Assembly: GCA_000830295.1 (NCBI GenBank)
Contig: CP010425.1
Span: forward strand, 256,001-320,000
Source of the DNA: an archaeon GW2011_AR15
GTDB lineage: Archaea > Nanobdellota > Nanobdellia > Woesearchaeales > GW2011-AR15
Direction of reading: 5' to 3'
DNA: 64,000 nt
Shown: piece by piece, positions 1 through 64,000 of the stretch
How the letters are laid out: every line of letters starts with the position of its first letter
How positions within the stretch are numbered: position 1 is the first letter of the stretch
Notes under the pieces: generated by a model
What the model was told of the DNA's origin: nothing
Seen by the model: the letters and a program-made list of their open reading frames with translations, nothing else
Database searches by the model: none
Made by a program: the position numbers and the translations under genes

Positions 1-72
1 GAACTCTGCGAAAATTTGGCTCCCTTTCCCGGATAAGCAAGGTTTATATTTCTTACGCAATTACTCTTTTTC

Positions 73-378
73 ATGAGACTCGTATACATAACCGCAAGGA
101 ACTCCGCTGAGGCAAAAAAAATATCAGGGCATCTCCTTAAGAAAAAACTTGCAGGATGCGTCAACATATTCCCTGTTGAAAGCATGTACTGGTGGGACGG
201 CGAGATGCAGGAAGATGTTGAGTTTGTGCTGCTTGTGAAAACAGCAAACGACAACTTTGAGAGGATAGAAAAAGCCGTACTGGAAATTCACAGCTACGAG
301 ATTCCCGCAATCTATTCGTGGAAAGTCGATAAAATCAGCAGAAAATACGATGAATGGATATCGAAAAACAGCAGTTAA
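73..378 (+). CDS. cutA: Divalent-cation tolerance protein CutA
   Basis: 101 aa; LAGCVNIFP, SMYWWDG, E..LLVKT and HSYEIPAI motifs typical of CutA1. Confidence 0.95.
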   Translation: MRLVYITARNSAEAKKISGHLLKKKLAGCVNIFPVESMYWWDGEMQEDVEFVLLVKTANDNFERIEKAVLEIHSYEIPAIYSWKVDKISRKYDEWISKNSS

Positions 379-515
379 TTCAAAGATGTAAGACCTATCT
401 GCTGTTTTTCAAGATAGAAATTTTCTAAATAGCTAAAAAAAAAGTAGAGACTGGAAAATTTCTATAGAAAAAGAAACAAAAAAAATAAAAAGTAAGGTAT
501 TTGTAAGTTATGTGA

Positions 516-629
516 TTATCTTCTTGATTTTTTCTTGCCGGATTTTTTGGCAGATTTTTTAGAAACCTTTTTTGCTGCTTTTTTCCTTAAAGTCTTTTTT
601 GCAGTCGATTTCTTCTTGGTTTTTTTCAT
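516..629 (-). CDS. 37-aa Lys-rich histone H1-like peptide (not in ORF track)
   Basis: Manual translation MKKTKKKSTAKKTLRKKAAKKVSKKSAKKSGKKKSRR*; GAGGTG Shine-Dalgarno 5 nt before the ATG; T-rich stretch downstream. Confidence 0.75.
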   Translation of the reverse strand: MKKTKKKSTAKKTLRKKAAKKVSKKSAKKSGKKKSRR

Positions 630-736
630 TGCTACACCTCGTTTATTTCAAAGATTCAGAATTAACCGTGAATGAAGTTTTTATAATTTGCGTTTTTTAT
701 AGAAGATTTTGGAATTAGGACGTCAGATTTTTTTCG

Positions 737-2305
737 CTATTCAAGAAGCTGTTTCATCATTTCAGCGAACGCCGGCCTTGTGATGAAAACTCCGTTTGTT
801 ACTCCTATTAATGTTGTGACTGCAAATCCTTTAAGCAGGCCTGCTCCCGCAAACAGCAGCGGAGTCATTGCTGCTATTGTTGCAAAGTATGCGGCAAAAA
901 CTATGAAAAATGCTTTTTTTATTTTCTGTCCCCATGACAGGTAGTTCCTGTCTTCATCTTTCCCATGGCCAAGAATCTCGTCAGTAATCACAATCTGGTC
1001 ATCAACTCCTGTTCCTATTGCAACAATTATTCCTGCAATTCCTGCAATATCCAGATTTTGCTTCAGCAGTGCAGCAACCCCGAGTATCAGAAGGATCTCT
1101 GACGTTATGACTATGATTATCGGAATTGCAATTTTTATTTTTCTGTATCTTATTATTACAACTGAGGTAACTGCAATTATTGAAATTATGCTTATCAGCA
1201 TTGCATTTGCAAGGAATTCCCTTCCCAATGAAGGTGATAATGTATCTGTTTTAATTATGTTAAGCTTCACAGGCAGGCTTCCTGTTATCAGCACTGTCTG
1301 GAGCTGCTTCATGCCCTTCTGTGCATCCTGGATTGCTGAATTCCTGTCCGGGCCGCTCCCGCTTCCTGAAATTGATATGCTTGTCTCCGCCCTGCCCTTC
1401 AGGTCTGCTGATATTGACAATGAGTCAACAAGAACATCATCAAGATAAAGGTCAAGCTGCTTGTCAAGATATGCCTGGCCATACGGATCATATGATATCC
1501 CGAGGGTATTTGTTATATTGGCCTGCCTTTCTGCTGCTGCTGTGCTGAGTGAAATGGAGAATATAAATCTGCAGCCATACCCGTCTGAATATTGCTGGCA
1601 TGTTTCAATTCTGGAGCAGTCGGCTGTTCTGCATACATAAGTTATATCGTTTCCGCCGAGGAAAACTGTGTCGTTCCCGATTTTTGCCTCGAATTTTCCC
1701 TGTTTTGCAAGAAGGTCTTTCACTTCTTCTTCATTTGCCCCGGCAACCTCAATTATTATGAACTGGCTGCCTGCAAGGTCACTTGAGGTTCTCACAACAG
1801 TGTCTGTAAGCCCAAAGACGTCTATACGCCTTTTCATATTCTCAAGCAGGATATCCATATCCGGGGCAGAGAGTTTCTGCTCTGGCCGCAGGACAACCCT
1901 GGTCCCGCCCTGGAGGTCAAGTCCAAGGATAATATTGCTTTTTGGCGCCTCATAGACAGTTAGCCCGAGCTTTTCTTTTGACGTGAAAAGAAGGCTGTAA
2001 GCTGATTTTGATGTCCTTATTGTAAGCGTTGAATTTGCAGGAATTGTGGAAACAATATCATCAAATTCCTCAACGCTGTTGATTTCTATATTATTTACTC
2101 TTAGTATTCTCTCTCTTGACATGGGTGCATCAGACGGAGACGGGCTCTGCATCCCTGCGTTATATGCTGAGCTGTTTAATGCAACTGTCCTTATTGCAAC
2201 CCCCTCATTGAAAGGGTTTGGGTTGATGGCAAGTATTGTTATTACAAAAAATACTATGTAGAGCCATATCTTCCAGCTGCTTAAGAGAGATTTAATGCTT
2301 CCCAT
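737..2305 (-). CDS. secD: Protein translocase subunit SecD
   Basis: LGLDLQGG motif, GSLPV, GTGVDDQIVI, C-terminal TM bundle; overlaps secF. Confidence 0.95.
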   Translation of the reverse strand: MGSIKSLLSSWKIWLYIVFFVITILAINPNPFNEGVAIRTVALNSSAYNAGMQSPSPSDAPMSRERILRVNNIEINSVEEFDDIVSTIPANSTLTIRTSKSAYSLLFTSKEKLGLTVYEAPKSNIILGLDLQGGTRVVLRPEQKLSAPDMDILLENMKRRIDVFGLTDTVVRTSSDLAGSQFIIIEVAGANEEEVKDLLAKQGKFEAKIGNDTVFLGGNDITYVCRTADCSRIETCQQYSDGYGCRFIFSISLSTAAAERQANITNTLGISYDPYGQAYLDKQLDLYLDDVLVDSLSISADLKGRAETSISISGSGSGPDRNSAIQDAQKGMKQLQTVLITGSLPVKLNIIKTDTLSPSLGREFLANAMLISIISIIAVTSVVIIRYRKIKIAIPIIIVITSEILLILGVAALLKQNLDIAGIAGIIVAIGTGVDDQIVITDEILGHGKDEDRNYLSWGQKIKKAFFIVFAAYFATIAAMTPLLFAGAGLLKGFAVTTLIGVTNGVFITRPAFAEMMKQLLE

Positions 2306-3188
2306 GTTTCTTCTCCAGATAATATCTCAGGAATGCCACATTGCCGATCCATGTTGTCAGCACGTCTATGACAAGCCCTACTATAAGTATAAGCATAATC
2401 TGCTTCAGCGTTGTATTGTTTGTAAGCAGGAATGAAACACCTGTCGCTGCAATGCCTGCAACAGACATTGTAAGCCCTGTCTTCATTGCCCCGAAAATAG
2501 CAGGAACTGCTTCAGTTATATGCTCCTTGAGAACCTTTGTTGAAAGCAGTATTGACGTATCAATTGAATAGCCTATAAGCATCAGGTATGCTGCAATACC
2601 TCCTGCGGTAAGCCTTAGCCCAAAAAGGTCCATTATCCCGAGCGTGATAAAGATATCCATAAATGCCGAGAACAGCGCTGCAAGCGTCGCATATATATTT
2701 TTGAAATAGAACTGGAATACAATCCCCATGCTCAAGAATGCAAGCAGGACGGCAATGAACATCTGCATGAAAAAAGATTCGCCAAGTGAAGAGCCCATTG
2801 TCTCAACGCTGTAATTGTCTTTCGTCAGCGTTATTTTCTGGTTCACTGCTTCAACAAGAGCATCCTCTTCAATATCAGATGCCTCTATTATTATCCCGAC
2901 GATTGTGCCTGCGGATTCAATGGTCCTCAGGTTCACAGAGCTTTCAGGGAAAGAACTCTCAAGAAATTCTTCAAGCTCTGCTATATTATCATAGCCTGCA
3001 TTTATTGTCAGTGAGATACCTCCCTTAAGGCTGACGTCCCTCCTTATTGCCTCGCCTGTTGTGAAATAGGTGTTGGCAAGCACAAGGGCAGAAAGGAGAA
3101 ACAGTATCAGGGGAATGAAAAAAAGCTTCTTATATTCTTTTACATAAAAATCCTTGATTCTCTTTCCGAGCCCATGTTTATCCCCCAA
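2292..3188 (-). CDS. secF: Protein translocase subunit SecF (start uncertain, TTG)
   Basis: SLKGG, LMLIGYSIDTSILL, multiple TM helices; adjacent to secD. Confidence 0.92.
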   Translation of the reverse strand: MGDKHGLGKRIKDFYVKEYKKLFFIPLILFLLSALVLANTYFTTGEAIRRDVSLKGGISLTINAGYDNIAELEEFLESSFPESSVNLRTIESAGTIVGIIIEASDIEEDALVEAVNQKITLTKDNYSVETMGSSLGESFFMQMFIAVLLAFLSMGIVFQFYFKNIYATLAALFSAFMDIFITLGIMDLFGLRLTAGGIAAYLMLIGYSIDTSILLSTKVLKEHITEAVPAIFGAMKTGLTMSVAGIAATGVSFLLTNNTTLKQIMLILIVGLVIDVLTTWIGNVAFLRYYLEKKHGKH

Positions 3189-3229
3189 AGTAAATCAGTT
3201 AGTCTGGAACAATGTGGGGTTTATAAAGA

Positions 3230-4207
3230 TTATTGCTGAGAAAGAAGGCCGTAGTTGTGTATTCCTGAAAGCTCCCTTCCGAGTCTCACGATTAATGGTA
3301 TGCTCCCTTCCAGTGTCGTCTTTTTTCCGGATGTTTTCACGTGCACCCCATATGATTCAAGCTCTCTTTTCCTCTTTGAGTAGCTTTTCCCAAGAATATA
3401 TTTGGGCTCATTTGATTTCTGAAGCCTGAGCTGTCCGGCTCCATCGCTTATCACTGCTGAAATTAGGGTGTTGCCACCCATCTCTGCCCCTTCTATTTCT
3501 GCAGACAATACTTCCAGACCAAGCTGACTTATGCCCTCCATTGACTTAAGCTCGGATTCAAGCAGCTTTTTTGTTTCTTTTTCTGCCTTTTTCCTGTCCA
3601 TCAGCCCGTATATATACGCGGCTGTTATAGCATGGTTCTTTAAGGTTATCTCTGCATTATCAACATTAAATGTCTGTGGCTGGGTTTTGAATATTCCTTC
3701 TCTAAAAAATTCTCCAATAGCCTCAAATCTGCCTTTGTCTGAAAAAATCTCAAACATCCATGTTGCTCTGCCTGGTATTTCATCTGTTACACTTGAACCC
3801 GACAGGATTATTGCAATATTCATTGGATTTGGCATTTTTTCTGATGGGTTATTTGCCATCATGCCCAGCAGCCCCTCATATTTTCTGTCTAAGTCTACTA
3901 TTGCCTTATTCAGGTTTTTCAGGCTTGAAAAGCTGCTTTCAAATGCTTCTCTCTCAAGAAAATTTGAGTATCCGCTGCTTGTTGCTATGGATATTCCACT
4001 TCTGCCTAAAGGCGAAGGGTATTCAGCATTTTTCAGGGAAAGGTACACTGAATCACTGCTTGATTTACATTCCATAAAAAATCCCGACGGTGATGCAAAA
4101 GACCTCTTTCTGAAATTTGCATCTTTTGGTATTATGCGGGAGACCAGCCCGTTGCTCATGCTGTCAAGGTATTCAACTGTTTTTTTCCCTTTATCCCAGA
4201 AAGCCAT
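3230..4207 (-). CDS. Hypothetical protein
   Basis: 325-aa ATG ORF filling the intergenic space, with a TATA-like element upstream; no motif recognised. Confidence 0.7.
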   Translation of the reverse strand: MAFWDKGKKTVEYLDSMSNGLVSRIIPKDANFRKRSFASPSGFFMECKSSSDSVYLSLKNAEYPSPLGRSGISIATSSGYSNFLEREAFESSFSSLKNLNKAIVDLDRKYEGLLGMMANNPSEKMPNPMNIAIILSGSSVTDEIPGRATWMFEIFSDKGRFEAIGEFFREGIFKTQPQTFNVDNAEITLKNHAITAAYIYGLMDRKKAEKETKKLLESELKSMEGISQLGLEVLSAEIEGAEMGGNTLISAVISDGAGQLRLQKSNEPKYILGKSYSKRKRELESYGVHVKTSGKKTTLEGSIPLIVRLGRELSGIHNYGLLSQQ

Positions 4208-4305
4208 AGCCCCGGGAAACTAAATGTTATATAAAAATCTGAGTTATACGGCAAAAACAAAAAACTTTATAAATTCCTGCGGGTTCCCAGTATCCAGTTA
4301 TTCTC

Positions 4306-4956
4306 ATGGGTGAATATATGGAAGAAAATATTATGAAGACGGGAACTACAACAATAGGTCTGGTTGCAAAGGACTTTATAGTTCTTGCAGCTGACAAGAG
4401 AGCAACAGCAGGGAATTTTATCGCTGCAAAAAAAGTAGACAAAGTGCTGCAGGTCGCAGACAAAATGGCACTGACAACTGCAGGCAGCGTGTCAGATATA
4501 CAGCTTCTGGTCAAGCTGATAAAGGCCGAGCTTAACTTAAGAAACTTAAGGACTGGCAGGGATAATAATGTAAGCGAGGCAGCCAACCTCCTTGCAGGAA
4601 TCGTATACGGGAATATAAGAAGATTCTCAGCCATCCCGGGAATAGTGCACTTCATTTTTGCAGGAGTTGACAGCACCGGGCCGCATTTATATGATATTTA
4701 CCCGGACGGTTCAATAACTGAAGTCGATGATTTTGTGACTTCAGGAAGCGGCGGATCATTTGCATTCGGTGTGTTTGATTCGCAGTACAAGAAAGACATG
4801 AAAGAAAGCGAGGCAGTTGAGCTTGCCATAAGGGCAGTCAATGCTGCTTTGCAGAGAGACAGCGCATCCGGAGACGGCATTGATGTTGTTGTTGTCAGCA
4901 ACTCCGGGGTAAAGAAAGTTTACAAGAAAGAGATTTCAATCAACCTTTCAAAATAA
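4306..4956 (+). CDS. psmB: Proteasome subunit beta
   Basis: Propeptide then GTTTIG catalytic Thr, AADKRA, GSVSD, GSG, RDSASG; upstream of aCPSF1 as conserved in archaea. Confidence 0.97.
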   Translation: MGEYMEENIMKTGTTTIGLVAKDFIVLAADKRATAGNFIAAKKVDKVLQVADKMALTTAGSVSDIQLLVKLIKAELNLRNLRTGRDNNVSEAANLLAGIVYGNIRRFSAIPGIVHFIFAGVDSTGPHLYDIYPDGSITEVDDFVTSGSGGSFAFGVFDSQYKKDMKESEAVELAIRAVNAALQRDSASGDGIDVVVVSNSGVKKVYKKEISINLSK

Positions 4957-4990
4957 TTTTTTGATTTAATATGGAATGGTGTATTCTTGA

Positions 4991-6880
4991 ATGAGTGAAA
5001 TTCTGAAAGAGATACTGAAAGAACTGCCCGACGGCAAGATTAGCGACGCTGGCTTTGAGGGGGCAAACATAGTCCTCTATACAAAAGACAGGAAATTCGT
5101 CTTCGAAGCCAACGGCATGATAAAGGATATTGTCAACAAGATAAAGAAAAGGATAGAGCTGAGGCCGGATCCAAGCATAACGCATGATTCCGAGCTTGCG
5201 GAAAAAGAAATTAGGGAGATAATCCCTGCAGAAGCAAAGATTGACCAGATAATTTTCGACCCGCAGAGGTCAATAGTCATAATCGAGGCTGAAAAACCAG
5301 GGGTTGCTATAGGAAAGCAGGGAGAAAACCTCAAGGCAATCAAAGAGAAAGTCCTATGGGTGCCTGTGATAAAAAGAACCCCTGCGATAAGGTCCCAGAT
5401 TATTGAGAATATAAGGGCTGTCCTTTACCAGAATTCCGATTACAGGCGTAAGTTCCTCCACAAGGTAGGACAGAGGATATACAACGGCTGGCTGAGGGGG
5501 AAGAAAGATGAGTGGATAAGAATCTCTTATCTTGGAAGCGGACGCCAGGTCGGAAGAAGCTGCCTTTTCCTGCAGACCCCGGAATCAAGGATACTGATGG
5601 ACTGCGGGGTTGACGTCGCAGACGAGAATAACGCATATCCCCTGCTTGAAGCCCCGGAATTCAAGATAGAGGAGCTGGATGCCATAATAATAAGCCACAG
5701 CCACCTTGATCACTGCGGTTTCCTTCCGTATCTTTTCAAATACGGCTACAGGGGGCCGGTCTACTGCACGCAGCCTACGAGGGACGTGATGGCACTTATG
5801 CTGCTGGATTATGTGAAAATAATGAGATACGACGGCAAGGAGCCCATATACACAAGCGAAGAGATAAAAGAAATGGTCAAGCACACCATTACGCTTGAAT
5901 TTGAAGAAGTTACTGATATCACGCCTGATGTGAGGCTGACATTCTACAATGCAGGCCACATCCTGGGAAGCGCGATGTGCCATCTCCATATAGGAAACGG
6001 CCTTCACAACCTTGTTTACAGCGCTGACATGAAATTCGGAAAGAGCGTCATGCTGAGCCCTGCTGCAACGCAGTTCCCGAGGTGCGAGACACTGCTGCTG
6101 GAGTCAACTTATGGAGGGAAAGACAACATACTCCCTACAAAGAAAGAGATGTACGATTACCTGAGGGACGTAATCAATGAGACAATAGACAGGGGAGGAA
6201 AATGCCTTATCCCTGTGCTTGGTTCAGGAAGGGCCCAGGACCTGATGATAATGGTTGAAGAATTGATAAGGACAAAAGAGGTCAGGAAAGTCGATGTCTT
6301 TATCGACGGGCTTATCTGGGATATCACTGCAATCCACACTGCATACCCAGAATTCCTCAACAGCTCAATAAGGAAGCAGATTTTCCACAGGGACAACAAC
6401 CCCTTCCTTTCAGACATATTCAAGAGGATAGGGAGCGGAAAGGAGAGGCAGCAGGTAATAGAAGAAACCGGATCATGCATCATCCTTGCCACAAGCGGTA
6501 TGCTTGTCGGCGGGCCTTCTGTAGAATACCTGAGGGCGCTGGCAGACAACAGCAACAATTCACTTGTGTTTTCCTCATACCAGGGTGCTGGCTCACTTGG
6601 AAGAAGGATACAGAACGGAGAGAGGGAGATATCATTCAAGGACGGCCATAAGCAGGAAATCTGCCAGATAAAGATGGATGTCCACAAGCTTGAGATTTCA
6701 GACCACTCTGACAGGAAAGAGCTTATGAACTATGTTGCAAGATGCAGCCCGAGGCCGAGAAAAATCATCCTTAACCACGGGGAAAGCTCAAGATGCCTTG
6801 ACCTGGCAAGCTCTCTGCACAAGAATTACAGGGTTGAGACAACAGCTCCGAGGAATTTAGAGGCTGTCAGGCTGAAATAA
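4991..6880 (+). CDS. fttA: Beta-CASP ribonuclease aCPSF1 / transcription termination factor FttA
   Basis: N-terminal KH domains (FEGANIVLY, KPGVAIGK), SHSHLDH, AGHILGS, ESTYG, NHGE. Confidence 0.97.
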   Translation: MSEILKEILKELPDGKISDAGFEGANIVLYTKDRKFVFEANGMIKDIVNKIKKRIELRPDPSITHDSELAEKEIREIIPAEAKIDQIIFDPQRSIVIIEAEKPGVAIGKQGENLKAIKEKVLWVPVIKRTPAIRSQIIENIRAVLYQNSDYRRKFLHKVGQRIYNGWLRGKKDEWIRISYLGSGRQVGRSCLFLQTPESRILMDCGVDVADENNAYPLLEAPEFKIEELDAIIISHSHLDHCGFLPYLFKYGYRGPVYCTQPTRDVMALMLLDYVKIMRYDGKEPIYTSEEIKEMVKHTITLEFEEVTDITPDVRLTFYNAGHILGSAMCHLHIGNGLHNLVYSADMKFGKSVMLSPAATQFPRCETLLLESTYGGKDNILPTKKEMYDYLRDVINETIDRGGKCLIPVLGSGRAQDLMIMVEELIRTKEVRKVDVFIDGLIWDITAIHTAYPEFLNSSIRKQIFHRDNNPFLSDIFKRIGSGKERQQVIEETGSCIILATSGMLVGGPSVEYLRALADNSNNSLVFSSYQGAGSLGRRIQNGEREISFKDGHKQEICQIKMDVHKLEISDHSDRKELMNYVARCSPRPRKIILNHGESSRCLDLASSLHKNYRVETTAPRNLEAVRLK

Positions 6881-6944
6881 CAGCTCTGCCTATTTTTATA
6901 GCATTTTGCGGTAAGATTTAAAAACAAACTGCTATTTTCCATTC

Positions 6945-7215
6945 ATGAGGCTAGACCGGGGAGCCCGTCCTTCCCTGTAACCTTAAACGGACGTAAGAGG
7001 GGGTCGAAGCCAGAAGAGCGATATGATTGTCCAATGGCAGTCTTGTCTCCTACAATGAGGTCCTGTCCTGATCGACTGATCTTTTTGAGAACCACGTCAG
7101 GTCTGGAAGGAAGCAGCGTTAATCATATAGGTTGGTGCTTTCAGGGTAGCGGGATTAAGGACGAGGCAAGGTAAGCTGTTATTGATTATTGTATCCATCT
7201 TTTGGCGTGCCTCAT
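6945..7215 (+). ncRNA. ffs: Archaeal SRP (7S) RNA
   Basis: Terminal helix ATGAGGC/GCCTCAT; Alu domain with TGTAA motif and CGTCC/GGACG loop-loop pairing; helix 8 CAGG-TCT-GGAA-GGA-AGCAG at 7098-7116; TATA-like element upstream, oligo-T downstream. Confidence 0.92.
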
Positions 7216-7257
7216 TTTTTCTCAATCTTTTTATATAAATTCAGGTTTTAAAGCCGG

Positions 7258-8103
7258 ATGAGCAGGACTTCAGACATATATCACGAAAGGTATAGGGCAA
7301 GTATAGACGAGAGAAGAGGAAGGCCTGGAAGAGCGATGAGCGGAAGCAGCTATAATTTCTCCTCTATGCTCTATGACCCTGACAGGTATAAACCAGCGTC
7401 TACAAAATGGCGCGAGTTTGGGCAGAAAAGCCTGTTTAACCTGGTCCTTTCCGGGTTTGTGGATGCTGAATTAGCCAGAAGGCACGGTTTTTTCAGGAAG
7501 GTGCAAAGCATGAGAAGGCTTACTCTCAGGATGCTGGAAGAGCAATACTACACCTCTCCCGAAAATATGCTGGACGCCCTGAAGATGTATCCTTATGATG
7601 AAAGCGTGATGAAGCAATACAGGCAGGTGAGCCTCGAAGGGATATTATTCAATGGCCCGGATAAGGATAACCATAAGATAAAATGGTTCAATTCCATTTT
7701 GCTTGAGTATGCCCTGCAAAATACAGGCCAGGAAATAAATTCCCATTTCCTGAACAAGTCACATGACTATGCTATTGATATTTTTGGCGGGCTGGATAAA
7801 TGGCTTGAGCTGATGCCTGCCATCTCCCAAAGATATTCTGTAAGGCCGGAGTTTTACAATACAGAGCTGCCTGACGAGCTGACGGCCCCTAAATTTGGTC
7901 TGGGTGTTCTCCTGATGGGCAATTTACAGAAAGTAAAGGGAAAAGTGGATGAATATATCGCGCAGTGTGTTGTTCTGGAGCATGTAAAAAGCTACAGGCA
8001 AAAACAGAAAGAAGAGGAAAAACTTCTGGATGAGAGTATGGCGAAGACTGTTGTCGATAGGTTTATTGAAGGATATAAGGAAACACCTAGTCAAGTATCT
8101 TGA
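7258..8103 (+). CDS. Hypothetical protein
   Basis: 281-aa ATG ORF preceded by TTTATATAAA; no motif recognised. Confidence 0.7.
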   Translation: MSRTSDIYHERYRASIDERRGRPGRAMSGSSYNFSSMLYDPDRYKPASTKWREFGQKSLFNLVLSGFVDAELARRHGFFRKVQSMRRLTLRMLEEQYYTSPENMLDALKMYPYDESVMKQYRQVSLEGILFNGPDKDNHKIKWFNSILLEYALQNTGQEINSHFLNKSHDYAIDIFGGLDKWLELMPAISQRYSVRPEFYNTELPDELTAPKFGLGVLLMGNLQKVKGKVDEYIAQCVVLEHVKSYRQKQKEEEKLLDESMAKTVVDRFIEGYKETPSQVS

Positions 8104-8728
8104 CTTCGCAGAAATCACACAGCTTCTTGAATTTCTCTGCGTCTGCCCTGCTCCCTATTATCCTGCCGTAATGCATCGGGATGGCAATCTTTGGCATTAT
8201 CTTTTTTGCTGCCTGGGCTGCCTCTTCTGCTGTCATGACATATGTTCCTGAGACAGGGAGCATGGCAACATCCGCCTTTACTTCTGACATCTCAGGAATC
8301 AGGTCAGTATCTCCTGAATGATAGAACCTCACATTGTTTATTTTGATTATATAGCCGACCCATTCGTTCATGCCCGGATGAAAATTCTTGTTTATGTTGT
8401 ATGCCGGCACTGCCTTTACCTCAATCCCTCCAAAAGAAAAAGATTCCCCTGGCCTGGCAAGCTTCAGCTTCCCGCCGTCAACTTTTCCCGCAAATTTGCT
8501 TGTTGTGTCAGGCGTTGTGATAATCAGGGTGTCTTCCTTCACTAGTTTTGCAATATCCGCGATGCTGCAGTGGTCATAATGGCCGTGACTTATGAGAAGC
8601 AGGTCTGCCTTCTCTGTCTCATCAACCTGGAAAGGGTCTATATAGACAACTTTCCCTCCGAAGCTGAATTTGAATGATGAGTGGCCGAGCCACTTCAGCT
8701 GGACTCCGTTGATATCAACTGCTTTCAT
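8087..8728 (-). CDS. MBL-fold metallo-hydrolase (UPF0173/UlaG-like)
   Basis: WLGHSS, IDPF, SHGHYDH, HSGDT, IPMHYG. Confidence 0.93.
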   Translation of the reverse strand: MKAVDINGVQLKWLGHSSFKFSFGGKVVYIDPFQVDETEKADLLLISHGHYDHCSIADIAKLVKEDTLIITTPDTTSKFAGKVDGGKLKLARPGESFSFGGIEVKAVPAYNINKNFHPGMNEWVGYIIKINNVRFYHSGDTDLIPEMSEVKADVAMLPVSGTYVMTAEEAAQAAKKIMPKIAIPMHYGRIIGSRADAEKFKKLCDFCEVKILD

Positions 8729-9366
8729 TTCAGCGCCTCTCTAAGCTCATGTATTGCTTTTTTTCTGTCTTTTTTCCCGAAGATTGATGAGCCCGCAACA
8801 AACACATTAACCCCGGATTTTTTGGCTGCCTTTATTGTAGTTTCGTTTATCCCGCCGTCAATAAGAATATCTCCAGCAAATCCTTTTTCCCTTAATAATC
8901 TGGCCTTTTTCAGCACTTCAGGGATGAATTTCTGACCGCCGAATCCCGCGTAAACTGACATTATCAGGACAGCATCAATCTCTTTCATGACAGGAAGGAC
9001 AAGCGAAACCGGCTTATCCGGGTTTACTGCAAGGCCCACTTTCACTTTCATTGCCCTTATCTTCTTTATTGCCTTCAGAAGCTCGCCCTTATTTCTGAAA
9101 AGCTCTGCATGGAAAAATATCCTGTCAACATATTTTGAGAAATCCTTAGCATACCTGACAGGCTCTTCAATCATCAGGTGGCAGTCCATTGGCAGCTTTG
9201 TCTTTATACCTTTGACAACAACGCTTCCATAACTGATATTGCCGACAAAATGCCCATCCATCACGTCAATATGCAAAGAATCAGCATATCCCCCAACATC
9301 CTGGATTTCCTGGTTCAGCTTCCCGAAATCCGCTGATAATATTGAGGGTGAAATCTTCAGTTTCAT
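8725..9366 (-). CDS. rpe: Ribulose-phosphate 3-epimerase
   Basis: SPSILSADF, HIDVMDGHFV, DCHLM, MSV..GFGGQKF, IDGG, VAGS. Confidence 0.97.
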   Translation of the reverse strand: MKLKISPSILSADFGKLNQEIQDVGGYADSLHIDVMDGHFVGNISYGSVVVKGIKTKLPMDCHLMIEEPVRYAKDFSKYVDRIFFHAELFRNKGELLKAIKKIRAMKVKVGLAVNPDKPVSLVLPVMKEIDAVLIMSVYAGFGGQKFIPEVLKKARLLREKGFAGDILIDGGINETTIKAAKKSGVNVFVAGSSIFGKKDRKKAIHELREALK

Positions 9367-9411
9367 CAGTATGTGAAAACAAAGAGAGATTAATAATACT
9401 TTTGTTTAGAA

Positions 9412-9933
9412 CTAAAGTTTGCTGTCAGTTGAATATAATCCAATCAGGTCCCTGACAAATGGCTCCCTGCCTGATAAAAGCCATGAGGCAAAACCAAATA
9501 TCCCATGTATCGGCTTATGGGGGAAATCAGCCTGGACATAAACTGAAAGCTGCGACTGCTCTTCTCCCCATGAAAAATGATAGAATCCGACTTTCCTGTC
9601 AAGCGACCTCACTTCGCCATTCTCCGGGTCCATATATTCTGCTCTTGTGCTGTGGATGTCACCCTCTACGGTTCTCTTGTTTGTATCCAGCCTTATTTTA
9701 TCAAACCCGAGCAGATATTCATCAGGCAGCACTGCATCAGGCAAAGAGAAAATCAGTTCTGCAAGATCCTTCCCTGCCAGGGATATCTGCCCATCCCTGC
9801 CTGGCTTCAGGTAATTATCAATCCTTGGATTTTTAATGATGACCAGTGTTTCAGGCAGTATCCTCTTGTAATCTATTTCCTGCCTGCTTATTTCAGCTGC
9901 ACACAGCCTTGCACCTTGGTTAAGTGTAGACAT
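9412..9933 (-). CDS. Hypothetical protein
   Basis: ORF between rpiB and rpe; first ATG at 9933 used rather than the TTG at 9948. Confidence 0.6.
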   Translation of the reverse strand: MSTLNQGARLCAAEISRQEIDYKRILPETLVIIKNPRIDNYLKPGRDGQISLAGKDLAELIFSLPDAVLPDEYLLGFDKIRLDTNKRTVEGDIHSTRAEYMDPENGEVRSLDRKVGFYHFSWGEEQSQLSVYVQADFPHKPIHGIFGFASWLLSGREPFVRDLIGLYSTDSKL

Positions 9934-9963
9934 ATTAGGGGGAAACAATAATTTATTTATAAA

Positions 9964-10416
9964 TCACTTGCTTTTAGAATTCTCATACTGCCTTATTTTT
10001 TCCAGCCTTCTTGCATGCCTCTTTTCATTGCTGAAATCAGTCTCAAGCCATGCCTTCAGTGCTTCTGCTGCTTTTTTCTCATCCATCCAGTCGCCTGAAA
10101 GTGCTATTATATTGGCATTATTGTGCTCCCTGCTGTGGACTGCTGACTTCTTGTCAAAAACTGCTGCTGCCCTAATCCCCCTGACCTTGTTCGCTGCTAT
10201 TACCATGCCTGCTGCTGACCTGCACAAAAGGATTCCCTTATTCCCTGAGCCTGCAGCAACCTTCTCTGCAACTTTGAGCGCATAATCCGGATAATCGTCA
10301 TCCTTCTCATATTTCAGATTGCCCAAATCCATGAATTCATGGCCTGATTTTTCAAGAAATTTTTTTATGTGCTCTTTCAGCTCAAATCCGCCATGGTCAG
10401 AACCTATGTATATCAT
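9964..10416 (-). CDS. rpiB: Ribose-5-phosphate isomerase B
   Basis: GSDHGG, DYPD, GILLC, ANKVRGIRA, REHNNANI, RHARR. Confidence 0.96.
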   Translation of the reverse strand: MIYIGSDHGGFELKEHIKKFLEKSGHEFMDLGNLKYEKDDDYPDYALKVAEKVAAGSGNKGILLCRSAAGMVIAANKVRGIRAAAVFDKKSAVHSREHNNANIIALSGDWMDEKKAAEALKAWLETDFSNEKRHARRLEKIRQYENSKSK

Positions 10417-10500
10417 GGCAGAAATTAACCCTGCTGCTTATATATAATTTTCTATTCTATCTCGAAAGTTATTTAAATTTATACCTAATCCAAAGCCGTG

Positions 10501-10563
10501 TGCCTCAGTATAGCAAACTGAAAGTTTGCTTATCTGAGATTTTGTTTAAAAAATGCCTCAGTA
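10501..10563 (+). repeat. Duplicated tRNA 5' end (TGCCTCAGTA x2, 53 bp apart) around a GAA-loop hairpin
   Basis: Copies at 10501-10510 and 10554-10563; perfect stem AGCAAACT-GAA-AGTTTGCT at 10512-10530. Confidence 0.85.
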
Positions 10564-10642
10564 GCTTAGCAGGTGGAGCGGTCGGCTGTTAACACCTATG
10601 AAAGAAACCGACAGGTCACCAGTTCAAATCTGGTCTGAGGCG
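10555..10642 (+). tRNA. tRNA-Asn(GTT) with 15-nt intron at 37/38 (10592-10606)
   Basis: Acceptor GCCTCAG/CTGAGGC, D arm GCTT/GAGC, anticodon stem GTCGG/CCGAC with CT-GTT-A, T arm ACCAG-TTCAAAT-CTGGT; 73 nt mature; CCA not encoded. Confidence 0.95.
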
Positions 10643-10729
10643 CTTTTTTTTCTATGTGGGCTTGAACGAAGTGAAACCCACCTGTTTCGTTCAACCATTT
10701 CTTAAAGGGTTGGTCTGAGGCGCTTTTTT
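10631..10729 (+). repeat. Duplicated tRNA 3' end (19-bp TGGTCTGAGGCGCTTTTTT, 80 bp apart) flanking a structured 61-bp insert
   Basis: Identical copies at 10631-10649 and 10711-10729; internal inverted repeats GTGGG/CCCAC and TTGAACGAA/TTCGTTCAA. Confidence 0.9.
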
Positions 10730-10730
10730 C

Positions 10731-11366
10731 CTAGCAGTTTATCCTGTTTGGCTCTCCCACAGTGCACACTATCCTGTCATTTGAGACTACATAAGAATCA
10801 ATATTTTGGTCGTCTATCTTGTTTTTGCAGCATATGTTGTTTGCTGAAGTCTGCACTATAGTCTCGTGCCTTCCAACAAGCTCCTGGTAATCTGCTTTCA
10901 GCTGGTTCAGCTCTACCTCTGCCTGGCTCCTGTTCTCCTGGTATCTCCTCTCCACCTCTGTCATGTTCCTGCTGTATTCTGACTGCAGCTGCTCTATATC
11001 AGACAGAAGCTTCAGGTTTGCTGACTGGCACAGGAAGGTCCTGTTTTTCTCATTTCTCAGCTCTGCAACAGTCTCATTGTTCACTATCCTGCAGCTTTCA
11101 AGCTGCGTCTCGGCAAAAAGCACGTCTGATTTCAGCGTGTCAAGCTCGCTCATTATGTTTTCCACATCCAGGCCAATCCTCTCAAAATCTTTTGACAGCC
11201 TGTAACCTATGAATGCCGGCCTGATTATTATGATCATTATAAGAACAAGGACTATAAGAAGAATGATGGCAAGGCTTATGTGGTGGTGATGCACAGCCAC
11301 ATGCGTCCGCCTCTTAAGCGGCTGCATTGGCGGTACTGGTCCACTTGTTTTCTTGATTGGTTCCAC
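10731..11366 (-). CDS. Membrane-anchored coiled-coil protein
   Basis: N-terminal TM helix after a His cluster, long heptad region, Cys-containing C-terminus; GTG start. Confidence 0.8.
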   Translation of the reverse strand: MEPIKKTSGPVPPMQPLKRRTHVAVHHHHISLAIILLIVLVLIMIIIIRPAFIGYRLSKDFERIGLDVENIMSELDTLKSDVLFAETQLESCRIVNNETVAELRNEKNRTFLCQSANLKLLSDIEQLQSEYSRNMTEVERRYQENRSQAEVELNQLKADYQELVGRHETIVQTSANNICCKNKIDDQNIDSYVVSNDRIVCTVGEPNRINC

Positions 11367-11415
11367 ACAGAATCACTAGATTATCCTGTATATTTCCACT
11401 ATATAAATCTTCTCT

Positions 11416-13611
11416 CTATCCTGTCAGGACCAGGCCGGAAACGACTGTAGCTGCAATTATGTTGAACATCATTATGACAGCGAATGCTATTGCGCTGTAG
11501 AGGACTCCGCTCTTTCTTATGAAATTGCCGAGCATAAATCTCTCATTCAGCGGGTCATATCCGTTTTCTATTGTATTGAGCATTGTTGTAAGAAGATATG
11601 TTATCTGGACGACATAGATGCCGACAACTATCTGGAAATAGAAGGTAGGGATGCTGTCGCTGAAAAGCTCAAGAAGCCCTGTTGTTGTTCCTGCGACATT
11701 TGAGCTTGAGAATGATGTTACCTGGTTGCCGAGCGTGATAAGGATCGTAGTTATCATGGAGGTAAGCCCTATGACAATCCCTGAGATAAGCGGTGCCAGG
11801 AAATTTATCTGCGAGCGCATGCTGCTGGTTATCTCTGACATCAGGTCCTTAAGCCTCTCATCCACCCTGTGCATCTCCTTTATGTATGTGGAGATGTTTA
11901 TGAGGGACTGCGATGCTATCTCTGGCCCTTTTTTTGCGCTCTCGACGAAAACCTTCATTGAGCTTTCTATAAGTGCAGAGGGGAACTTTGTTATTGCCCC
12001 GTGCTTCGGGTCAAATATTGCGTCCTCGACGCCCATGCCTAGAGTGCTGAGGTTCGTTGTCACCAGGTCAAAAAACTGCCCTGATTTTGTGCCTTCCATT
12101 ATGTGCGAGACCTTGCTGAAGGCTATCTCTGCAGGCAGGCCGTCTCCGATCCTGTTTCCCAGCTGGAATATCGCAGCTGCAAACTCGTTCTCAAGTGCTT
12201 TTGTCTCCGCCCTTATCTTAACAAGCTTCTTTGTCCTTGCCGTGAAATAGAACGCCATTGCAAGCGCCAGCCCAAGAGGGATGAATATGCTTATCAGTGT
12301 CGCGCCAAGGCCATAAGGCCCGAGCAGCTGAGTGCCGTCCTTGCTCTCTTTGTATCCCAGGAAGGTAAATTTTGCTGCCTTCAGGGCTTCCGGGTCTGTC
12401 GTGCTTATTACCTGCCATTTCTCATTTACAATGATATCAAAGAACTGCCCGCTGACTGTGGAGGTAAGATGAAGGATAAGGGGCATAATTCCTATTACAA
12501 GAAATACAAGGAATATTATTGCTGAAATCCATATCGGGTTGAATGATACCTCTTTTTTCCCGAGCTTCATGGTAAGCATCGTATGCTTTTTCAGCTCCGG
12601 GTTGACTTCCGTGATATCAGCCTGGCCATAGCCTGTCGGCCTTGTTGAAAGTATTTTCTTGCCAAGATACCAGACACTAAGGGGAAGGAAGACATTGTAA
12701 AGCACAGAAATATGGTACCACTGCACATTCTCCATGAAGCTCACAACAAGAGGAAGGATAACAAGCCCGAGTATAGGCAGTATCACCCCAAGCATGTGGA
12801 GCATTGTTATAGGCTCTTTCAGGTCCTGGGCAAAATGGAACATTTTTTCATATGTAGCCTCAAGTATAAGTGAAAGCGATTTTTCAAGCGCTTCCTGCCT
12901 CTTCTTCTCTGACGGCTCCAGCAGGGAAGACTGGATAAGGTGTATGCTCTCGACAAACTCAGGTGTGTATTTTTTCCACCTGCTGAGGTAATCGTCAAGG
13001 CTGTCCTTCACGGATTTGAACTTGGAGGACTCTACATTCCACATTATTTTCTTGAAATCAAGGGACAGGGGTGGCGAAATGTGGTCAGATGCGAATTTTA
13101 TGGCCAGCTCAAGGTTGGAAGTGTGCCTCATGTACGAGACAATATAGAACACGGAAAGCACCATCTGGTTGCTTGCCTTCAGCCTCCAGTTGTTTGCCAG
13201 GAGCATCGGAAGTGTTGTAAGCGGCACTATAAGTATAAGCCCGAAAATAATGAACATGAACATAAAGAACATTGATGACCCTGGCGCAATCAGGGAGAAA
13301 AGAGTAAACGAAAGAGCTACGCCAAGAAGTATGAATGCTATCGGGAATAGTATTGCAAATGAGGTCACTCCCGCTGGGGTTGTGTTAAGGTGGCAGGTCT
13401 CAAGCGCTTCCTGCAGCTCAGCCAGCTTTTTTTTGTCAGGGCTCAGCTTTACAATATTTGAGCAGAAATTGCAGGCCTTCTCGTACAGGGTAAACCTGCC
13501 GGGCATCACCTCGCTCCTGAACTGGTTGTACTCCTCTGACTTTACGGACTCTGAATGAGATTCTGTAAATGCCTTTATTTCCTTTTTTAGCTCGTCCTCG
13601 CTAAGAACCAT
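11416..13611 (-). CDS. Type IV pilus/T2SS F-family membrane platform protein (fused TadB/TadC, FlaJ-like)
   Basis: 731 aa; two cytoplasmic domains (SNLELAIKF..., GLPAEIAF...) each followed by TM helices. Confidence 0.75.
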   Translation of the reverse strand: MVLSEDELKKEIKAFTESHSESVKSEEYNQFRSEVMPGRFTLYEKACNFCSNIVKLSPDKKKLAELQEALETCHLNTTPAGVTSFAILFPIAFILLGVALSFTLFSLIAPGSSMFFMFMFIIFGLILIVPLTTLPMLLANNWRLKASNQMVLSVFYIVSYMRHTSNLELAIKFASDHISPPLSLDFKKIMWNVESSKFKSVKDSLDDYLSRWKKYTPEFVESIHLIQSSLLEPSEKKRQEALEKSLSLILEATYEKMFHFAQDLKEPITMLHMLGVILPILGLVILPLVVSFMENVQWYHISVLYNVFLPLSVWYLGKKILSTRPTGYGQADITEVNPELKKHTMLTMKLGKKEVSFNPIWISAIIFLVFLVIGIMPLILHLTSTVSGQFFDIIVNEKWQVISTTDPEALKAAKFTFLGYKESKDGTQLLGPYGLGATLISIFIPLGLALAMAFYFTARTKKLVKIRAETKALENEFAAAIFQLGNRIGDGLPAEIAFSKVSHIMEGTKSGQFFDLVTTNLSTLGMGVEDAIFDPKHGAITKFPSALIESSMKVFVESAKKGPEIASQSLINISTYIKEMHRVDERLKDLMSEITSSMRSQINFLAPLISGIVIGLTSMITTILITLGNQVTSFSSSNVAGTTTGLLELFSDSIPTFYFQIVVGIYVVQITYLLTTMLNTIENGYDPLNERFMLGNFIRKSGVLYSAIAFAVIMMFNIIAATVVSGLVLTG

Positions 13612-13713
13612 AATTTACCTCTTTTTTCAGAGATAAATCAAAGCACTCTACTATAAAAGGGTTTCGAATCAGCAGCGAAACGTTTTAATATAAACAGCTA
13701 ATTTCACGTACAG

Positions 13714-14175
13714 ATGAACCTGAAAGAAACATACGGGAAACTTGAGAAAAAATACTCCCTGCCGGCATACTCTGAGCTGAACAGGGACTTTGACATTGAG
13801 GACATACTTCCTGAGACAGAAGTCATGCTCCAGAAAATAAGGGGAAAAATCACTGAGAAGCTTGAAGGCTACGCAGGGCTTATAGAATCTTTTGTCCAGC
13901 CTGACACAAACATGAAGGACATGTACGAGGCAAGGCACATGGATGATGCAGACAGGGAGCATGCCTATGCTTTGTTCAAGAAGATTATGCACATAATAAG
14001 GAGATCTGCCCTTACTGCCATCCAGAACACAGAGGAAGGCAATGCTTCATTCATAAAAGAATCATTCAGTGAATGGAATGCTCTTAAGAAGCAGATAGAG
14101 CCGCACATCAGGAAGCTGGAGGAAATCTGGAAAAAAGAGACAGATATAAAAACGGATCTGAGTTATTTTGGATAG
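13714..14175 (+). CDS. Hypothetical protein
   Basis: 153-aa helical ORF ending YFG, directly upstream of adk. Confidence 0.8.
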   Translation: MNLKETYGKLEKKYSLPAYSELNRDFDIEDILPETEVMLQKIRGKITEKLEGYAGLIESFVQPDTNMKDMYEARHMDDADREHAYALFKKIMHIIRRSALTAIQNTEEGNASFIKESFSEWNALKKQIEPHIRKLEEIWKKETDIKTDLSYFG

Positions 14176-14182
14176 TGAACTT

Positions 14183-14737
14183 ATGATGAGACTGGTGTTT
14201 TTGGGGCCTCCGGGCGCAGGAAAAGGGACACAGGCAAAAATACTTTCAGAGAGCCTTAATATCCCCCACATATCAACAGGCGATATCTTCAGGTATAATA
14301 TCGAGAACAAGACAGAGCTCGGAAGAGAGGCATCCGAGTTCATGAACAGGGGATTTCTTGTGCCTGACAAGATAACAAACGCCATGGTCCTCAACAGGCT
14401 CAGCATGGACGACTGCAAAAACGGATATATTCTGGACGGCTATCCAAGGACAATCAACCAGGCTGAATTTCTCGACAGCATGCAGGAAATCAATCATGCA
14501 GTCTATTTTTACCTGAGGGATGAAATTGCAATTGAAAGGCTGATGAGCAGGGCCAAGCAGGAATCAAGAAGCGATGACAGCCCCGAAGTCATAAAGAACA
14601 GGCTGCAGGTATACAAAGAGCAGACACAACCGCTTATTAACTACTATAAAGAAAGAGGTACACTTCTGGAGATTGACGCAGGAGCGGGTATAACCATGAT
14701 AAGCAAGGATGTCAGAAGGGCACTGAAGCTATCCTAA
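14183..14737 (+). CDS. adk: Adenylate kinase (bacterial-type, short LID)
   Basis: GPPGAGKGTQ, HISTGDIFR, LDGYPRT, RSDD. Confidence 0.96.
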   Translation: MMRLVFLGPPGAGKGTQAKILSESLNIPHISTGDIFRYNIENKTELGREASEFMNRGFLVPDKITNAMVLNRLSMDDCKNGYILDGYPRTINQAEFLDSMQEINHAVYFYLRDEIAIERLMSRAKQESRSDDSPEVIKNRLQVYKEQTQPLINYYKERGTLLEIDAGAGITMISKDVRRALKLS

Positions 14738-14749
14738 CTTATTTGAAGA

Positions 14750-15196
14750 ATGAAAATACTTTTTGTCTGCAAGGGCAACATGTTCAGGAGCCAGCTGGCA
14801 GAATATTTCTTCAATAAATCCGCAAAAAAACACAGGGCAGAAAGCGCAGGGATAAACGCAAGGTATGCTGGCATCAGGCTTTCAAGGCTTTACCACATTG
14901 AGAGCGGAAGGGCGAAGGACGCCGAGAAGTTCATTGCAGAGCTTGATAAGGAAATGCTTGAAAAAGTGCCGAAGCAGCTTACCCCTGAGATGATTGATGC
15001 GTCTGACAAGGTTGTTGTGCTGCTGGAATCAGAAAAGGAGATGCCGGATTACCTGAAAAATTCTCCAAAGCTGATATTCTGGAAGATGATAGACGGGATA
15101 AAGGAAGATGGAAGCACAAGGCCTTATGGTGAGCTGTGCAGGATAAGGGAGCAGATAAAGGAAAAAGTAGAGAAGCTTGTGAAAAGCATCAGCTGA
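14750..15196 (+). CDS. Low-molecular-weight phosphatase/arsenate reductase family protein
   Basis: ILFVCKGNMFRSQLAE (CX5R), SAG, KQLT. Confidence 0.9.
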   Translation: MKILFVCKGNMFRSQLAEYFFNKSAKKHRAESAGINARYAGIRLSRLYHIESGRAKDAEKFIAELDKEMLEKVPKQLTPEMIDASDKVVVLLESEKEMPDYLKNSPKLIFWKMIDGIKEDGSTRPYGELCRIREQIKEKVEKLVKSIS

Positions 15197-16178
15197 AAAT
15201 CCTCTTTATAACAATTGTTGCATAGCTCCCCTTCCCTAATTCAAACTTAATTGTGCATTTCTTCATGCCGTCATTAAGCTCATCTTTTTCCAGCTCCCCA
15301 ACCTCCATGTTCCTGACTTCTGCAGCTAAATTTCTTGAAGCGCCCATCGGCGTCACATCTGGGATGTTCCTTATAACAAAATCCCTCAGTTCAAGCCCGC
15401 TTCTTTCAAGGGTTTCCTGATAAAGTTTTTCAATTTCCTGGTCTGTGAACTCGGTATCAAACGCAAGGAGCGGGATCTCTATATCCTTTATTTTCTTACG
15501 GGGGAAAATAAATCTGCCGTGCCTGTATTCAGCTTCAGAGAAATTTTCTGAATGGTGCTTTACATATCCTGCAGCAACCTCATTCCACAGGTAGCTCTGC
15601 ACAGCATGGAGGTATAGCTTTAGTATCTTGTGCGGAATCTTCCTTATTGCTCCGATAAAATCATTTTTGCTGTGCAGAAGATGCATGCTTACTTCAGGAT
15701 GGTCCATCATTGACGCTGCCTTTTCAAAATTTTTTTTCAGGATTGCAAGTCCGATTTCAAGGTTGTTTCTGCCGAAGCGCTGCTCGCCAAAATAATTTAT
15801 TATGGAATCCGTCTTCTCGGGTGGCCTCTTTATTTTTCTTATAGTTATTGTAAATTTATTTCCTCTCAGGTCGCCAAGGGAGATGGGTTTTCTGCCATGG
15901 CCGGCAATCTTTGTTTTGTATCTGCCGAAATCTTTGTCCGCTATCTCCCCTTTTACAGAGCAATACTGCCTTGTAACTGCGTTCCTGTCTTTTGTCCCTG
16001 CATAGCTGAAATTTTTTCTCGGAATCCTGAAATCTGCAGAAAGCTCCTGTATAGCTTCCTCTGTGTTGCATGCTTTTTTTTCCAGGAGAAAATAGGTATA
16101 CGGGCCTTCACCGCCAAAATCATGCAGTGGAATCTCCTCTACTATAAAATCCTCAGGGATTTGTTTTATCATGCGCAT
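15189..16178 (-). CDS. truD: tRNA pseudouridine(13) synthase TruD
   Basis: PEDFIVEE, YAGTKDRNAVTRQ, GNKFTI, NYFGEQRFG, FELGKGSYAT. Confidence 0.96.
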   Translation of the reverse strand: MRMIKQIPEDFIVEEIPLHDFGGEGPYTYFLLEKKACNTEEAIQELSADFRIPRKNFSYAGTKDRNAVTRQYCSVKGEIADKDFGRYKTKIAGHGRKPISLGDLRGNKFTITIRKIKRPPEKTDSIINYFGEQRFGRNNLEIGLAILKKNFEKAASMMDHPEVSMHLLHSKNDFIGAIRKIPHKILKLYLHAVQSYLWNEVAAGYVKHHSENFSEAEYRHGRFIFPRKKIKDIEIPLLAFDTEFTDQEIEKLYQETLERSGLELRDFVIRNIPDVTPMGASRNLAAEVRNMEVGELEKDELNDGMKKCTIKFELGKGSYATIVIKRIFS

Positions 16179-16225
16179 CTGTAAAGGCAATATTTATATA
16201 AAAATAAGCTTTTGGTAATATTGTA

Positions 16226-16765
16226 ATGAATGAGAATGTCAGGAAGGAGATAATAGATGTCCTGAAGGGATCAATAAAGATTGTAAAGCAGGACCAGTTA
16301 TTCAGGTTAAGGGAGCTGAGCGACCGCATTATCGAGACTGCTGCTGTCTACCAGGACAGGGAGTCAATAGGCGTTGCGGTGCTGATATATTCTTTGTCAA
16401 AAATATACAGGAGCAAAGATGATGTCGATAATTTTGTGCTCCCGCATCTTGCAGATGCCCTGAAAGCCCTGGAAAAGGATAATCTTGTAAGGTATGAAGC
16501 AGAGATAGACCATATAATAAAAGATATGTCTGAGAAAGACAGCAAGACCAAATTCTATGTTCAGGAAGTTCTCCAGAGGGCTGAAATAAAAAAGGGCTCA
16601 AAAATGTTTGAGCAGGGAATTTCAATGGGTCAGGCTGCGGAAGCCCTTAATGTCTCTATCTGGGACCTTATGGATTATGTCGGCAAGACAAGGATAATTG
16701 ATGAATTCGGCCACAAAACTAATGTAAAGAGCAAGATTGAATTTACAAGGAGGCTTTTCAAATGA
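16226..16765 (+). CDS. Hypothetical protein with C-terminal UPF0175-like HTH
   Basis: GISMGQAAEALNVSIWDLMDY resembles the UPF0175 antitoxin HTH; upstream of a PIN gene. Confidence 0.75.
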   Translation: MNENVRKEIIDVLKGSIKIVKQDQLFRLRELSDRIIETAAVYQDRESIGVAVLIYSLSKIYRSKDDVDNFVLPHLADALKALEKDNLVRYEAEIDHIIKDMSEKDSKTKFYVQEVLQRAEIKKGSKMFEQGISMGQAAEALNVSIWDLMDYVGKTRIIDEFGHKTNVKSKIEFTRRLFK

Positions 16766-16776
16766 AGGCATTAGTC

Positions 16777-16881
16777 TTTGACACTTTGACGAAGGAAAAG
16801 TCCGAAAATCAGGAGGAGTATCTATGATACGAGGAGTGATTTTTGACACTTTGACGAAGGAAAAGTCCAAAAATCAGGAGG
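16777..16881 (+). repeat. Two 40-bp direct repeats (period 65 bp) carrying a hairpin and AGGAGG RBS, interleaved with alternative PIN-gene starts
   Basis: TTTGACACTTTGACGAAGGAAAAGTCC(G/A)AAAATCAGGAGG at 16777-16816 and 16842-16881, one mismatch. Confidence 0.95.
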
Positions 16882-16888
16882 GCATATC

Positions 16889-17581
16889 ATGGTAAAAGCC
16901 CTTGTTTTCGATACCGGCCCTCTTATCTCCCTTGCACTGAACAATCTTCTCTGGGTGCTTAAGCCCCTGAAAGAGAAGTTTGGCGGAGAATTCTATATTA
17001 CCCCCTCTGTGAAAAAGGAGGTTGTAGAGAAGCCGCTGACAACAAAGAGATACAAGTTTGAGGCCCTCCAGGTCTTAAGCCTTGTGGAGACAGGAGTGCT
17101 GAAAGTCTATGATTCCCCTGATCTCAGGAAAGAAGCCCTTTCGCTGCTGGATTCAGCCAACAGCCTATTCATGGCAGACGGGAATTATGTAAAAAATGTG
17201 CAGTACGCTGAGATAGAATCCGTCATGGCTGCAAAGCTTCTTCATGCTGATGCCGTGGTGGTAGATGAATTCATAACAAGGGCGCTTCTGGAAAATCCTG
17301 AAGCTGTTGAGCAAAGAATGGAAAAAAGGTTTCACAGGAACATAGATGCTGACAAAAAAAATATAGACGCGTTTTCCAGGCGGGTGTCAGGTATAAATGT
17401 TATAAGGTCATTTGAGCTGATTGCTGTAGCCTACGAGAAAGGATTATTCAGAGAGTATTACCTGAAGCTTGACAACCCGAAAGAAACCCTGCTTGACGGG
17501 CTGCTGTGGGGGCTAAAGCTCAACGGCTGCTCTGTAACTGAGCAGGAAATAGCTGAAATCAAGAAATTAGAGGGCTTTTAG
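16889..17581 (+). CDS. PIN-domain protein (DUF3368/VapC-like)
   Basis: VFDTGPLI, ITPSV.KE, AEIES, VVDE acidic PIN motifs. Confidence 0.85.
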   Translation: MVKALVFDTGPLISLALNNLLWVLKPLKEKFGGEFYITPSVKKEVVEKPLTTKRYKFEALQVLSLVETGVLKVYDSPDLRKEALSLLDSANSLFMADGNYVKNVQYAEIESVMAAKLLHADAVVVDEFITRALLENPEAVEQRMEKRFHRNIDADKKNIDAFSRRVSGINVIRSFELIAVAYEKGLFREYYLKLDNPKETLLDGLLWGLKLNGCSVTEQEIAEIKKLEGF

Positions 17582-17695
17582 CGTTTTCTCCTCTATTTTA
17601 CCATAAAATTTATAAATATCACGCCCTCATGTTATAGACGGGGGGAGATAGTTTGTATTTTTCCCACATTGTCAATAAAACGGAGGTAAAGTTAA

Positions 17696-17929
17696 ATGGC
17701 AGAAAAAGTTGCTAAAGCAGGAGTTAGGAAAGAGAAAGGATATCTGTATTTCGTAGATAAGCACGGAGATATCTCAAGAGCCAAAATGTCAAGAGGCGGA
17801 AGAAAAAAGGGCGGCTCAGGAACACAGAAAGTCGCTAAAGTAGGCGTCAAGAAAGCAAGTGGCTATCTATATTTTGTAGACAAGCACGGAGACGTTTCAA
17901 GAGCCAAGATGGCAAGGGGAAGGAGATAA
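17696..17929 (+). CDS. Small basic protein with internal tandem duplication
   Basis: KVAK.GV.K..GYLYFVDKHGD.SRAKM.RG twice; GGAGGT RBS; oligo-T tract downstream. Confidence 0.9.
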   Translation: MAEKVAKAGVRKEKGYLYFVDKHGDISRAKMSRGGRKKGGSGTQKVAKVGVKKASGYLYFVDKHGDVSRAKMARGRR

Positions 17930-17960
17930 ATTCTTTATTCTCTTTTTTTTCTTTTTTATA
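17930..17960 (+). terminator. Oligo-T archaeal terminator
   Basis: TTCTTTATTCTCTTTTTTTTCTTTTTT immediately after the stop codon. Confidence 0.55.
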
Positions 17961-18018
17961 TAATTACGGTGAAATTTTTTGGCATAATCTTAAATACAAC
18001 ATTTGATTTCAGGACTCC

Positions 18019-19539
18019 ATGAGCAGGGGGATAGTTATCTCCGGGAAATTCGGGGAGATAGTCGTAAGGCAGAAGCACGGCGAGGAGATTGAACTCGGGG
18101 AGCTTCTTATAGCGGAAAACAAAAGCGCAAAGATTCTTTTGCAGGCATATGATCTCGTATACGGCTCGCAGCTGTCTGCCTCCAATCTTGAGCTTGTCTC
18201 GGGAATGAAGCTTGAAGAGGATTCTGACCTGATGCTTATGGACGAGAAGCTGAGGAATTACACTCTTGCCCTGCTGAAAAACCTAATAACAATAACTCCA
18301 AAAAATGCAAGATCCTCAAAATCCCTGCCTGAGTTCTTTTCATCTGTAAGGGAAGTGAAAAAAGAAGACCTTGGTTTCATAACAAAGCCTGATGCCCCTT
18401 TGTTTGTCGGCAGGCTGAGGTCCGGCAGCAAGATTCTTGATTTTGACATTTTCCTTCCGGGCAAAGATGTATTCAGCCACCACATACTCATCCCTGCAAC
18501 AACAGGAAGAGGAAAAAGCAACCTTACCAGTTTAATGCTCTGGGACTGCCTTGACAAGAATTATGCAGGCGTGCTTGTCCTTGATCCTCATGATGAATAT
18601 TACGGCAGGAATAAATTGGGGCTGAAAGACCACCCCAAAAAAGAAAACCTTGCGTATTATTCTTCTGAGCCTCCTGCAGGAGGAAGAAGCCTGAGAATAA
18701 ATCTCAGCCATGTGAAGCCGTGGCATTTCAACGGCGCTGCTGACTGGTCCCCTGCGCAGAAAGAGGCGCTCTCTGCACTCTACAAAAGATACAACAAAGA
18801 CTGGATAAAGTTTGCGCTCACAATCCCTGACCATGAGGGATTCCAAGAAGGGACTCTGGCTGTAATAAGAAGGAGGCTCTCCTCCCTGCTTGATCTGGAT
18901 TCTGACGGAAGCAGTGTATTCTGCAACGGCATATTTGACATGCAGGCAGGCCAGACAACCATCTCAGACATCTGCAGTGACCTTGAGAAAGGGAAAGTTG
19001 TTGTCGTGGATACTTCTGATTTTTCAGGGAGTGTGGAAATACTTATAGGAAGCCTGATAGCGACAGAAATACTGAACAAGTACAAGAGCCACAAGAACAA
19101 GGGAATTCTGAAGGACAAGCCTGTGATATCAATAGTGCTGGAGGAAGCTCCGAGAGTTTTGGGGAAGCAAGTTCTTGAAAGCGGGCCCAATATATTTTCT
19201 ACAATTGCAAGGGAAGGAAGGAAGTTCAAGGTCGGGCTGACAGCAATAACGCAGCTGCCTTCCCTGATTCCAAGAGAGATACTTGCAAATATGAACACAA
19301 AAATAATCCTGGGAATAGAAATGGCTCCTGAACGCCAGGCAATAATAGATTCCGCATCCCAGGACCTGAGCTCTGACAGCAGGGCAATTGCATCGCTTGA
19401 CAAGGGGGAGGCGATAATAAGCAGCAACTTCACAAAGTTTGCAATACCTGTAAAAATTCCCTTATTTGAGGATTATGTCAGGTCAAGGCCAAAGGAAAAG
19501 AAAGATGCCATTGATTTTGAAGGGGTAAATTTAAGCTAG
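18019..19539 (+). CDS. herA: HerA bipolar helicase-like ATPase
   Basis: N-terminal barrel, [36 protein letters not shown]. Confidence 0.9.
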
Positions 19540-19922
19540 TTCTGTTTCTCCAAGTTTCTGTTTAAGGCATAAAAGTCCTGATGGACAAATGCAGAAACAA
19601 AATACGGGCCGTCTATTTTTGCTCCTCTAAACAATAGCCTGTAAGGGTCTTCGGATACTGTTCTGTCGCTTTCTTCTGTAAGTGGGACAAGAACTGTTTT
19701 TTCATTATCCAGCTGCCCGAGGAGTGCTGTTAATCCTCCTTCAGGATATCCCTCTTTTTTTCCTACGCATATCATTCTCATGCCGGACCAGAATTCTGAA
19801 TAGGCATACTCCCTCTCCCCAAGCAGATAAATGCCTAAAACCTCATCATACCCATTTTCTGACAGCTTTGGCAGCAAAGATGCATTTGCAATTTCAGCAG
19901 CCTGCAATGATATGTCTGGCAT
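19536..19922 (-). CDS. Hypothetical protein
   Basis: 128-aa ATG ORF downstream of the 19944-20738 gene. Confidence 0.6.
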
Positions 19923-19943
19923 TTTAGCATGGCGTAACTACAA

Positions 19944-20738
19944 TTAATTTAAAAAGATATCCCAGAAGCGGGCTGTTTTCTCTCTCCGGTATTTTGCATA
20001 TTTAACGCCGAGATATGCCAGCCCGAGTGCTGCAGGAATTCCAAGTTCAAGCAGGCTGAAGTTATTTACACCATTTGTGATGCTGTTCATGAACTCCGAA
20101 AACTGCTCTGCCAGCGGCCCTCTCAGAGAGCCGTGCCGGAACGTGTCAATAAGCAGATGAGAGACCGCAACCTGCGCTCCGTAATAGAATGCACCATACG
20201 CCACATATCTTAACTTGTCTGATATTGGCGTCTCTTTTGGAATCGACTTATAATATAATATCCCACCTATAATCCCAGCTATAACCACTCCATAAATGCT
20301 GTGCAGGGCAGGCGTCCTGTGGCATGCCCACTCGTCACAGGCTGCTGCATAATTTTCCGGAACTCCTCCTCCGGCGCTTAGGCTCTGTGATGTGGCTGTA
20401 AGGGAGTCCGGAAGCCCAGGTATAGATGCCCCAGGAAATTTAATCCTGAGAAAGCTAACGTATGCTTCCTGGATTATAACATCAAGGTCAGGGAAATTCG
20501 ACATAAAATAGCCTAAAATTCCGGGGTTTTTGATATTTTCAAGCATCCATTTCGGACTTGCCTTTATCTTGTCTAATGCAGTTATTCCATCAGTATGCTC
20601 CCCTGCTATATCCTCTAGGCTCATGTATCTTTTTTTTCCTTTTACATCAGGCTCAAGAAGCTCGTTGGACAATTTGCCGAAAGAAATGCCTGAAGCCATG
20701 TGGACAAGAAAATTTGTGACATATGCAAGGTATGGCAT
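19944..20738 (-). CDS. Membrane-bound metal-dependent hydrolase (YdjM/YbcI-like)
   Basis: H...G, NFPDLD, HRTPALHS, SHLLID motifs plus TM segments. Confidence 0.75.
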   Translation of the reverse strand: MPYLAYVTNFLVHMASGISFGKLSNELLEPDVKGKKRYMSLEDIAGEHTDGITALDKIKASPKWMLENIKNPGILGYFMSNFPDLDVIIQEAYVSFLRIKFPGASIPGLPDSLTATSQSLSAGGGVPENYAAACDEWACHRTPALHSIYGVVIAGIIGGILYYKSIPKETPISDKLRYVAYGAFYYGAQVAVSHLLIDTFRHGSLRGPLAEQFSEFMNSITNGVNNFSLLELGIPAALGLAYLGVKYAKYRREKTARFWDIFLN

Positions 20739-20814
20739 TCTTTCCTGTGGGATTTATGACTATATTAAAAACTATCTAAATAATTTTAAATATACACAAG
20801 ATTACCTTATCTTC

Positions 20815-22029
20815 ATGAAATTCTCGCACATAGCAGACTGCCATATAGGCGGGTGGAGGGATCCGAAGCTGAAAGACCTCAATACGCAGGCTTTTTTCAG
20901 GGCACTCGATATCTCCCTGAAAGAAAAAGTTGATTTCATCGTGATTGGAGGAGACCTTTTCAATACCGCCCTTCCCGGCATAGACCGGCTTAAGGATGTT
21001 GTAAGGAAATTCAGGGAGCTGAAAGAAAAAAACGTGCCGGTATACCTTATTCCGGGAAGCCATGATTTTTCTCCTTCAGGAAAAACAATGCTGGATGTCC
21101 TTGAGGAGGCTGGGCTCTGCACCAATGTCGTCAAAGGGAGCGTCGAGAACAACAAGCTGAAGCTGAAATTCACAATAGACGAAAAAACAGGAGCAAAGAT
21201 AACAGGAATGCTCGGCAGGAGGGGAATGCTGGAAAGGACATACTATGAGGAGCTTGACAGGGCTTCGCTTGAAAAAGAGCCAGGATTCAAGATATTCCTT
21301 TTCCACACTGCAATAACCGAGCTGAAGCCGAAAGACATGGACCGGATGGATTCAGCACCAATCTCCCTGCTGCCGAAAGGGTTTGACTATTATGCAGGCG
21401 GGCACGTTCATATAGTGGAGAAGCTTGATATGCCTGGCTACAGGAATGTCGTCTATCCCGGGCCTTTATTCCCAAACAATTTCCATGAGCTTGAGGAATT
21501 AAAAGGCGGAGGGTTTTACATATATGACAACGGGGAAGTAAAGAGGCACGAGATTGCCATAAAAAAAGTTGTGAGCATAAGAGTTGATGCTCTGCATAAA
21601 AACTCTGAAAAAGTAACAGAAGAACTTCTTGACAAAGTGAAGAGGGATGCTGAAGAAGACTGCATTATACTTATACGCATATCAGGGGTTCTGCAAAGCG
21701 GCAGGGTCTCGGATATTGATTTCAAAAAAGTATACGATATTCTTGCTAAAAAAGATGTTTATTTTGTCATGAGAAACACTTCCGGGCTGGCAACAAAGGA
21801 ATTTGAAGAGGTAAAGATAGAAACAAGATCTGCTGAAGAGATTGAAGACCGGCTTATAGAAGAGCACCTTGGCCAGAGGGACGCTGCAGGCTGGGGAAAG
21901 GAAAAAGAAAGGAAGATGATAAAGGACCTGATGGTTGTGCTCAGCTCTGACAAAAAAGAGGGAGAAAAAGTCTATGAGTTTGAGGCAAGGATCAAGGACG
22001 AGTTAAACAAGTTGCTTGAGATTGATTAG
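20815..22029 (+). CDS. mre11: DNA double-strand break repair nuclease Mre11
   Basis: HIADCHIG, GGDLF, GSHD, FH, GGHVH; true start at ATG 20815. Confidence 0.92.
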   Translation: MKFSHIADCHIGGWRDPKLKDLNTQAFFRALDISLKEKVDFIVIGGDLFNTALPGIDRLKDVVRKFRELKEKNVPVYLIPGSHDFSPSGKTMLDVLEEAGLCTNVVKGSVENNKLKLKFTIDEKTGAKITGMLGRRGMLERTYYEELDRASLEKEPGFKIFLFHTAITELKPKDMDRMDSAPISLLPKGFDYYAGGHVHIVEKLDMPGYRNVVYPGPLFPNNFHELEELKGGGFYIYDNGEVKRHEIAIKKVVSIRVDALHKNSEKVTEELLDKVKRDAEEDCIILIRISGVLQSGRVSDIDFKKVYDILAKKDVYFVMRNTSGLATKEFEEVKIETRSAEEIEDRLIEEHLGQRDAAGWGKEKERKMIKDLMVVLSSDKKEGEKVYEFEARIKDELNKLLEID

Positions 22030-22925
22030 TGGCTGTTTCTTTGCCCGAAAATATTTCTCAGCCACTGCGCCTCTTCGATTGTTCCGTGCCTGTATCTTTC
22101 TTCAATCCATTCATGTCTTGCTGCCGGACTGGCATACTCAGGCTTAAGCTGCTGGGCTGAGAGGTTAACAATATCCATAAAGGTGTGATCAATATCAGCA
22201 ACGCTCAATACACTATTATCAATATACCTGTCAAAAATCCCTTTTTCTTTCTTTAATTTTTTTAGCGGATAGATATATTGCTGCGCCATAGGGAAAGCGT
22301 CCCTTGTCCACAGCTCATGGGTTTCTTCATATGTCCTGGGGACTTTATGTGCATCCCTTGCGAGCCTTCTCAGCCATCCGACATTTTCATTGCAGTCTAC
22401 AAACACCCTGTAAGGTATTAATTCCAGTATCCTCTCGCTTACTGCTGCAGGGTTTTCCAGGACAGGGATCTTTTTCTTGCCGCTTGCATAATCTCCCTTC
22501 ATTGGAACACCTGCAGAAAAGAGAAGGAAGCTTTCAACAAGAAGGACTTTATTTGCTCTTACTGTTATTTTTTCCCCTTTATATGTCCCTGTTAATTTAT
22601 CATATACATCTACTTCTGTTTCGCCTTTTGTCTTCAGCTCTTCAATGGCCGAGATAACCCTGCCATAGTCAATAAGATTAGGGTCGTCCCAGTTTACCTT
22701 AGATATTCTCTCGGGGTCGCTTGGGCTTCCCTCAATCCCCTGTATCTCAAAAACAACGTCAATCGGCCTGTAGAAATTATCAAGGTCTATAGCTGTTACA
22801 TCCTGGCCGTTCTGGTAAGTGAACTCAACAAGTGCGTCTCTTATTATCTGTGTAAGGGTGGATTTCCCGCTTGCACTCATACCAGTAAGTCCGCCTGTAA
22901 AAATATTGTCTATGGTTACCCCCAA
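22026..22925 (-). CDS. Uridine kinase / PRK family P-loop kinase
   Basis: GMSASGKST, DLDNFY, NWDDP, RRLARD; start uncertain. Confidence 0.75.
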   Translation of the reverse strand: MGVTIDNIFTGGLTGMSASGKSTLTQIIRDALVEFTYQNGQDVTAIDLDNFYRPIDVVFEIQGIEGSPSDPERISKVNWDDPNLIDYGRVISAIEELKTKGETEVDVYDKLTGTYKGEKITVRANKVLLVESFLLFSAGVPMKGDYASGKKKIPVLENPAAVSERILELIPYRVFVDCNENVGWLRRLARDAHKVPRTYEETHELWTRDAFPMAQQYIYPLKKLKKEKGIFDRYIDNSVLSVADIDHTFMDIVNLSAQQLKPEYASPAARHEWIEERYRHGTIEEAQWLRNIFGQRNSH

Positions 22926-22948
22926 TCAGACCCATTTTTTTACTATAT

Positions 22949-23044
22949 TTAAAGCTTTTTACTATCAGCCTTCTTTGCATCAGAAACAACTTCCCTGTCC
23001 AGCTGAGACTCAATCTCATTTATCAGGTCGAGGGTTTTTTTCAT
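22949..23044 (-). CDS. Putative 31-aa small protein or gene remnant
   Basis: MKKTLDLINEIESQLDREVVSDAKKADSKKL*, about 25 nt below a TTTAAA element. Confidence 0.35.
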   Translation of the reverse strand: MKKTLDLINEIESQLDREVVSDAKKADSKKL

Positions 23045-23099
23045 AACTAATCCAATGTATTTGGAGTTTAAATATTTTTCAGTAGGATGTCCAGTGCCT

Positions 23100-24287
23100 T
23101 TAGATATGTTTTTTCAGCTCATCAATTATTTTTTCTGAATCTTTCATATCAACAGCCCCCATTGCAAAATTATCCCTGCCTCCTCCCCTGCCGCCGAATT
23201 TAGAAAGGACTTTATTGAGGAGATCCGGGGTATTCAGCTTAAGGTCTTCTGATGCAGCCAGCAGTATTGCTGCCTTGTCACCTGTCCTGTTAACAAAGCA
23301 TACAATCGTCTTTTCTTTCAGGAGGGAGATGGCCTTGTCTGTCAGCTGCTTCTTCTCCACATCATCAACTGTGTTGTGTACTAATGTTATACCCTTTACT
23401 TTCTCCTCGCTGCTGAACTCCAGCAGCTTTGAGGACATCTCCCTGAATTTTTCCTTATAGCTTTCTGCTTCATCCTGCAGGCGCCTTACCAGATCAGGGA
23501 CTTCTGATGCATCTGATTTAAGCAGCGATGCTGATTTCCTGGCAACTGCCGCCATTGAAAACAGGCTTTCTAAGTTTCCTGTCCTGAACCTTATCTCCCA
23601 GCTTCCCTTGACAAAATTGAATCCTGTTATAACAAGGGAGCCGATATATCCTGTTGATCCGGCGTGTGTGCCTGCACATGCAGACCAGTCAAAATCCTTA
23701 ATCTCGACAACCCTGACAGTATCTGATTTTATCCTGTCTGCCTTTATCCTCAGTTTGCCGAGCCTGACAGCATCCTCTTTTTTGTATTCCTTCTCTATTA
23801 TCTCCCTGTCTTCACTTATTATTTTATTTACAAGTTCCTCTGCTTTGAAAAGCTTGTCCCATGTGGCTTCTTTTGTTTTGATAAAAAGAGAACTCTCATC
23901 TTCTGAAAGGTTTATTTTGTCCAGCTCAACATCTCCCAGGTTGATCTCAAGGCTTTTGAAAAGCACGTGCTCTCCTGTGTGCATTCTCACAAGTTTTTCC
24001 CTTCTTTCCCTGTTAAGCTTAAGAGTTGCTTTATCTCCTTTTTTCAGGCTGCCTTTTTTTGCTTTTATTTTGTGGATGACTTTATCATTTTCCTTCCATG
24101 CCTCGACAACCTCCCCTGAGAAAGATGCTGTTTCTATAGTCCCTGTATCGCACGGCTGCCCGCCGCCTCCGGGGTAAAAAATAGTGTCTTTTAGCTCCGT
24201 AAAAATGAATCCCTCTTTAGCCTCCGCACTAACAACTTCATCCTCTGCTTCAAACAAGAACGCGTTCTGGTAGCGGTGCATCTGCAT
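23100..24287 (-). CDS. Alanyl-tRNA editing protein AlaX-L (editing + C-Ala/DHHA1 domain)
   Basis: FYPGGGGQPCD, HTGEH and CAGTH zinc motifs, GGRGGG DHHA1 tail; no aminoacylation domain. Confidence 0.9.
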   Translation of the reverse strand: MQMHRYQNAFLFEAEDEVVSAEAKEGFIFTELKDTIFYPGGGGQPCDTGTIETASFSGEVVEAWKENDKVIHKIKAKKGSLKKGDKATLKLNRERREKLVRMHTGEHVLFKSLEINLGDVELDKINLSEDESSLFIKTKEATWDKLFKAEELVNKIISEDREIIEKEYKKEDAVRLGKLRIKADRIKSDTVRVVEIKDFDWSACAGTHAGSTGYIGSLVITGFNFVKGSWEIRFRTGNLESLFSMAAVARKSASLLKSDASEVPDLVRRLQDEAESYKEKFREMSSKLLEFSSEEKVKGITLVHNTVDDVEKKQLTDKAISLLKEKTIVCFVNRTGDKAAILLAASEDLKLNTPDLLNKVLSKFGGRGGGRDNFAMGAVDMKDSEKIIDELKKHI

Positions 24288-24313
24288 TGGAAAGCTGCAT
24301 TAGTTTATAAAAA

Positions 24314-25699
24314 TTATAGATTGATAAGCTTCTTCAGGGTTTCTTTTACCTCTTTAGGGTCTGCCTTTCCGCCTGATTTCCTCATCACACTGCCGAGTAT
24401 GAAGTTAAGCGCTATATCCTTTCCTGATTTGTAGTCTGAGACTGCCTGAAGGTTCTCGGCTATTGCCTCCCTGCAGTATTTTTCAATCATCCTTAAATCT
24501 GAGACTGCCCCGAGCTTTTCTTTCTTCACATACGATTCAACATCAATATCGTCGACTGCCAGCTTCTCGAGTATTTTCTGGGCTGTTGCGTCTGTTATCT
24601 TTTTCTTTTCCAGCAGCTGCAGGAGGGATATAAACTGGGCCTGGTTTATTTTCATTTCCGATGTGTCTATTTTATTGTAGTTTAAGACGCGCATAAGTTC
24701 TCCCCTTATCCATCTGGCTGCCAGCACAGGCCTGGTTTTTTCCACTGCTTTCTCAAATATCTGGGCCAGGGAAAATTCTCCTGCCAGGATTCGCGCATCA
24801 TCCTCGGATAATCTGTATTCTTTGGTATACCTCCTGCGTTTCTTATCAGGAAGTTCAGGCAGCTTTTTTTCCAGCTCTTCTCTTTCTATATCTATGGGCA
24901 CGAGATCAGGGTCAAAGATATATCCATAGTCTTCTTCTGTTTCTTTTTTTCTCAGCAGCTGCGTCATCCCTTTCTCTGCGTCCCATGACCTTGTCTCCTG
25001 GGAGCTTATCCCTTCATGCTTCTGCCTTGCTATCTCATACTCAAGCGCCTTCTCTATCTCCCTGAACCCTGTGATGTTCTTTATCTCCGCCCTTTTGTAC
25101 CCTGTTTCCTTTATCGAGATATTTGCGTCCGCCTTGATTATGTTTTTTGAAGGGTCAAATGCCCCAAGGTATCTCAAAAGAGTTATCAGGGCTTTCAGGA
25201 ATTCTCTTGCCTCTTCAGGGCTGGCGATGTCCGGCTCTGTGACTATCTCAGCCAATGGGTTCCCTGACCTGTTGTAATCAACAAGGACATAGCCTGCTTT
25301 TCCTATGCCTCCGGGATGTATCATTGAGGCGGGGTCTTCCTCTATGTGCAGCCTCTTTATCCTTATTCTCTTCCCGCTGATATCAATACTGCCGTTTTCT
25401 CCGATGGGGACTTCATACTGTGTTATCTGGTAGTTTTTGGCTAAGTCAGGGTAGAAATAGCTTTTCCTCGAGAAAATCACCTGCTTTGCCAGCCTGCAGT
25501 TCAGCGCCATTGCAAGCTTTGCTGCATGCTCAACTGCTTTTTTATTTGCAACCGGCTTGCTTCCCGGGTGACCGAGGCATACTGGGCATGTTCTTGTGTT
25601 CGGCTCCTCTTCTCCCTGCGTTGGGCATGCGCAGAAAAGCTTGGATTCTGTGTTCAGCTCTGCATGCACTTCCAGCCCTATGACAACTTCCCCTTTCAC
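24314..25699 (-). CDS. gatB: Asp/Glu-tRNA amidotransferase subunit B
   Basis: GLEVH, KLFC, RKSYFYPDL, HIEED, DYNRSG, EIVTEPD. Confidence 0.97.
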   Translation of the reverse strand: MKGEVVIGLEVHAELNTESKLFCACPTQGEEEPNTRTCPVCLGHPGSKPVANKKAVEHAAKLAMALNCRLAKQVIFSRKSYFYPDLAKNYQITQYEVPIGENGSIDISGKRIRIKRLHIEEDPASMIHPGGIGKAGYVLVDYNRSGNPLAEIVTEPDIASPEEAREFLKALITLLRYLGAFDPSKNIIKADANISIKETGYKRAEIKNITGFREIEKALEYEIARQKHEGISSQETRSWDAEKGMTQLLRKKETEEDYGYIFDPDLVPIDIEREELEKKLPELPDKKRRRYTKEYRLSEDDARILAGEFSLAQIFEKAVEKTRPVLAARWIRGELMRVLNYNKIDTSEMKINQAQFISLLQLLEKKKITDATAQKILEKLAVDDIDVESYVKKEKLGAVSDLRMIEKYCREAIAENLQAVSDYKSGKDIALNFILGSVMRKSGGKADPKEVKETLKKLINL

Positions 25700-26496
25700 T
25701 TCAGCATCCTCTTTATCTTTCTTATTTTTTTTCTTGCTTCCTCTTCTCCCAGCCGGATATATTTCTCTGCCTTATGGAATGCAAACGTGTCTGCTTTATT
25801 TCCCCCTATGCCTATGAGCACGACATTGCCGTTGTGCGTATATTCTTCGCCGTACTGGGACAGGTTGGAGAGGGCTATTTCATATGTCCTTTCAAGCACT
25901 TTCCAGATGCGGTTATACTTTGCCTTTCCTGTTTTCTGGACCTTGAAAAGGTCTACAGCAATTATGATCTCTGCGCCCATTTCCCTTACCAGGTCAATTG
26001 GTGTGGCATTTGTAAGCCCGCCGTCCACAAGTGTTTTCCCTTTGTATCTTACAGGCGGGAATACCCCGGGGAATGTTGAGGAGGCCATGGCTGCATCAAC
26101 AATCCTGCCTGAGTTTATTGTCATTTTTGAGCCGTCCTCAAGCACGCTCACACCTACTGACAGCGGTATTTTTGTGTGCCTGAATTTTTTGTTCCTGTAT
26201 AATTTCTTCAGGAAATGCCTTAGCCTGTCTCCCTTAAGCATTGATATCCCCGGCCTGTTGAGGTCCACCAGGTTCAGGAGCTCCCTCTTGGTGAATGAAA
26301 GAGATTCTTTTTCAATCCCAGCTATGTCAAGGTTGAGGGCATAATATGCTGCGATTATCGCTCCCATGCTTGTCCCTGCTATATAGTCTATAGGGATATT
26401 GTGCTCCTGTAAAGCTTTTATCACGCCGATGTGGGCAAATCCCCTTGCCCCTCCGCTGCCGAGCGCAAGCCCGACTTTCTTTCTTCTATGGTTCAT
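25696..26496 (-). CDS. Patatin-like phospholipase
   Basis: GSGGARG, GTSMG nucleophile, DGG; 4-nt overlaps with gatA and gatB. Confidence 0.93.
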   Translation of the reverse strand: MNHRRKKVGLALGSGGARGFAHIGVIKALQEHNIPIDYIAGTSMGAIIAAYYALNLDIAGIEKESLSFTKRELLNLVDLNRPGISMLKGDRLRHFLKKLYRNKKFRHTKIPLSVGVSVLEDGSKMTINSGRIVDAAMASSTFPGVFPPVRYKGKTLVDGGLTNATPIDLVREMGAEIIIAVDLFKVQKTGKAKYNRIWKVLERTYEIALSNLSQYGEEYTHNGNVVLIGIGGNKADTFAFHKAEKYIRLGEEEARKKIRKIKRMLK

Positions 26497-27863
26497 TTCA
26501 ATGACCTCGCAAAATCTATTATCTTTTTTTCCTGGAAATGGTCTGCTATTATCAGCATTCCTGTAGGCATGCCTTTGCTGAATCCTGATGGCATGCTTAA
26601 ATGGGGGAACCCTGCAAGATTCGGCCCCACAGTCATTATATCCATCATATAATTTTCAAGCGGGGTCATCTTATCTATTTCCGAGAATTTCGGGGCTATG
26701 TTCGGCATTGCGGGTGTTACAACAATGTCATATTTTCTGAAATGCTGCCTGTATTCCTCTATTATTTTCGTCCTTACCTGCAGAGCCTTCATGTAGAATG
26801 CGTCCCTGAATCCTGACATCCTCGCAAATGTTCCCAGTATAATGCGCCTTTTCTCTTCCTTTGAAAAGTTTTTGCTCCTCACTCCTGAAAAATATTCATT
26901 GAAGTTCCCCTCAAGCTTCTCATGCTTCCCATACCTCATGCCACAGTATTTTGCAAGGTTTGTTGATGCCTCTGACAGGGAGATAAGGTAATAGGCCTGT
27001 ATCCCGTATCTAAAAGTGAGCGGAAGGGAGACTTCTTCATATTTCAGCTTGCCGAGCTTTGCAATAAGGTTTTTTTTCACATCCTGCTCAACGCCTTTTC
27101 CAAGCGACTCCTTTACAACAGCAACCCTGAATCTTGAATCTGATTTTTCTGTATATTTTTCAGCTGGAAGGTCTTTTGAGGTTGAATCCCTCTCATCATA
27201 GCCTGAGATGATTTCCATAACCAGTGCAACATCTTCAATATCCTTTGCCATCACGCCTATCTTGTCCATGCTGTTGGCGTAGTCCATCAGCCCGTATCTT
27301 GAGACCCTTCCGTAAGTCGGCGTCATCCCATAGACTCCGCAGTAGCATGCAGGCGCTGCTATGCTTCCCCCTGTGCTTTCTGAGATTGCTATATGGGGCA
27401 GTTCTGATTTCTGCACCATGCCTGCCGCCCCTCCTGATGAGCCTCCTGTTGCCCTGGTTTTGTCAAAGGGGTTTTTGGGGACTTTATAGCCTATCCCGAC
27501 ATTGACGTTGAAAGAGCCGAAGCCAAAGACATCCTGAGCTGTTTTTCCGACAATTACGCCGCCTTCTGCCTTTATTTTTTCAATTGCTGCTGCATCAAAT
27601 ACCGGCTCATATCCCTCAAGTATTTTTGAGCCTGCTCTGCTCTCAAGGCCCTTGACGCAGATGCAGTCCTTGACAGAAACAGGCAGGCCATACAATCTGC
27701 CTTTCTTCAGTTCCTTTGCCTGCTTCGGGGCATCCTCATTGAATTTCAGAAAATAGTGGTAATCGCTGTCAATCTTCTTTGATTCTTCAAGGAATTTTTT
27801 CGTGTTTTTAACAGGGTCAATCTTTCCTGATTTTGCCTGCCTCACGAATTCTGCCGCATTCAT
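26493..27863 (-). CDS. gatA: Asp/Glu-tRNA amidotransferase subunit A
   Basis: VSVKD, GGSSGG, STGGSI amidase signature, RRIILGTF. Confidence 0.96.
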   Translation of the reverse strand: MNAAEFVRQAKSGKIDPVKNTKKFLEESKKIDSDYHYFLKFNEDAPKQAKELKKGRLYGLPVSVKDCICVKGLESRAGSKILEGYEPVFDAAAIEKIKAEGGVIVGKTAQDVFGFGSFNVNVGIGYKVPKNPFDKTRATGGSSGGAAGMVQKSELPHIAISESTGGSIAAPACYCGVYGMTPTYGRVSRYGLMDYANSMDKIGVMAKDIEDVALVMEIISGYDERDSTSKDLPAEKYTEKSDSRFRVAVVKESLGKGVEQDVKKNLIAKLGKLKYEEVSLPLTFRYGIQAYYLISLSEASTNLAKYCGMRYGKHEKLEGNFNEYFSGVRSKNFSKEEKRRIILGTFARMSGFRDAFYMKALQVRTKIIEEYRQHFRKYDIVVTPAMPNIAPKFSEIDKMTPLENYMMDIMTVGPNLAGFPHLSMPSGFSKGMPTGMLIIADHFQEKKIIDFARSLK

Positions 27864-28144
27864 AATATCCTCGGCCCCCTGAAATAGCCGTCTTTCCTGT
27901 GCTCAGTGTTTTTCAGCGCGTCCTCATTTGTCAGGCAGGATGCTGCCCTGTCTTCTCTCACATGGTTCTTAAGCTCAACAGGATGGTAGCTCGGTCTGGT
28001 GTTTTTTGTGTCAACCTTCTGTATCTCAGAAAACGCTTCAATTATCTCCTTCAGCTGCGGCAGGAATTCCCTTATCTCTTTTTCTGTAAGCTCAAGCCTT
28101 GCAACCTCAGCAACATGCTTAAGCAATTCCTTGTCTACTTCCAT
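27860..28144 (-). CDS. gatC: Asp/Glu-tRNA amidotransferase subunit C
   Basis: VARLEL, REDR, DGYFRGPRIL. Confidence 0.95.
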   Translation of the reverse strand: MEVDKELLKHVAEVARLELTEKEIREFLPQLKEIIEAFSEIQKVDTKNTRPSYHPVELKNHVREDRAASCLTNEDALKNTEHRKDGYFRGPRIL

Positions 28145-28186
28145 CAGAGAGAGTGTATTCGGCGGGATATTTAAAAGTTATTGGTG

Positions 28187-28750
28187 TTATATCTCAAGGT
28201 CTTTGATATTCTCTGCATTAAGGACATTGTATCCTGCACGTTTCGCAATAGCGAGGATAGCAGAAGAATCATCTATCACTATGGCTGTTTCCGGGAAGAT
28301 GTTATGCTTCTTTGCCAGGGTGACCCAGAAAAGCACAGTGTCTTTTTTTCCTGCTTCAATGAAATCAACATATTCCATAAGCCCGAACCTGCCCAGAAAA
28401 ATCTCAATTGTCCTGGGCTGCGAACTGCTCACTATCCCTATTTTTTTCCCTTTTGATTTAATCTTCCTGAATATTTCCGGGATGCTTTTTGTTTTCAGGG
28501 CAAATTCATGCCTGGCGTATTTTTCAAGAATCTTATAGTACAGTTCTGTTGCATTGAGGTTTTTTGAAAGGTCAAAGCTGTCTGTTTTTTCAGTGCCTGC
28601 GCCTTCCCTGATTTCAGACATCAATTTCCTGAGCTCTGCCTCTTCTTTTCCTGTATGGCCTGCAAGCGCCCTTATGAGCTCCCAATGCATCTTCTCGTAT
28701 ATTGATGAATCCACAATGGTGTCATTCATGTCAAAGAGGTATGTTTCCAT
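28187..28750 (-). CDS. HAD-family hydrolase
   Basis: LFDMNDTIVDS (DxN variant of motif I), IVSS, VIDDS. Confidence 0.85.
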   Translation of the reverse strand: METYLFDMNDTIVDSSIYEKMHWELIRALAGHTGKEEAELRKLMSEIREGAGTEKTDSFDLSKNLNATELYYKILEKYARHEFALKTKSIPEIFRKIKSKGKKIGIVSSSQPRTIEIFLGRFGLMEYVDFIEAGKKDTVLFWVTLAKKHNIFPETAIVIDDSSAILAIAKRAGYNVLNAENIKDLEI

Positions 28751-28809
28751 CTGCTGAGTAAATATTTTAGGGTATATAAAGATACCCTGCCCAGAAAATT
28801 TTTAAGGTC

Positions 28810-29019
28810 TTACTTGTCTTTTCCCCTGAAAAGTATCCCTGCAAGAAGGTTCAGCAGGAACGCATCAAGTATTGTCAGTGAAGGCAATCCGAATATCTTC
28901 GGGATTACCCAGTTCCATATCAGCCATAGAGGAAGCGCGTAAAGCAATGCACTTACCAATATGAAGAATGCTGTCATAAGCAATACTCCCGGCACATTGG
29001 GCATGAATTTCAGTTTCAT
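28810..29019 (-). CDS. Small membrane protein
   Basis: 69-aa hydrophobic ORF (WNWVIPKIFGLP) coupled to the aspS stop. Confidence 0.7.
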   Translation of the reverse strand: MKLKFMPNVPGVLLMTAFFILVSALLYALPLWLIWNWVIPKIFGLPSLTILDAFLLNLLAGILFRGKDK

Positions 29020-30815
29020 TTCTCATCACCTTTCTTTACAAAATCATGTTTCAGGTGCAGCTCTTTCATCTGCCTTTCTGTTATGTCAGAAGGAGAGCCG
29101 TCCATAGTATTCTGCGCCTGCTTGTTCTTTGGGAATGCAATGACTTCCCTGATGTCGTTGTAGCCGCAGATGAGCGCGACAATCCTGTCGAACCCCAGGC
29201 CTACTCCGCCGTGCGGAGGAGCTCCGTATTTGAAAGCCTCCAGCAGGAATCCGAATCTTTTTTCTGCCTCTTTCTTTGGGAAGCCTACGACTGCCATCAC
29301 CCTTTCCTGCACTTCTGCCTCGTTTATCCTTATTGAGCCTGAGCACAGCTCTGTGCCGTTAAGTGTAAGGTCATACTGGTTGCACAGGACAGAGCCCGGG
29401 TCCTTTTCCAGCTTTGGAAGGTCCTCTTTTTTAGGCGCGCAGAACATGTGATGCATAGGGCCCCATTTGTTCTCTTCCTCATTCCACTCAAACAGCGGGA
29501 AGTCGATTATCCAGGCGAATTTCCATTCTTTTTTGTCTATCAGGTCAAGTTTGTCTCCGAGGAACAGCCTTACCTGGCCAAGCGAGCTGCACGCAACCTC
29601 AAATTTACCGGCGACAAAAAGCAGGAGGTCATTTTCTTTTGCCCCTGCTGCTTTTACAAGCTCCTGGAGAACTTTCTCCGGGAAATATTTTACAATTGAG
29701 CTTTCAGGCTTGCCGTTTTTTATCTTCATCCATGACATGCCTTTTGCATGGTGGACTTTTGCAAGCTCTATCATCCCGTCAATTTCATTCCTTGAGAATC
29801 CGGCTGCCTTCGGCACTCTCAGGCATTTCACAACTCCGCCTTCTTTTATCACGCTTTTGTAAATCTGGAATTCTGACTTGTCCATGACATCTGTAACATC
29901 GCAGAACTCCAGCCCAAACCTTAAATCCGGCTTGTCAGAGCCGTATTTCTCCATTGCCTCTTTCCATGACAGTTTCTGGAATGGCGCTTGTATATCTATG
30001 CTGAGAGTCTCTTTCCATATTGCCTTCATCAGTCCCTCGACAATCTCAAAAACATCCTCTCTTTCCACAAATGACATCTCAAGGTCTATCTGCGTATGCT
30101 CCGGCTGCCTGTCTGCCCTCAGATCTTCATCCCTCAGGCACCTGGCCAGCTGGAAATACCTGTCATAGCCTGAAACCATAAGTATCTGCTTGTATAATTG
30201 GGGGGACTGGGGCAACGCGTAGAATTTTCCCAAATTGACCCTGCTCGGCACAACATAATCCCTTGCCCCCTCAGGAGTGGATTTCATAAGCATCGGGGTT
30301 TCGATGTGCAGGAAATTCTGCGAGTCAAGGTAATTCATGGTTGCTTTGAAAGCCTTATGCCTCATTGTGAGGTTGCGCTGCATATTTTTCCTTCTCAGGT
30401 CAAGATACCTGTATCTCAGCCTCATGTCCTCGCTTATCTCAGCCCTCTCATCAATCTCAAAAGGAGGGACTTCGCTCCTGTTAAGTATCTCAGCAGAATC
30501 GCACAGGACCTCAATCTCTCCTGTATCCAGTTTAGTGTTTACCAGGCCTTCTCCCCTGAACCTTACTTTTCCTGTTGCCCTTACAACATATTCCCTTCTC
30601 AGCTCATTTGCAAGCTTATGGGATTTCTTGTCATGGCTCGGGTCAAATACCACCTGCGTCAGCCCATACCTGTCCCTCAAATCTATGAAAATGACCCCGC
30701 CGTGGTCCCTGTAGGACTGGACCCAGCCGCACAGGGTGACTTCTTTTTTTATGTCCTTTTTTCTTAATTCCCCGCATGTGTGTGTCCTTAGCATTTTATT
30801 CCTGTCTAATCTCAT
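29016..30815 (-). CDS. aspS: Aspartate--tRNA ligase, bacterial type (likely non-discriminating)
   Basis: 599 aa with GAD insertion; RTHTCGEL, RDHGG, TPEGARDY, ALPQSPQ, DRQPE, GAPPHGG. Confidence 0.97.
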   Translation of the reverse strand: MRLDRNKMLRTHTCGELRKKDIKKEVTLCGWVQSYRDHGGVIFIDLRDRYGLTQVVFDPSHDKKSHKLANELRREYVVRATGKVRFRGEGLVNTKLDTGEIEVLCDSAEILNRSEVPPFEIDERAEISEDMRLRYRYLDLRRKNMQRNLTMRHKAFKATMNYLDSQNFLHIETPMLMKSTPEGARDYVVPSRVNLGKFYALPQSPQLYKQILMVSGYDRYFQLARCLRDEDLRADRQPEHTQIDLEMSFVEREDVFEIVEGLMKAIWKETLSIDIQAPFQKLSWKEAMEKYGSDKPDLRFGLEFCDVTDVMDKSEFQIYKSVIKEGGVVKCLRVPKAAGFSRNEIDGMIELAKVHHAKGMSWMKIKNGKPESSIVKYFPEKVLQELVKAAGAKENDLLLFVAGKFEVACSSLGQVRLFLGDKLDLIDKKEWKFAWIIDFPLFEWNEEENKWGPMHHMFCAPKKEDLPKLEKDPGSVLCNQYDLTLNGTELCSGSIRINEAEVQERVMAVVGFPKKEAEKRFGFLLEAFKYGAPPHGGVGLGFDRIVALICGYNDIREVIAFPKNKQAQNTMDGSPSDITERQMKELHLKHDFVKKGDEK

Positions 30816-30848
30816 CCATTATTTAAGTTTATTGAAAATCGGTTTTCG

Positions 30849-32318
30849 TTATCCCAAAAACCCTCTTATTGCCGCTGCCTGCTCGACTTTCTCGGACATT
30901 CCGATGAAGCTGTTGGCCCTGAAATCTTTCAGTATAAGCGAGGTTACTTTTTTGTGCCTTTCATCAGTCTCATGCTCAAACCTTGATGCGACTGATTTCA
31001 CCTGCTTCTGTATTTTTTCAGGCAGTAGCTTTAGGCTTTCCTCATTGAAATATTTCAGCGAGTCCTTCATATCCTCGTCAAATGATGCTGTTACCGTGCT
31101 TATGAAATCGTAGTCCTTTTCTGTAAGGCTGCTCATCCCCAGCAGCTCGGGCGGCAGGCCGAATGAGTACATTGCGCCGCAGAATTTTATTGCCCTGGGA
31201 AGGGAGACCCCTGTCTGCTTTCTTGAATATCCGAAAAGCCCTATGTGCAGCTTTCTTTTCCTCCTTTCCGGAACATAAGAAGACATCTGGTTCACTAAGG
31301 GAGCTATCTGCGTGACCTGCTTCTGGTATTCAGAGGAAACCTTTTCTATCATCTCCCTTGCTTTTTTCTCGTCGACTTCCATCGGCTTTCCCATTTTTGC
31401 TTCTTCAATTTTTTCTACTGCTTTTCTGACAAGCTCCTCTGGATAATCATACTTGAATGCTGACTGTGCTGTGAAAGTCTGCACGCTGGGGTATGCTGCC
31501 ATTGCATTCTTTACATTGTCAGGCCTGAAATTCCCCCTGAACGGAGCTGACCCGCACCCTATTATAGGGTATAGGTCAACTGATTTTTTTTCTGAAAGGT
31601 AATGCAAATCCTGCAAAGCTATTTTATTGAGAAGGATTGCTGAAAGGTTCCCGTAATTCAGCGATGGGTCTGATCTTGCTAACCAAACTCTCTGGTGGCC
31701 TTCTATTTTTGCCTTGTCAAGGTATTCCCCTGTTATTTCAGCAGCCCTCAGCATGTGCTCCTTGTCTTCTATCAGCGGTATGACATTTATTGTGTCAGGC
31801 TTGAAGTCGCCTACCCACTCTTTTATTGCTGTATTGTTGACTTTCTTCAATTTTTTTCCTGTTATGAATTTGTCATAGTATTCCTTGACCATAAGCACTT
31901 CATGGGCTGAGCTTACCATTGGTATTGAAATCTCAAATATCGGGGCTATGTCTTTCTGGTAGAAATGGTAGGCTGTGTCATAATTCCTCGGGATGCTTTC
32001 AAGGGTTTCCAGCAATAATTTGCCCTTGTTTTTCTCTACCCTTGGGTTCGGACCTCTCAGCGTTACGAAGACATCCTTGCCTATTTCATGCCTCCTGAAA
32101 TAATCATCGTATTTTGTAAGCAGCTTCTCTATGACAAAATTATCCACTTCCTTTCCCTCGCAGTCCCAGAGCTGCTCCTTTATTTTGAGGTTGGAAAAGG
32201 TATAGAATGCCTCTTTTATCTCATCATCCCCGCCTATGACAGAATTCTCTACAAAGAACGGCTGCCTGACATTGTCAGGGTGCTGGGTTGACATTACTCT
32301 GGGTATTCTGGGCTTAAT
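30849..32318 (-). CDS. ppcA: Archaeal-type phosphoenolpyruvate carboxylase (probable ATT start at 32318)
   Basis: IPRVMSTQHPDN, WDCEGK, ARSDP, GSAPFRG, TAQSAF, LPRAI. Confidence 0.95.
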   Translation of the reverse strand: MKPRIPRVMSTQHPDNVRQPFFVENSVIGGDDEIKEAFYTFSNLKIKEQLWDCEGKEVDNFVIEKLLTKYDDYFRRHEIGKDVFVTLRGPNPRVEKNKGKLLLETLESIPRNYDTAYHFYQKDIAPIFEISIPMVSSAHEVLMVKEYYDKFITGKKLKKVNNTAIKEWVGDFKPDTINVIPLIEDKEHMLRAAEITGEYLDKAKIEGHQRVWLARSDPSLNYGNLSAILLNKIALQDLHYLSEKKSVDLYPIIGCGSAPFRGNFRPDNVKNAMAAYPSVQTFTAQSAFKYDYPEELVRKAVEKIEEAKMGKPMEVDEKKAREMIEKVSSEYQKQVTQIAPLVNQMSSYVPERRKRKLHIGLFGYSRKQTGVSLPRAIKFCGAMYSFGLPPELLGMSSLTEKDYDFISTVTASFDEDMKDSLKYFNEESLKLLPEKIQKQVKSVASRFEHETDERHKKVTSLILKDFRANSFIGMSEKVEQAAAIRGFLG

Positions 32319-32435
32319 TTCCTATCACCTTAGCTGATAAAGAAAACGCTGCACTATTTAACGATTATCATTATCTGCAGTCATAGAATAGGGTTATGGG
32401 GGATTAATATTTAAAATTAACTAAAGAGAACACAA

Positions 32436-32972
32436 CTACCCATTTTTATTTAATCGAAAAAATTGTTCTAAGTTAAAATCCTTCAAAAACGTTGTGACAG
32501 AAAATAGTTGAGTTTTATAAACTAGGAAATATGTCAATATAATTGAAGTTAGTACTATCCCAACACCAAATAACCAATAACTTTTTGATGTGTGCTGGAG
32601 TAAAAGACTAAAATCAGATATTTTTAATGAAGAAAAATAATTGTATACAATATCAAATAATGGAAGAAGGCTAAAATATTTTAGATATTTGTTTTTCTTA
32701 TAAAGACAATAGATAAAAACTATAACAAAAAGATAAAAAATATATGGTCCCATATAAAATAGAAAATAGGAGATATTGTTCTCCTGACCGGAAATAAAAC
32801 AATCTGTTTTACCCCATGTTATATTTGGTTCACCTCCAATCATTTTGCAAGGCAAAGCATGAGAAAACTCATGAATGGGGGTTGCATAATACGTTACTAT
32901 ATAAGTTATGCAAAGCAAAAGAACGATATAAAGTATGTTCAGTATAACAAATAATCGTTTTTTTTCTTTCAC
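32436..32972 (-). CDS. Membrane protein with HExxH motif (M50-like metallopeptidase)
   Basis: IHEFSH in TM context, GPY, later Asp; AT-rich DNA. Confidence 0.7.
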   Translation of the reverse strand: MKEKKRLFVILNILYIVLLLCITYIVTYYATPIHEFSHALPCKMIGGEPNITWGKTDCFISGQENNISYFLFYMGPYIFYLFVIVFIYCLYKKNKYLKYFSLLPLFDIVYNYFSSLKISDFSLLLQHTSKSYWLFGVGIVLTSIILTYFLVYKTQLFSVTTFLKDFNLEQFFRLNKNG

Positions 32973-33041
32973 CTAATCATCAAAATTTAGGATTTATTTA
33001 ATATTTTCCAAATAAAACAAAAAAGAACTAAAAAATAAAAA

Positions 33042-33470
33042 CTATTCAACCCCAACAATCTCAACTTCAAATGTGAGGTCCTGCCCAGCTAGCGGATGGT
33101 TCAGGTCAAGCACGACTGTTGCATCCTTTACCTCCAGTATCTTCGCAGGGAAAGGCTGCCCGTCAGGCCCTCTAAGGTATATCATGGCGCCTGCTTTCAG
33201 TTCCATTCCTTCCGGCACAGGCCCTTTCGGAAGCTCCCTTACCAGTTCTTCCCTTGATTCTCCATAGGCTTCTTTTGCTATGACTTTTATCACTTTCTTC
33301 TCTCCCTTCTTCATCCCGAGCATTTCCCTTTCCAGCCCGGGGATTATCATACCTGAACCGGCTACAAATTCTAAGGGCGCTCTTTCTAGCGAGCTGTCAA
33401 AAACTTCGCCGTCATTTAACTTTCCTGTGTAGTGGAACTTAACTTTTGATTTTTCTTTTACTCCTGCCAT
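33042..33470 (-). CDS. slyD: FKBP-type peptidyl-prolyl isomerase (SlyD-like)
   Basis: HYTGKL..GEVFDSS, IPGLE, AYG, DLNHPLAG. Confidence 0.95.
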   Translation of the reverse strand: MAGVKEKSKVKFHYTGKLNDGEVFDSSLERAPLEFVAGSGMIIPGLEREMLGMKKGEKKVIKVIAKEAYGESREELVRELPKGPVPEGMELKAGAMIYLRGPDGQPFPAKILEVKDATVVLDLNHPLAGQDLTFEVEIVGVE

Positions 33471-33551
33471 GAAAACACCTCATAACATACAAGAATTAAG
33501 GCTTGTATATGCAATTGTTTTTTCTGAATATTTATAAGGTTATTGGTGAAA

Positions 33552-34193
33552 TTAAAGAGAATTAACCAGTTTTTTTAAACCATGTTGAATATAAGGAAGT
33601 AGTATTATTGTAGTTGGAATCATCATTAAAAAGGGTATTGCTATAGTGGTATTGTGGAATATTTGAGAGTGACCACATAATATTAAAGGAAGTGAAGTTG
33701 GGTTATCTGTTCCACAAATATAATTGCCTGCTATATCATGCAACAGGAATAATACGGGAAAAGAGAATATCCATTTTTTATTCTCATTTTTTGAATATTT
33801 ATAAAAGATATATGATAAAAATATGCTTACGAATAAAGTAAAAATAATCCCACCTAGGGCAAAATTTAGAGAAAATCTCCCATTTAGAATCATCGTCTGC
33901 TGTGGCAGTTTGATGAATGAGAATATAGGTGCATCAACCCAATTGCTGATTATAATTTCAGGAAATCTTCTATAAATCAGTAAATTATCAAGTATTGCAT
34001 AAATCATATGGCCCCCTTCATGAACATAGAATGAAAGAAAGAAGATTAATGGCGCAATGAATATACTTAATCCTAGAGTTATAACGTAGGACTCTAATTT
34101 AAAACACCATTCATCAAATCTTCTTAAAGAAGTTTTATTTGAGACTTTCTTCGATGATTTTTTGTTCTTCTTTTGTGATTCCATATATCTCAT
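33552..34193 (-). CDS. Membrane protein with HExxH motif (M50-like)
   Basis: VHEGGH, LGG, HD; overlaps the end of the RM gene; AT-rich. Confidence 0.7.
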   Translation of the reverse strand: MRYMESQKKNKKSSKKVSNKTSLRRFDEWCFKLESYVITLGLSIFIAPLIFFLSFYVHEGGHMIYAILDNLLIYRRFPEIIISNWVDAPIFSFIKLPQQTMILNGRFSLNFALGGIIFTLFVSIFLSYIFYKYSKNENKKWIFSFPVLFLLHDIAGNYICGTDNPTSLPLILCGHSQIFHNTTIAIPFLMMIPTTIILLPYIQHGLKKLVNSL

Positions 34194-36870
34194 AAACTAG
34201 TTTGTCAATTTTTTCATCTGTTTCTTTAATTTCTCGTTCTAACTTGGTGGTTTCAGATGTTTTTTTATCTTTTAGAGAAGAAAACCGCATAGTCATATTT
34301 AATATTTTATCAACTAAATTTATAAGTGGTCTTTGTTCAACAAGAGTTTTATTTTTAATCGGTAATGCTCTTATATTATCTGGGTACACATGCAATCCAG
34401 AACCGATAAATTGTTTAAAATAGAAGGTTATGAGTTTTGAGTTTAGTATAGCTAATAAATATTTCAAATCAAATTTTTTTGAAATCTCTAACTGTTTTTC
34501 TGAAATGTTTAGTCCTCTTCTTTGTATTCCTTGTAATTGGTAAAATGGCATACAAATAGAAAGGGTATGTTCGGCATAATAATTTTGTTCATCATACGTG
34601 GCTTTTAATCCTTCCTTTGCATTTATATCTCTTATCATTAGTTTTGGGTTTTCAAAAAGCTCTTTGAACATGGGATTATAGAGTCTTTTAATATCATAAA
34701 TAAGGTATTTATTGTCAAAATTGATAGAATACCTATTGATATCTCGCCCATCAAGCATTGGTTTACAGAGTGAATTTGCCTTTTCTTTTATAACAAATTC
34801 TTTAATATTCCCACTTCTGGCCCCCCAATTTACATAACAAATATCATTTATAAAAATAGAATTATTCTCAATTTTTTCTTTAAGTTTGATTGTATCTGTA
34901 TTCACATCTAGCCTGAACAAATACTCTTCGGTTGTTAGGAAAATATTTTGTGAAATCTCTTTTACTTCTTCCAGAATCTTTTTATTGACTGAAGGATCGA
35001 CTTTTGGCTTTATTATTTTAACCTTATTATTATTTCTTTTCTTTAGGCTAGTTTCTTTTTTTAGGACTATAATTACATTATCAACCGTTGCTTGCTCAAA
35101 TATTTTATATTGTGTTAGATCAACAATTTTTACAATGACACAATTTTCTAGAATGAATTTTCTAATATTTTTTCCATAAGGTTGAGAAAGAAATTTATCA
35201 GGTATAATGAAACTGAAATATCCACCATTGTTTAGTGATTTTATTGCTTTTTCTATAAAAAGAACATACAAGTCAAATTTTTTGTAAGCACTAAAAAAAA
35301 TGTTTTGATAATATTTTACCTCATTCTCATTTTTAGAAAGAAGGTAAATATTGACATAGGGGGGATTTCCTATAACAATATTAAACGAGCCTTCATTAAA
35401 CTCATTTGTCCACTTAAAGGCATCTAATCCTACAATTGATTCATCATCAATAAGAGAGTTTCCATGTCTTATGTGTAAATCAATCTCCTCGGGCAACTTC
35501 CTATCTTTTTCAGCAGCTTTCAGTAACAGATTTAATTTTGTAATCTCAACTGCCTTGTTATCTAAATCAACGCCATAGATATTTTTCTTTAGTATTTCAG
35601 TTTTTATAGAATATGCACCCTGGCTGTCAAGCTTTTGTTGTCTTGCATAGTCGTTTGTATTCAAGTCCTTATATAGATAATCAAACGCTTTTATCAAAAA
35701 TGAACCAGAGCCACATGCAGGATCAAGAATTTTAATGGATTTTGGATCAATTTTTTTGTTTTTCAATGCTTCCCACACAGTATTTTTTACTATGTAATCC
35801 ACGATATAATTTGGGGTATAGTATATTCCTTGTTCTTTTCTATGTGCTTGCCCGTCAGATAGCTTTGCCCTTCCTGATTTTGTCTGTGCTAGAATCTTAC
35901 CCAAGTATTGCTCATAAACCTGCCCCAAAACATCAGCATCAATCCAATCGAAATTATAAATAAAGTCACCATTCCTTGATTCATATAATAAATAAATTAG
36001 TTTTTTGATAATGCCCCCATTGAGCCTTATAATATCACAATCATTATCAAAATTAGGTTTGAAAAGTCCACTATTATAAACATCATTATATCTCACAAAT
36101 ATCTCTTTTAATCTGGAATATGCCTTGTTATCAGGAAAATGTTTAATCTCTTCAAGAGTTATATCTTCGGGGTTTATTCCAACATCTTCACTTCTTCTGA
36201 TAAAAATTAATCTATCAATTATTCTTTGGGTTATTTCATCTTTTTCATTGATGTTATATTTACTAGGATATGTTTTCTCCAAGTCATCGGAAATAATTTT
36301 CCTGATGAGCATCAAATCTTCAAGTAAGGGCTTATCAATTGAAATTCTTTTTTTTAATCTTCCCTCTTCTGCTGCTCTTTTTAATAATAAGTCTTTTTCA
36401 AAGCTCTCTTTACTGAGAAAAATTAAATCGTGGAATTTACTTAAGTATTCATCTGGTGATGCAAAATAAGAAAATACTTGGTTTATAGCATTTTCCTGTT
36501 CAACACAAAAGATTTTTAATCTCTCAAAGTTAGTAGATACTGCAAAAGGGATTCTTTTTGATAAAGCATAAGAGATAACTTGTCTATCTGCTTCCTTATC
36601 CAAGGGAACACCAACTCGTTTAACTTCCAAAAAAAATACAATTCTATCACCAATCTTAAATGCATAATCCGCTTCACCCAGATTTTCCCCTCTTCTTGCT
36701 TTAGCCTGTTTAGTGAAATCTGATTTTGTCCATCCTAGAATTTTAATAAATAACTCCTCAATTAGTTTAGTTTCAACATCTGCTTCCAAGAATTTTTTAT
36801 ATTTCTGATAGTTCGCCTTAAAATCCTCTATAAGTGATATCAATTGGATTTTAATCTCTTTTTCATCCAT
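34135..36870 (-). CDS. Type IIG/IIL fused restriction endonuclease-N6-adenine methyltransferase (Eco57I/TaqI-C-like)
   Basis: N-terminal ADY..LEVK nuclease, GIYYTP, DPACGSG, GNPPY, C-terminal target-recognition region; AT-rich. Confidence 0.93.
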   Translation of the reverse strand: MDEKEIKIQLISLIEDFKANYQKYKKFLEADVETKLIEELFIKILGWTKSDFTKQAKARRGENLGEADYAFKIGDRIVFFLEVKRVGVPLDKEADRQVISYALSKRIPFAVSTNFERLKIFCVEQENAINQVFSYFASPDEYLSKFHDLIFLSKESFEKDLLLKRAAEEGRLKKRISIDKPLLEDLMLIRKIISDDLEKTYPSKYNINEKDEITQRIIDRLIFIRRSEDVGINPEDITLEEIKHFPDNKAYSRLKEIFVRYNDVYNSGLFKPNFDNDCDIIRLNGGIIKKLIYLLYESRNGDFIYNFDWIDADVLGQVYEQYLGKILAQTKSGRAKLSDGQAHRKEQGIYYTPNYIVDYIVKNTVWEALKNKKIDPKSIKILDPACGSGSFLIKAFDYLYKDLNTNDYARQQKLDSQGAYSIKTEILKKNIYGVDLDNKAVEITKLNLLLKAAEKDRKLPEEIDLHIRHGNSLIDDESIVGLDAFKWTNEFNEGSFNIVIGNPPYVNIYLLSKNENEVKYYQNIFFSAYKKFDLYVLFIEKAIKSLNNGGYFSFIIPDKFLSQPYGKNIRKFILENCVIVKIVDLTQYKIFEQATVDNVIIVLKKETSLKKRNNNKVKIIKPKVDPSVNKKILEEVKEISQNIFLTTEEYLFRLDVNTDTIKLKEKIENNSIFINDICYVNWGARSGNIKEFVIKEKANSLCKPMLDGRDINRYSINFDNKYLIYDIKRLYNPMFKELFENPKLMIRDINAKEGLKATYDEQNYYAEHTLSICMPFYQLQGIQRRGLNISEKQLEISKKFDLKYLLAILNSKLITFYFKQFIGSGLHVYPDNIRALPIKNKTLVEQRPLINLVDKILNMTMRFSSLKDKKTSETTKLEREIKETDEKIDKLVYEIYGITKEEQKIIEESLK

Positions 36871-36997
36871 TATAGTTAAACTATTTAAATGGAATTAATA
36901 AAGTTTTGTGCAAATTTTAGATATATTACAGAAAGAAACCATGTTTGAAATTAGTTGAAGAGCAAAGAATATAAACAACTCTTTTATCCAAGGACAG

Positions 36998-38185
36998 ATG
37001 AAATTCGACAGGAGATATGCAACCATTTTTCTGATAATGGTCACCGAAGTCCTGGGATTCTCGCTTATACTTCCCTTCCTCCCATTCTATGTTGAAGAGC
37101 TTGGAGCAACGCCCCTGACATACGGGCTTATACTAGCATCATTCTCACTGCTGCAGTTCATCTCCGCGCCCATAATGGGCAGATTAAGTGACCACTACGG
37201 AAGAAGGCCGATGCTGATATTCTCCCAGATGTCAACATGCCTGAGCTTCATCATACTTGCTTTTGCAGATAACATCTGGCTGGTTTTCCTCTCAAGGATT
37301 GTGGACGGGATGCTGGGGAGCAACTTCACCATAGCGCAGGCATATATAAGCGACATCTCCTCAAAAAAAGACAGGAGCAAGGCATTTGGAATAGGCGGCA
37401 TTGCCTTCGGCGCCGGATTCCTCATAGGGCCTGCGATAGGCGGCACACTGGCGGGAATAAGCCACAGCATCCCCTCATTTTTGGCGGCGGGCGCTTCTTT
37501 CATGACAATCCTGATGACAATGTTCCTCCTTCCTGAAACAGTAAAGAAAAAGAAGAATATAAGCTTCAGGATAAGAGAGGCATTCCATTTCAGGGATTAC
37601 AAAAAATATTTCTCAATGCCGAAAATCTCAGGAAGGCTCTGGCAGTATTTCTCCTTTGCCCTGACGCATACAATGTATGTTACAAGCTTTGCATTTTTTG
37701 TAGAAAGAGTATTGAATTTCAACTCGTCAAATGTCGGCTTCCTGCTTACATATGTCGGCTTTGTAAGCATCATATTCAGGGGGACCCTGCTGTCAAGGCT
37801 TATTGACAGGTTCGGGGAGAAAAAGCTGAGGTATGCCGGCGGGATTTTCATACTGCTTGCGATGCTCAACATGATTTTCCTGAGGCAGTGGTGGCTTTTC
37901 CTTGTAACAATGACGCTGTTCTCTGTCGGCGCAGGCATGGCGATGCCGCTGCTTGCAGGCTCTGTATCAAGGGCAGTGAGCCCTAAGGAGCAGGGAGCAA
38001 TAATGGGGCTTGTGGGATCAATGATGAGCATATCCCAGATAATCGGGCCTCTAATAGGAAATGCTTTGATACATTATTTCTTCCCCGGCAGCCTTGGCAT
38101 TGCAGCTGCTGTAACCATTTCAGTGGCTTTTATGCTGATGTTAAGGGAAGACAGTAAAAAAAATGCAAAGAAAATGATTGCCTGA
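36998..38185 (+). CDS. MFS transporter (TetA/DHA1-like)
   Basis: GRLSDHYGRRP motif A, GFLIGPAIGG motif C, about 12 TM. Confidence 0.95.
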   Translation: MKFDRRYATIFLIMVTEVLGFSLILPFLPFYVEELGATPLTYGLILASFSLLQFISAPIMGRLSDHYGRRPMLIFSQMSTCLSFIILAFADNIWLVFLSRIVDGMLGSNFTIAQAYISDISSKKDRSKAFGIGGIAFGAGFLIGPAIGGTLAGISHSIPSFLAAGASFMTILMTMFLLPETVKKKKNISFRIREAFHFRDYKKYFSMPKISGRLWQYFSFALTHTMYVTSFAFFVERVLNFNSSNVGFLLTYVGFVSIIFRGTLLSRLIDRFGEKKLRYAGGIFILLAMLNMIFLRQWWLFLVTMTLFSVGAGMAMPLLAGSVSRAVSPKEQGAIMGLVGSMMSISQIIGPLIGNALIHYFFPGSLGIAAAVTISVAFMLMLREDSKKNAKKMIA

Positions 38186-38584
38186 TTACCTGTATGACTT
38201 CTGCTTCTTGGCCCTTGCATGACCGTGCGTGTTCGGCTTGTGTGTTTCCTTACGCCTTACGTCAGCAACAAGAAGGTGCCTGTCATATTCAAGGAAAACC
38301 TGCTTAAGCCTTGGTGAATGTTCTACAAGCGCCCTTGCTATTGCTGTCCTTGTGGCATCGCTCTGGCTCATCGGGCCGCCGCCTATAACTTTTACAGTGA
38401 TGTCAATGCTGTTCCTTATATCCCCTGACAATATAAGAGGCTCTTCTATCCTCATCCTGTATACCTTAGGCTCATACAATTCAAGAGGAACATTATTTAT
38501 CCTTACCTTGCCTGTGCCCTTGCTCAGGGCTGCTCTGGCAATTGCTGTTTTTCTCTTTCCTGATTCATTTATTGTCTTACTCAA
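38186..38584 (-). CDS. rps9: 30S ribosomal protein uS9
   Basis: GKRKTAIARA, GGG..SQ, YDRHLLVADVR, QKSYR; TTG start after AGGTG. Confidence 0.97.
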   Translation of the reverse strand: MSKTINESGKRKTAIARAALSKGTGKVRINNVPLELYEPKVYRMRIEEPLILSGDIRNSIDITVKVIGGGPMSQSDATRTAIARALVEHSPRLKQVFLEYDRHLLVADVRRKETHKPNTHGHARAKKQKSYR

Positions 38585-38999
38585 CTCTAGCACCTATTTT
38601 CTTTGATATTTCCTTCAATGTAGTGTATCTTAAATTTGGAAGCTCTGCCTTTGTCTTGCTTTCAAGCTTCACAGGCTTCTCATTCTTGAATTCTTCTGGC
38701 ACACCGACATAGCATAATACCCTCTTGTATGCCTCCCTTCCCCTTGTTGTGGCAAAAGGAAGCATACCCCTGACAACTCTTCTTAAAATCCTTTCAGGCC
38801 TTCTCTGGATGAACGGTCCTTTTGCATGGGTTCCCTTGTGCATCCTCTCAAGGTAGTCCTTGTATGTGTTCTCTTTTTTCCCTGCCATGATTGCCTTCTC
38901 GCTGTTTATGACCCTGACTTCATTTCCCAAAAGCGCCTGCTTTGCAATGTATGTTGCAAGCCTCCCTACAATCATGTCTGCTGCGTCTACTACTATCAT
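38577..38999 (-). CDS. rpl13: 50S ribosomal protein uL13
   Basis: GRLA, NSEKA, RRVVRGMLP. Confidence 0.97.
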   Translation of the reverse strand: MIVVDAADMIVGRLATYIAKQALLGNEVRVINSEKAIMAGKKENTYKDYLERMHKGTHAKGPFIQRRPERILRRVVRGMLPFATTRGREAYKRVLCYVGVPEEFKNEKPVKLESKTKAELPNLRYTTLKEISKKIGARVE

Positions 39000-39000
39000 T

Positions 39001-39348
39001 TTATCCTATTATCCTCACTTTTGAGCCCTTAGGGTTTTCCTTTACAAGCTCCTGTATTGAAATTGCCTTTCCGCCTGAGCTCTTTATCTTCTCAAGCGCG
39101 CTTCCTGAAAAGGCATGCGCTGCTATTGTCAGCTTCTTGTCTATCTCGCCCATTGACAAAACCTTGCCCGGAACCACAACTATCTCGTTTGCCTTGGCAT
39201 ACCTGTTTATCCTTGACAGGTTGACAGCCCTCCTTCTGGCTGTAGGTCCCTCTAAATCTGATGCAATCCTTTTCCAGATGTTTACATTATGCTGGATTGA
39301 CTGCTTTTTCAGCTCCGTTATCAGTGATGCCAGTTGCGTGTTTTTCAT
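39001..39348 (-). CDS. rpl18e: 50S ribosomal protein eL18
   Basis: IWKRIA, VNLSRINR, VVPGKVL, NPKG. Confidence 0.97.
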   Translation of the reverse strand: MKNTQLASLITELKKQSIQHNVNIWKRIASDLEGPTARRRAVNLSRINRYAKANEIVVVPGKVLSMGEIDKKLTIAAHAFSGSALEKIKSSGGKAISIQELVKENPKGSKVRIIG

Positions 39349-39349
39349 T

Positions 39350-40117
39350 TTATTTCATTAATTTGTCAAGCTCGCCAAGTTTGTCATTGAATATATTGAA
39401 CGCCTCTACAATTATTTCCTTTGGCTCAAGCTGGCCCCATGATTCCAGGTGGAATATGTGTTCTGTATCCTTGTATTCAACCTTTACCACCTTCTCATTG
39501 ACATGGCCGACAGCATCAACAAGGTTGTTCTTGATGATGAGCTCCTTGTCCAGCTTTCCCTTCTTGTCAAATGCCTGCGGCGGGTAAAGGTCCCTGTATT
39601 TCTCAATATCATTGTTGTTGATTTTAATGTCAAAATTGTAAGTATACCATACATGGCCAGGGCACCATTTTGAATGCTCTTCGCCTTTTCCGAGTACTGC
39701 AACTGCAACAAGCTCAATTTCCTGGTCCTTAAGCAGCTTTACAATAGGCGTCTTCGGGTGGACTGGCTTTACTTTCGGGTCCTTTGATTTCAAATCTGAT
39801 GCATATACTGTTTTCGGCCCTTTTGCCTTGAGCGTAAGCTCAAGAGTGCACTTTGCCTTTCTTCCGTCTACGTCTTCCTGTGATTTCGGAAGCTCATATG
39901 ACTTAAGGTCTGTTGTTAAAACAATAAGGCCGAGCCTGTGCGACAGGACCTCATCATACATTGCTGAGCTGTTCTGCTTTATCTCGACATTCTCGATAGC
40001 CATTACAGGCACTTCTGTAAGCATTATCCTTCTCAGCGCGTTGCTGTAGGCTGGTGTTGTAGCCTTAAGCAAAAATGACATCTTTTCCCCTTTTTTTGAC
40101 AAGACTTCGAATTTCAT
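39350..40117 (-). CDS. rpoD: RNA polymerase subunit Rpo3 (D)
   Basis: NALRR, EVPVMAI, DEVLSHRLGLI, PIVKL, EHSKW. Confidence 0.96.
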   Translation of the reverse strand: MKFEVLSKKGEKMSFLLKATTPAYSNALRRIMLTEVPVMAIENVEIKQNSSAMYDEVLSHRLGLIVLTTDLKSYELPKSQEDVDGRKAKCTLELTLKAKGPKTVYASDLKSKDPKVKPVHPKTPIVKLLKDQEIELVAVAVLGKGEEHSKWCPGHVWYTYNFDIKINNNDIEKYRDLYPPQAFDKKGKLDKELIIKNNLVDAVGHVNEKVVKVEYKDTEHIFHLESWGQLEPKEIIVEAFNIFNDKLGELDKLMK

Positions 40118-40118
40118 T

Positions 40119-40610
40119 TTAGACCCTTCTTCCCCTTCTTCCGCCTTTTTTCCTGCAACCGTCGTGCGGTATTGGCGTTACATCCTCAATTATCCCGATC
40201 CTGATGCCCATCCTGGACAATGTCCTTACTGCTGCCTGTGCTCCCGGCCCCGGGTTGCTCGGCCCGTTGTGACCTCCAGGAGCTTTTATCTTTACATGAA
40301 GGCCTGTCACGCCCTTTTCAAGGGCAATCTCCCCGACTTTCTTGGCTGCTGCCATCGCTGCTGTCGGCGAGCTTTCAAGCCTGTGCGACTTTACTATCTG
40401 GCCTCCTGAAGAAATTGCGATTGTCTCGCTTCCTGTTATGTCTGTTACATGTATTATTGTGTCATTATATGAAGAATAGATGTGGCATATCCCCCATCTT
40501 ACATTATCCTTGCTGAAATCCCTGACTCTCGGAGGGCCTCTTCTGGCTCCCCTGTCTCCTCCCCTTTCTTCACTGCTGCCCCTTTCCCTTCTTTTCCTGT
40601 CTTCACTCAT
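40119..40610 (-). CDS. rps11: 30S ribosomal protein uS11 with Arg/Gly-rich N-terminal extension
   Basis: [27 protein letters not shown]. Confidence 0.97.
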
Positions 40611-41241
40611 TTTCTGCTACCTCTCCAGCTTTTTCCTGCGTCTCCTTAGCAACTTCCGGGACTTTTTCAGCTGCTTTTCCTTTTTTTGGGGCAGGCTCTT
40701 CTGCTTTCTTAGCTGCCATAACCGGCTTCTTTTCTCCCCTTTCAGGGTGATCTTCTGAAACTAATGGCGAACTGCCGCTGAATACTGTCTTCACCTCATC
40801 ATCAGCACTCACAAGGTATGATGGGGAAGTTATCTTCCTCTCGCCTATTGTAATATGCTCATGCACAATGAACTGCCTCGCCTGGCCTATTGAATGGGCA
40901 AGCCCTTTTCTGAAAACAATTGTCTGCAGCCTCCTTTCGCACATATCCTTCAGCGTGATTTCAAGAAGATTTTCTGCAATAGCATTCTCACCTGCAAGCT
41001 TCATGCCGCGGAGCTTCCTTATCAGGTCCTGTTTCTGCCTTTCTGAAGCCTCATCGTGCTTTGGGATCAGTTTCTTAATCTGTGATTTGAAATTTCTCAG
41101 CTTTGAGCTGAGCCTCCATAGCTCTTCCTTGTTCTTGAAGCCGTATTCCTTCATAAGCTCCCTTTCCTCATCTATCCTGAGCTTCTGCCAGGGATGTGTC
41201 GGGGTTGAATACTTCTTCCTTAACTTTCTTGGATCTCCCAT
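40603..41241 (-). CDS. rps4: 30S ribosomal protein uS4 with charged C-terminal tail
   Basis: [21 protein letters not shown]. Confidence 0.97.
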
Positions 41242-41243
41242 GC

Positions 41244-41717
41244 TTATACCTTCCCTGCCTTGGCGTCCTTGCTTCTCTTTACGCCGACTGCCTTACCCTT
41301 GTTCCTTCTGAAATTTGATTTTGTCCTCTGTCCCCTTACCGGCTGGCCTGATGCATGCCTGATTCCTCTGTATGTCCTTATCTTCTGCAGCCTTCTTACG
41401 TCCTGCTGGTTTGTGAATGCAAGGTCTCCGAGAAGAAGATGCTTGTCCTCTCCTGTATCATAATCCTTTCTCCTGTTAAGCATCCATGCCGGAAGCTTCT
41501 CAGGGTTTTTCAGGACAGCCTCTATTCTGCCCACTTCTGTTTCTGAAAGAAGGCCTGCTTTCTTGCTGATATCAACATGGGCGAGCCTGCATACTGCATT
41601 GGCGAACATATCCCCTACGCCCTTTATTTTTGTCATAGAAACTACGATTGCCTTGTTTCCCGGAAGGTCTGTGCTTGCGACCCTTACAAGATGCCTGATT
41701 TTCTGCTCTTCTGCCAT
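41244..41717 (-). CDS. rps13: 30S ribosomal protein uS13
   Basis: IKGVG, WMLNRRKD, YRGIRH, PVRGQRT. Confidence 0.97.
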   Translation of the reverse strand: MAEEQKIRHLVRVASTDLPGNKAIVVSMTKIKGVGDMFANAVCRLAHVDISKKAGLLSETEVGRIEAVLKNPEKLPAWMLNRRKDYDTGEDKHLLLGDLAFTNQQDVRRLQKIRTYRGIRHASGQPVRGQRTKSNFRRNKGKAVGVKRSKDAKAGKV

Positions 41718-41730
41718 TTTTGATAGTTTA

Positions 41731-41772
41731 CCGAGAATAACACGTATTAACCCTCAGATCGCGTTAACTCGG
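41731..41772 (-). promoter_or_regulatory. Structured 5' leader hairpin of the rps13 operon
   Basis: CCGAG/CTCGG and TAACGCG/CGTGTTA pairing between TTTATAAA (about 41799-41806) and the rps13 ATG. Confidence 0.5.
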
Positions 41773-41822
41773 GCTTTATTCACAGGAAATACGGGTCATT
41801 TATAAAGGTTTTTATTCTAGAA

Positions 41823-42329
41823 TTATTCACGCAAGTGTGCTTTGACTGGAATGCCCATGTAGAAAGTAAGGTTCATTTCTGTTATTGGGCCTCCGTCGAC
41901 CTTTTGCCTTGATTCTGATTGGTATGTTACCCTAATAAGCCCATCTGCACCCATATCTTTTGCCTGTTTCCTTATGTCAAGCTCAGAGAAATTTTTCGGC
42001 ATTAGTTTATATACCTCCAAAAGAGTAGCATATGCCATATCCATTATTCCAGATACTGCTTGTCGTTTATCTTCTTCACTAAATTCTCCTAGTTGTGCTT
42101 TGGCATCGAGAATTGTCGTTAGGCTTGCGCTGCCCATGAGTTTCATGACTTTCATAGCTTCTTCTTCTGTGGGTATGATTACACCTTCAACATATCTTTT
42201 GCTGTCAGTCATTGGTATAATACTATAAAGCGTGCCGCTTCTTCCTGCATTATATGTCATATTCAGCTCTTCTAGGCTGCCAGGAAAAAGTATAATATTC
42301 TCAATGCTTTTATGGAAATCATCTGCCAT
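41823..42329 (-). CDS. Hypothetical protein, YbjQ/UPF0145-like C-terminus
   Basis: IRKQAKDMGADGLIRV...FYMGIPVK pattern. Confidence 0.6.
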   Translation of the reverse strand: MADDFHKSIENIILFPGSLEELNMTYNAGRSGTLYSIIPMTDSKRYVEGVIIPTEEEAMKVMKLMGSASLTTILDAKAQLGEFSEEDKRQAVSGIMDMAYATLLEVYKLMPKNFSELDIRKQAKDMGADGLIRVTYQSESRQKVDGGPITEMNLTFYMGIPVKAHLRE

Positions 42330-42430
42330 TTTAAGCTCCTATCAGTTTAATCTTATATAAAAAGATTATGTTACATTACCCTTAAAGTGATTACAAACTT
42401 TTAAATAGATAATTCCCCACATACAATCCC

Positions 42431-42787
42431 ATGTCTCTGGCTGCAATAGTAAATACTGAAGCAAAGATGTTGACAACGCAGGGAGACCTATACAAAGTCG
42501 GAGTAGAGGTGCCTTTTGAATTTGCTGAAGGGGCCACATTCCAGGAATTATGGGATAAGGCCCTGCAGGTTGCGGATGAAGAAGGCATAACTTATCCTAT
42601 GTCCCTATTTACCGATTGGGCATATCTGGATGATGCAATCCACTGCGGCGGGGAGTGCGGGCAGCCAATACCATGCACTCTGAAAGAGGATAACTGGCAG
42701 ACCAAGTTCGAAAGATACAGAAATGCAGAGAGTCCGCCACGAGTATTCCTTGTAGAAAGGGATAAGTATAGGTCCATGTGTGAGTAG
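42431..42787 (+). CDS. Hypothetical protein
   Basis: 118-aa ATG ORF with its own TATA-like element; Cys cluster CGGEC. Confidence 0.65.
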   Translation: MSLAAIVNTEAKMLTTQGDLYKVGVEVPFEFAEGATFQELWDKALQVADEEGITYPMSLFTDWAYLDDAIHCGGECGQPIPCTLKEDNWQTKFERYRNAESPPRVFLVERDKYRSMCE

Positions 42788-42880
42788 ATGTCTTAAAGTG
42801 CTGAGCACTTAATTCTGAGTATATATAATGATGTTCTTATTACCAATATCTTTAAAAAGATTTGAAATTAACTACTATCT

Positions 42881-43462
42881 ATGCCATTAAACATCGCAGT
42901 CATATACGGCTCTGTAAGGGAAGGGAGATTAGGGACAAGAGTTGCCAAATTCATAGTCAACAAATTAAAAGAAAGGAAGCACGATGCAGTCCTTATCGAC
43001 CCTGTGGAGCACAGGCTCCCCCTGCTTGAGAAGCCGCATAAGTATTATGAGCCGGGCACTGCCCCAGAAGTTATGGAAACTCTCGCCAAAATTCTCACAA
43101 AGGCAGACGGCTTCATCATTGTGAGCGGGGAATACAACCACGGCATCCCGCCTGCGCTGAAAAACCTTCTTGACCATTTCTACACAAAGGAATTCGGGTT
43201 CAAGCCGAGTGCAATAGCCTGCTATTCAATAGGGCCTTTCGGAGGAGTGAGGGCTGCAATGCAGCTGAGGGCTGTGCTGCCTGAACTGAAAATGCCGAGC
43301 ATACCCACATTGTTCCCTGTGCAGAAAGTTCATGAATCATTTGACGAGAACGGGAATCCTCTGGATGATTCATACAATGAAAAGGCAGATAAATTCCTTG
43401 ATGAGTTTGAGTGGTATGCAAATGCCATGAAAGAGGCAAGGAAGAAAGGGACGCCTTACTGA
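42881..43462 (+). CDS. NAD(P)H-dependent FMN reductase
   Basis: GSVREGR, EYNHGIPPALKN, GGVRA. Confidence 0.94.
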   Translation: MPLNIAVIYGSVREGRLGTRVAKFIVNKLKERKHDAVLIDPVEHRLPLLEKPHKYYEPGTAPEVMETLAKILTKADGFIIVSGEYNHGIPPALKNLLDHFYTKEFGFKPSAIACYSIGPFGGVRAAMQLRAVLPELKMPSIPTLFPVQKVHESFDENGNPLDDSYNEKADKFLDEFEWYANAMKEARKKGTPY

Positions 43463-44940
43463 TTGAGCAATTCTCCCAGTTTATCTTTTAATTTTGATAT
43501 CTTAATCCTTTCCTGCTTCGTATTATCTCTGTCCCTTATGGTAACTGCCTTGTCTTCAAGCGTCTCAAAGTCAATGGTTATGCAGAATGGGATCCCCTGC
43601 TCGTCTGCCCTTGCATACCTTCTTCCGATGCTTCCGCCCCTGTCATATGTGCAGGCAAACTCGTCCTTCAGCATGTCATAGACTTTTCTTGCGTCCTTGT
43701 CAAGCTTGTTGATCAGCGGGAAAACCCCCACCTTTATCGGAGCAAGCTTCGGATGCAGCTTCAGCACAATGTTGCCTCTTTCCGTGTCATCATTGTAGGC
43801 ATCATACAGGAAAGACATGAATGCCCTGTCAACCCCGAAAGAGGGCTCTATCACCCTGGGCACAATCCTCCCTTTCTCATCCTCGTCAAATATCTCAAGT
43901 GATTTTCCTGAATGCTTCATGTGCTGTGCCAGATCAAACTGCCCCCTGTTTGCATTCCCGTATATCTCTTTCCAGCCGAACGGAAAGTTGTAGTCTATGT
44001 CAAATGTTGCGCTTGAGTAATGGCTCAACTCTGTTTTTGTGTGCTCCCTTACTCTCAGGTTTTCTTCTTTCATGCCAAGGCCTGTAAACCATAAGTAGGA
44101 TTCTGCAAGCCAGTAGGCGTGCCACTCGTCCAGCTTCTTTTTCTTCAGCATGTCTGAAATTTTTGTCTGGCTGTGCTCTTTCTTCTTCTCCTGGTCTTCT
44201 GCTGAATAGAAAAAGAAAGCGAGGTCAAGGTGCTTTTTCTCCAAAAGAAGACATTTCCTGTCATCAGGCTTTATGAAAAATTCCAGCTCCATCTGCTCAA
44301 ACTCCCTTGTCCTGAAAAGGAAATTCCTTGGGGAAATCTCATTCCTGAACGCCTTTCCCACCTGCGCTATACCGAATGGAAGCTTTACCCTGCTTGAATC
44401 AACTATGTTCCTGAATGCCGCAAAAATAAGCTGGGCTGTCTCTCCTCTCAGGTATGCGGTTGAGTCTTTTGTCTTCTCTGCCCCAATCTGCACAGGGAAC
44501 ATCAGGTTGAATGATTCAACAGGCTTCAGGTCTGATTTGCACTCAGGGCATTTTATATTATTGTCTGCTATTAATTTGTTCAGGGCATCTGCCTTTATCC
44601 CGTCTACATTTATCTTCAGAGTATCTTCAACAAGGCTGTCCGCCCTGTGGCTTTTCCCGCATTTCACGCACTGCACAAGCATGTCAGAGAAGCTTGCCAG
44701 GTGTCCTGATGCTTCCCATATCTTTGCGCTTGAAATCAGGGAGCCGTCCAGTCCGAAAACATCCTCCCTTGACTGCACGAATGTCTTCCACCAGCTGGCC
44801 TTGATGTTGTTCTTCAGCTCAACCCCCAGCGGCCCGTATTCAAAAAAGCCCGCCATTCCGCCGTAGATTTCTGTGCTTGGGAAAACAAATCCCTTTTTCT
44901 TGGCAAAAACAGCCAGCTCATCTATAGATAGTTTAGACAT
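43456..44940 (-). CDS. glyS: Glycine--tRNA ligase (alpha2 type)
   Basis: EIYGG, YLRGETAQ, FRNEISPR, REFEQME, IEPSFG, IGRRYAR.DE. Confidence 0.97.
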   Translation of the reverse strand: MSKLSIDELAVFAKKKGFVFPSTEIYGGMAGFFEYGPLGVELKNNIKASWWKTFVQSREDVFGLDGSLISSAKIWEASGHLASFSDMLVQCVKCGKSHRADSLVEDTLKINVDGIKADALNKLIADNNIKCPECKSDLKPVESFNLMFPVQIGAEKTKDSTAYLRGETAQLIFAAFRNIVDSSRVKLPFGIAQVGKAFRNEISPRNFLFRTREFEQMELEFFIKPDDRKCLLLEKKHLDLAFFFYSAEDQEKKKEHSQTKISDMLKKKKLDEWHAYWLAESYLWFTGLGMKEENLRVREHTKTELSHYSSATFDIDYNFPFGWKEIYGNANRGQFDLAQHMKHSGKSLEIFDEDEKGRIVPRVIEPSFGVDRAFMSFLYDAYNDDTERGNIVLKLHPKLAPIKVGVFPLINKLDKDARKVYDMLKDEFACTYDRGGSIGRRYARADEQGIPFCITIDFETLEDKAVTIRDRDNTKQERIKISKLKDKLGELLNQ

Positions 44941-44982
44941 CTTCCCTCAGTAAGCATGTTTTATCCTTTTTTTATATATTTA

Positions 44983-45126
44983 TTGAAAATTTCAGCTTGA
45001 AGAAGAAATTTTCAAGGTTTAATTAACCCTCGGGCTGAAATTTTCAAGACTAAAAATCCGCCAATCAATGTAAAAATCCTCCTGTTCCTGCTTTTAGTCC
45101 GGATAACTCCTGATAGCGGATTTTTA
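44983..45126. repeat. Nested inverted-repeat cluster
   Basis: TTGAAAATTTCAGC (44983-44996)/GCTGAAATTTTCAA (45034-45047); extra GAAATTTTCAA at 45005-45015; TAAAAATCCGC (45051-45061)/GCGGATTTTTA (45116-45126). Confidence 0.8.
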
Positions 45127-45130
45127 TTAT

Positions 45131-45532
45131 CTACTTCAGCAATATATTGACTGTGAAGTCTTTAAGCTCCATGTACGATGTTTCTGCTATCAGTCCAAGC
45201 TCCTTTCCTGAGTATTCCGGTCTTAGTGATAATCCCTGGGCAGTCCATGACGGGCTGCCGAGAATATCATACATGAAGACCTGTTCAAATGCATACTGTA
45301 ATTCTTCATCTTTTACCTGTTCCAGTTTCCTGTCTTTCCCAATGAGGAAAAGTTTGTTCTCTATAATTATGTAGTTCTCTTCTGCTGAATCATTGATGTA
45401 ATCCACGCTAAAAACATACTCGCTTATCTCAGGAGTCGCAGCACTTATAATGTATGCTGCGGGAGCTGCTATTGATAATGCCAAAGCTCCAATTGCAAGA
45501 GTATCACGTATTGCTGCTCTAATGTTTGTCAT
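45131..45532 (-). CDS. Hypothetical secreted or membrane-anchored protein
   Basis: ATG at 45532 after GGTGA; N-terminal hydrophobic helix. Confidence 0.65.
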   Translation of the reverse strand: MTNIRAAIRDTLAIGALALSIAAPAAYIISAATPEISEYVFSVDYINDSAEENYIIIENKLFLIGKDRKLEQVKDEELQYAFEQVFMYDILGSPSWTAQGLSLRPEYSGKELGLIAETSYMELKDFTVNILLK

Positions 45533-45678
45533 GCTAATCACCAAAAAGTTGGTAGTTGGATGTTTTTTAAATTTAGCTGAGAATTTTTTGTCATTATATA
45601 GATAAAAACGTATTTTATTAGATAGAATATTATAAAAATGATAAAATTTAAATAAAAATATCCATTTATACATAATTT

Positions 45679-46134
45679 ATGGACGAAATTGATAAGAAAA
45701 TACTAAATGAGCTCCAGACTAATTCCGGCAGAAAGATTTCAGAGCTTGCTTCTTTACTGAATCTTCCGAGGACAACTGTCCACAACAGGATCAGAAAATT
45801 GCAGGATGATAAAACTATCATTAGGCAGAAAGCAGTGCTGGATATGAAGAAGATAGGCAAGCCAATATGCGCTCTTGTGCACATTGTAATAACTTCAAAG
45901 GAAAGCGTGCATGAAGTGGCCGGGAGGCTGAAAAAAGACGGGAAAGTGGAAGAAGTCTATATCATGGCAGGCCAGTTTGATATAATCGCAAAGGCCAGGC
46001 TTAAAGATAATGAAGAGCTTTCTGAATTCATATTCGGCAAAGAAAAAGGGCTGAGGTCATGGCCTTCGGTTGAAAGGACAGAAAGCATGATTGTGCTGGA
46101 TACTATGAAAGAAAATGGCGTAATCCGGCTTTAG
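45679..46134 (+). CDS. Lrp/AsnC family transcriptional regulator
   Basis: MDEIDKKILNEL HTH, TVHNRIRKL, GQFDII. Confidence 0.95.
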   Translation: MDEIDKKILNELQTNSGRKISELASLLNLPRTTVHNRIRKLQDDKTIIRQKAVLDMKKIGKPICALVHIVITSKESVHEVAGRLKKDGKVEEVYIMAGQFDIIAKARLKDNEELSEFIFGKEKGLRSWPSVERTESMIVLDTMKENGVIRL

Positions 46135-46152
46135 TTCTCCTCTATAAACGCA

Positions 46153-47355
46153 TTATTTTTTTAGATAATCTATTTCCGCATCATCCAATTCAAAATACTC
46201 AGCCAGCTTCTCAGCCTCTGCCTTGTTTTTCTTAAATATGACTCTGACATAAGGCAGCGTGTCCTGGATTGCCCTCCTGGAAGAAGTGTGCGTCTTCTCA
46301 GCAATCTTGCCTGCTATTGACTTTCTCTTGGCATTTTTCTGGTTGAACATCCACATCTTCAGTATCCTTGTGGTCCTTGTATACTTGTTGAATCCGGGAT
46401 ATCTCTCTTTTTTTGACAGGGCAATCCCTGCTGTAAGAAGGTCATTGATATAGACCAGAAACCTCCAGTGCTGCCTTCTCAGTATCCTTCCCCTGAAAAC
46501 ATCAGCCCTGCTCAGGACATCATAGGCTTTTGCAAGGTCCTCATGGTCCTTGTATTCCTTAGGCAGGTTTTCATCTATCCATAAGAATATTTCATCAGTA
46601 TCCTCATCAACATCCTCAAGAGCAGGGAGGGCAACCTCAGGGCTTGTAGTCTTCAGTATTCTCATAAGGGCATTAATCATTGTGTCTGCCTGCCTTCTTC
46701 CTGAAAGCTCATCAACATCCCCTTTAGAAAGTTTTTTGGTGTTCTCTGCAAGTGTCTGGAGGTCGTTTATTGCCCCCCTCAAATCTCCGCCTGCCCTTCT
46801 CGCAAGAGTCTCAAGGGAAACCTCATCATATTCTATTGATTCTTTCTCAGCGATTTTTTTCAGCACTGCAAGGACAGACGGATATGCCAGTGTCCTGAAC
46901 TCTATCATTGCTGATTTTTTTCTCAGCGTGGAGAATTTCTTGTCAAAGGGGTCGTTGGCAGTCATTATCACGGGGAACTGTGTCTTGTCCAGCAGCTTGG
47001 CAAGCTCTGAAATCCCTCCCCTGTCTGCGCTTCCCGAGACGCCGTCAATCTCATCAACAAGAATAAGCTTCCCTCTTGAAAAAAGGGACATCTGCATCAT
47101 TGCAGGCCCGAGCTTCTCTTTTATTGATTCAGCATTCCTTACATCAGAGGCATTCACTTCAATAATCTCAAGCTCGTTCTCTCCGGCAACTGCATGCACC
47201 ATGGAAGTTTTCCCGCTTCCGGGAGGGCCATAGACCAGCGCTGCCCTTTTTTTTGGAAAACTGCCAAGAAAACTCTTCACTTCCTCAACTGCCTTGTTCT
47301 GCCCCTGGGTAAACTCAGTTGACTTAGGCTGGTATTTTACAGACCATGGTTGCAT
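46153..47355 (-). CDS. rfcL: Replication factor C large subunit
   Basis: WSVKYQP, GPPGSGKT, EVNASD, DEID, GDLRGAIND, WIDEN. Confidence 0.96.
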   Translation of the reverse strand: MQPWSVKYQPKSTEFTQGQNKAVEEVKSFLGSFPKKRAALVYGPPGSGKTSMVHAVAGENELEIIEVNASDVRNAESIKEKLGPAMMQMSLFSRGKLILVDEIDGVSGSADRGGISELAKLLDKTQFPVIMTANDPFDKKFSTLRKKSAMIEFRTLAYPSVLAVLKKIAEKESIEYDEVSLETLARRAGGDLRGAINDLQTLAENTKKLSKGDVDELSGRRQADTMINALMRILKTTSPEVALPALEDVDEDTDEIFLWIDENLPKEYKDHEDLAKAYDVLSRADVFRGRILRRQHWRFLVYINDLLTAGIALSKKERYPGFNKYTRTTRILKMWMFNQKNAKRKSIAGKIAEKTHTSSRRAIQDTLPYVRVIFKKNKAEAEKLAEYFELDDAEIDYLKK

Positions 47356-47397
47356 TAGAAAAGAGAAAGCATGAAGGTTTAAAAGGTTTATTGATAA

Positions 47398-48057
47398 TTA
47401 TTTTTTCTTCACGACAAATATGCAGTGGTCCTTCTCAAAAGGATCAAGGAGTTTGAAATCAACAACAGTAAGCTCTTTTTCCAATTGTATTCTGACTTCC
47501 TGGTAGATCTGCTTTGGCTTCCTGGTTATGTCTACTGAACGGGACTTAACAGCAAGCATTCCGAACCCGTCTTTCTTTAAAAACAAACGGCAGTTTTTCA
47601 GGAATATCTCTGCCTGGTTTTTCTGCGCAACATCCATGAAGATAAAATCAGCGCTGTGTATCCTGTGGCTGTATAAGTGCGGCTGGTTTGCGTCCGCCAT
47701 TATGGGCGTCATGTTCTTTCTTTTCTCGCACAGGAAAACTAAATCGCGCACAACCCTCGGCGCAAAGTCAAGCGCAAAAATAAACCCGTCCTTGCCGACA
47801 ATGTCAGAGACATATGAGACTGTATAGCCGTGGCTGGCTCCAAGATAGAGGACTGTGTCGCCAGGCTTCACCCCTACCTGCGAAAGGCCTTTGACTATGC
47901 CTGCTCCGAGCTTGCTTCTCCTTGCGTCCAGCTGCCTATATTCTTTCCCCTCTGATTTCTCTGTTTCCTCCTCAAAAAAAGTCTGGCCTGGAGTGAGATT
48001 AAGGGTAAATAGCCTCTGCCCTCTTTCATAGATATTCTGGAATTTTGTCTGCTTCAT
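47398..48057 (-). CDS. flpA: Fibrillarin-like rRNA/tRNA 2'-O-methyltransferase
   Basis: RSKL, VLYLGAS.G.TVS, DVAQ..Q, PFEKDH. Confidence 0.96.
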   Translation of the reverse strand: MKQTKFQNIYERGQRLFTLNLTPGQTFFEEETEKSEGKEYRQLDARRSKLGAGIVKGLSQVGVKPGDTVLYLGASHGYTVSYVSDIVGKDGFIFALDFAPRVVRDLVFLCEKRKNMTPIMADANQPHLYSHRIHSADFIFMDVAQKNQAEIFLKNCRLFLKKDGFGMLAVKSRSVDITRKPKQIYQEVRIQLEKELTVVDFKLLDPFEKDHCIFVVKKK

Positions 48058-48593
48058 CTCTGCTCCCTCAGTTCATTTAACAACTCAACCAGTTTCGGGT
48101 GCTTTACCATGGCTTTTGTTGACTCCCAGAATGAATCAAATGACTCATCTGGTTTTTTCTCGTACTCAAATGCCTGGAAAACCATCTCAAGCTTGTCAAG
48201 CTCTTTTGCAAATCTTGCCTCTCCTGTTTTCTGCTCTTCAAATTCATCCCAGACTGAAATCAGCTCATGTGCTGTTTCCTTATCAAGGTCTTTCACAATA
48301 TCCCTCATTGCTCTTTTCTCTTTCTCATGCTTTGCTTTTTTGAATTCCGGTGTGTCATTATGGTTTGTGATTATATCCCCTACAACAGTCTCTGCAAGGT
48401 CATGTATTATTGCCATTTTCAGCACTTTCCCTTTGTCCAGCTCCGGAGGGCATAATACTATTGCCATCATTGCTGTCCTGTATGTGTGGTCTGCCACGCT
48501 TTCCGGGTTTTCTATATTCAGCTTCACCCAGCCCGCCCTTTTCAGGATCTTCAGCTTGTTGGCCTGCTGGAGGAATTTTACCATGCCTTTCAT
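48054..48593 (-). CDS. HD-domain 5'-deoxynucleotidase (YfbR/HDDC2-like)
   Basis: RAGW, ESVADH, HDLAE, DKLEM. Confidence 0.92.
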   Translation of the reverse strand: MKGMVKFLQQANKLKILKRAGWVKLNIENPESVADHTYRTAMMAIVLCPPELDKGKVLKMAIIHDLAETVVGDIITNHNDTPEFKKAKHEKEKRAMRDIVKDLDKETAHELISVWDEFEEQKTGEARFAKELDKLEMVFQAFEYEKKPDESFDSFWESTKAMVKHPKLVELLNELREQR

Positions 48594-49540
48594 TTAAACT
48601 TCTCCTCCAGCTCTTTCTTCAGCTTGTCTCCTATAAACTTGCCCTTGAAATAATCAACCTTTACTGCCATTGATATCTTGTCAGCAAGCGCCCTGGCTGC
48701 CTTTCCCTTGTCTCCTTTCTCCGCTTTCTGCAGCAGAGGGTGGTCTATTATGATCCCGTGCTTCGGCGCTTTTGCATTCCTTGTCATATGCCTGAAAAGA
48801 GCCTTCTCTGCTCCCAATAACTGTATTGTTGAGGCCGGCATCATTACCATATTCCTTAAAGAGCCTGCAATCACAATCAGCTTTGCGCCTATTGAATATC
48901 CTGCAACAGCGACAAGATTGGGGCATGTCCTGTCCATGTGCGCTTCCATGTTTTTTTCCTGCCTTTCCTTATGCCTGTATAAATCAAGAATAGTGGCTGC
49001 AAGGTCTTTCGCCCCTGTATTATCCTCTCCAGTCCCCATTGTCCTCTTTATGTCAAATTCTTTCTTCAGCTCCTCTGCTGATTTTTTCGCTACAAGCTCT
49101 GCAAAATGCTGATGATCAGTTATTATCCCGTCAAGCTCAGGCAGGACATGGCCGTACATCTCCCTTAATCTTTTGGAAAGCATGTTGATTGCCTTGCTGA
49201 TTTCAACAACAGAGCTTGAAAGCTGCAATATCAATAAATCGTCTGTAACTGATTCCCTTACCTGCTCTCCTGTAAGGTAGAGATTGTTTTTGTAGAATTC
49301 CTCCCGGTATTGCTCGAGTTCCGGAGATATTTTTTCAAAATCAGCAGGATCGTCAGAATAAGTCAGTGATTTTATTGACTTGAATTTCCTGAGGAACTCT
49401 TTTTCTGTGTCAAGCTCTTCCCTGTTCTCCAGCTGTTTTGCTATCTTAGGGATGTCTTTTTCCTTAAAGAGCACTTTCTCCCTTATCTGGAAGTTCTGGT
49501 TGAATACAAAAGTCCCGACGATGTTTGAATACAGGTACAT
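48590..49540 (-). CDS. nop5: C/D box RNP protein Nop5 (Nop56/58)
   Basis: PNL, PASTIQLLGAEKALFRH, PKHG, GKAARALA. Confidence 0.95.
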   Translation of the reverse strand: MYLYSNIVGTFVFNQNFQIREKVLFKEKDIPKIAKQLENREELDTEKEFLRKFKSIKSLTYSDDPADFEKISPELEQYREEFYKNNLYLTGEQVRESVTDDLLILQLSSSVVEISKAINMLSKRLREMYGHVLPELDGIITDHQHFAELVAKKSAEELKKEFDIKRTMGTGEDNTGAKDLAATILDLYRHKERQEKNMEAHMDRTCPNLVAVAGYSIGAKLIVIAGSLRNMVMMPASTIQLLGAEKALFRHMTRNAKAPKHGIIIDHPLLQKAEKGDKGKAARALADKISMAVKVDYFKGKFIGDKLKKELEEKFK

Positions 49541-49658
49541 GAAATTTGTGAAAGAAGAGGTATTTTAATAATTGATGGTTTTGCTTGTCCGCAGATCTGA
49601 TTTTATCACCATAGAACAAAAAGCAAGAATTTAAATAGTTATAATGCTTAATATTAAA

Positions 49659-49746
49659 TCCCTGAGTAGGAGGTACCAATAAGCAAGTTCCACTAACGGG
49701 TTAAGCTGAGTATGGTCTTGATGAGGGTTTGATTCCTACAAGGGGA
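49659..49746 (+). ncRNA. Candidate small structured RNA
   Basis: TTTAAATA 22 nt upstream; terminal pairing TCCCT/GGGGA and GTAGGA/TCCTAC; internal CTGA and TGATGA; no protein ORF evident. Confidence 0.4.
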
Positions 49747-49764
49747 CTTTCTAAATAACTTTTT

Positions 49765-50439
49765 TCAGGTCTTGATTAATGTGTACCTGATGAATGTCGG
49801 CAGAAGCGTCGGTTCAGCACAGTAATTAAATCCTGATAATTCTATTAAATTTTCGAAAAACTTTTTACTATGTGAAAATACGGTCACTCCCAGCCATTCT
49901 CTGGCTATCCATACCCTAAAAGAACCAATCAATTCGTCAAACTTATTTTTACTAAAAGAGTCACGAAAAGTGATAACTCCCCCTTCAGCCAGGACATTCT
50001 TCCATTGCGCAAAAAGCAGTCGAAGATGTCTTTGATCAAAATATTCCAAAAATCCGTCTGTTTCTATCCAGTCAATGCTATGCTTTTTTATGAATGAATC
50101 AAGTTCCAGTGCATTTATTTTTTTTACAATTATATCCAGAGGGGAATATTTTGCACCAACTAATTTTCTGACTGCACGTATCTGTTCATCTCCTATATCA
50201 ATAATAATGATTTTTGCATTTTTGTTTTTGCCGGTCACAAATTTTATGAATTCATCCGCTGTAGCCTCATTTCCAACGCCGCAGAGCAAAGCTGAAAAAG
50301 ATTTTTTTGAAAAATTTAAGCTGAAATTAAGTCTTTTCAGATTTTTCAGGCATTTTTTATATGATGAGCGGAGATAAATGCGCCATAATGGGGTGCCGAT
50401 AATAATCTTGAATCTCCGATAATAGCTTTTATGTTTCAT
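49765..50439 (-). CDS. Class I SAM-dependent methyltransferase-like protein
   Basis: LLCGVG, IIDIG, INAL, D..LEYF, L..GG Rossmann-MTase pattern; starts 1 nt after the prenyl synthase stop. Confidence 0.7.
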   Translation of the reverse strand: MKHKSYYRRFKIIIGTPLWRIYLRSSYKKCLKNLKRLNFSLNFSKKSFSALLCGVGNEATADEFIKFVTGKNKNAKIIIIDIGDEQIRAVRKLVGAKYSPLDIIVKKINALELDSFIKKHSIDWIETDGFLEYFDQRHLRLLFAQWKNVLAEGGVITFRDSFSKNKFDELIGSFRVWIAREWLGVTVFSHSKKFFENLIELSGFNYCAEPTLLPTFIRYTLIKT

Positions 50440-50440
50440 T

Positions 50441-51334
50441 TTAAAGTAATTTTACGGCGTGTTCTGAGAAGTTCATAAGTGCCTCTTTATTTTTTATAGA
50501 AACTCCCGATAATATCCGCTTTAAATCATCCTGAAACTGCATTATCAGCTTCCTGCAGTGCGCTTCAGAAGTTATTGTTGCCAATGTATTCTTGCCTGCT
50601 TTCCTGTCCTGCTCAATATCCCCAAGGTCATCCTGGAGCTGGAACATTACCCCAAGTTTTTTTCCGAATTCATTCAGCTCGTGCTGCGTATGCCCGTCTT
50701 TTCCTGCAAGCATAGCCCCAAGCTGGAATGATGCCCCAAATAATGCTCCTGTCTTGAGCCCTGCCATTTTCAGATACTCCTGCTCTGTCGGCTTCCTGCT
50801 CTCAAACATCATGTCATACATCTGCCCGTGATGCAGAAGCTGGTCTGTTTTCTCCAATAGCTCGACTGCCTTGTATTTTTTCTCATCCGGAAAATCAGAA
50901 CTGAATATTGCTTTTTTTGAAAGTATATTTGTAATATTCCCAAGCATCATTGCAAAGCTCACAGCCTGCCTTGAAGGGCTGTCTGAAAATAATTTGCTTT
51001 CTGACTTGCCTGTTTTCTGCAGTTTCCTTACCATTTCGTGGACTGTTGGCTTCCCTCTTCTCAGCTCATCCTCATCCATTATGTCATCCAGGATCAGGGA
51101 GTAATTATGGTGGAGCTCAACTGCAACAGCAGGCAGCATTATTTTTTTAGGGTTTCCCCCTGAAGAAACATAAGAGAGGATTGCGGCCATCGGCCTCAGT
51201 CTCTTGCCGCCACTCATCACGTATCCTTTTAGTATATTATAGTATGGCCTGAGGTTTTCAGGGGTATCCCTTATTTCATTGCCAAGAAAAGCATCGAGAA
51301 TTTCTTCAAACTTTTTTTTATGCTCAGTTATCAT
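50441..51334 (-). CDS. idsA: Polyprenyl diphosphate synthase (IdsA/GGPPS-like)
   Basis: GGKRLRP, DDIMD..LRRG (FARM), GQ..D, KTG, FQLQDD (SARM). Confidence 0.93.
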   Translation of the reverse strand: MITEHKKKFEEILDAFLGNEIRDTPENLRPYYNILKGYVMSGGKRLRPMAAILSYVSSGGNPKKIMLPAVAVELHHNYSLILDDIMDEDELRRGKPTVHEMVRKLQKTGKSESKLFSDSPSRQAVSFAMMLGNITNILSKKAIFSSDFPDEKKYKAVELLEKTDQLLHHGQMYDMMFESRKPTEQEYLKMAGLKTGALFGASFQLGAMLAGKDGHTQHELNEFGKKLGVMFQLQDDLGDIEQDRKAGKNTLATITSEAHCRKLIMQFQDDLKRILSGVSIKNKEALMNFSEHAVKLL

Positions 51335-51338
51335 TTTA

Positions 51339-52229
51339 TTACGGTTTAACTTCAGTGTATATAATATTTTTTGAAAGCTTTTTCATGGAGTTCATCACAC
51401 CGTCTTTTTTGTCCTGCTCAACCAGCGCAACCATGTTCCCTCCTTTTCCTGCTCCTGCCAGCTTTGCCCCAAGCGCGCCTGCTGATTTTGCTGCACTGAC
51501 AAGCTCGTCAAGTTCTTTGCAGGAGACGCCAATCTGCTGGAGCAGTGCATGGTTCTTGTCCATCAGCCCCCCAAGCTGTGCTGTTTCCCCGCTTTCAAGG
51601 GCTGTTTTTGCATTTCCTGCTATCTGCCCGATTTTTTCAAACAGCGCTGAATATTCTTCCCTGTCTCTCTCATATCTCTGCCTGACTTCCAGCACAGCCT
51701 CTTTTGTCGGGGACTTTATGCCTGTGTTTGCTATTACAAGATGCAGGGGCTTTTTCAGTTTCAGAAAATACATTTCCCCGTCGTAAAAATAAACAGGCTT
51801 TCCATAAGTCACAACTGTATTGTCTATCCCGCTCGGCGTGCCGTGGAACATCTTCTCGCATTCAAATGCTATCTCATTCACCTTTTTGTCATCAATTGCC
51901 TTCCCAAGATGCTCTGCTATTGCCCTTATAAGTGCAACTGAAAGCGCTGCAGAGCTTCCCATGCCTGATGCAACCGGAATCGTCGACCTTATCTTTATCT
52001 CCATGTCTTTTTTTTCAGCATGGAGCTGGAAGAACAATAATTCAAGCAGGTCATTCAGCCTCTCTTTTTCCTCCTTGTACAGCTCCCTGTCAGTCTCATA
52101 AGAAAAATAGTCAGAAGGACTTATGGAAACTTCGACTGCCGCGTCTTTCACAGGGACTGCAATGCCGGGGTAGCCGTAGACAACTGCGTGCTCACCGAAC
52201 AAAATTATTTTTCCTGATGCCTTGGCCAT
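51339..52229 (-). CDS. mvk: Mevalonate kinase
   Basis: GKIILFGEHAVVYG, GMGSSAA, HGTPSGID, GAKLAGAG.GG. Confidence 0.96.
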   Translation of the reverse strand: MAKASGKIILFGEHAVVYGYPGIAVPVKDAAVEVSISPSDYFSYETDRELYKEEKERLNDLLELLFFQLHAEKKDMEIKIRSTIPVASGMGSSAALSVALIRAIAEHLGKAIDDKKVNEIAFECEKMFHGTPSGIDNTVVTYGKPVYFYDGEMYFLKLKKPLHLVIANTGIKSPTKEAVLEVRQRYERDREEYSALFEKIGQIAGNAKTALESGETAQLGGLMDKNHALLQQIGVSCKELDELVSAAKSAGALGAKLAGAGKGGNMVALVEQDKKDGVMNSMKKLSKNIIYTEVKP

Positions 52230-52376
52230 GATTTAAGATATTGCCAGACTATATATAAGAATAACGGAAAATCCTGAAAAACGCATTTAAAAGTCCATAA
52301 TAAATATGGTTTATGCCGAGGGTAATTGACAAAACTGAGAAACATTTGCCAGAATTTAAAGAATTAATGGAAAAAA

Positions 52377-52511
52377 TTATCTGACTCTTTTTACCCGCCC
52401 TGCTTTGACATCATCTAATCCTTTCTTGAATTTCCCGACTAATTCCCAGTCTACCTGTTCCAGTTTCTTGAGCCTATCGTATTCTTCTCTTGGTATCGTT
52501 ACAGTATCCAT
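52377..52511 (-). CDS. 44-aa antitoxin-like small protein (not in ORF track)
   Basis: MDTVTIPREEYDRLKKLEQVDWELVGKFKKGLDDVKAGRVKRVR*; TTTATAAA element about 25 nt upstream. Confidence 0.7.
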   Translation of the reverse strand: MDTVTIPREEYDRLKKLEQVDWELVGKFKKGLDDVKAGRVKRVR

Positions 52512-52553
52512 ATTAGCAAATAACAGGATATTCTTTATAAAGTTTGTTGCTGT

Positions 52554-53720
52554 CTACCTGTTTAATTTCTGATGCGAGCTGCTGAGCTCTTTAGAGCACA
52601 GTGCACCCAATAAAGATATCTCTCCTGCAAGGACGGCAGCCGCGGTTATCTCTGCAAGTTTTTTTGAGTTTGCCCCAGGCGGATTCCCCGGGCCGGCAAC
52701 ACCCATTATGGAAAGCGCTTCCTTCTGCGTCTTCAGCCCTGTTCCGCCTCCTACTGTGCCGACCTGCAGGCTTGAAAGAGTAACAGAGAAATTAACTCCT
52801 CCCTCATTTTTTTCAACTGTTGTGAATCCGAGAGAACCGTCAACAACATGCGCGGCATCCTGACCTGTTGCAATGAACATTGCAGCTATTATATTTGCGA
52901 AATGCGCGTTGTATCCGAGGCTTCCTGAGGCAGCGCTTCCGAGAAGGTTCTTCCTGTAATTCATGTCAGCCAGGTTATCAGATGTTGTTTTCAGGACTGA
53001 CTCAATGACTTCTTCGGGTATGCTGACAGATGCAATAACTCTTTTCCCTCTTGACTCTATTAAATTCATTGCGCCCGGTTTCTTGTCAACGCACATGTTC
53101 CCTGATTCAGAGACAAATTCAATCTCATAATTTTTTGAGACATAATCAGCGATTTTTTTGCCTGCAATAGTGACCATGTTCATTCCCATTGCATCGCTTG
53201 TGTCTGCCTTTATCCTCAGCCATACATTCAGGCCTACAACATATGAATCAATACCAATAATTCTCAGGAACCTCTCTCCCTCTTCCCCTGCTTTCTTTAA
53301 TTTTTCAAAATTTTCCTCTGCCCATTCTGTGAATTTTTTTGCTTCTTTGACTGATTTTGCTTTGAACAGTATTGAGCGCGTCTGCTCATTTTTTATTATG
53401 ACTGCCTCTGCCCCGCCTGATTTGCTTATTACTGAGCATCCCCTGCTGACAGATGCGACAAGTGCGCCTTCTGTTGTTGCCAGAGGGATGTAGAATTCGC
53501 CTTTTGCATGCTCCCCGCTGACTTTGACAGGCCCGGCAATTCCCATGGGAAGCTGGGCTGAGCCGATTAAATTTTCTATGTTTGCGTCTGCTTGTTTTTC
53601 ATTAAGTATGGATTTTTTTATGTTTTCAAGATTAACTCCCAGTTTTTTTTCCAGAAAAGCTCTTCTTTCTTCTTCTGCCATCTCATGCAGTTTTTTAGCA
53701 GAGCCTGAATTTGTACCCAT
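52554..53720 (-). CDS. hmgA: HMG-CoA reductase (class I, NADPH)
   Basis: ENLIG, PLATTEGALVAS, DAMGMN, GN.C.DKK, TGQD.A, GTVGGGT. Confidence 0.97.
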   Translation of the reverse strand: MGTNSGSAKKLHEMAEEERRAFLEKKLGVNLENIKKSILNEKQADANIENLIGSAQLPMGIAGPVKVSGEHAKGEFYIPLATTEGALVASVSRGCSVISKSGGAEAVIIKNEQTRSILFKAKSVKEAKKFTEWAEENFEKLKKAGEEGERFLRIIGIDSYVVGLNVWLRIKADTSDAMGMNMVTIAGKKIADYVSKNYEIEFVSESGNMCVDKKPGAMNLIESRGKRVIASVSIPEEVIESVLKTTSDNLADMNYRKNLLGSAASGSLGYNAHFANIIAAMFIATGQDAAHVVDGSLGFTTVEKNEGGVNFSVTLSSLQVGTVGGGTGLKTQKEALSIMGVAGPGNPPGANSKKLAEITAAAVLAGEISLLGALCSKELSSSHQKLNR

Positions 53721-54108
53721 ACTGGATTACCCCCTTTGCGCCGTGCTCCATTATCTTCCTGAAAACAACTTCAACATTTTTTCCAATCTCAATATCCTCA
53801 AAATTGCAGTCGACTATCTCTGCTGTCAGCATCGGGCCTTCCTCAAGCTTTATCACAGCGACAGCATAGGGAACGTCCCTTGCAGGAATCTCTGTGTTCT
53901 CCCCCTCAGGGTCGCTTATCGGAGTCCTTGTAATAGTGAACGTGACTATCTGGCCTTTTCCCTCAAATTTATAATCTGTCATCTCAAGGCAGCCGCATTT
54001 TTTGCACACGTCCCTGACAGGAAAATACAGCTCCTTGCATTCAGGGCACTGCCTGCCTATGAGGTTGTAGTATTCGGGTATTTTCCGCCAAATCTTGGGA
54101 ACTGCCAT
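53695..54108 (-). CDS. DUF35 Zn-ribbon/OB-fold scaffold protein
   Basis: CPEC..FP...CKKC, IVTFT, PY, YGYKF; follows the thiolase. Confidence 0.94.
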   Translation of the reverse strand: MAVPKIWRKIPEYYNLIGRQCPECKELYFPVRDVCKKCGCLEMTDYKFEGKGQIVTFTITRTPISDPEGENTEIPARDVPYAVAVIKLEEGPMLTAEIVDCNFEDIEIGKNVEVVFRKIMEHGAKGVIQYGYKFRLC

Positions 54109-54109
54109 T

Positions 54110-55261
54110 TTATCTTCTGAAAATATGGACGACTGCTGTGCCGCCGCTTCCTCCTACATTGTGTGTTAATGCTATTTCTGCGCCTGTGCTGTTGCCTGCC
54201 TCTCCCCTCAGCTGTTTTACTGCCTCTATTGCCTGGGCAATCCCTGTTGCGCCCACAGGATGGCCTTTTGCCTTTAATCCTCCAGAGGTGTTTACCGGGA
54301 TTTTTCCTCCGACCATTGTCTGGCCTTCTTCTGTGAATCTGCCAGAGCTACCTTTTTCCACAAATCCCAGATCCTCCAGCGCAAGCAGTTCTGCTATTGT
54401 AAAGCAGTCGTGGACTTCCGCAACCTGTATATCTTCAGGAGTTAATTTTGCCTGCTCATATGCTTTTTTAGCTGCCTCAACTGTTGCCTTTAATGTAAGG
54501 ATGTCTTCCCTGTCATGCAGGCTTATTGAGTCTGTTGCATGCCCGCTTCCTGCTATCCATACCGGAGTATCACTAAGCTCCCTTGCTTTTTCTTCAGAAG
54601 CCAGAACAACTGCTGCCCCGCCGTCTGTTATCGGGCTGGCATCCAGCAGCTTTATCGGGTCTGAAATCAGTGTGGATTCCATAACGTCCCGGACCGTGAT
54701 TTCTTTCCTGAACTGCGCATACTTGTTTGTCATTGCATTCTTATGGTTCTTTACAGCCACTGCCGCCATCTGCTCCTCTGTTGTGCCGTACTTGTGCATG
54801 TGCAGCTTTGCCATCATTGCATACAGCCCCGGGAAAGTTGCCCCAAAGATCCCTTCGCTGTCTGTGTCAGCTGCGGTTGCAAGGACTTTTGTGACAGAGT
54901 AATTCCCTAAGTCAGTCATCTTCTCGACGCCGCCTGCAACCGCTATGTCATGCTCGCCTGATGCAATGTCCAGATATGCCTGCCTCAGTGCCAGGCCTCC
55001 TGATGCGCAGGCTGCCTCAACCCTTACAGATGGAATATTTTTGAAGCCTGAGTAATCCGGAATCTTGCTGGCCAGATGCTCCTGGTTTGCGAAAAGCCCG
55101 CCCGACATTGTGCCGCCGTAAAGCACTTCAACATCTTTCTGCGATATGCCTGCATCCCTGACTGCCTTTACACCTGCCTCTACACTTAAACTTGTTAATC
55201 CTCTTTCCCAAAGCTGGCCGAATCTTGTCTGCCCCAGTCCGATTACCGCTACTTTTCTCAT
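54110..55261 (-). CDS. Acetoacetyl-CoA thiolase (archaeal type)
   Basis: [34 protein letters not shown]. Confidence 0.96.
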
Positions 55262-56286
55262 GCTAGTTTGCCCGTGTTTTTCAGATATTTTGGATAGCTG
55301 ATATACACCTTGTCATTGATTTGCGATTCAACAGATTTCGTCTGCCTGTCTGCTATCCTTCCTGTTACAATCAGGTCAAAACTGTCGCTTCCTGCTCCTG
55401 AGCCGTATGATGTCAGGAGAATTCTCTGGCCTGGCTTTGCTATGTCAAGTACTGCTGCTAACCCGAGCAGTGATGAGCCTGAATAAGTGTTCCCTATCTT
55501 CCTTACAACCATTCCCGGAGCTATCTGCTCTTCTGTGAATCCCAATAGTTTTGCAACCCTTGCCGGGAATTTTCCGTTCGGCTGGTGGAAAACCGCATAG
55601 TCATAATCCTCCGGCTTTGTGCCGACATCTTTCATGAGCATTTTTGTTGCCTCTGTTATGTGCCTGTAATAAGCAGGCTCGCCTGTGAATGCCCCGCCAT
55701 GCCCGGGGTATTTCTGCTCTTTCCTTCTCCAGAAATCAGGGGTGTCTGATGTGAAAGAAAGTGTCTGGTTTATCTCCGCAACAACATTCTCCTCGCCTAT
55801 TATGAAAACTGCCCCGCCTGCTGCTGCTGTATATTCCAATGGGTCTCCGGGAGCTGCCTGGGCTGTGTCTGCGCCTCCTGCAATGACGTAATCAGCCATT
55901 CCCGAGCGCGCCCATGCAGCAGCAACCTGCATTGCCGCAGTCCCTGCCTTGCATGCAAATTCAAAATCTGCTGTTGTGTAGTCATTCGATAATCCTATGG
56001 CTGTCCCCACTATTGTTCCTGTTGGCTTGACAGCATAAGGGTGGCTTTCAGAGCCTATGTAGACAGCGCCTATTTCCTTCGGGCTTAATTTTGATGATTT
56101 CAGAGCCCTCCTTGCAGCCTCGACTGCAATCGTCGCAGTGTCCTCGTCAATCCCAGGCACTGATTTCTCTGTTATGCCTAATCCTAACTTGATTTGTTCT
56201 GCATCCCCGCCGTGGGCGGCTGCAATATCCTCTACCTTAATCCTGTATCTTGGTATATAAGAGCCCCACGCAACAATTCCTGCCAT
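55258..56286 (-). CDS. HMG-CoA synthase (archaeal type)
   Basis: [41 protein letters not shown]. Confidence 0.97.
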
Positions 56287-56309
56287 TTTCCCCCGTGTAT
56301 AGTAATTTG

Positions 56310-56518
56310 ATGATGGTTTTTAAAGGTTGTGAAAAAGACATACCATTCACTACCTATCGTATCTACAATAGTAGAAATTATTAGAAGCTTCTAGACATAG
56401 ATATTCTGCCACAGGCCTAAGGACCCCTGTAGGAGAGCCGTTCAGGATATATGTAAGGGCATACGGCGACAATGTTGTTTCTGATGAGATTACAAGCGAG
56501 TGGGTCTACTGGGAGTAA
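56310..56518 (+). pseudogene. Possible frameshifted fibronectin type III-like fragment
   Basis: Two frames: ...TTYRIYNSR then ...RYSATGLRTPVGEPFRIYVRAYGDNVVSD... Confidence 0.3.
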
Positions 56519-57441
56519 TCATATCCCCTGCTGACAATTTTCACATCCAGCACAATTAATTTTCTCTCTTTGCAGTATCCCAGAAGTTTTTCTTTATTTT
56601 TCAGGCAAACCGCAAGCATGACATCCCCTCCGCCTGCACCGGCAAGCCCTGCAGTATAGGCCCAGTTTTTTTTAAGGGCATCAATAAGCCCTGTCATTTC
56701 CTCTGGTTCAATATCAACCCCTGCAAGCTCCCCTAATTTTTTTCTTGCCTGCCATGACTTCTCCAGATAAAATTTTATCTGTTCTGTATTCTCCTGCTCA
56801 AATGCTTTTTTGCAGAGGAGGTTTATGTTATTGTACTCTCCCATGAAGTCCTTATATTCTCCCGGCTTTTTTTTCTTGTATGCCAGAACTTTTGAAACCA
56901 TCTCAGCTGTTGATGCCGGCCTGCCTGTATATATCAGAACAGGAACCAGTTCAGAAGGCCATTCAAATTCCTCTCTTGAGCTGCCGGAGAAAAACTGCGA
57001 GCCGTAGCACGCAGCAGAAATATCATATCCGCTCCCCTTGTTTCCCTGTGCCCTGTAATGCGCTTTTTTTGCTGTCTCATACACTTTGTCCCTGCCATCA
57101 ATCCCGTGTATTTTCAAAACAGCAGCAGCAACTGCAACAGCAGCAGCAGCAGAGCTTCCAAGCCCTGTTTTCCCGTCTAAAAACATCTCCTTATCACTGG
57201 ATGTCTTTATTGATAAGTTTTTCACAGCAATCTTTTTTTTCTTCAGGAAAGCATGCGCTTCTTCAAGGGCAGCTTTCACAAACCTGTCATCCCTGCCTTT
57301 CGTGTCTATCTTATTTTCTCCTGATTCCTCAACTTCAGCAGTAACTCCTTTATCGACATTGACAACCAGCCCTATATTATCAGCCTCGAGAATAGCATAG
57401 CCTCCGAAAACAAGTATCTTGCCGTATGCTTTTGCTTCCAT
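56506..57441 (-). CDS. Phosphomevalonate kinase (GHMP, ERG8-like)
   Basis: GKILVFGGY, KTGLGSSAA, H..AQG..GSGYDI, AGAGGGD; follows mvaD. Confidence 0.88.
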   Translation of the reverse strand: MEAKAYGKILVFGGYAILEADNIGLVVNVDKGVTAEVEESGENKIDTKGRDDRFVKAALEEAHAFLKKKKIAVKNLSIKTSSDKEMFLDGKTGLGSSAAAAVAVAAAVLKIHGIDGRDKVYETAKKAHYRAQGNKGSGYDISAACYGSQFFSGSSREEFEWPSELVPVLIYTGRPASTAEMVSKVLAYKKKKPGEYKDFMGEYNNINLLCKKAFEQENTEQIKFYLEKSWQARKKLGELAGVDIEPEEMTGLIDALKKNWAYTAGLAGAGGGDVMLAVCLKNKEKLLGYCKERKLIVLDVKIVSRGYDYSQ

Positions 57442-58382
57442 CAGAACAGGTGCTCCTCTGTATACCTGACTCCTTTCCCAGGCCTTGAGATTATTATTTT
57501 CCCGAAGCCGAAAAGCGCGTCTTTTGCTTTTGTGAGATTTTTCTTTGTTGTTATTATGTGGGCATTGGGGCCTGCGTCAAAAGTGTAGGCTGCTATTATC
57601 CCGCTGCTGTTCAGCTCCCTTACTATGTCTTTTATTGCATAAGACTTTTCATTCAGATATTCTATCCCTGCTTCTTCTATGCATGCGTGCATATTATCAG
57701 AATCTTTCATTATTGCCTCTGCCAGTGCAGGAAAATCTTTTTCCGCAATTGCCTTCCTTACTGCATCAAGCGTCCTGCTGATACTTTTTATTCTCTCCTT
57801 ATACAATCTGCTTTTCTCCTGCGTCAGCTTCATTGCCTCCCTTGAGCTTATTTTTTTCTCGTCGCTGCTCGTTATAACAACAATGTCCCTAAGCTCTTCC
57901 CAGTAAAGCCCGTCATGCAGCTGCACAGCATGCTCTCCTGACCATTCAACAAATCCGCTGTATACTGACCGGGAAGCACTGCCTGAGCCTTTTCTTGCCA
58001 GGGCAGACAGCTGCTCGTCTGTGAGCCCTAAATCAAGTGCCTTATTGCATGCTGCTGCAAGCGCTGCAAACCCTGATGCTGACGATGCAATCCCTGATGC
58101 TGTGGGAAACGTATTCACAGAAACAACCTTAGCCTTTGAGCCGCACCTGAACAGGCTGATGAATTCAGAGACCTTTTTCAGCTTCTCCCCTGTCTCTTTT
58201 CTGTCGTTCAGGATAAATTCATCCTCGCCATATTTATCAGAGAACTCGACTGTCGTCCTTGTTGACAGTGTGCTGTCAAGCGTCATTGAGATGCTCGGAT
58301 TCATGGGGATATTATCCTCTGATTTCTTCCCCCAGTATTTTACGAATGCTATGTTAGAATTTGCTATTGCTGTTGCTTTCAT
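57441..58382 (-). CDS. mvaD: Diphosphomevalonate decarboxylase
   Basis: NIAFVKYWGK, SISMTL, GIASSASG, GSGSASRS, YTFDAGPN. Confidence 0.94.
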   Translation of the reverse strand: MKATAIANSNIAFVKYWGKKSEDNIPMNPSISMTLDSTLSTRTTVEFSDKYGEDEFILNDRKETGEKLKKVSEFISLFRCGSKAKVVSVNTFPTASGIASSASGFAALAAACNKALDLGLTDEQLSALARKGSGSASRSVYSGFVEWSGEHAVQLHDGLYWEELRDIVVITSSDEKKISSREAMKLTQEKSRLYKERIKSISRTLDAVRKAIAEKDFPALAEAIMKDSDNMHACIEEAGIEYLNEKSYAIKDIVRELNSSGIIAAYTFDAGPNAHIITTKKNLTKAKDALFGFGKIIISRPGKGVRYTEEHLF

Positions 58383-58421
58383 AAGCCAGGAGAATGCAAG
58401 AAGGTATAAAAGAATTTTGAA

Positions 58422-58697
58422 TTATGACCTTATTTTCTTGACTTCTTTCAGAAGCTCTGTGTTATCCTTCCTGAGCCTTGAAATAGCATCCCTAAGTGCC
58501 TTTTTCGGGTCCTTGTCATCTGTCTCGATTATGAATTTTGGCACGCCTATGATTGGGTGGCTTATATTGTAGGCTGATACTGTCACTTCCTTGTCATTCC
58601 ACAGCTCCTGCCTCAGGGCGTTGCACAGCGTGTGGCCTTCTCCCTTAAGCTCAAAAACCAGCCTTTTCTTCTTGTCTTCTAGAATGTTTATTTCCAT
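58422..58697 (-). CDS. rpoL: RNA polymerase subunit Rpo11 (L)
   Basis: GEGHTLCNAL, AYNISHP. Confidence 0.96.
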   Translation of the reverse strand: MEINILEDKKKRLVFELKGEGHTLCNALRQELWNDKEVTVSAYNISHPIIGVPKFIIETDDKDPKKALRDAISRLRKDNTELLKEVKKIRS

Positions 58698-58804
58698 ATC
58701 CCCTGAGAAATCGCGTTTGGTTTAAAAAGGTTTTGTGTGCCCGCGCAAATATTCCGGAATATGCCGGCTTAGTTTCATTAATCTGCTATAGGGATAAAAC
58801 AGCA

Positions 58805-58975
58805 ATGAAAAAACATCCTGTCAAAAAATGGGAGGTAAGCATCAGCGAGCTTCAGGAGGGAATAGACAAAAGGTTTAAGGTCACGAGAAGGCTCCCGGAC
58901 ATGTCTGTAGCTGAAACCAGGATATTCAGGGATAAAAAGAAAGCCAGGGCACTATTTGACGAGTGGCTGAAATAA
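58805..58975 (+). CDS. Small hypothetical protein (56 aa)
   Basis: ATG at 58805; ...FKVTRR...ETRIFRDKKKARALFDEWLK. Confidence 0.65.
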   Translation: MKKHPVKKWEVSISELQEGIDKRFKVTRRLPDMSVAETRIFRDKKKARALFDEWLK

Positions 58976-59272
58976 CTCCTCAATTCTTGAGTTCAAGATT
59001 TCAATAAGCTCGGGCTGGTTATGGGTATAGATATCCGGGATATCTAGATTAAGAATGCGTTTAAGCAGATACTGTTTAGGGAACCTCTTGGCTATCTCGC
59101 CCCGCTGGTGCCCTTCCATTACTATGATAACATCAGCCCAGGAAATCTGCTTCTCAGTAACAGGCTTCTCGTTATAAAGCCCTGCTGATCTAGTGTTGAA
59201 CCTGTCTTTAAAGAGTTCCTCTGCTGTTTTGCTCCTGTTCTGGTTCTGATTGCATATGAACAAAATATTCAT
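58952..59272 (-). CDS. Short LMW phosphotyrosine phosphatase-like protein
   Basis: ILFICNQNQNRSKTAE (CX5R), SAG, WAD, LDIPD. Confidence 0.9.
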   Translation of the reverse strand: MNILFICNQNQNRSKTAEELFKDRFNTRSAGLYNEKPVTEKQISWADVIIVMEGHQRGEIAKRFPKQYLLKRILNLDIPDIYTHNQPELIEILNSRIEELFQPLVK

Positions 59273-59367
59273 AACAGATAATATTGGATGCCTGAATATA
59301 AAGTTTGAGGTTTAACGTCTTGTAGAATCAAAATATTCCCTAATCTGAAAAAAGAAAATAAAAAGAA

Positions 59368-60243
59368 TTATTTCTTGCTTTTCTCCCTGAGAGTATTATA
59401 CAGCCCTATTACCTTTTTCCCAAGATCGCTCCCTGCAGCCTGGTTTAGTGCTTTTTTAACCCCTTCAGAAATCTCTTCACCTTTCTCTCTTAGTTTATTG
59501 GCCATCTCTTCCCTGTATGTCTCTGCCAAAGCTTCCACATAGTTCTTCTGGGATGCTGCTGCTTTTTCCGGGTCCTTTAGATGCTCGCTGGCAATAAAAT
59601 CAGCCAGGCTGTAGTCCCCGCCGCCCATTGCGCGCTCATATGCTGCATTCCATGCGTTTCTGGCCAATTCCGGCTGCTGCCTGAAATAGTGCTCTGCAAA
59701 AAGACCTGCTCCGACCACTGTTTCCGGCATCATAAGCTCATTATACGTTTTCATTAAGGATGCTTCATATGCCATCTCTTCCAGTGTGTCATCATTAAGC
59801 TTCATCCCTGCGATAACCTGGGCTGTGTCATACAGCCCTTTGTCCATTGCTTCATTAAATTCTGACAGGTGCAGCTGCTTTTTCGCGTCTGCCATCATGC
59901 TGCTGTCATTCATTTTTGCAGCAAATTCTATGGCCCCGGCATAATCCCCGTTATTCATTGATGCCTCATATGCAAGCCCCCACGCAGTCATGTTTCCTTC
60001 ATGTATTACATCTTCTGCCTTGGCTACTAACTCCCCTTTTCCAAGCCTTCTTGCAAATTCAAGCGCAGTGGAATAATCTTTGCTTCCAAATGCTGCTTCA
60101 AATCCTGCTGCTCTTGCCTGCTCAAGAAGCTCCGGCTTTTTAGGAAGATATCTCTCTGCTACCATTTCTGCCAGAAGAAAATCCCCGCCTTTCATTGCCA
60201 GATTATACTCTCTCTGGTGAACCAATCCGTCTGTTATTGCCAT
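59368..60243 (-). CDS. Alpha-helical repeat protein
   Basis: Recurrent (Y/F)xxAMxxGDYxxA units; ATG at 60243 after a G-run RBS. Confidence 0.8.
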   Translation of the reverse strand: MAITDGLVHQREYNLAMKGGDFLLAEMVAERYLPKKPELLEQARAAGFEAAFGSKDYSTALEFARRLGKGELVAKAEDVIHEGNMTAWGLAYEASMNNGDYAGAIEFAAKMNDSSMMADAKKQLHLSEFNEAMDKGLYDTAQVIAGMKLNDDTLEEMAYEASLMKTYNELMMPETVVGAGLFAEHYFRQQPELARNAWNAAYERAMGGGDYSLADFIASEHLKDPEKAAASQKNYVEALAETYREEMANKLREKGEEISEGVKKALNQAAGSDLGKKVIGLYNTLREKSKK

Positions 60244-60369
60244 TTTTATACCCCCCAAATATGCTAATTTTGTATAAAAGAACAGAAAGTTATATTTAAA
60301 GCCGATTATCAGTTTCTCAGATTATTTTCTAAAACCTTAAATATCATATTTGTTTCCAAGGGTGCACAG

Positions 60370-63195
60370 ATGAAAGAGTTGAGAAAAACACAGGAAAAGT
60401 GGGTAAAGAAGTGGGCAACTGCAAAGATATTTGAGACTAAGCCGGACAAGAGGAAAAAGTTCTTCGGCACATTCCCATATCCCTATGTCAACGCCTACCT
60501 TCATCTCGGCCATTTCTATTCTTCAATGAGGCTGGAGGCGCTGTCAAGATTCAAGAGGATGCGCGGATTCAACGTTCTGTATGCCCAGGGATGGCACTGC
60601 ACAGGCTCTCCTATTGTAAACGCCGCAAAAAGGATTGAGGAGAATGAGCCGAAACAGTGGGACATCATGAGGATGCAGGGCTTCTCTGACAAGGAAATAG
60701 AAAATTTCTCAGATCCTGTAGCCTGGGTTGAGTATTTCCCTGATGAGGCAAGAAAGGATTTCACAGCAATGGGATATTCCATTGACTGGAGACGCGAGTT
60801 CATAACAACAGAGCTGAACAAGTCATATGACGCTTTTATAAAATGGCAGTTCAGGAAGCTGAAGGAGAAAGGCTATGTAACAATCGGGAAATTCCCTGTT
60901 GTCTGGGATCCTGTTGACAACAACCCTGTCGGAGACCACGACAGGATAGAGGGGGAAGGGGAAACGCCGCAGGAATATGTGCTTGTCAAGCACAGGCTAG
61001 GGGAAAAATATGTTGTTACGGCAACCCTGAGGCCGGATACGATAATGGGAGTAACAAACCTTTATGTCAATCCCGCATCACAGCTGGTGGAGGCAAATGT
61101 TGATGATGAGCTGTGGATAATTTCAGAAAAAACTGCAAGAGAGCTGGGCTTTCAGGAAAAAAGTGTAAAGATATTCAAAAAAATAACAGGCCTTGATTTA
61201 ATAGGGAAAAAAGTTAAAGAATTTTCAGGAGCTGAAGTGCTTATACTGCCTGCAGCCTTCGTAAGCACAGAGATAGGGACCGGGATTGTCCACTCTGTCC
61301 CGAGCGATTCAGCAGACGACCTTATTGCGCTTTATGACCTGCAGAATGATGAGAAAGAATGCAAAAAATACGGCCTGAAGTTTGAAGATGTGAAGGCTGT
61401 AAAGCCTATTGCAGTGCTTGAGATTCCGGGATACGGAAAAATCCCTGCCGAGGATGTGATAAAAAGGCTTGGGATAAGGAACCAGACAGAAAAAGAAAAG
61501 CTGGGTAAAGCAAAAGAACTGCTCTACAAGGATGGCTTCTACAAGGGAAAGCTGAACAGTCTCTATGCAAAAAAATTTTCAAAGGACCTTTCAGGAAAGA
61601 AAGTTGATGAGGTAAAGGAATTAATCAGGGAAGAGCTTATTGCCTCTGAATTCGGGGACAGGTATTACCAGCTTACAGGGAAGGTTATAGCAAGGACGCT
61701 GGCAGAGTGCGTCGTGAAGATAGTGGACAACCAGTGGTTCATGGCTTACGGCGACGGGGATTGGAAAAAGAAAGCCCATGAGTGCCTTGACAATATGAAG
61801 CTCTACCCTGAAAAAACAAGGAGCCAGTTTGACTATGTTCTGGACTGGTTGAGGAACTGGGCCTGCACAAGAGAATTCGGGCTGGGCACAAAGCTGCCGT
61901 GGGACGGGAAATGGCTGATTGAATCGCTTTCAGATTCAACAATCTACATGGCATATTATACAATAGTTCATAAAATTAAAGAGGTTCCTGCGGAAAACCT
62001 TGATGATGCTTTCTTTGATTATGTCCTGCTTGGGAAAGGGGACAGGAAAAATCTGAAGGTTCCTGCAAAACTGGCAGATGAACTGAGGGAGGAATTTGAA
62101 TACTGGTATCCGATGGATTTCAGGAACACAGGAAAGGACCTTATCCAGAACCACATGTCCTTCTGCATATTCAACCATACTGCAATTTTCCCGAAAAAGC
62201 ACTGGCCCCGCTCTTTTGGGTTGAACGGCCATGTCATGGTTGACGGCGACAAAATGTCGAAGAGCAAGGGGAACTTCATCTCGATGAGGCAGGCAAATGA
62301 TGATTACGGGGCAGATGCTTCAAGGTTCACTGCGCTTTCAGGCGGGGAAGGGATTGATGATGCAAATTTCGACAGGGAGCTTGCAAAAACAATGTCCTCA
62401 AAGCTCCTCTCGCTCCTGGATTTTGCAAAGGAGAACTACAACAAGGGCCGCGACAAGAAGCTGGCGATTGATGAATGGATGGACAACAGGATAAGCTCAA
62501 TAATCGCAAAAACAACAGAAAACTACGAGGAAACATTATTCAGAAGTGCGCTGCAGAACTGCTATTTCGATATGCAGAATGCCCTGAAATGGTATATGAG
62601 AAGATGCAACAACAAGCCCAACAAAAAAACAATAAGCAGGTTCATTGAAGTCCAGGCATTGCTTATGTCCCCTATAACCCCTTTTGTTGCCGAAGAGATA
62701 TGGGGAAAAATAGGGAAAAAAGGATTTATTTCTGAGGCAGAATGGCCGAAAGCAGGAAAAATTTCAGAAGACAGGAGCGAGGACATGATAAAGGACACTC
62801 TTGAGGACATCCATTCTGTGCTTGACCTATTGAAGATAGGCAGGCCAAAGAAAATAAGGCTGTTTGTTGCAGAGAAATGGAAGTATGACCTTTACAGGCT
62901 GCTGAAAAAAGAGCTTGAAAACACAAGGGATTTCGGAAAGCTGATGGCAGCTGTGATGAAAGAGCAGAGATTCAAGGAGCACAGCAAGGACATAGCAAAA
63001 ATAATACAGAAGGCTGTGAAAACCGGCATAGAGGAGGCCATGCCGCAGGACAGGGAACTGAAAGTCCTGAAGGAAAGCGCTGATTTCTTCAAAGAAGAGT
63101 TCAGTGCTGAGATAGAAATCCTTGAAGCTGAAAAAAGCAGCGAGGGAAAGGCAAAGCAGGCCCTCCCCGGAAAGGTTGCAATAATAATTGAGTAG
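60370..63195 (+). CDS. leuS: Leucine--tRNA ligase (archaeal type)
   Basis: PYPY, HLGH, TLRPDT, ESLSDSTIY, GKDL, KMSKS. Confidence 0.97.
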   Translation: MKELRKTQEKWVKKWATAKIFETKPDKRKKFFGTFPYPYVNAYLHLGHFYSSMRLEALSRFKRMRGFNVLYAQGWHCTGSPIVNAAKRIEENEPKQWDIMRMQGFSDKEIENFSDPVAWVEYFPDEARKDFTAMGYSIDWRREFITTELNKSYDAFIKWQFRKLKEKGYVTIGKFPVVWDPVDNNPVGDHDRIEGEGETPQEYVLVKHRLGEKYVVTATLRPDTIMGVTNLYVNPASQLVEANVDDELWIISEKTARELGFQEKSVKIFKKITGLDLIGKKVKEFSGAEVLILPAAFVSTEIGTGIVHSVPSDSADDLIALYDLQNDEKECKKYGLKFEDVKAVKPIAVLEIPGYGKIPAEDVIKRLGIRNQTEKEKLGKAKELLYKDGFYKGKLNSLYAKKFSKDLSGKKVDEVKELIREELIASEFGDRYYQLTGKVIARTLAECVVKIVDNQWFMAYGDGDWKKKAHECLDNMKLYPEKTRSQFDYVLDWLRNWACTREFGLGTKLPWDGKWLIESLSDSTIYMAYYTIVHKIKEVPAENLDDAFFDYVLLGKGDRKNLKVPAKLADELREEFEYWYPMDFRNTGKDLIQNHMSFCIFNHTAIFPKKHWPRSFGLNGHVMVDGDKMSKSKGNFISMRQANDDYGADASRFTALSGGEGIDDANFDRELAKTMSSKLLSLLDFAKENYNKGRDKKLAIDEWMDNRISSIIAKTTENYEETLFRSALQNCYFDMQNALKWYMRRCNNKPNKKTISRFIEVQALLMSPITPFVAEEIWGKIGKKGFISEAEWPKAGKISEDRSEDMIKDTLEDIHSVLDLLKIGRPKKIRLFVAEKWKYDLYRLLKKELENTRDFGKLMAAVMKEQRFKEHSKDIAKIIQKAVKTGIEEAMPQDRELKVLKESADFFKEEFSAEIEILEAEKSSEGKAKQALPGKVAIIIE

Positions 63196-63204
63196 GTGAT
63201 AAGA

Positions 63205-63561
63205 ATGAAAAATATTGCCCCTAATGTATTCAGACAAAGGCTACTAATTGAAGGGTTCTACACCATAAATGTTAATAAAGACACTATAAAAAAATACTTT
63301 CACGGTATAGTAAGAGAGTTAAAAACAAAGATGTATGGTGACCCTATAATTTTTTCTCCTGCTGGCGAAGGAAAAGAGGAGAATCAGGGGTATGACGCTT
63401 TTGCTCCTCTGATTGATTCAGGAATATCTTTGTATATATGGGCTAATTCCAAGTTTTTTTCAATAATTCTCTATACATGCAAAGAATTTGATGGGAAGAC
63501 AGCAGTAAACTTCACGAAAAAGTTCTTTAAGGCAAAAGAAGTTGTTTATGAGGGATTTTAA
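63205..63561 (+). CDS. S-adenosylmethionine decarboxylase-like protein
   Basis: RQRLLIEG, GY...PLIDSGISLYIW, YTCKEFD match the short SpeD fold. Confidence 0.7.
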   Translation: MKNIAPNVFRQRLLIEGFYTINVNKDTIKKYFHGIVRELKTKMYGDPIIFSPAGEGKEENQGYDAFAPLIDSGISLYIWANSKFFSIILYTCKEFDGKTAVNFTKKFFKAKEVVYEGF

Positions 63562-63605
63562 GGAACTGAGTAAACTTTTTATATTCTTATAAATAAACAG
63601 GTTTA

Positions 63606-64000
63606 ATGGTAAAGAATTTACTCTATAATTCTCTTGCAAAATATTACGATAAAATATACCACTGGAAAGACTACAAAAAAGAGACAAAGAAAATAATTGA
63701 ACTGATAAACAAGCATAAAAAGTCAAAAGGAAAGGAGCTATTGGATGTTGCCTGCGGGACAGGGACGCATATTTCTCTCCTGAAGAAAAAATTCAATTGC
63801 ACAGGTGTTGACCTCAATGAGGATATGCTCAGAGTCGCAAGGAAAAAGGTAAGGGGAGTCGTTTTCAGAAAAGCTGATATGGCTTCTTTCAGCTTAAACA
63901 AAAAGTTTGATGTCATTACCTGTTTATTCAGTGCCATAGGTCATCTTAAGACAGACAGGCAGATTGAGAGGGCAATAGAAAGTTTTTCCAGGCACCTGAA
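63606..64000 (+). CDS. Class I SAM-dependent methyltransferase (partial, runs off the window)
   Basis: Manual translation MVKNLLY..YYDKIY...LLDVACGTG...GVDLNEDML...ADM...FDVITCLF. Confidence 0.92.
   Translation, partial: MVKNLLYNSLAKYYDKIYHWKDYKKETKKIIELINKHKKSKGKELLDVACGTGTHISLLKKKFNCTGVDLNEDMLRVARKKVRGVVFRKADMASFSLNKKFDVITCLFSAIGHLKTDRQIERAIESFSRHL

Follow-up and report, generated by a model that had tools for sequence, protein, structure and literature searches.

Small mobile DNAs that carry no gene of their own are known in several forms. MITEs, REP/REPIN sequences with RAYT and elements derived from IS200/IS605 are small, non-coding, multi-copy and hairpin-forming and are presumably moved in trans; those of the IS200/IS605 type insert beside a 4-5 nt target without duplicating it. 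Casposons and Cas1-Cas2 integrate at the 3' ends of tRNA and protein genes and generate a long target duplication. The splicing endonuclease excises archaeal tRNA introns, and introns have reportedly transposed in Thermoproteales. For the much larger integrative elements found in archaeal and bacterial tRNA genes, the account in PMC9897764 describes attL and attR repeats as a result of which one complete tRNA gene and one partial one remain, as in PYG1 of Pyrococcus yayanosii, a 21.4-kb island with 44-bp repeats.

The window analysed here, a stretch of 64,000 nt from a tiny groundwater archaeon with a 1.16-Mb genome, contains second copies of gene ends next to inserts of far more modest size. 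A preliminary description had pointed to small, transposase-free inserts accompanied by a duplicated gene end that keeps the gene intact, and this part of it is borne out by a family of 26 genomic copies as well as by the duplicated tRNA ends reported below. The family consists of a hairpin cassette, termed type A, that is an insertion, has spread to many different targets and has its hairpins kept by compensatory change.

A hairpin cassette behind tRNA-Asn

The first site (site 1, 10631-10729) lies at the 3' end of a tRNA-Asn(GTT) gene, which was recognised by the Rfam tRNA model and by ARAGORN with introns allowed (Table 1). A default ARAGORN run mistook it for a tRNA-Stop. The last 12 nt of the gene and 7 nt of its trailer are repeated exactly 80 nt downstream, with a 61-nt insert between the two direct repeats. 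The cassette itself is positioned after the discriminator base and the T-run, i. e. outside the tRNA gene, and matches the covariance model R1 of the family with E = 1.7e-16 in the genome search and 9.8e-18 in a local search. Its first hairpin is composed of a 5-bp stem, a bulged C, two T-A pairs, a tandem GA, 2 bp and a GAA loop, and its thermodynamic fold alone is weak (z = -1.5). Linker and hairpin 2 give a DNA fold with z = -4.21 that is equalled by none of 200 shuffles, and the 3' arm of hairpin 2 shares the first 3 nt of the orphan tRNA-Asn copy. The repeat scan of this site returned only internal hairpins and no terminal inverted repeats.

Upstream of the same gene, about 25 nt past an AT-rich TATA-like box, lies an orphan copy of the tRNA 5' end. 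It contributes to the outer stem of a 35-nt leader hairpin (-9.7 kcal/mol, z = -4.72) that none of 200 shuffles matches in folding energy. The leader (10501-10552) has no match to model R1 at E <= 1. The same layout precedes tRNA-Asn in G010, a genome of another genus, in which the copy tracks an A-to-G change of that genome's own tRNA.

Table 1. Features of the two sites (positions in the window).
Feature	Position	Strand	Basis or score
Orphan copy of tRNA-Asn 5' end (base -1 and bases 1-9)	10501..10510	+	identical to 10554-10563
Leader hairpin: outer stem of orphan copy and antisense bit, inner 8-bp stem, GAA loop	10504..10538	+	DNA fold
tRNA-Asn(GTT) gene, 15-nt intron at canonical position	10555..10642	+	Rfam tRNA 55.6 bits; ARAGORN with introns
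Gene-proximal copy of 19-nt direct repeat (tRNA 3' end, C, T-run)	10631..10649	+	repeat family D3, 100%
Type-A cassette, top-scoring copy of the genome	10645..10722	+	model R1, 82.9 bits
Hairpin 1, GA/GNA variant (core 10662-10676 of the preliminary description)	10656..10681	+	cassette alignment, pair counts
Conserved linker (10682-10689) and hairpin 2 (10690-10713)	10682..10713	+	alignment, pair counts, DNA fold
Orphan copy of tRNA-Asn 3' end with T-run	10711..10729	+	repeat scan
Stub ORF 1, 21 codons; ATG overlaps stop of upstream gene	16762..16827	+	translation comparison
Two 40-nt blocks (16777-16816, 16842-16881) of a 65-nt tandem unit, AGGAGG box in each	16777..16881	+	repeat family D1, 98%
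Stub ORF 2, 23 codons; start and stop overlap neighbours as ATGA / ATGGTAA	16824..16895	+	
Conserved single-copy 230-aa gene, start duplicated	16889..17581	+	in 28/31 genomes searched

Structure and distribution of the family

Model R1 finds 26 copies in the organism's own genome, 21 of which are the seeds of the model. Beyond it, the model has matches in 16 of the 19 genomes from the same family and in 8 of 41 genomes belonging to other families of the order, and ten metagenome contigs show the same layout. In a cassette, a conserved linker connects two hairpins, and the whole measures about 78 nt (about 60-110 nt). According to the 21-copy alignment, linker and hairpin 2 form the conserved part. 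The GA/GAA hairpin, on which the family had been thought to be built, is one of four interchangeable first hairpins and is present in only 11 of the 21 aligned copies. As RNAalifold recovered only five hairpin-2 pairs from this alignment, the structure was set by hand and the pairs were counted: 79% of the cells are paired (35-41% in slid controls), compensatory change appears at 13 of the 18 pairs, and the observed score was reached by none of 500 shuffles. The hairpin structure of the cassette is under selection.

Cassettes are located at tRNA gene ends, at the starts and stops of protein genes, in the intron of tRNA-Gly(CCC) and in the P3 loop of RNase P RNA, an RNA that the organism's own genome encodes. 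Their orientation is strict, with hairpin 1 turned towards the intact gene in every case. Among the copies that have a tRNA on the side of hairpin 1, 30 are placed 3' in sense, nine 5' in antisense and seven within introns in antisense, without exception; two more copies, in which the tRNA is on the hairpin-2 side and a repeat is lacking, are ambiguous. T-runs of at least five nucleotides occur on the sense strand of 12 of 24 copies and on the antisense strand of none of the 24. Conceivably, hairpin 1 faces the intact gene for the reason that the T-run strand could stop transcription in a leader or an intron. The element body itself contains such a run in only 4 of 24 copies, which makes this termination argument a weak one.

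Alternatively, the cassettes might be functional modules such as terminators or processing signals, or the splicing endonuclease might cut them from read-through RNA together with one copy of the gene end, so that both copies would be used. Family members do act as tRNA introns, both copies of protein-gene ends look constrained, the tRNA-Asn leader is shared with G010 in a form that follows the tRNA's own change, and the stub ORFs of the second site preserve their N-terminal residues in five genomes, all of which would suit this explanation. Yet, the presence of the cassette is patchy even inside the genus, a T-run separates gene and cassette at the 3' sites, and RNA made at a 5' site would be antisense to that of the 3' form. 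Taken together, we regard a functional module as rather improbable.

Filled and empty sites

The intron of tRNA-Gly(CCC) harbors a cassette in G000, G005 and G007, comprises merely 13-17 nt in G026 and G002 and is missing from G016. Likewise, G000 and G003 carry a cassette at the end of a Pth2-like gene, whereas the 13 other loci examined, including those of four genomes of the same genus, are empty. Empty alleles, the counterpart that the preliminary description had envisaged, are hence found in relatives, and because the same sites are empty there, the cassette is an insertion. For site 1 itself, a DNA search for tRNA-Asn in 30 relatives recovered the gene in six, and ARAGORN called tRNA-Asn in three of these six loci, where the 3' site is empty, so no close empty allele of site 1 itself was obtained.

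Site 1 is reproduced by a 764-nt contig of sequencing run X10 that covers 10610-11373 with 0 differences, and contigs of X6 (16174-17219) and X7 (15527-16979) extend across the second site, again without difference. The two sites thus are not assembly artefacts. Among the contigs of four public runs, which cannot show rare alleles, neither a joint skipping one of the two inserts nor a circle junction was seen. One contig contains a joint that goes back 33, from 10714 to 10682.

Duplicated gene ends

A second copy of the gene's own 3' end is present no more than 125 nt downstream of 17 of the 39 tRNA genes (at least 12 of the last 14 nt matched within +5 to +125), as opposed to 12 of 1478 mismatched tRNA/flank controls (0.8%). 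Moreover, the genome contains 61 exact local repeats that are 14 nt or longer, and 15 of them are tRNA 3' ends. When 201 genomes of the order were searched for the tRNA-Ile orphan copy in the role of a functional tRNA end, ten matches with one mismatch were obtained versus five for the reversed control, i. e. a chance result.

Each cassette lies between copies of the local gene end, 11-58 nt long, which leaves one complete gene; the copies in introns have no target duplication. To our knowledge, these variable repeat lengths match no transposase. At protein genes, the repeats amount to 39 nt (dnaK start), 21 and 37 nt (start of a pilin-like gene), 30 nt (finishing exactly at the stop codon) and 42 nt, and in relatives they are as long as 57 and 55 nt. 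The blocks of identity are sharp-edged and are followed by diverged tails that preserve the frame and the stop codon. Between the two copies of protein-gene ends, 18 of 26 differing codons are synonymous, compared with 4.0 +/- 1.9 expected from random substitution, a bias reached in none of 20000 simulations. The duplicated ends are not simple fresh copies.

This pattern fits a different explanation, according to which the cassette is a miniature integrative element. Here, a small circle or fragment consisting of the hairpin pair and a short gene-end copy would enter the homologous gene end by Campbell-type recombination within a short identical core, catalyzed by the host RadA or by the single XerA-like recombinase of the genome. 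Such an element could leave again, with the consequence that both gene-end copies would be used at times. Variable repeat lengths, sharp identity blocks with frame-preserving tails and differences skewed to synonymous sites all agree with it, no transposase would be required, and one tyrosine recombinase is present. The polarity of the Pth2-like locus, however, is the reverse of that expected from a crossover in the core. There, the functional tails carried by G000 and G003 agree with the empty allele of G004 at 25-29 of 30 nt, and the divergent tail is the orphan, although the test is informative at this one locus only. In addition, more than 20 different targets would require illegitimate events, remains of an earlier target were not seen next to any of the copies, and two hairpin-2 patterns found no free form in viral contigs. 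A miniature integrative element therefore seems unlikely to us, albeit worth keeping in mind.

A duplicated gene start at the second site

At site 2 (16762-16895), a repeat scan revealed a 40-nt block that recurs 65 nt further on. Three consecutive starts read MKALVFDT, MIRGVIFDT and MVKALVFDT, the first eight residues of stub ORF 1 matching the N-terminus of the 230-aa gene, for which no Pfam family was matched. The region 16762-16895 yields no R1 match at E <= 1. Its hairpin lacks both stability and conservation: the fold is no better than that of shuffled sequences (z = +0.89), 164 of 200 of which fold as well. A hand count of which gene-end copy is foreign indicated no clear direction. Site 2 appears to be an insert of another, older kind, placed at the start of a gene, and is not a detectable member of the type-A family. 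It may nevertheless obey the same logic, with a gene-start stub, a small insert providing its own ribosome-binding box and a new start; an older, unrelated-looking insert could have been doubled in tandem afterwards.

Among the three sites initially grouped together, site 1 and the 5' leader hence stand, and site 2 is retained as a sequence feature and dropped as a family member. The tandem-GA core that was taken as a sign of kinship between sites 1 and 2 does not carry this weight. Genome-wide, the generic motif stem-GA-N-GNA-N'-GA-stem occurs 73, 28 and 15 times at outer stems of at least 2, 3 and 4 bp, respectively, against 54-71, 21-29 and 6-16 in ten first-order Markov simulations, so it is not enriched in the genome as a whole; beside tRNA ends, nine instances compare with 1.0 expected, a 9-fold enrichment.

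A motif at chance level and an unstable site-2 hairpin are what mere chance resemblance would produce. As a general explanation, chance or faulty assembly is scarcely credible in view of the tRNA-end duplications relative to their controls, the covariation, the 26 genomic copies, the matches in 16 of 19 genomes of the family and the independent contigs that reproduce both sites. Chance is refuted as an account of site 1 and of the duplications, and it remains valid for the link that the motif was claimed to make between sites 1 and 2.

Enzymes and possible mechanism

The preliminary description had suggested mobilisation in trans as single-stranded DNA, in which GA/GNA hairpins would be recognised by a Y1 HUH enzyme (IS200/IS605 TnpA, RAYT) and targets would be chosen by base pairing. 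Hairpins conserved by covariation and the excess of the tandem-GA motif beside tRNA ends accord with this idea, as does the pairing of one arm with the adjacent gene-end copy, which was correctly noticed and is seen in the leader hairpin and in short type-B inserts. The 96.8% complete genome has 0 matches to the Y1 transposase family PF01797, though, in a search whose control was positive for 6 of the 14 known genomes; the duplications here measure 11-58 nt, whereas IS200/IS605-type elements make none; and only 11 of 21 aligned copies possess the GA hairpin. HUH-mediated movement is thus very improbable. Searches of the same genome for reverse transcriptase (PF00078), Cas1 (PF01867) and DDE_Tnp_1 (PF01609) returned none. 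A single clear tyrosine recombinase, XerA-like and of the housekeeping type, adjoins the S27e and eIF2-alpha genes. A TnpB-like match of 16.9 bits fell below the cut-off and was discarded, as was a match resembling a resolvase, which proved to be a regulator of the TrmB type.

Site 1 may well be one copy of a non-autonomous DNA insertion cassette that colonises gene ends in a DPANN (Woesearchaeota-like) lineage, a reading to which we assign about an even chance. The cassette would insert at the DNA level with a target-duplicating step, for example, a widely staggered break followed by fill-in, or homology-primed copying, and its enzymes would be provided in trans, either by the host or from a gene not yet recognised. 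The insertions that survive would be those that leave a whole gene or that RNA processing can discard. The places observed are the 5' leader, which RNase P removes, the 3' trailer behind the terminator, the canonical intron site of tRNAs and the P3 loop of RNase P RNA. This proposal is strained by the synonymous bias, since a decaying target duplication does not predict it, and also by the variable repeat lengths, by the intron copies without a duplicated target and by the contigs of four runs, in which neither empty alleles nor circle junctions appeared.

Significance

The cassette bears on the origin of archaeal tRNA introns, leaders and fragments, because it is also found inside a tRNA intron. 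One sequence family is encountered in all states, i. e. behind, before and inside tRNA genes, with empty and short-intron alleles in relatives, as well as at protein-gene ends. The route by which archaeal tRNA introns arrive is called open in a 2026 survey (bioRxiv 10.64898/2026.10.13.758758), and the family offers a testable model for intron gain through DNA insertion. More tentatively, hairpin cassettes might settle wherever they are bypassed or cut from RNA and could thereby be the DNA-level vehicle of tRNA intron gain and growth in archaea. The second gene-end copies would then not be scars; they would remain constrained as coding sequence because they take turns with the working end via reversible excision or splicing, a combination that we consider possible, if doubtful.

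In organisms with genomes of about 1 Mb, the findings point to an insertion process without any of the transposase or integrase families searched here. On the practical side, orphan gene ends and inflated introns mislead tRNA finders: ARAGORN missed one tRNA and mis-named several.

Comparison with known systems

With the integrative elements of tRNA genes as portrayed in PMC9897764, the cassettes share a tRNA-end direct repeat that brackets the insert and leaves the gene intact, as well as the use of protein-gene ends and a second copy that is sometimes a diverged version. These elements are 9-23 kb in size and encode an integrase, whereas the cassettes comprise 60-110 nt without any gene. The cassettes further differ in occupying more than 20 targets in one 1.16-Mb genome and both ends of genes, alongside one housekeeping-type tyrosine recombinase.

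Small size, lack of coding capacity, multiple copies, hairpin formation and a presumed movement in trans are common to the cassettes and to MITEs, REPINs and hairpins derived from IS200/IS605. Unlike MITEs and REPINs, the cassettes show no terminal inverted repeats and no short target duplication of fixed length, their association with gene ends is strict, and no Y1 or DDE_Tnp_1 transposase was found in the genome. The location at gene ends and the long target duplication are reminiscent of casposons, but Cas1 is absent, the duplication varies in length and the inserts are much smaller. Non-LTR or SINE-like retroelements differ in that the genome contains no reverse transcriptase.

Like archaeal tRNA introns, members of the family reside at position 37/38, in tRNA-Gly(CCC) here and in Thr and Arg tRNAs of relatives, and as with transposing introns, one sequence family extends across different tRNAs. 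In contrast to introns, most cassettes lie outside the mature tRNA, behind the terminator or in the leader, are flanked by a gene-end duplicate and also have copies at protein genes.

A two-hairpin cassette behind duplicated tRNA ends

Copies of tRNA-Asn(GTT) sequence stand at both sides of this gene, which is therefore nested between copies of both its own ends (site 1; see the table). DNA folding predicts a 35-nt hairpin after the 5' copy, with an outer stem in which the copy pairs with an antisense bit. In the site-1 copy (10643-10729), and in no other, the linker together with the 5' arm of hairpin 2 could also pair with the 5' half of hairpin 1, and the predicted fold shows this as a long alternative hairpin.

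Features at the tRNA-Asn gene (window positions) and tRNA introns made mostly of the cassette (G000, own genome; C1, its contig; L, extracted loci)
Feature	Position	Basis or placement
tRNA-Asn(GTT) with 15-nt intron	10555-10642	Rfam and ARAGORN
Exact direct repeat, last 12 nt of tRNA-Asn + 7-nt trailer	10631-10649 and 10711-10729	repeat scan
Hairpin 1, holding the GA/GAA core of the preliminary description	10656-10681	between both repeat copies
Linker, 8 nt		between hairpin 1 and hairpin 2
Hairpin 2	10690-10713	between both repeat copies
Orphan 5' copy, 10 nt (tRNA-Asn base -1 to base 9)	10501-10510	upstream of the gene
Cassette-made tRNA introns	G000:C1:617016-617166; relatives' loci L071, L072, L091, L113, L117, L028	

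The genome is one contig of 1,157,790 bases with 42.5% G+C, of which the window spans bases 256001-320000 and for which ARAGORN with introns allowed reports 39 tRNA genes, the majority intron-bearing; its names for intron-bearing tRNAs are unreliable (e.g. 'tRNA-Stop', 'tRNA-Phe aaa') and are quoted as printed. tRNA finders are led astray in this genome. Without introns, ARAGORN labelled tRNA-Asn (10555-10643) 'tRNA-Stop (tta)', and the intron-bearing tRNA at G000:C1:179899-179984 keeps the label tRNA-Stop (tta) with introns allowed. At G000:C1:763052-763180 (minus strand), an uncalled tRNA gene with a visible 3' end is followed by a cassette and a 16-nt orphan copy, i.e. a second, partial copy of the gene end.

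An exact direct-repeat scan (at least 14 nt, spacing 20-400 nt, low-complexity filter) yielded 61 pairs, 15 of which are tRNA 3' ends with the second copy 52-102 nt downstream, one of them adjoining a tRNA missed by ARAGORN. Downstream 3'-end copies (at least 12 of the last 14 nt, within +5 to +125) accompany 17 of the 39 tRNAs versus 12 of 1478 mismatched tRNA/flank pairs matched in the same way. In kind, the proposal of an insert that restores the gene end and has no transposase gene is right.

Inserts downstream of 12 tRNAs could be aligned to one another, and when 21 copies are aligned, two hairpins are supported: pairing is seen in 79% of cells versus 35-41% with partners slid by 1-3 columns, both sides have changed in 13 of the 18 pairs of the two hairpins, and the observed covariation was matched by none of 500 shuffles. 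At E <= 1, the derived covariance model recovers 26 genomic copies, its 21 seeds among them; an extra copy behind a Pth2-like gene was detected by nhmmer alone. While the GAA hairpin had been taken as the defining feature, the constant part is the linker with hairpin 2, and hairpin 1 varies in four forms among the 21 aligned copies, namely GA/GNA (11), a perfect palindrome (4), a form whose 3' arm contains GCATG (4) and a GGACTAC-type stem (2). Shorter inserts (type B) behind Arg, Glu, Ser and Thr tRNAs have the core GA-NN-GNRA-NN-GA as in GA-form hairpin 1, and in the stem closing it the orphan tRNA copy itself serves as 3' arm. A third type, downstream of tRNA-Thr(GGT) and tRNA-Pro(TGG) (G000:C1:24760-24850 and 1133376-1133480; locus L102), consists of an 8-bp stem of ATAAGGGT type with a loop of 4-5 nt, then GTGG, then the orphan tRNA end.

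Location and orientation

Fifteen of the 26 model matches lie at the 3' side and two at the 5' side of tRNAs, one in the 80-nt intron of tRNA-Gly(CCC), one in the P3 loop of RNase P RNA and six at protein-gene ends, i. e. three gene stops and three gene starts (dnaK with a 39-nt repeat, a pilin-like gene and one further gene); one has no assigned site class. The copies at protein-gene ends, in the intron and in RNase P RNA are all members of one modelled family. In the RNase P RNA gene (G000:C1:561703-562045; L068 24-396), the P3 loop is 83 nt longer, versus 5 positions in the Rfam model, and the extra stretch comprises the cassette linker and hairpin 2 in sense, immediately upstream of the conserved GAGGAAAGUCC. 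At the start of the pilin-like gene (G000:C1:635421-635652), two different inserts are nested, resulting in three copies of the first codons (21-nt and 37-nt repeats).

Orientation was counted for the own genome, 50 copies of relatives (11 + 39) and two tRNA-Gly orthologues. With the tRNA on the hairpin-1 side, all 30 copies at 3' sides are in tRNA sense, and all 9 at 5' sides and all 7 in introns are antisense; two copies with the tRNA on the hairpin-2 side, without a repeat and between converging genes, were counted as ambiguous. The rule also holds for all seven assignable protein-gene copies of the own genome. T-runs of 5 or more occur on the sense strand in 12 of 24 copies, mostly at the junction, and on the antisense strand in none. 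Given this restriction, termination inside leaders and introns is possibly selected against, which may explain half of the orientation rule, though not why copies at 3' ends are always in sense.

The generic GA motif is at chance level in the genome as a whole; within 120 nt of tRNA ends it returned at least 9 instances (a lower bound, as the pattern misses some copies) versus 1.0 expected from the area, all obeying the orientation rule. The GA core is a real recurrent module of tRNA-end inserts. A match elsewhere, as at site 2, counts for nothing.

Filled and empty sites

The intron of tRNA-Gly(CCC) contains the cassette in the own genome and in relatives G005 and G007, is short (13-17 nt) in G026 and G002, measures 51 nt and is unrelated to the cassette in G013, and is absent from G016. 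The cassette lies immediately 3' of the 5' splice site and is followed by what seems to be the former short intron. In tRNA-Gly(CCC) and in Thr and Arg tRNAs, introns at the canonical position are mostly antisense cassette, and the same sites in relatives have a short intron or none. At the Pth2-like gene end, the own genome and G003 are filled, and their inserts are orthologous, as an odd insertion in hairpin 2 is common to both; this end is empty in the 13 other loci examined, including four same-genus genomes. The cassette is thus an insertion with filled and empty sites among relatives. Neither window site is an assembly artefact, a possibility raised in the preliminary description, since independent assemblies of other samples reproduce both without difference.

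The family is present throughout the genus (five of five genomes), in 16 of 19 genomes from the taxonomic family (none in three) and in 8 of 41 from other families of the order. Copy number is highest in the own genome (23 under stricter filters) versus 1-10 in relatives having any, and ten metagenome contigs show the same layout.

Second copies at protein genes

Six protein-gene sites (four in the own genome, one in a relative, one on a metagenome contig) have copies that differ yet align in frame; L024 was excluded for an indel, as was the part of L147 with a frameshift. Among the 26 codons that differ between the two gene-end copies, 18 are synonymous (stop for stop included), versus 4.0 +/- 1.9 expected under random substitution, and 18 was reached in none of 20000 simulations. 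In the own genome and G003, the functional tails of the Pth2-like genes agree with G004's empty allele at 25-29 of 30 nt. Their orphan tails match nothing better than 22/30, and each other at 16/30, yet still retain frame, stop codon and family-typical residues; the orphan of the own genome shares with its working copy an identical 21-nt block that is absent from G003. These second copies are more than simple scars. Neither decay of a target duplication nor a simple crossover, with the working end supplied by the element, predicts the synonymous bias and the orphan-tail pattern.

The duplicated gene start at site 2

At 16889 starts a conserved single-copy gene of 230 aa that is present in 28 of 31 genomes, and a Pfam search assigned it no family. 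In eight relatives, its ATG directly follows the upstream gene's stop; in G001, G002 and G003 (same genus) and in G009, the order is stub (about 8 codons), insert of 27-40 nt with a ribosome-binding box, new start; one further locus is ambiguous. These inserts seem homologous to one another. In G001 there is a perfect 25-nt repeat, and in the own genome the unit is tandemly doubled, giving two short ORFs linked through overlapping stop/start codons to the gene upstream and to the real start. Of 21 nt, 8 differ between stub and real start, every change being synonymous. Site 2 had been counted as a family member, a claim that is not supported: the covariance model matches nothing there in genome or local search, and the proposed hairpin is neither conserved among the relatives' inserts nor stable on folding. 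Site 2 follows the same logic as site 1, with kinship to the cassette family unsupported.

The 230-aa gene and a 179-aa gene, likewise conserved and without Pfam family (together 16226-17581), are adjacent in most relatives and normally joined stop-to-start; our impression is that the 230-aa protein starts like a PIN-domain protein. A 731-aa ORF (11416-13611, minus strand) has no Pfam match. Metagenome contigs from other organisms pile up on 12984-13240 inside it, and this part is therefore widely conserved.

Candidate enzymes and comparison with known systems

Across the entire genome (96.8% complete), six-frame protein-family searches revealed no Y1 HUH transposase, reverse transcriptase, Cas1 or DDE_Tnp_1, and a single sub-threshold TnpB-like match (16.9 bits). 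The postulated HUH mechanism is thus unsupported; overall, the preliminary description was largely right in its observation, and the specifics of its interpretation are wrong or unsupported. A resolvase-like match proved to be a TrmB regulator. The only clear tyrosine recombinase, a neighbour of the genes for S27e and eIF2-alpha, has the predicted domain make-up of a housekeeping Xer-type enzyme.

Full-text literature searches found no description of such inserts. The route by which tRNA introns arrived in Asgard archaea is still open according to a 2026 preprint (10.64898/2026.10.13.758758). Partial tRNA genes are described, in PMC9897764, as left by integrated elements of 9-23 kb.

Follow-up and report, generated by a model that had tools for sequence, protein, structure and literature searches.

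Termination-reinitiation coupling at places where the stop codon of one gene overlaps the start codon of the next (ATGA, TGATG) has reportedly been described by Huber et al. in archaea and bacteria. Translational control by leader peptides and by hairpins that sequester a Shine-Dalgarno (SD) sequence is known from the erm and cat leaders and from the coat-replicase coupling of phage MS2. Programmed translational bypassing, as in phage T4 gene 60 and the mitochondrial "byp" elements, involves a landing codon that matches the codon of take-off and a stop that immediately follows the latter, and the known gaps are of about 50 nt. According to the excerpted text of PMC10666635, hardly any termination-reinitiation coupling is left in H. 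volcanii and E. coli when some 20 nt separate the two genes. Reverse-complement repeats and hairpins arise by template switching, a process treated in the excerpts of PMC8794818 and PMC5453318.

The locus described here lies in a window of 64,000 nt, which is the whole stretch of DNA that was analyzed (archaeon GW2011_AR15, contig CP010425.1, positions 256,001 to 320,000), and joins a gene for a 179-aa protein to a gene for a 230-aa protein. As in known termination-reinitiation coupling, stops overlap starts, with ATGA at the upstream stop and at the end of a first mini-ORF and a 7-nt ATGGTAA overlap at the end of a second; unlike in known coupling, the two genes would be coupled through a chain of two non-conserved mini-cistrons. 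Among the titles returned by literature searches on template switching, archaeal coupling and PIN or toxin-antitoxin systems, such a chain does not appear. As in the erm, cat and MS2 systems, the SD of the next start is held in a hairpin whose 5' arm is traversed by a short ORF, and translation of this ORF should open the hairpin. The locus differs from these systems in having no known sensing function, in a leader that begins with copied N-terminal codons of the regulated gene itself, and in the tandem stacking of its units. Quasipalindrome mutagenesis, in the Ripley model and in the four-point model as given in excerpts of PMC5453318 and PMC8794818, likewise yields, in a single step, a reverse complement of adjacent sequence that makes a hairpin, with later changes of compensatory appearance; unlike the template-switch cases in the excerpted part of PMC5453318, the present inverted copy stands between two direct copies, and one patch appears to come from 413 kb away. 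We propose, with a probability of roughly 60%, that the mini-cistrons are locus-specific leaders that arose by local duplication and template switching and that relay ribosomes between the UPF0175-like gene and the PIN-fold gene.

Organization of the junction and its flanking genes

The upstream 179-aa ORF (positions 16226-16765; + strand, as for all features of the window below) ends in a TGA (16763-16765) that overlaps the ATG at 16762, and within its end an SD-like hexamer, AGGAGG, can be read from the sequence 8 nt 5' of this ATG (16748..16753). Mini-ORF 1 (16762-16827; 21 aa, MKALVFDTLTKEKSENQEEYL) terminates at a TGA overlapping the ATG at 16824, where mini-ORF 2 begins (16824-16895; 23 aa, MIRGVIFDT..., MIRGVIFDTLTKEKSKNQEGISW), and the TAA of the latter overlaps the ATG at 16889, the functional start of the 230-aa main ORF (16889-17581). 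The three starts and both mini-ORFs, each stopping on the next start, are present as an earlier reading of this DNA, made from its sequence only, had described them. The same is true of the 40-nt repeat ending in AGGAGG, which occupies positions 16777-16816 (copy 1, hexamer at 16811-16816) and 16842-16881 (copy 2, hexamer at 16876-16881); the two copies are 39/40 identical, with G16804/A16869 as the sole mismatch, and two matches were seen in 0/100 shuffles. Each unit consists of a copied gene start (an ATG and about seven codons, with a hydrophobic-Phe-Asp end), a spacer ended by AGGAGG, and a stop overlapping the next ATG, and every downstream start is preceded by an AGGAGG at normal spacing.

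The N-terminus of mini-ORF 1, MKALVFDT, is the consensus N-terminus of the 230-aa family. The first and third copies of the gene start both encode KALVFDT and, as had been pointed out in the sequence-only reading, use different codons: they share 13/21 bases and 0/7 third positions, with eight base changes and no amino-acid change. Codons 3-9 of the 230-aa gene are identical at 19/21 bases to the start of the closest relative (locus L039). The purely synonymous divergence between the first and third copies is not what a plain decaying duplicate predicts. Tandem duplication alone was considered as a source of the arrangement and fails on the coexistence of a 39/40 identical 40-mer with 25 adjacent nucleotides that share almost nothing.

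The first start copy stands at the ancestral start position with the exact consensus peptide and synonymous changes only, and the gap behind it contains hairpins and SD-like strings; these are features that programmed bypassing would display if ribosomes, having started at the ATG at 16762, left the message at the Asp/Thr codons of this first copy and landed on those of the third to give the consensus N-terminus MKALVFDTGP. We regard such bypassing as extremely unlikely, for no stop follows the putative take-off codon, the frame staying open until the ATGA overlap 13 codons on, and the take-off and landing codons do not match (GAC ACT versus GAT ACC). The normally spaced AGGAGG before each downstream start and the gap of 127 nt, far in excess of the roughly 50 nt of known cases, also speak against it.

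The genome is a single metagenome-derived contig, and short tandem repeats can mis-assemble, so that strain variants or repeats might have been misjoined in tandem. This we give practically no credence: Logan contigs from all four runs examined, which belong to four studies, cover the arrangement with 0 differences, and related one-unit forms occur in other assemblies. The tandem assumed by the sequence-only reading is therefore no chimera of a single assembly. Two of the contigs span the whole 701 nt compared, while the others cover positions 16537-16941 (X10) and 16776-16963 (X13); two of the four runs are possibly from the source sample, X10 and X13 being low-depth runs not flagged as such. 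In nine runs, 99-100% of the sampled words were present, and no RNA run was among those listed. Variants in unit number within a population were not seen in the contigs of the four runs, which says little because rare variants are lost from contigs.

The 230-aa protein, with a PIN-like fold in its N-terminal part followed by a helical C-terminal part, has no Pfam or NCBIfam match at default settings; its comparison with PIN_6 gives E=0.12 and 13.3 bits (cut-off 27), and a sequence-profile search of the PDB returned nothing relevant. Its AF2 model (pLDDT 92.5) was compared with the PDB by Foldseek, and 14 of the best 15 matches were PIN/VapC or archaeal PIN-like chains, these 14 matches having E values of 1e-3 to 9e-3, a probability of 1.0 and TM-scores on the target of 0.56-0.69. 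The modeled structure assigns the protein to the PIN fold, with a Rossmann-like alpha/beta/alpha core, and the PIN label that the gene had received from its sequence is upheld by the fold (AF2, Foldseek) and not by the profiles (Pfam, NCBIfam), which stay below cut-off. Of the acidic residues that might form the active site, E44, D126 and E127 do not vary across 17 aligned sequences and D8 hardly does. The gene was matched in 35/41 genomes and in 357 stretches of GTDB species genomes and, by these sequence matches, is conserved across Woesearchaeales-type genomes.

The 179-aa gene adjoins the 230-aa gene in relatives too and is its conserved partner. Its product matches UPF0175 (PF03683) over residues 114-155 below the cut-off (E=0.034, 14.3 bits, cut-off 27.9), a faint hint that the C-terminal region may be UPF0175-like, with an antitoxin-type HTH; its Atlas neighbors are unnamed archaeal (Nanobdellota) clusters. 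In VapBC-type and UPF0175-PIN toxin-antitoxin operons, likewise, a small HTH-type gene precedes a translationally coupled PIN-fold gene. Unlike those operons, the present pair is conserved across an archaeal order, and unlike classical toxin-antitoxin partners both proteins are longer, neither reaches the Pfam cut-off, and toxicity is putative.

Unit number and spacer composition in related genomes

The two genes share a 4-nt stop/start overlap in 48 of the 80 loci found in GTDB species genomes, and a gap of at least 20 nt separates them in 11, four of which contain a unit. Relatives of the window genome mostly have the overlap, a few carry one unit of about 60 nt, and the window genome carries two; the number of units does vary at this junction (0, 1 or 2), as the sequence-only reading would have it. 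The 4-nt ATGA overlap is the normal state of the junction in Woesearchaeales-type DPANN archaea and, judging from these sequences, probably also the ancestral one. It is found in the closest relative, L039, which has 68% identity and is the sister of the window in the tree with a support of 1.0. Unit-bearing lineages are not monophyletic, and backbone supports are so weak (0.1-0.8) that gains and losses of units are not countable.

Nine units or gaps of about 50-60 nt were compared, namely the two of the window and those of L057, L059, L060, L063, L030, L040/L041 and L062. Eight of them have an ATG positioned at the upstream stop and end in a stop codon overlapping the ATG that follows, so that the relay frame is kept; the sole exception is L062, where the chain fails to reach the functional start. 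The frame persists in L040/L041 and L030, whose units are older and decayed in sequence.

The composition of the spacers was informative in the family's four genomes with one unit (L006, L009, L010 and L011). In each of them the spacer agrees with the nearby functional start once this is reverse-complemented, with 0/2000 shuffles as good for L006, L009 and L010 and p=0.0085 for L011; among 60 zero-unit loci used as controls, p<0.01 was reached in 0/60 and p<0.05 in 2/60. In the window, the spacer leading up to the functional start shows no significant match to the inverted form of this start (p=0.57-0.60), and an inverted match holds only for the arm derived from a HAD gene (9/9 nt, p=0.01). 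No inverted copy was found in L030 and L040. The spacer of L006 (genome G001) also shares 18/36 positions, in register, with the upstream gene's tail (p=0.0004), a trace that was significant in only one of six units tested. Because the spacers are made of the inverted local start, and in G001 of the tail of the upstream gene, the unit would have been made from local sequence and no outside insertion is called for; this origin appears, from the sequence comparisons, to be mostly shown.

The sequence-only reading had instead proposed a site-specific mobile micro-element, a hairpin with a ribosome-binding site, inserted twice after the FDT codons and bringing each time a start from a different allele. 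The variable unit number would suit such an element, as would its patchy distribution in the tree, where the spacers of the window and of G009 are homologous (p=0.0005) though their lineages are not sisters. The same can be said of the exact 25-nt duplication around the 37-nt spacer of G001, which resembles a target-site duplication, and of the first and third start copies, whose purely synonymous differences are what one would expect between two functional alleles. The duplication is exact in G001 only, the flanking copies of the window sharing 13/21 bases. The window unit at 16762-16823 shares, however, 45/63 positions with the one unit of G009, about as much as the gene body does (201/306), which fits vertical descent. 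A second locus was not found: within three mismatches the 40-mer occurs in its own 1.16-Mb genome only as the two tandem copies, and a search with a 31-mer likewise gave nothing beyond this locus. In 20 family genomes the 19-nt core was found only at this locus in G000 (the window genome) and G009, all other matches being at the level of a reversed-pattern control, and 400 further genomes of the order gave nine one-mismatch matches against six control matches. The local composition of the spacers, a middle start that points to an unrelated gene and not to an allele, and the failure to find an ectopic copy, at up to three mismatches, of the mini-ORF and functional starts of G009, G001, G002 and G003 add to the case against mobility. 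We therefore abandon the mobile element as very improbable. In MITEs and other miniature insertion elements, and in the mitochondrial "byp" elements, a hairpin-forming insert of about 40-65 nt and of variable copy number is likewise found at coding regions; unlike these, the present unit sits at a single locus per genome, without dispersed copies or terminal inverted repeats, and draws its content from the flanking genes.

A CRISPR-like mini-array was also considered and rejected by reasoning only, given that the relatives have single units and that just 18 bases of the 25-nt "spacer" match the HAD gene. A scan of the genome for the same device at other genes (start pairs 24-200 nt apart with similar first eight residues) gave only DNA-level repeats; the scan is weak, since it missed the first and third start copies of the window, which are offset by one codon.

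The middle start and the HAD-type hydrolase gene

The opening 20 nt of mini-ORF 2 (16824..16843) recur without a mismatch as the opening 20 nt of a HAD-type hydrolase gene, ATG on ATG and in the same frame (blastn-short, 20/20, E 1.7e-4). This gene lies outside the window, 413 kb away on the + strand (G000:C1:685817), and starts with MIRGVIFDMDGV; its product matches Pfam HAD_2 (1e-37), and its orthologues in relatives begin MI[KR]G[IV]IFDMDGV. A bare exact repeat of 20 nt is not rare in this genome, which has 32 distant maximal repeats of exactly this length and a repeated 20-mer in 2.7% of its 191-nt windows, so that what gives the match its weight is the register (from ATG to ATG, in one frame, at a true gene start) together with the orthologues. 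On this basis the N-terminus is taken as native to the HAD gene and the middle start as copied from it. The sequence-only reading, which ascribed the replacement starts to donor alleles, was right in that at least one of the repeated starts appears to be derived from a donor, and wrong as to the donor of the middle start, an unrelated gene of the same genome. The first and third start copies have no match longer than 13-15 nt elsewhere in their own genome, and no template was identified for the 7 nt directly before the ATG at 16824 (16817-16823).

The second unit of the window genome is probably a recent addition, because the 40-nt cores are 39/40 identical, and its start is probably a patch templated from the first 20 nt of the HAD gene, which has a short "FD" codon string in common with the PIN-fold gene. 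A TATA-like box can be read in the sequence centered about 26-27 nt upstream of the HAD gene, a spacing that we take to be the promoter geometry of a leaderless mRNA. The copy starts exactly at the A of the ATG, and together with this box it has led us to consider a more far-reaching variant, in which the newest unit was templated from the 5' end of a leaderless HAD mRNA, the start-mimicking leader acts as a distinct and evolvable translational gate on a PIN-fold nuclease, and units are generated, homogenized and swapped by template switching on a start-centered palindrome. We hold this variant to be improbable; if it were true, the HAD copy would be the trace that RNA-templated DNA synthesis or repair has naturally left in an archaeal genome.

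Predicted hairpins and the proposed ribosome relay

A hairpin is predicted at 16800..16847 whose tip carries the ATG at 16824 and whose internal loop contains the SD, the outer arms being formed by repeat copy 1 and the HAD-derived codons (-13.7 kcal/mol, z -2.44, 2/200 shuffles as good); this pairing is also part of the fold of 191 nt. An alternative hairpin predicted at 16837..16876 joins the HAD-derived codons to repeat copy 2 by a 9-bp outer stem (69-nt unit, z -2.27, 4/200 shuffles; 47 nt, z -1.72, 11/200). The complementarity between 16837-16845 and 16868-16876 that had been singled out beforehand is exact over its 9 nt and recurs in the predicted fold. A further hairpin predicted at 16876..16924 encloses the functional ATG by pairing the SD-bearing end of repeat copy 2 with about codons 10-12 of the 230-aa gene (-16.7 kcal/mol, z -2.02, 7/200 shuffles as good). 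Unit A alone folds no better than its shuffles (z +0.22), and the whole 191 nt reach a z of only -1.41. In Rfam, only two sub-threshold matches were obtained, caiA (22 bits, cut-off 55.5) and snoR66 (20.4, cut-off 43). In L006, L009, L010 and L011, where the spacer is the inverted start, the SD comes to lie in a predicted stem and the ATG in its loop, and strong hairpins of this kind are predicted for L006 (-21.7 kcal/mol, z -3.9) and L009 (-19.8 kcal/mol, z -3.3), with 0/200 shuffles as good in each.

A two-step origin would account for this layout. A tandem duplication spanning the stop/start overlap would come first, and template switching would then rewrite the spacer as the inverted start, which places the SD in the stem and the ATG in the loop. 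The order of direct, inverted and direct copies needs a return point before the departure point, and this class of template switch was not observed in human-chimp data, at least in the excerpted text of PMC5453318, so two or more steps are needed.

Ribosomes that end translation of the upstream gene would reinitiate at mini-ORF 1, then at mini-ORF 2 and then at the PIN-fold gene, and would open the SD-sequestering hairpins in passing. By this relay and opening of hairpins, coupling that the 127-nt gap would otherwise abolish could be kept, probably in a reduced and strictly dependent form. Going by the reading frames, the mini-ORFs most likely hand ribosomes from the 179-aa gene to the 230-aa gene, and the mini-cistrons would have been kept because they preserve termination-reinitiation coupling between the two.

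The same mutational history could also have left a neutral scar, a product of duplication and template switching that is tolerated without any regulatory role and of which only the variants keeping the stop/start chain survive. The evidence on origin is identical for both explanations, most lineages manage without the unit, the HAD-derived start makes no obvious adaptive sense, and the older units (L040/L041, L030) decay. We nevertheless consider a mere scar rather unlikely. The relay frame is kept in 8/9 units or gaps, decayed ones included, the ATG-in-loop hairpins of L006 and L009 are strong, and copy 1 retains the peptide consensus of the family. Moreover, the single substitution that separates the 40-mers (G to A at 16869) allows an A-U pair with the HAD-derived arm where there would be a G-U pair.

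If the leader mini-cistrons do relay ribosomes as proposed, the locus would illustrate how a coupled gene pair survives an insertion at its stop/start overlap, the insert turning into a chain of mini-cistrons. It would also be a readable natural case of complex templated mutagenesis that needs a few steps, or only one, to yield new starts, ribosome-binding sites and hairpins, with one patch apparently copied from an unrelated gene that shares just a short hydrophobic-Phe-Asp codon string. Should the gate function or the RNA-templated origin prove true, the interest would be considerably greater. DPANN archaea are so far not open to manipulation, and for them the occurrence of relatives with 0, 1 or 2 units makes the locus a comparative handle on the translational control of a conserved PIN-fold nuclease.

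The junction and its two proteins

The upstream partner gene, a 179-aa ORF on the plus strand (16226-16765), closes with a TGA overlapping the ATG at 16762, from which a 21-aa plus-strand mini-ORF runs to a TGA overlapping the ATG at 16824; a 23-aa mini-ORF on the same strand begins at this second ATG and ends in a TAA that overlaps the ATG at 16889, the start of the 230-aa ORF (16889-17581, plus strand). All stop/start joints are overlaps (ATGA, ATGA and ATGGTAA), and AGGAGG stands at the usual spacing before each downstream start. In both mini-ORFs, the ...FDT codons are followed by a 40-nt direct repeat (16777-16816 and 16842-16881, 39/40 identical) with AGGAGG at its end, 7 nt ahead of the following ATG. 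Copies 1 and 3 of the gene start (ATG 16762 and 16889) have KALVFDT in common, with 13 of 21 bases but 0 of 7 third positions identical. The layout described in the sequence-only reading, including the starts, mini-ORFs, overlaps, repeat and recoded KALVFDT, is thus present in the sequence.

The junction region is identical (0 differences) in Logan contigs of four out of four runs from four studies, two of which runs may be the source sample. The whole 701 nt are spanned by two of these contig sets, and the tandem is also spanned by 405-nt and 188-nt contigs from low-depth runs. Since the same region recurs without difference in contigs of four studies, the tandem is not a product of one assembly. 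The GW2011_AR15 genome (96.8% complete) consists of one 1.158-Mb contig. Away from the junction, its positions ~96,300-98,300 and 100,260-102,250 (G000:C1) share numerous exact matches of 19-27 nt, always 3,967 nt apart, a pattern indicative of a tandem duplication, since diverged, of ~2 kb or more.

Neither Pfam nor NCBIfam gives a match for the 230-aa protein at default thresholds, and its sole Pfam trace is PIN_6 (E=0.12). Nearly all top Foldseek matches of its predicted structure (pLDDT 92.5) are PIN/VapC chains (E about 1e-3, prob 1.0), and the protein has a PIN fold without belonging to any curated PIN family. The UPF0175 match of the 179-aa protein is faint (E=0.034). The 230-aa gene was found in 35 of 41 related genomes and in 357 stretches of GTDB species genomes, with the 179-aa gene directly upstream in the loci examined; the gene pair is conserved. 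One congener, G005, has a further, distantly related paralogue of this 230-aa gene (36% identity), as well as several HAD paralogues in a tandem run. Downstream of the pair, a 77-aa ORF (17696-17929, plus strand) without a Pfam match at E<=0.01 is built from a ~35-aa Lys/Arg-rich motif (...GYLYFVDKHGD.SRAKM...) that is present twice.

Variation in unit number among relatives

A 4-nt ATGA overlap joins the two genes in 48 of the 80 best GTDB loci, and most of the rest have gaps below 20 nt. Gaps of at least 20 nt occur in 11, four of which (L057, L059, L060 and L063, the same genomes as L006/G001, L009/G009, L010/G002 and L011/G003) contain one unit of ~60 nt, a mini-ORF whose first codons duplicate the N-terminal ones of the gene and whose stop falls on the real ATG. 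Decayed relay mini-ORFs were observed in L040/L041 (52 nt; two metagenome contigs with one sequence) and in L030/G020 (49 nt), a genome of another family; the 53-nt gap of L062 holds no relay. An extra small gene takes the place of the unit in L023, L032, L084 and L113, and the junction seems prone to insertions. The extra genes of L023 (G022), L084 and L113 encode peptides of ~65-75 aa that resemble one another (...QMQIKNVS.QEAIGLLEMAKDQI...), and that of L032 (G036) an unrelated protein of about 115 aa. A plain overlap is found in the closest relative, L039 (68% and 75% identity), which is sister to the window with a support of 1.0, the remaining backbone of the tree being weak. The number of units therefore differs between genomes (0, 1 or 2), as the sequence-only reading had predicted, and the ancestral junction is a stop/start overlap.

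The same reading explained the tandem by a site-specific mobile micro-element, inserted twice and each time bringing a replacement RBS and N-terminus from a different donor allele. Searches of the own genome (40-mer at <=3 mismatches, 31-mer, and blastn-short) found only the two tandem copies, confining the 40-mer to this locus, and a 19-nt core (<=2 mismatches) occurs at this locus in G000 and G009 only. Other core matches in 20 family genomes were about as many as the reversed-pattern control gave, an additional 400 genomes of the order yielded 9 one-mismatch matches versus 6 in the control, and no ectopic copy was found of the unit starts of G009, G001, G002 and G003. With no dispersed copies of repeat or core above control and no ectopic unit starts, a mobile element was rejected.

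Origin of the start copies and spacers

The two 40-mers differ at one base, and the 25 nt between them are unlike the equivalent stretches before and after. When the 191-nt region was compared with the genome by blastn-short, a single non-self match was obtained (20/20, E 1.7e-4), linking window 16824-16843 to G000:C1:685817-685836, where a 221-aa HAD hydrolase gene (HAD_2, 1e-37) begins with MIRGVIFDMDGV. The middle start, previously ascribed to another allele, instead matches an unrelated gene of the same genome. Exact 20-mers at distant sites are not rare here (32 maximal repeats of exactly 20 nt; a repeated 20-mer in 2.7% of 191-nt windows), and the case rests on register and orthologues rather than on length alone: the match starts at the A of both ATGs in the same frame, the relatives' HAD orthologues begin MI[KR]G[IV]IFDMDGV, and the ATA-CGA-GG string is also present in the G004 orthologue. 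Because these orthologues have the same type of start, the HAD gene is the donor. Microhomology could have been provided by a 9-nt string over the F-D codons common to the HAD and functional starts, or by 9 nt of the spacer complementary to the HAD start. The single G-to-A difference in repeat copy 2 (16869) makes pairing with the HAD-derived arm perfect, and at 16817-16823 five of 7 nt show complementarity to HAD codons 2-3. The region before the HAD ATG (G000:C1:685767-685816; L135:451-500) has a TATA-like box, TATAAAAA, ~23-30 nt upstream and no SD-like string; by archaeal promoter geometry the mRNA may be leaderless, starting at or next to the ATG, and this suggested 5' end coincides with the exact start of the copied 20 nt.

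The L039 start is identical to copy 3 at 19/21 bases (third positions 5/7) and to copy 1 at 14/21 (1/7), so that copy 3 represents the orthologous start, and the diverged one is copy 1, which occupies the ancestral position. Despite this divergence, copy 1 retains the family peptide, possibly through selection on a leader peptide, periods as the functional start between unit losses and gains, or recombination with another lineage.

In the four one-unit family genomes, the spacer part that reaches the ATG corresponds, imperfectly, to the reverse complement of the functional gene's first ~20 nt (18/22 in L009, 16/19 in L010), a match equalled by 0 of 2000 shuffles in each of L006, L009 and L010 (p=0.0085 in L011). 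Among 60 zero-unit control loci, tested over the 38 nt upstream of the start, none reached p<0.01 and two reached p<0.05. Such a spacer would place the functional ATG in the loop of a strong hairpin with the SD on the 5' arm; the predicted hairpins reach -21.7 kcal/mol (z -3.9) in L006 and -19.8 (z -3.3) in L009, each with 0 of 200 shuffles as good. In the window, the evidence from predicted hairpins is modest: those over the downstream starts reach -13.7 kcal/mol (z -2.4) and -16.7 (z -2.0), the first unit (unit A, 16762-16823) alone folds no better than shuffles, and the whole 191-nt region gives z -1.41.

An ungapped, in-register comparison of the L006 spacer with the final 36 nt of the upstream gene gives 18/36 identities (p=0.0004), and the same comparison was not significant for the other five units. 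Two spacer families were distinguished, namely the window with L009 (p=0.0005) and L006 with L010 and L011 (p<=0.004); similarity between them is not significant, and the units may have one old origin or two. Unit A and the L009 unit are 45/63 identical, close to the value for the gene body (201/306), a level consistent with descent plus losses. Recombination between the two start copies could plausibly remove a unit precisely, and the plain overlap of L039 is compatible with such a loss. In L006 (G001:C92), the functional start repeats the mini-ORF start without a difference over 25 nt, yet the intervening spacer is old, being homologous to those of G002 and G003, which suggests that gene conversion, or template switching via the hairpin, has homogenised the start copies.

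A putative relay of leader mini-cistrons

The component kinds are already known: overlap coupling, leader ORFs with SD-sequestering hairpins (an established type of control), and hairpin-creating template-switch mutations (PMC8794818, PMC5453318). It is unusual that the leaders open on duplicated start codons of the very gene they would regulate, that they recur and are stacked at a single junction, that one patch was copied from an otherwise unrelated gene with only a short motif in common, and that the layout is direct-inverted-direct, an event class which the human-chimp survey did not observe (PMC5453318). We propose that a tandem duplication of about 62 nt (2 mod 3) across the stop/start overlap came first, which alone would give a mini-ORF reading the duplicated tail in the frame of the upstream gene and ending on the overlapping stop; template switching would then have converted the tail thus freed into a reverse-complement copy of the start.

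Intergenic distances of ~20 nt nearly abolish termination-reinitiation coupling in Haloferax volcanii and E. coli, according to PMC10666635, and an unbridged 127-nt insert would thus uncouple both genes. The junction is best read as a relay of leader mini-cistrons, in which the ribosome translating the preceding mini-ORF would have to open the predicted hairpin holding the next start. Such a relay would keep synthesis of the PIN-fold protein dependent on that of its partner, and probably lower than it.
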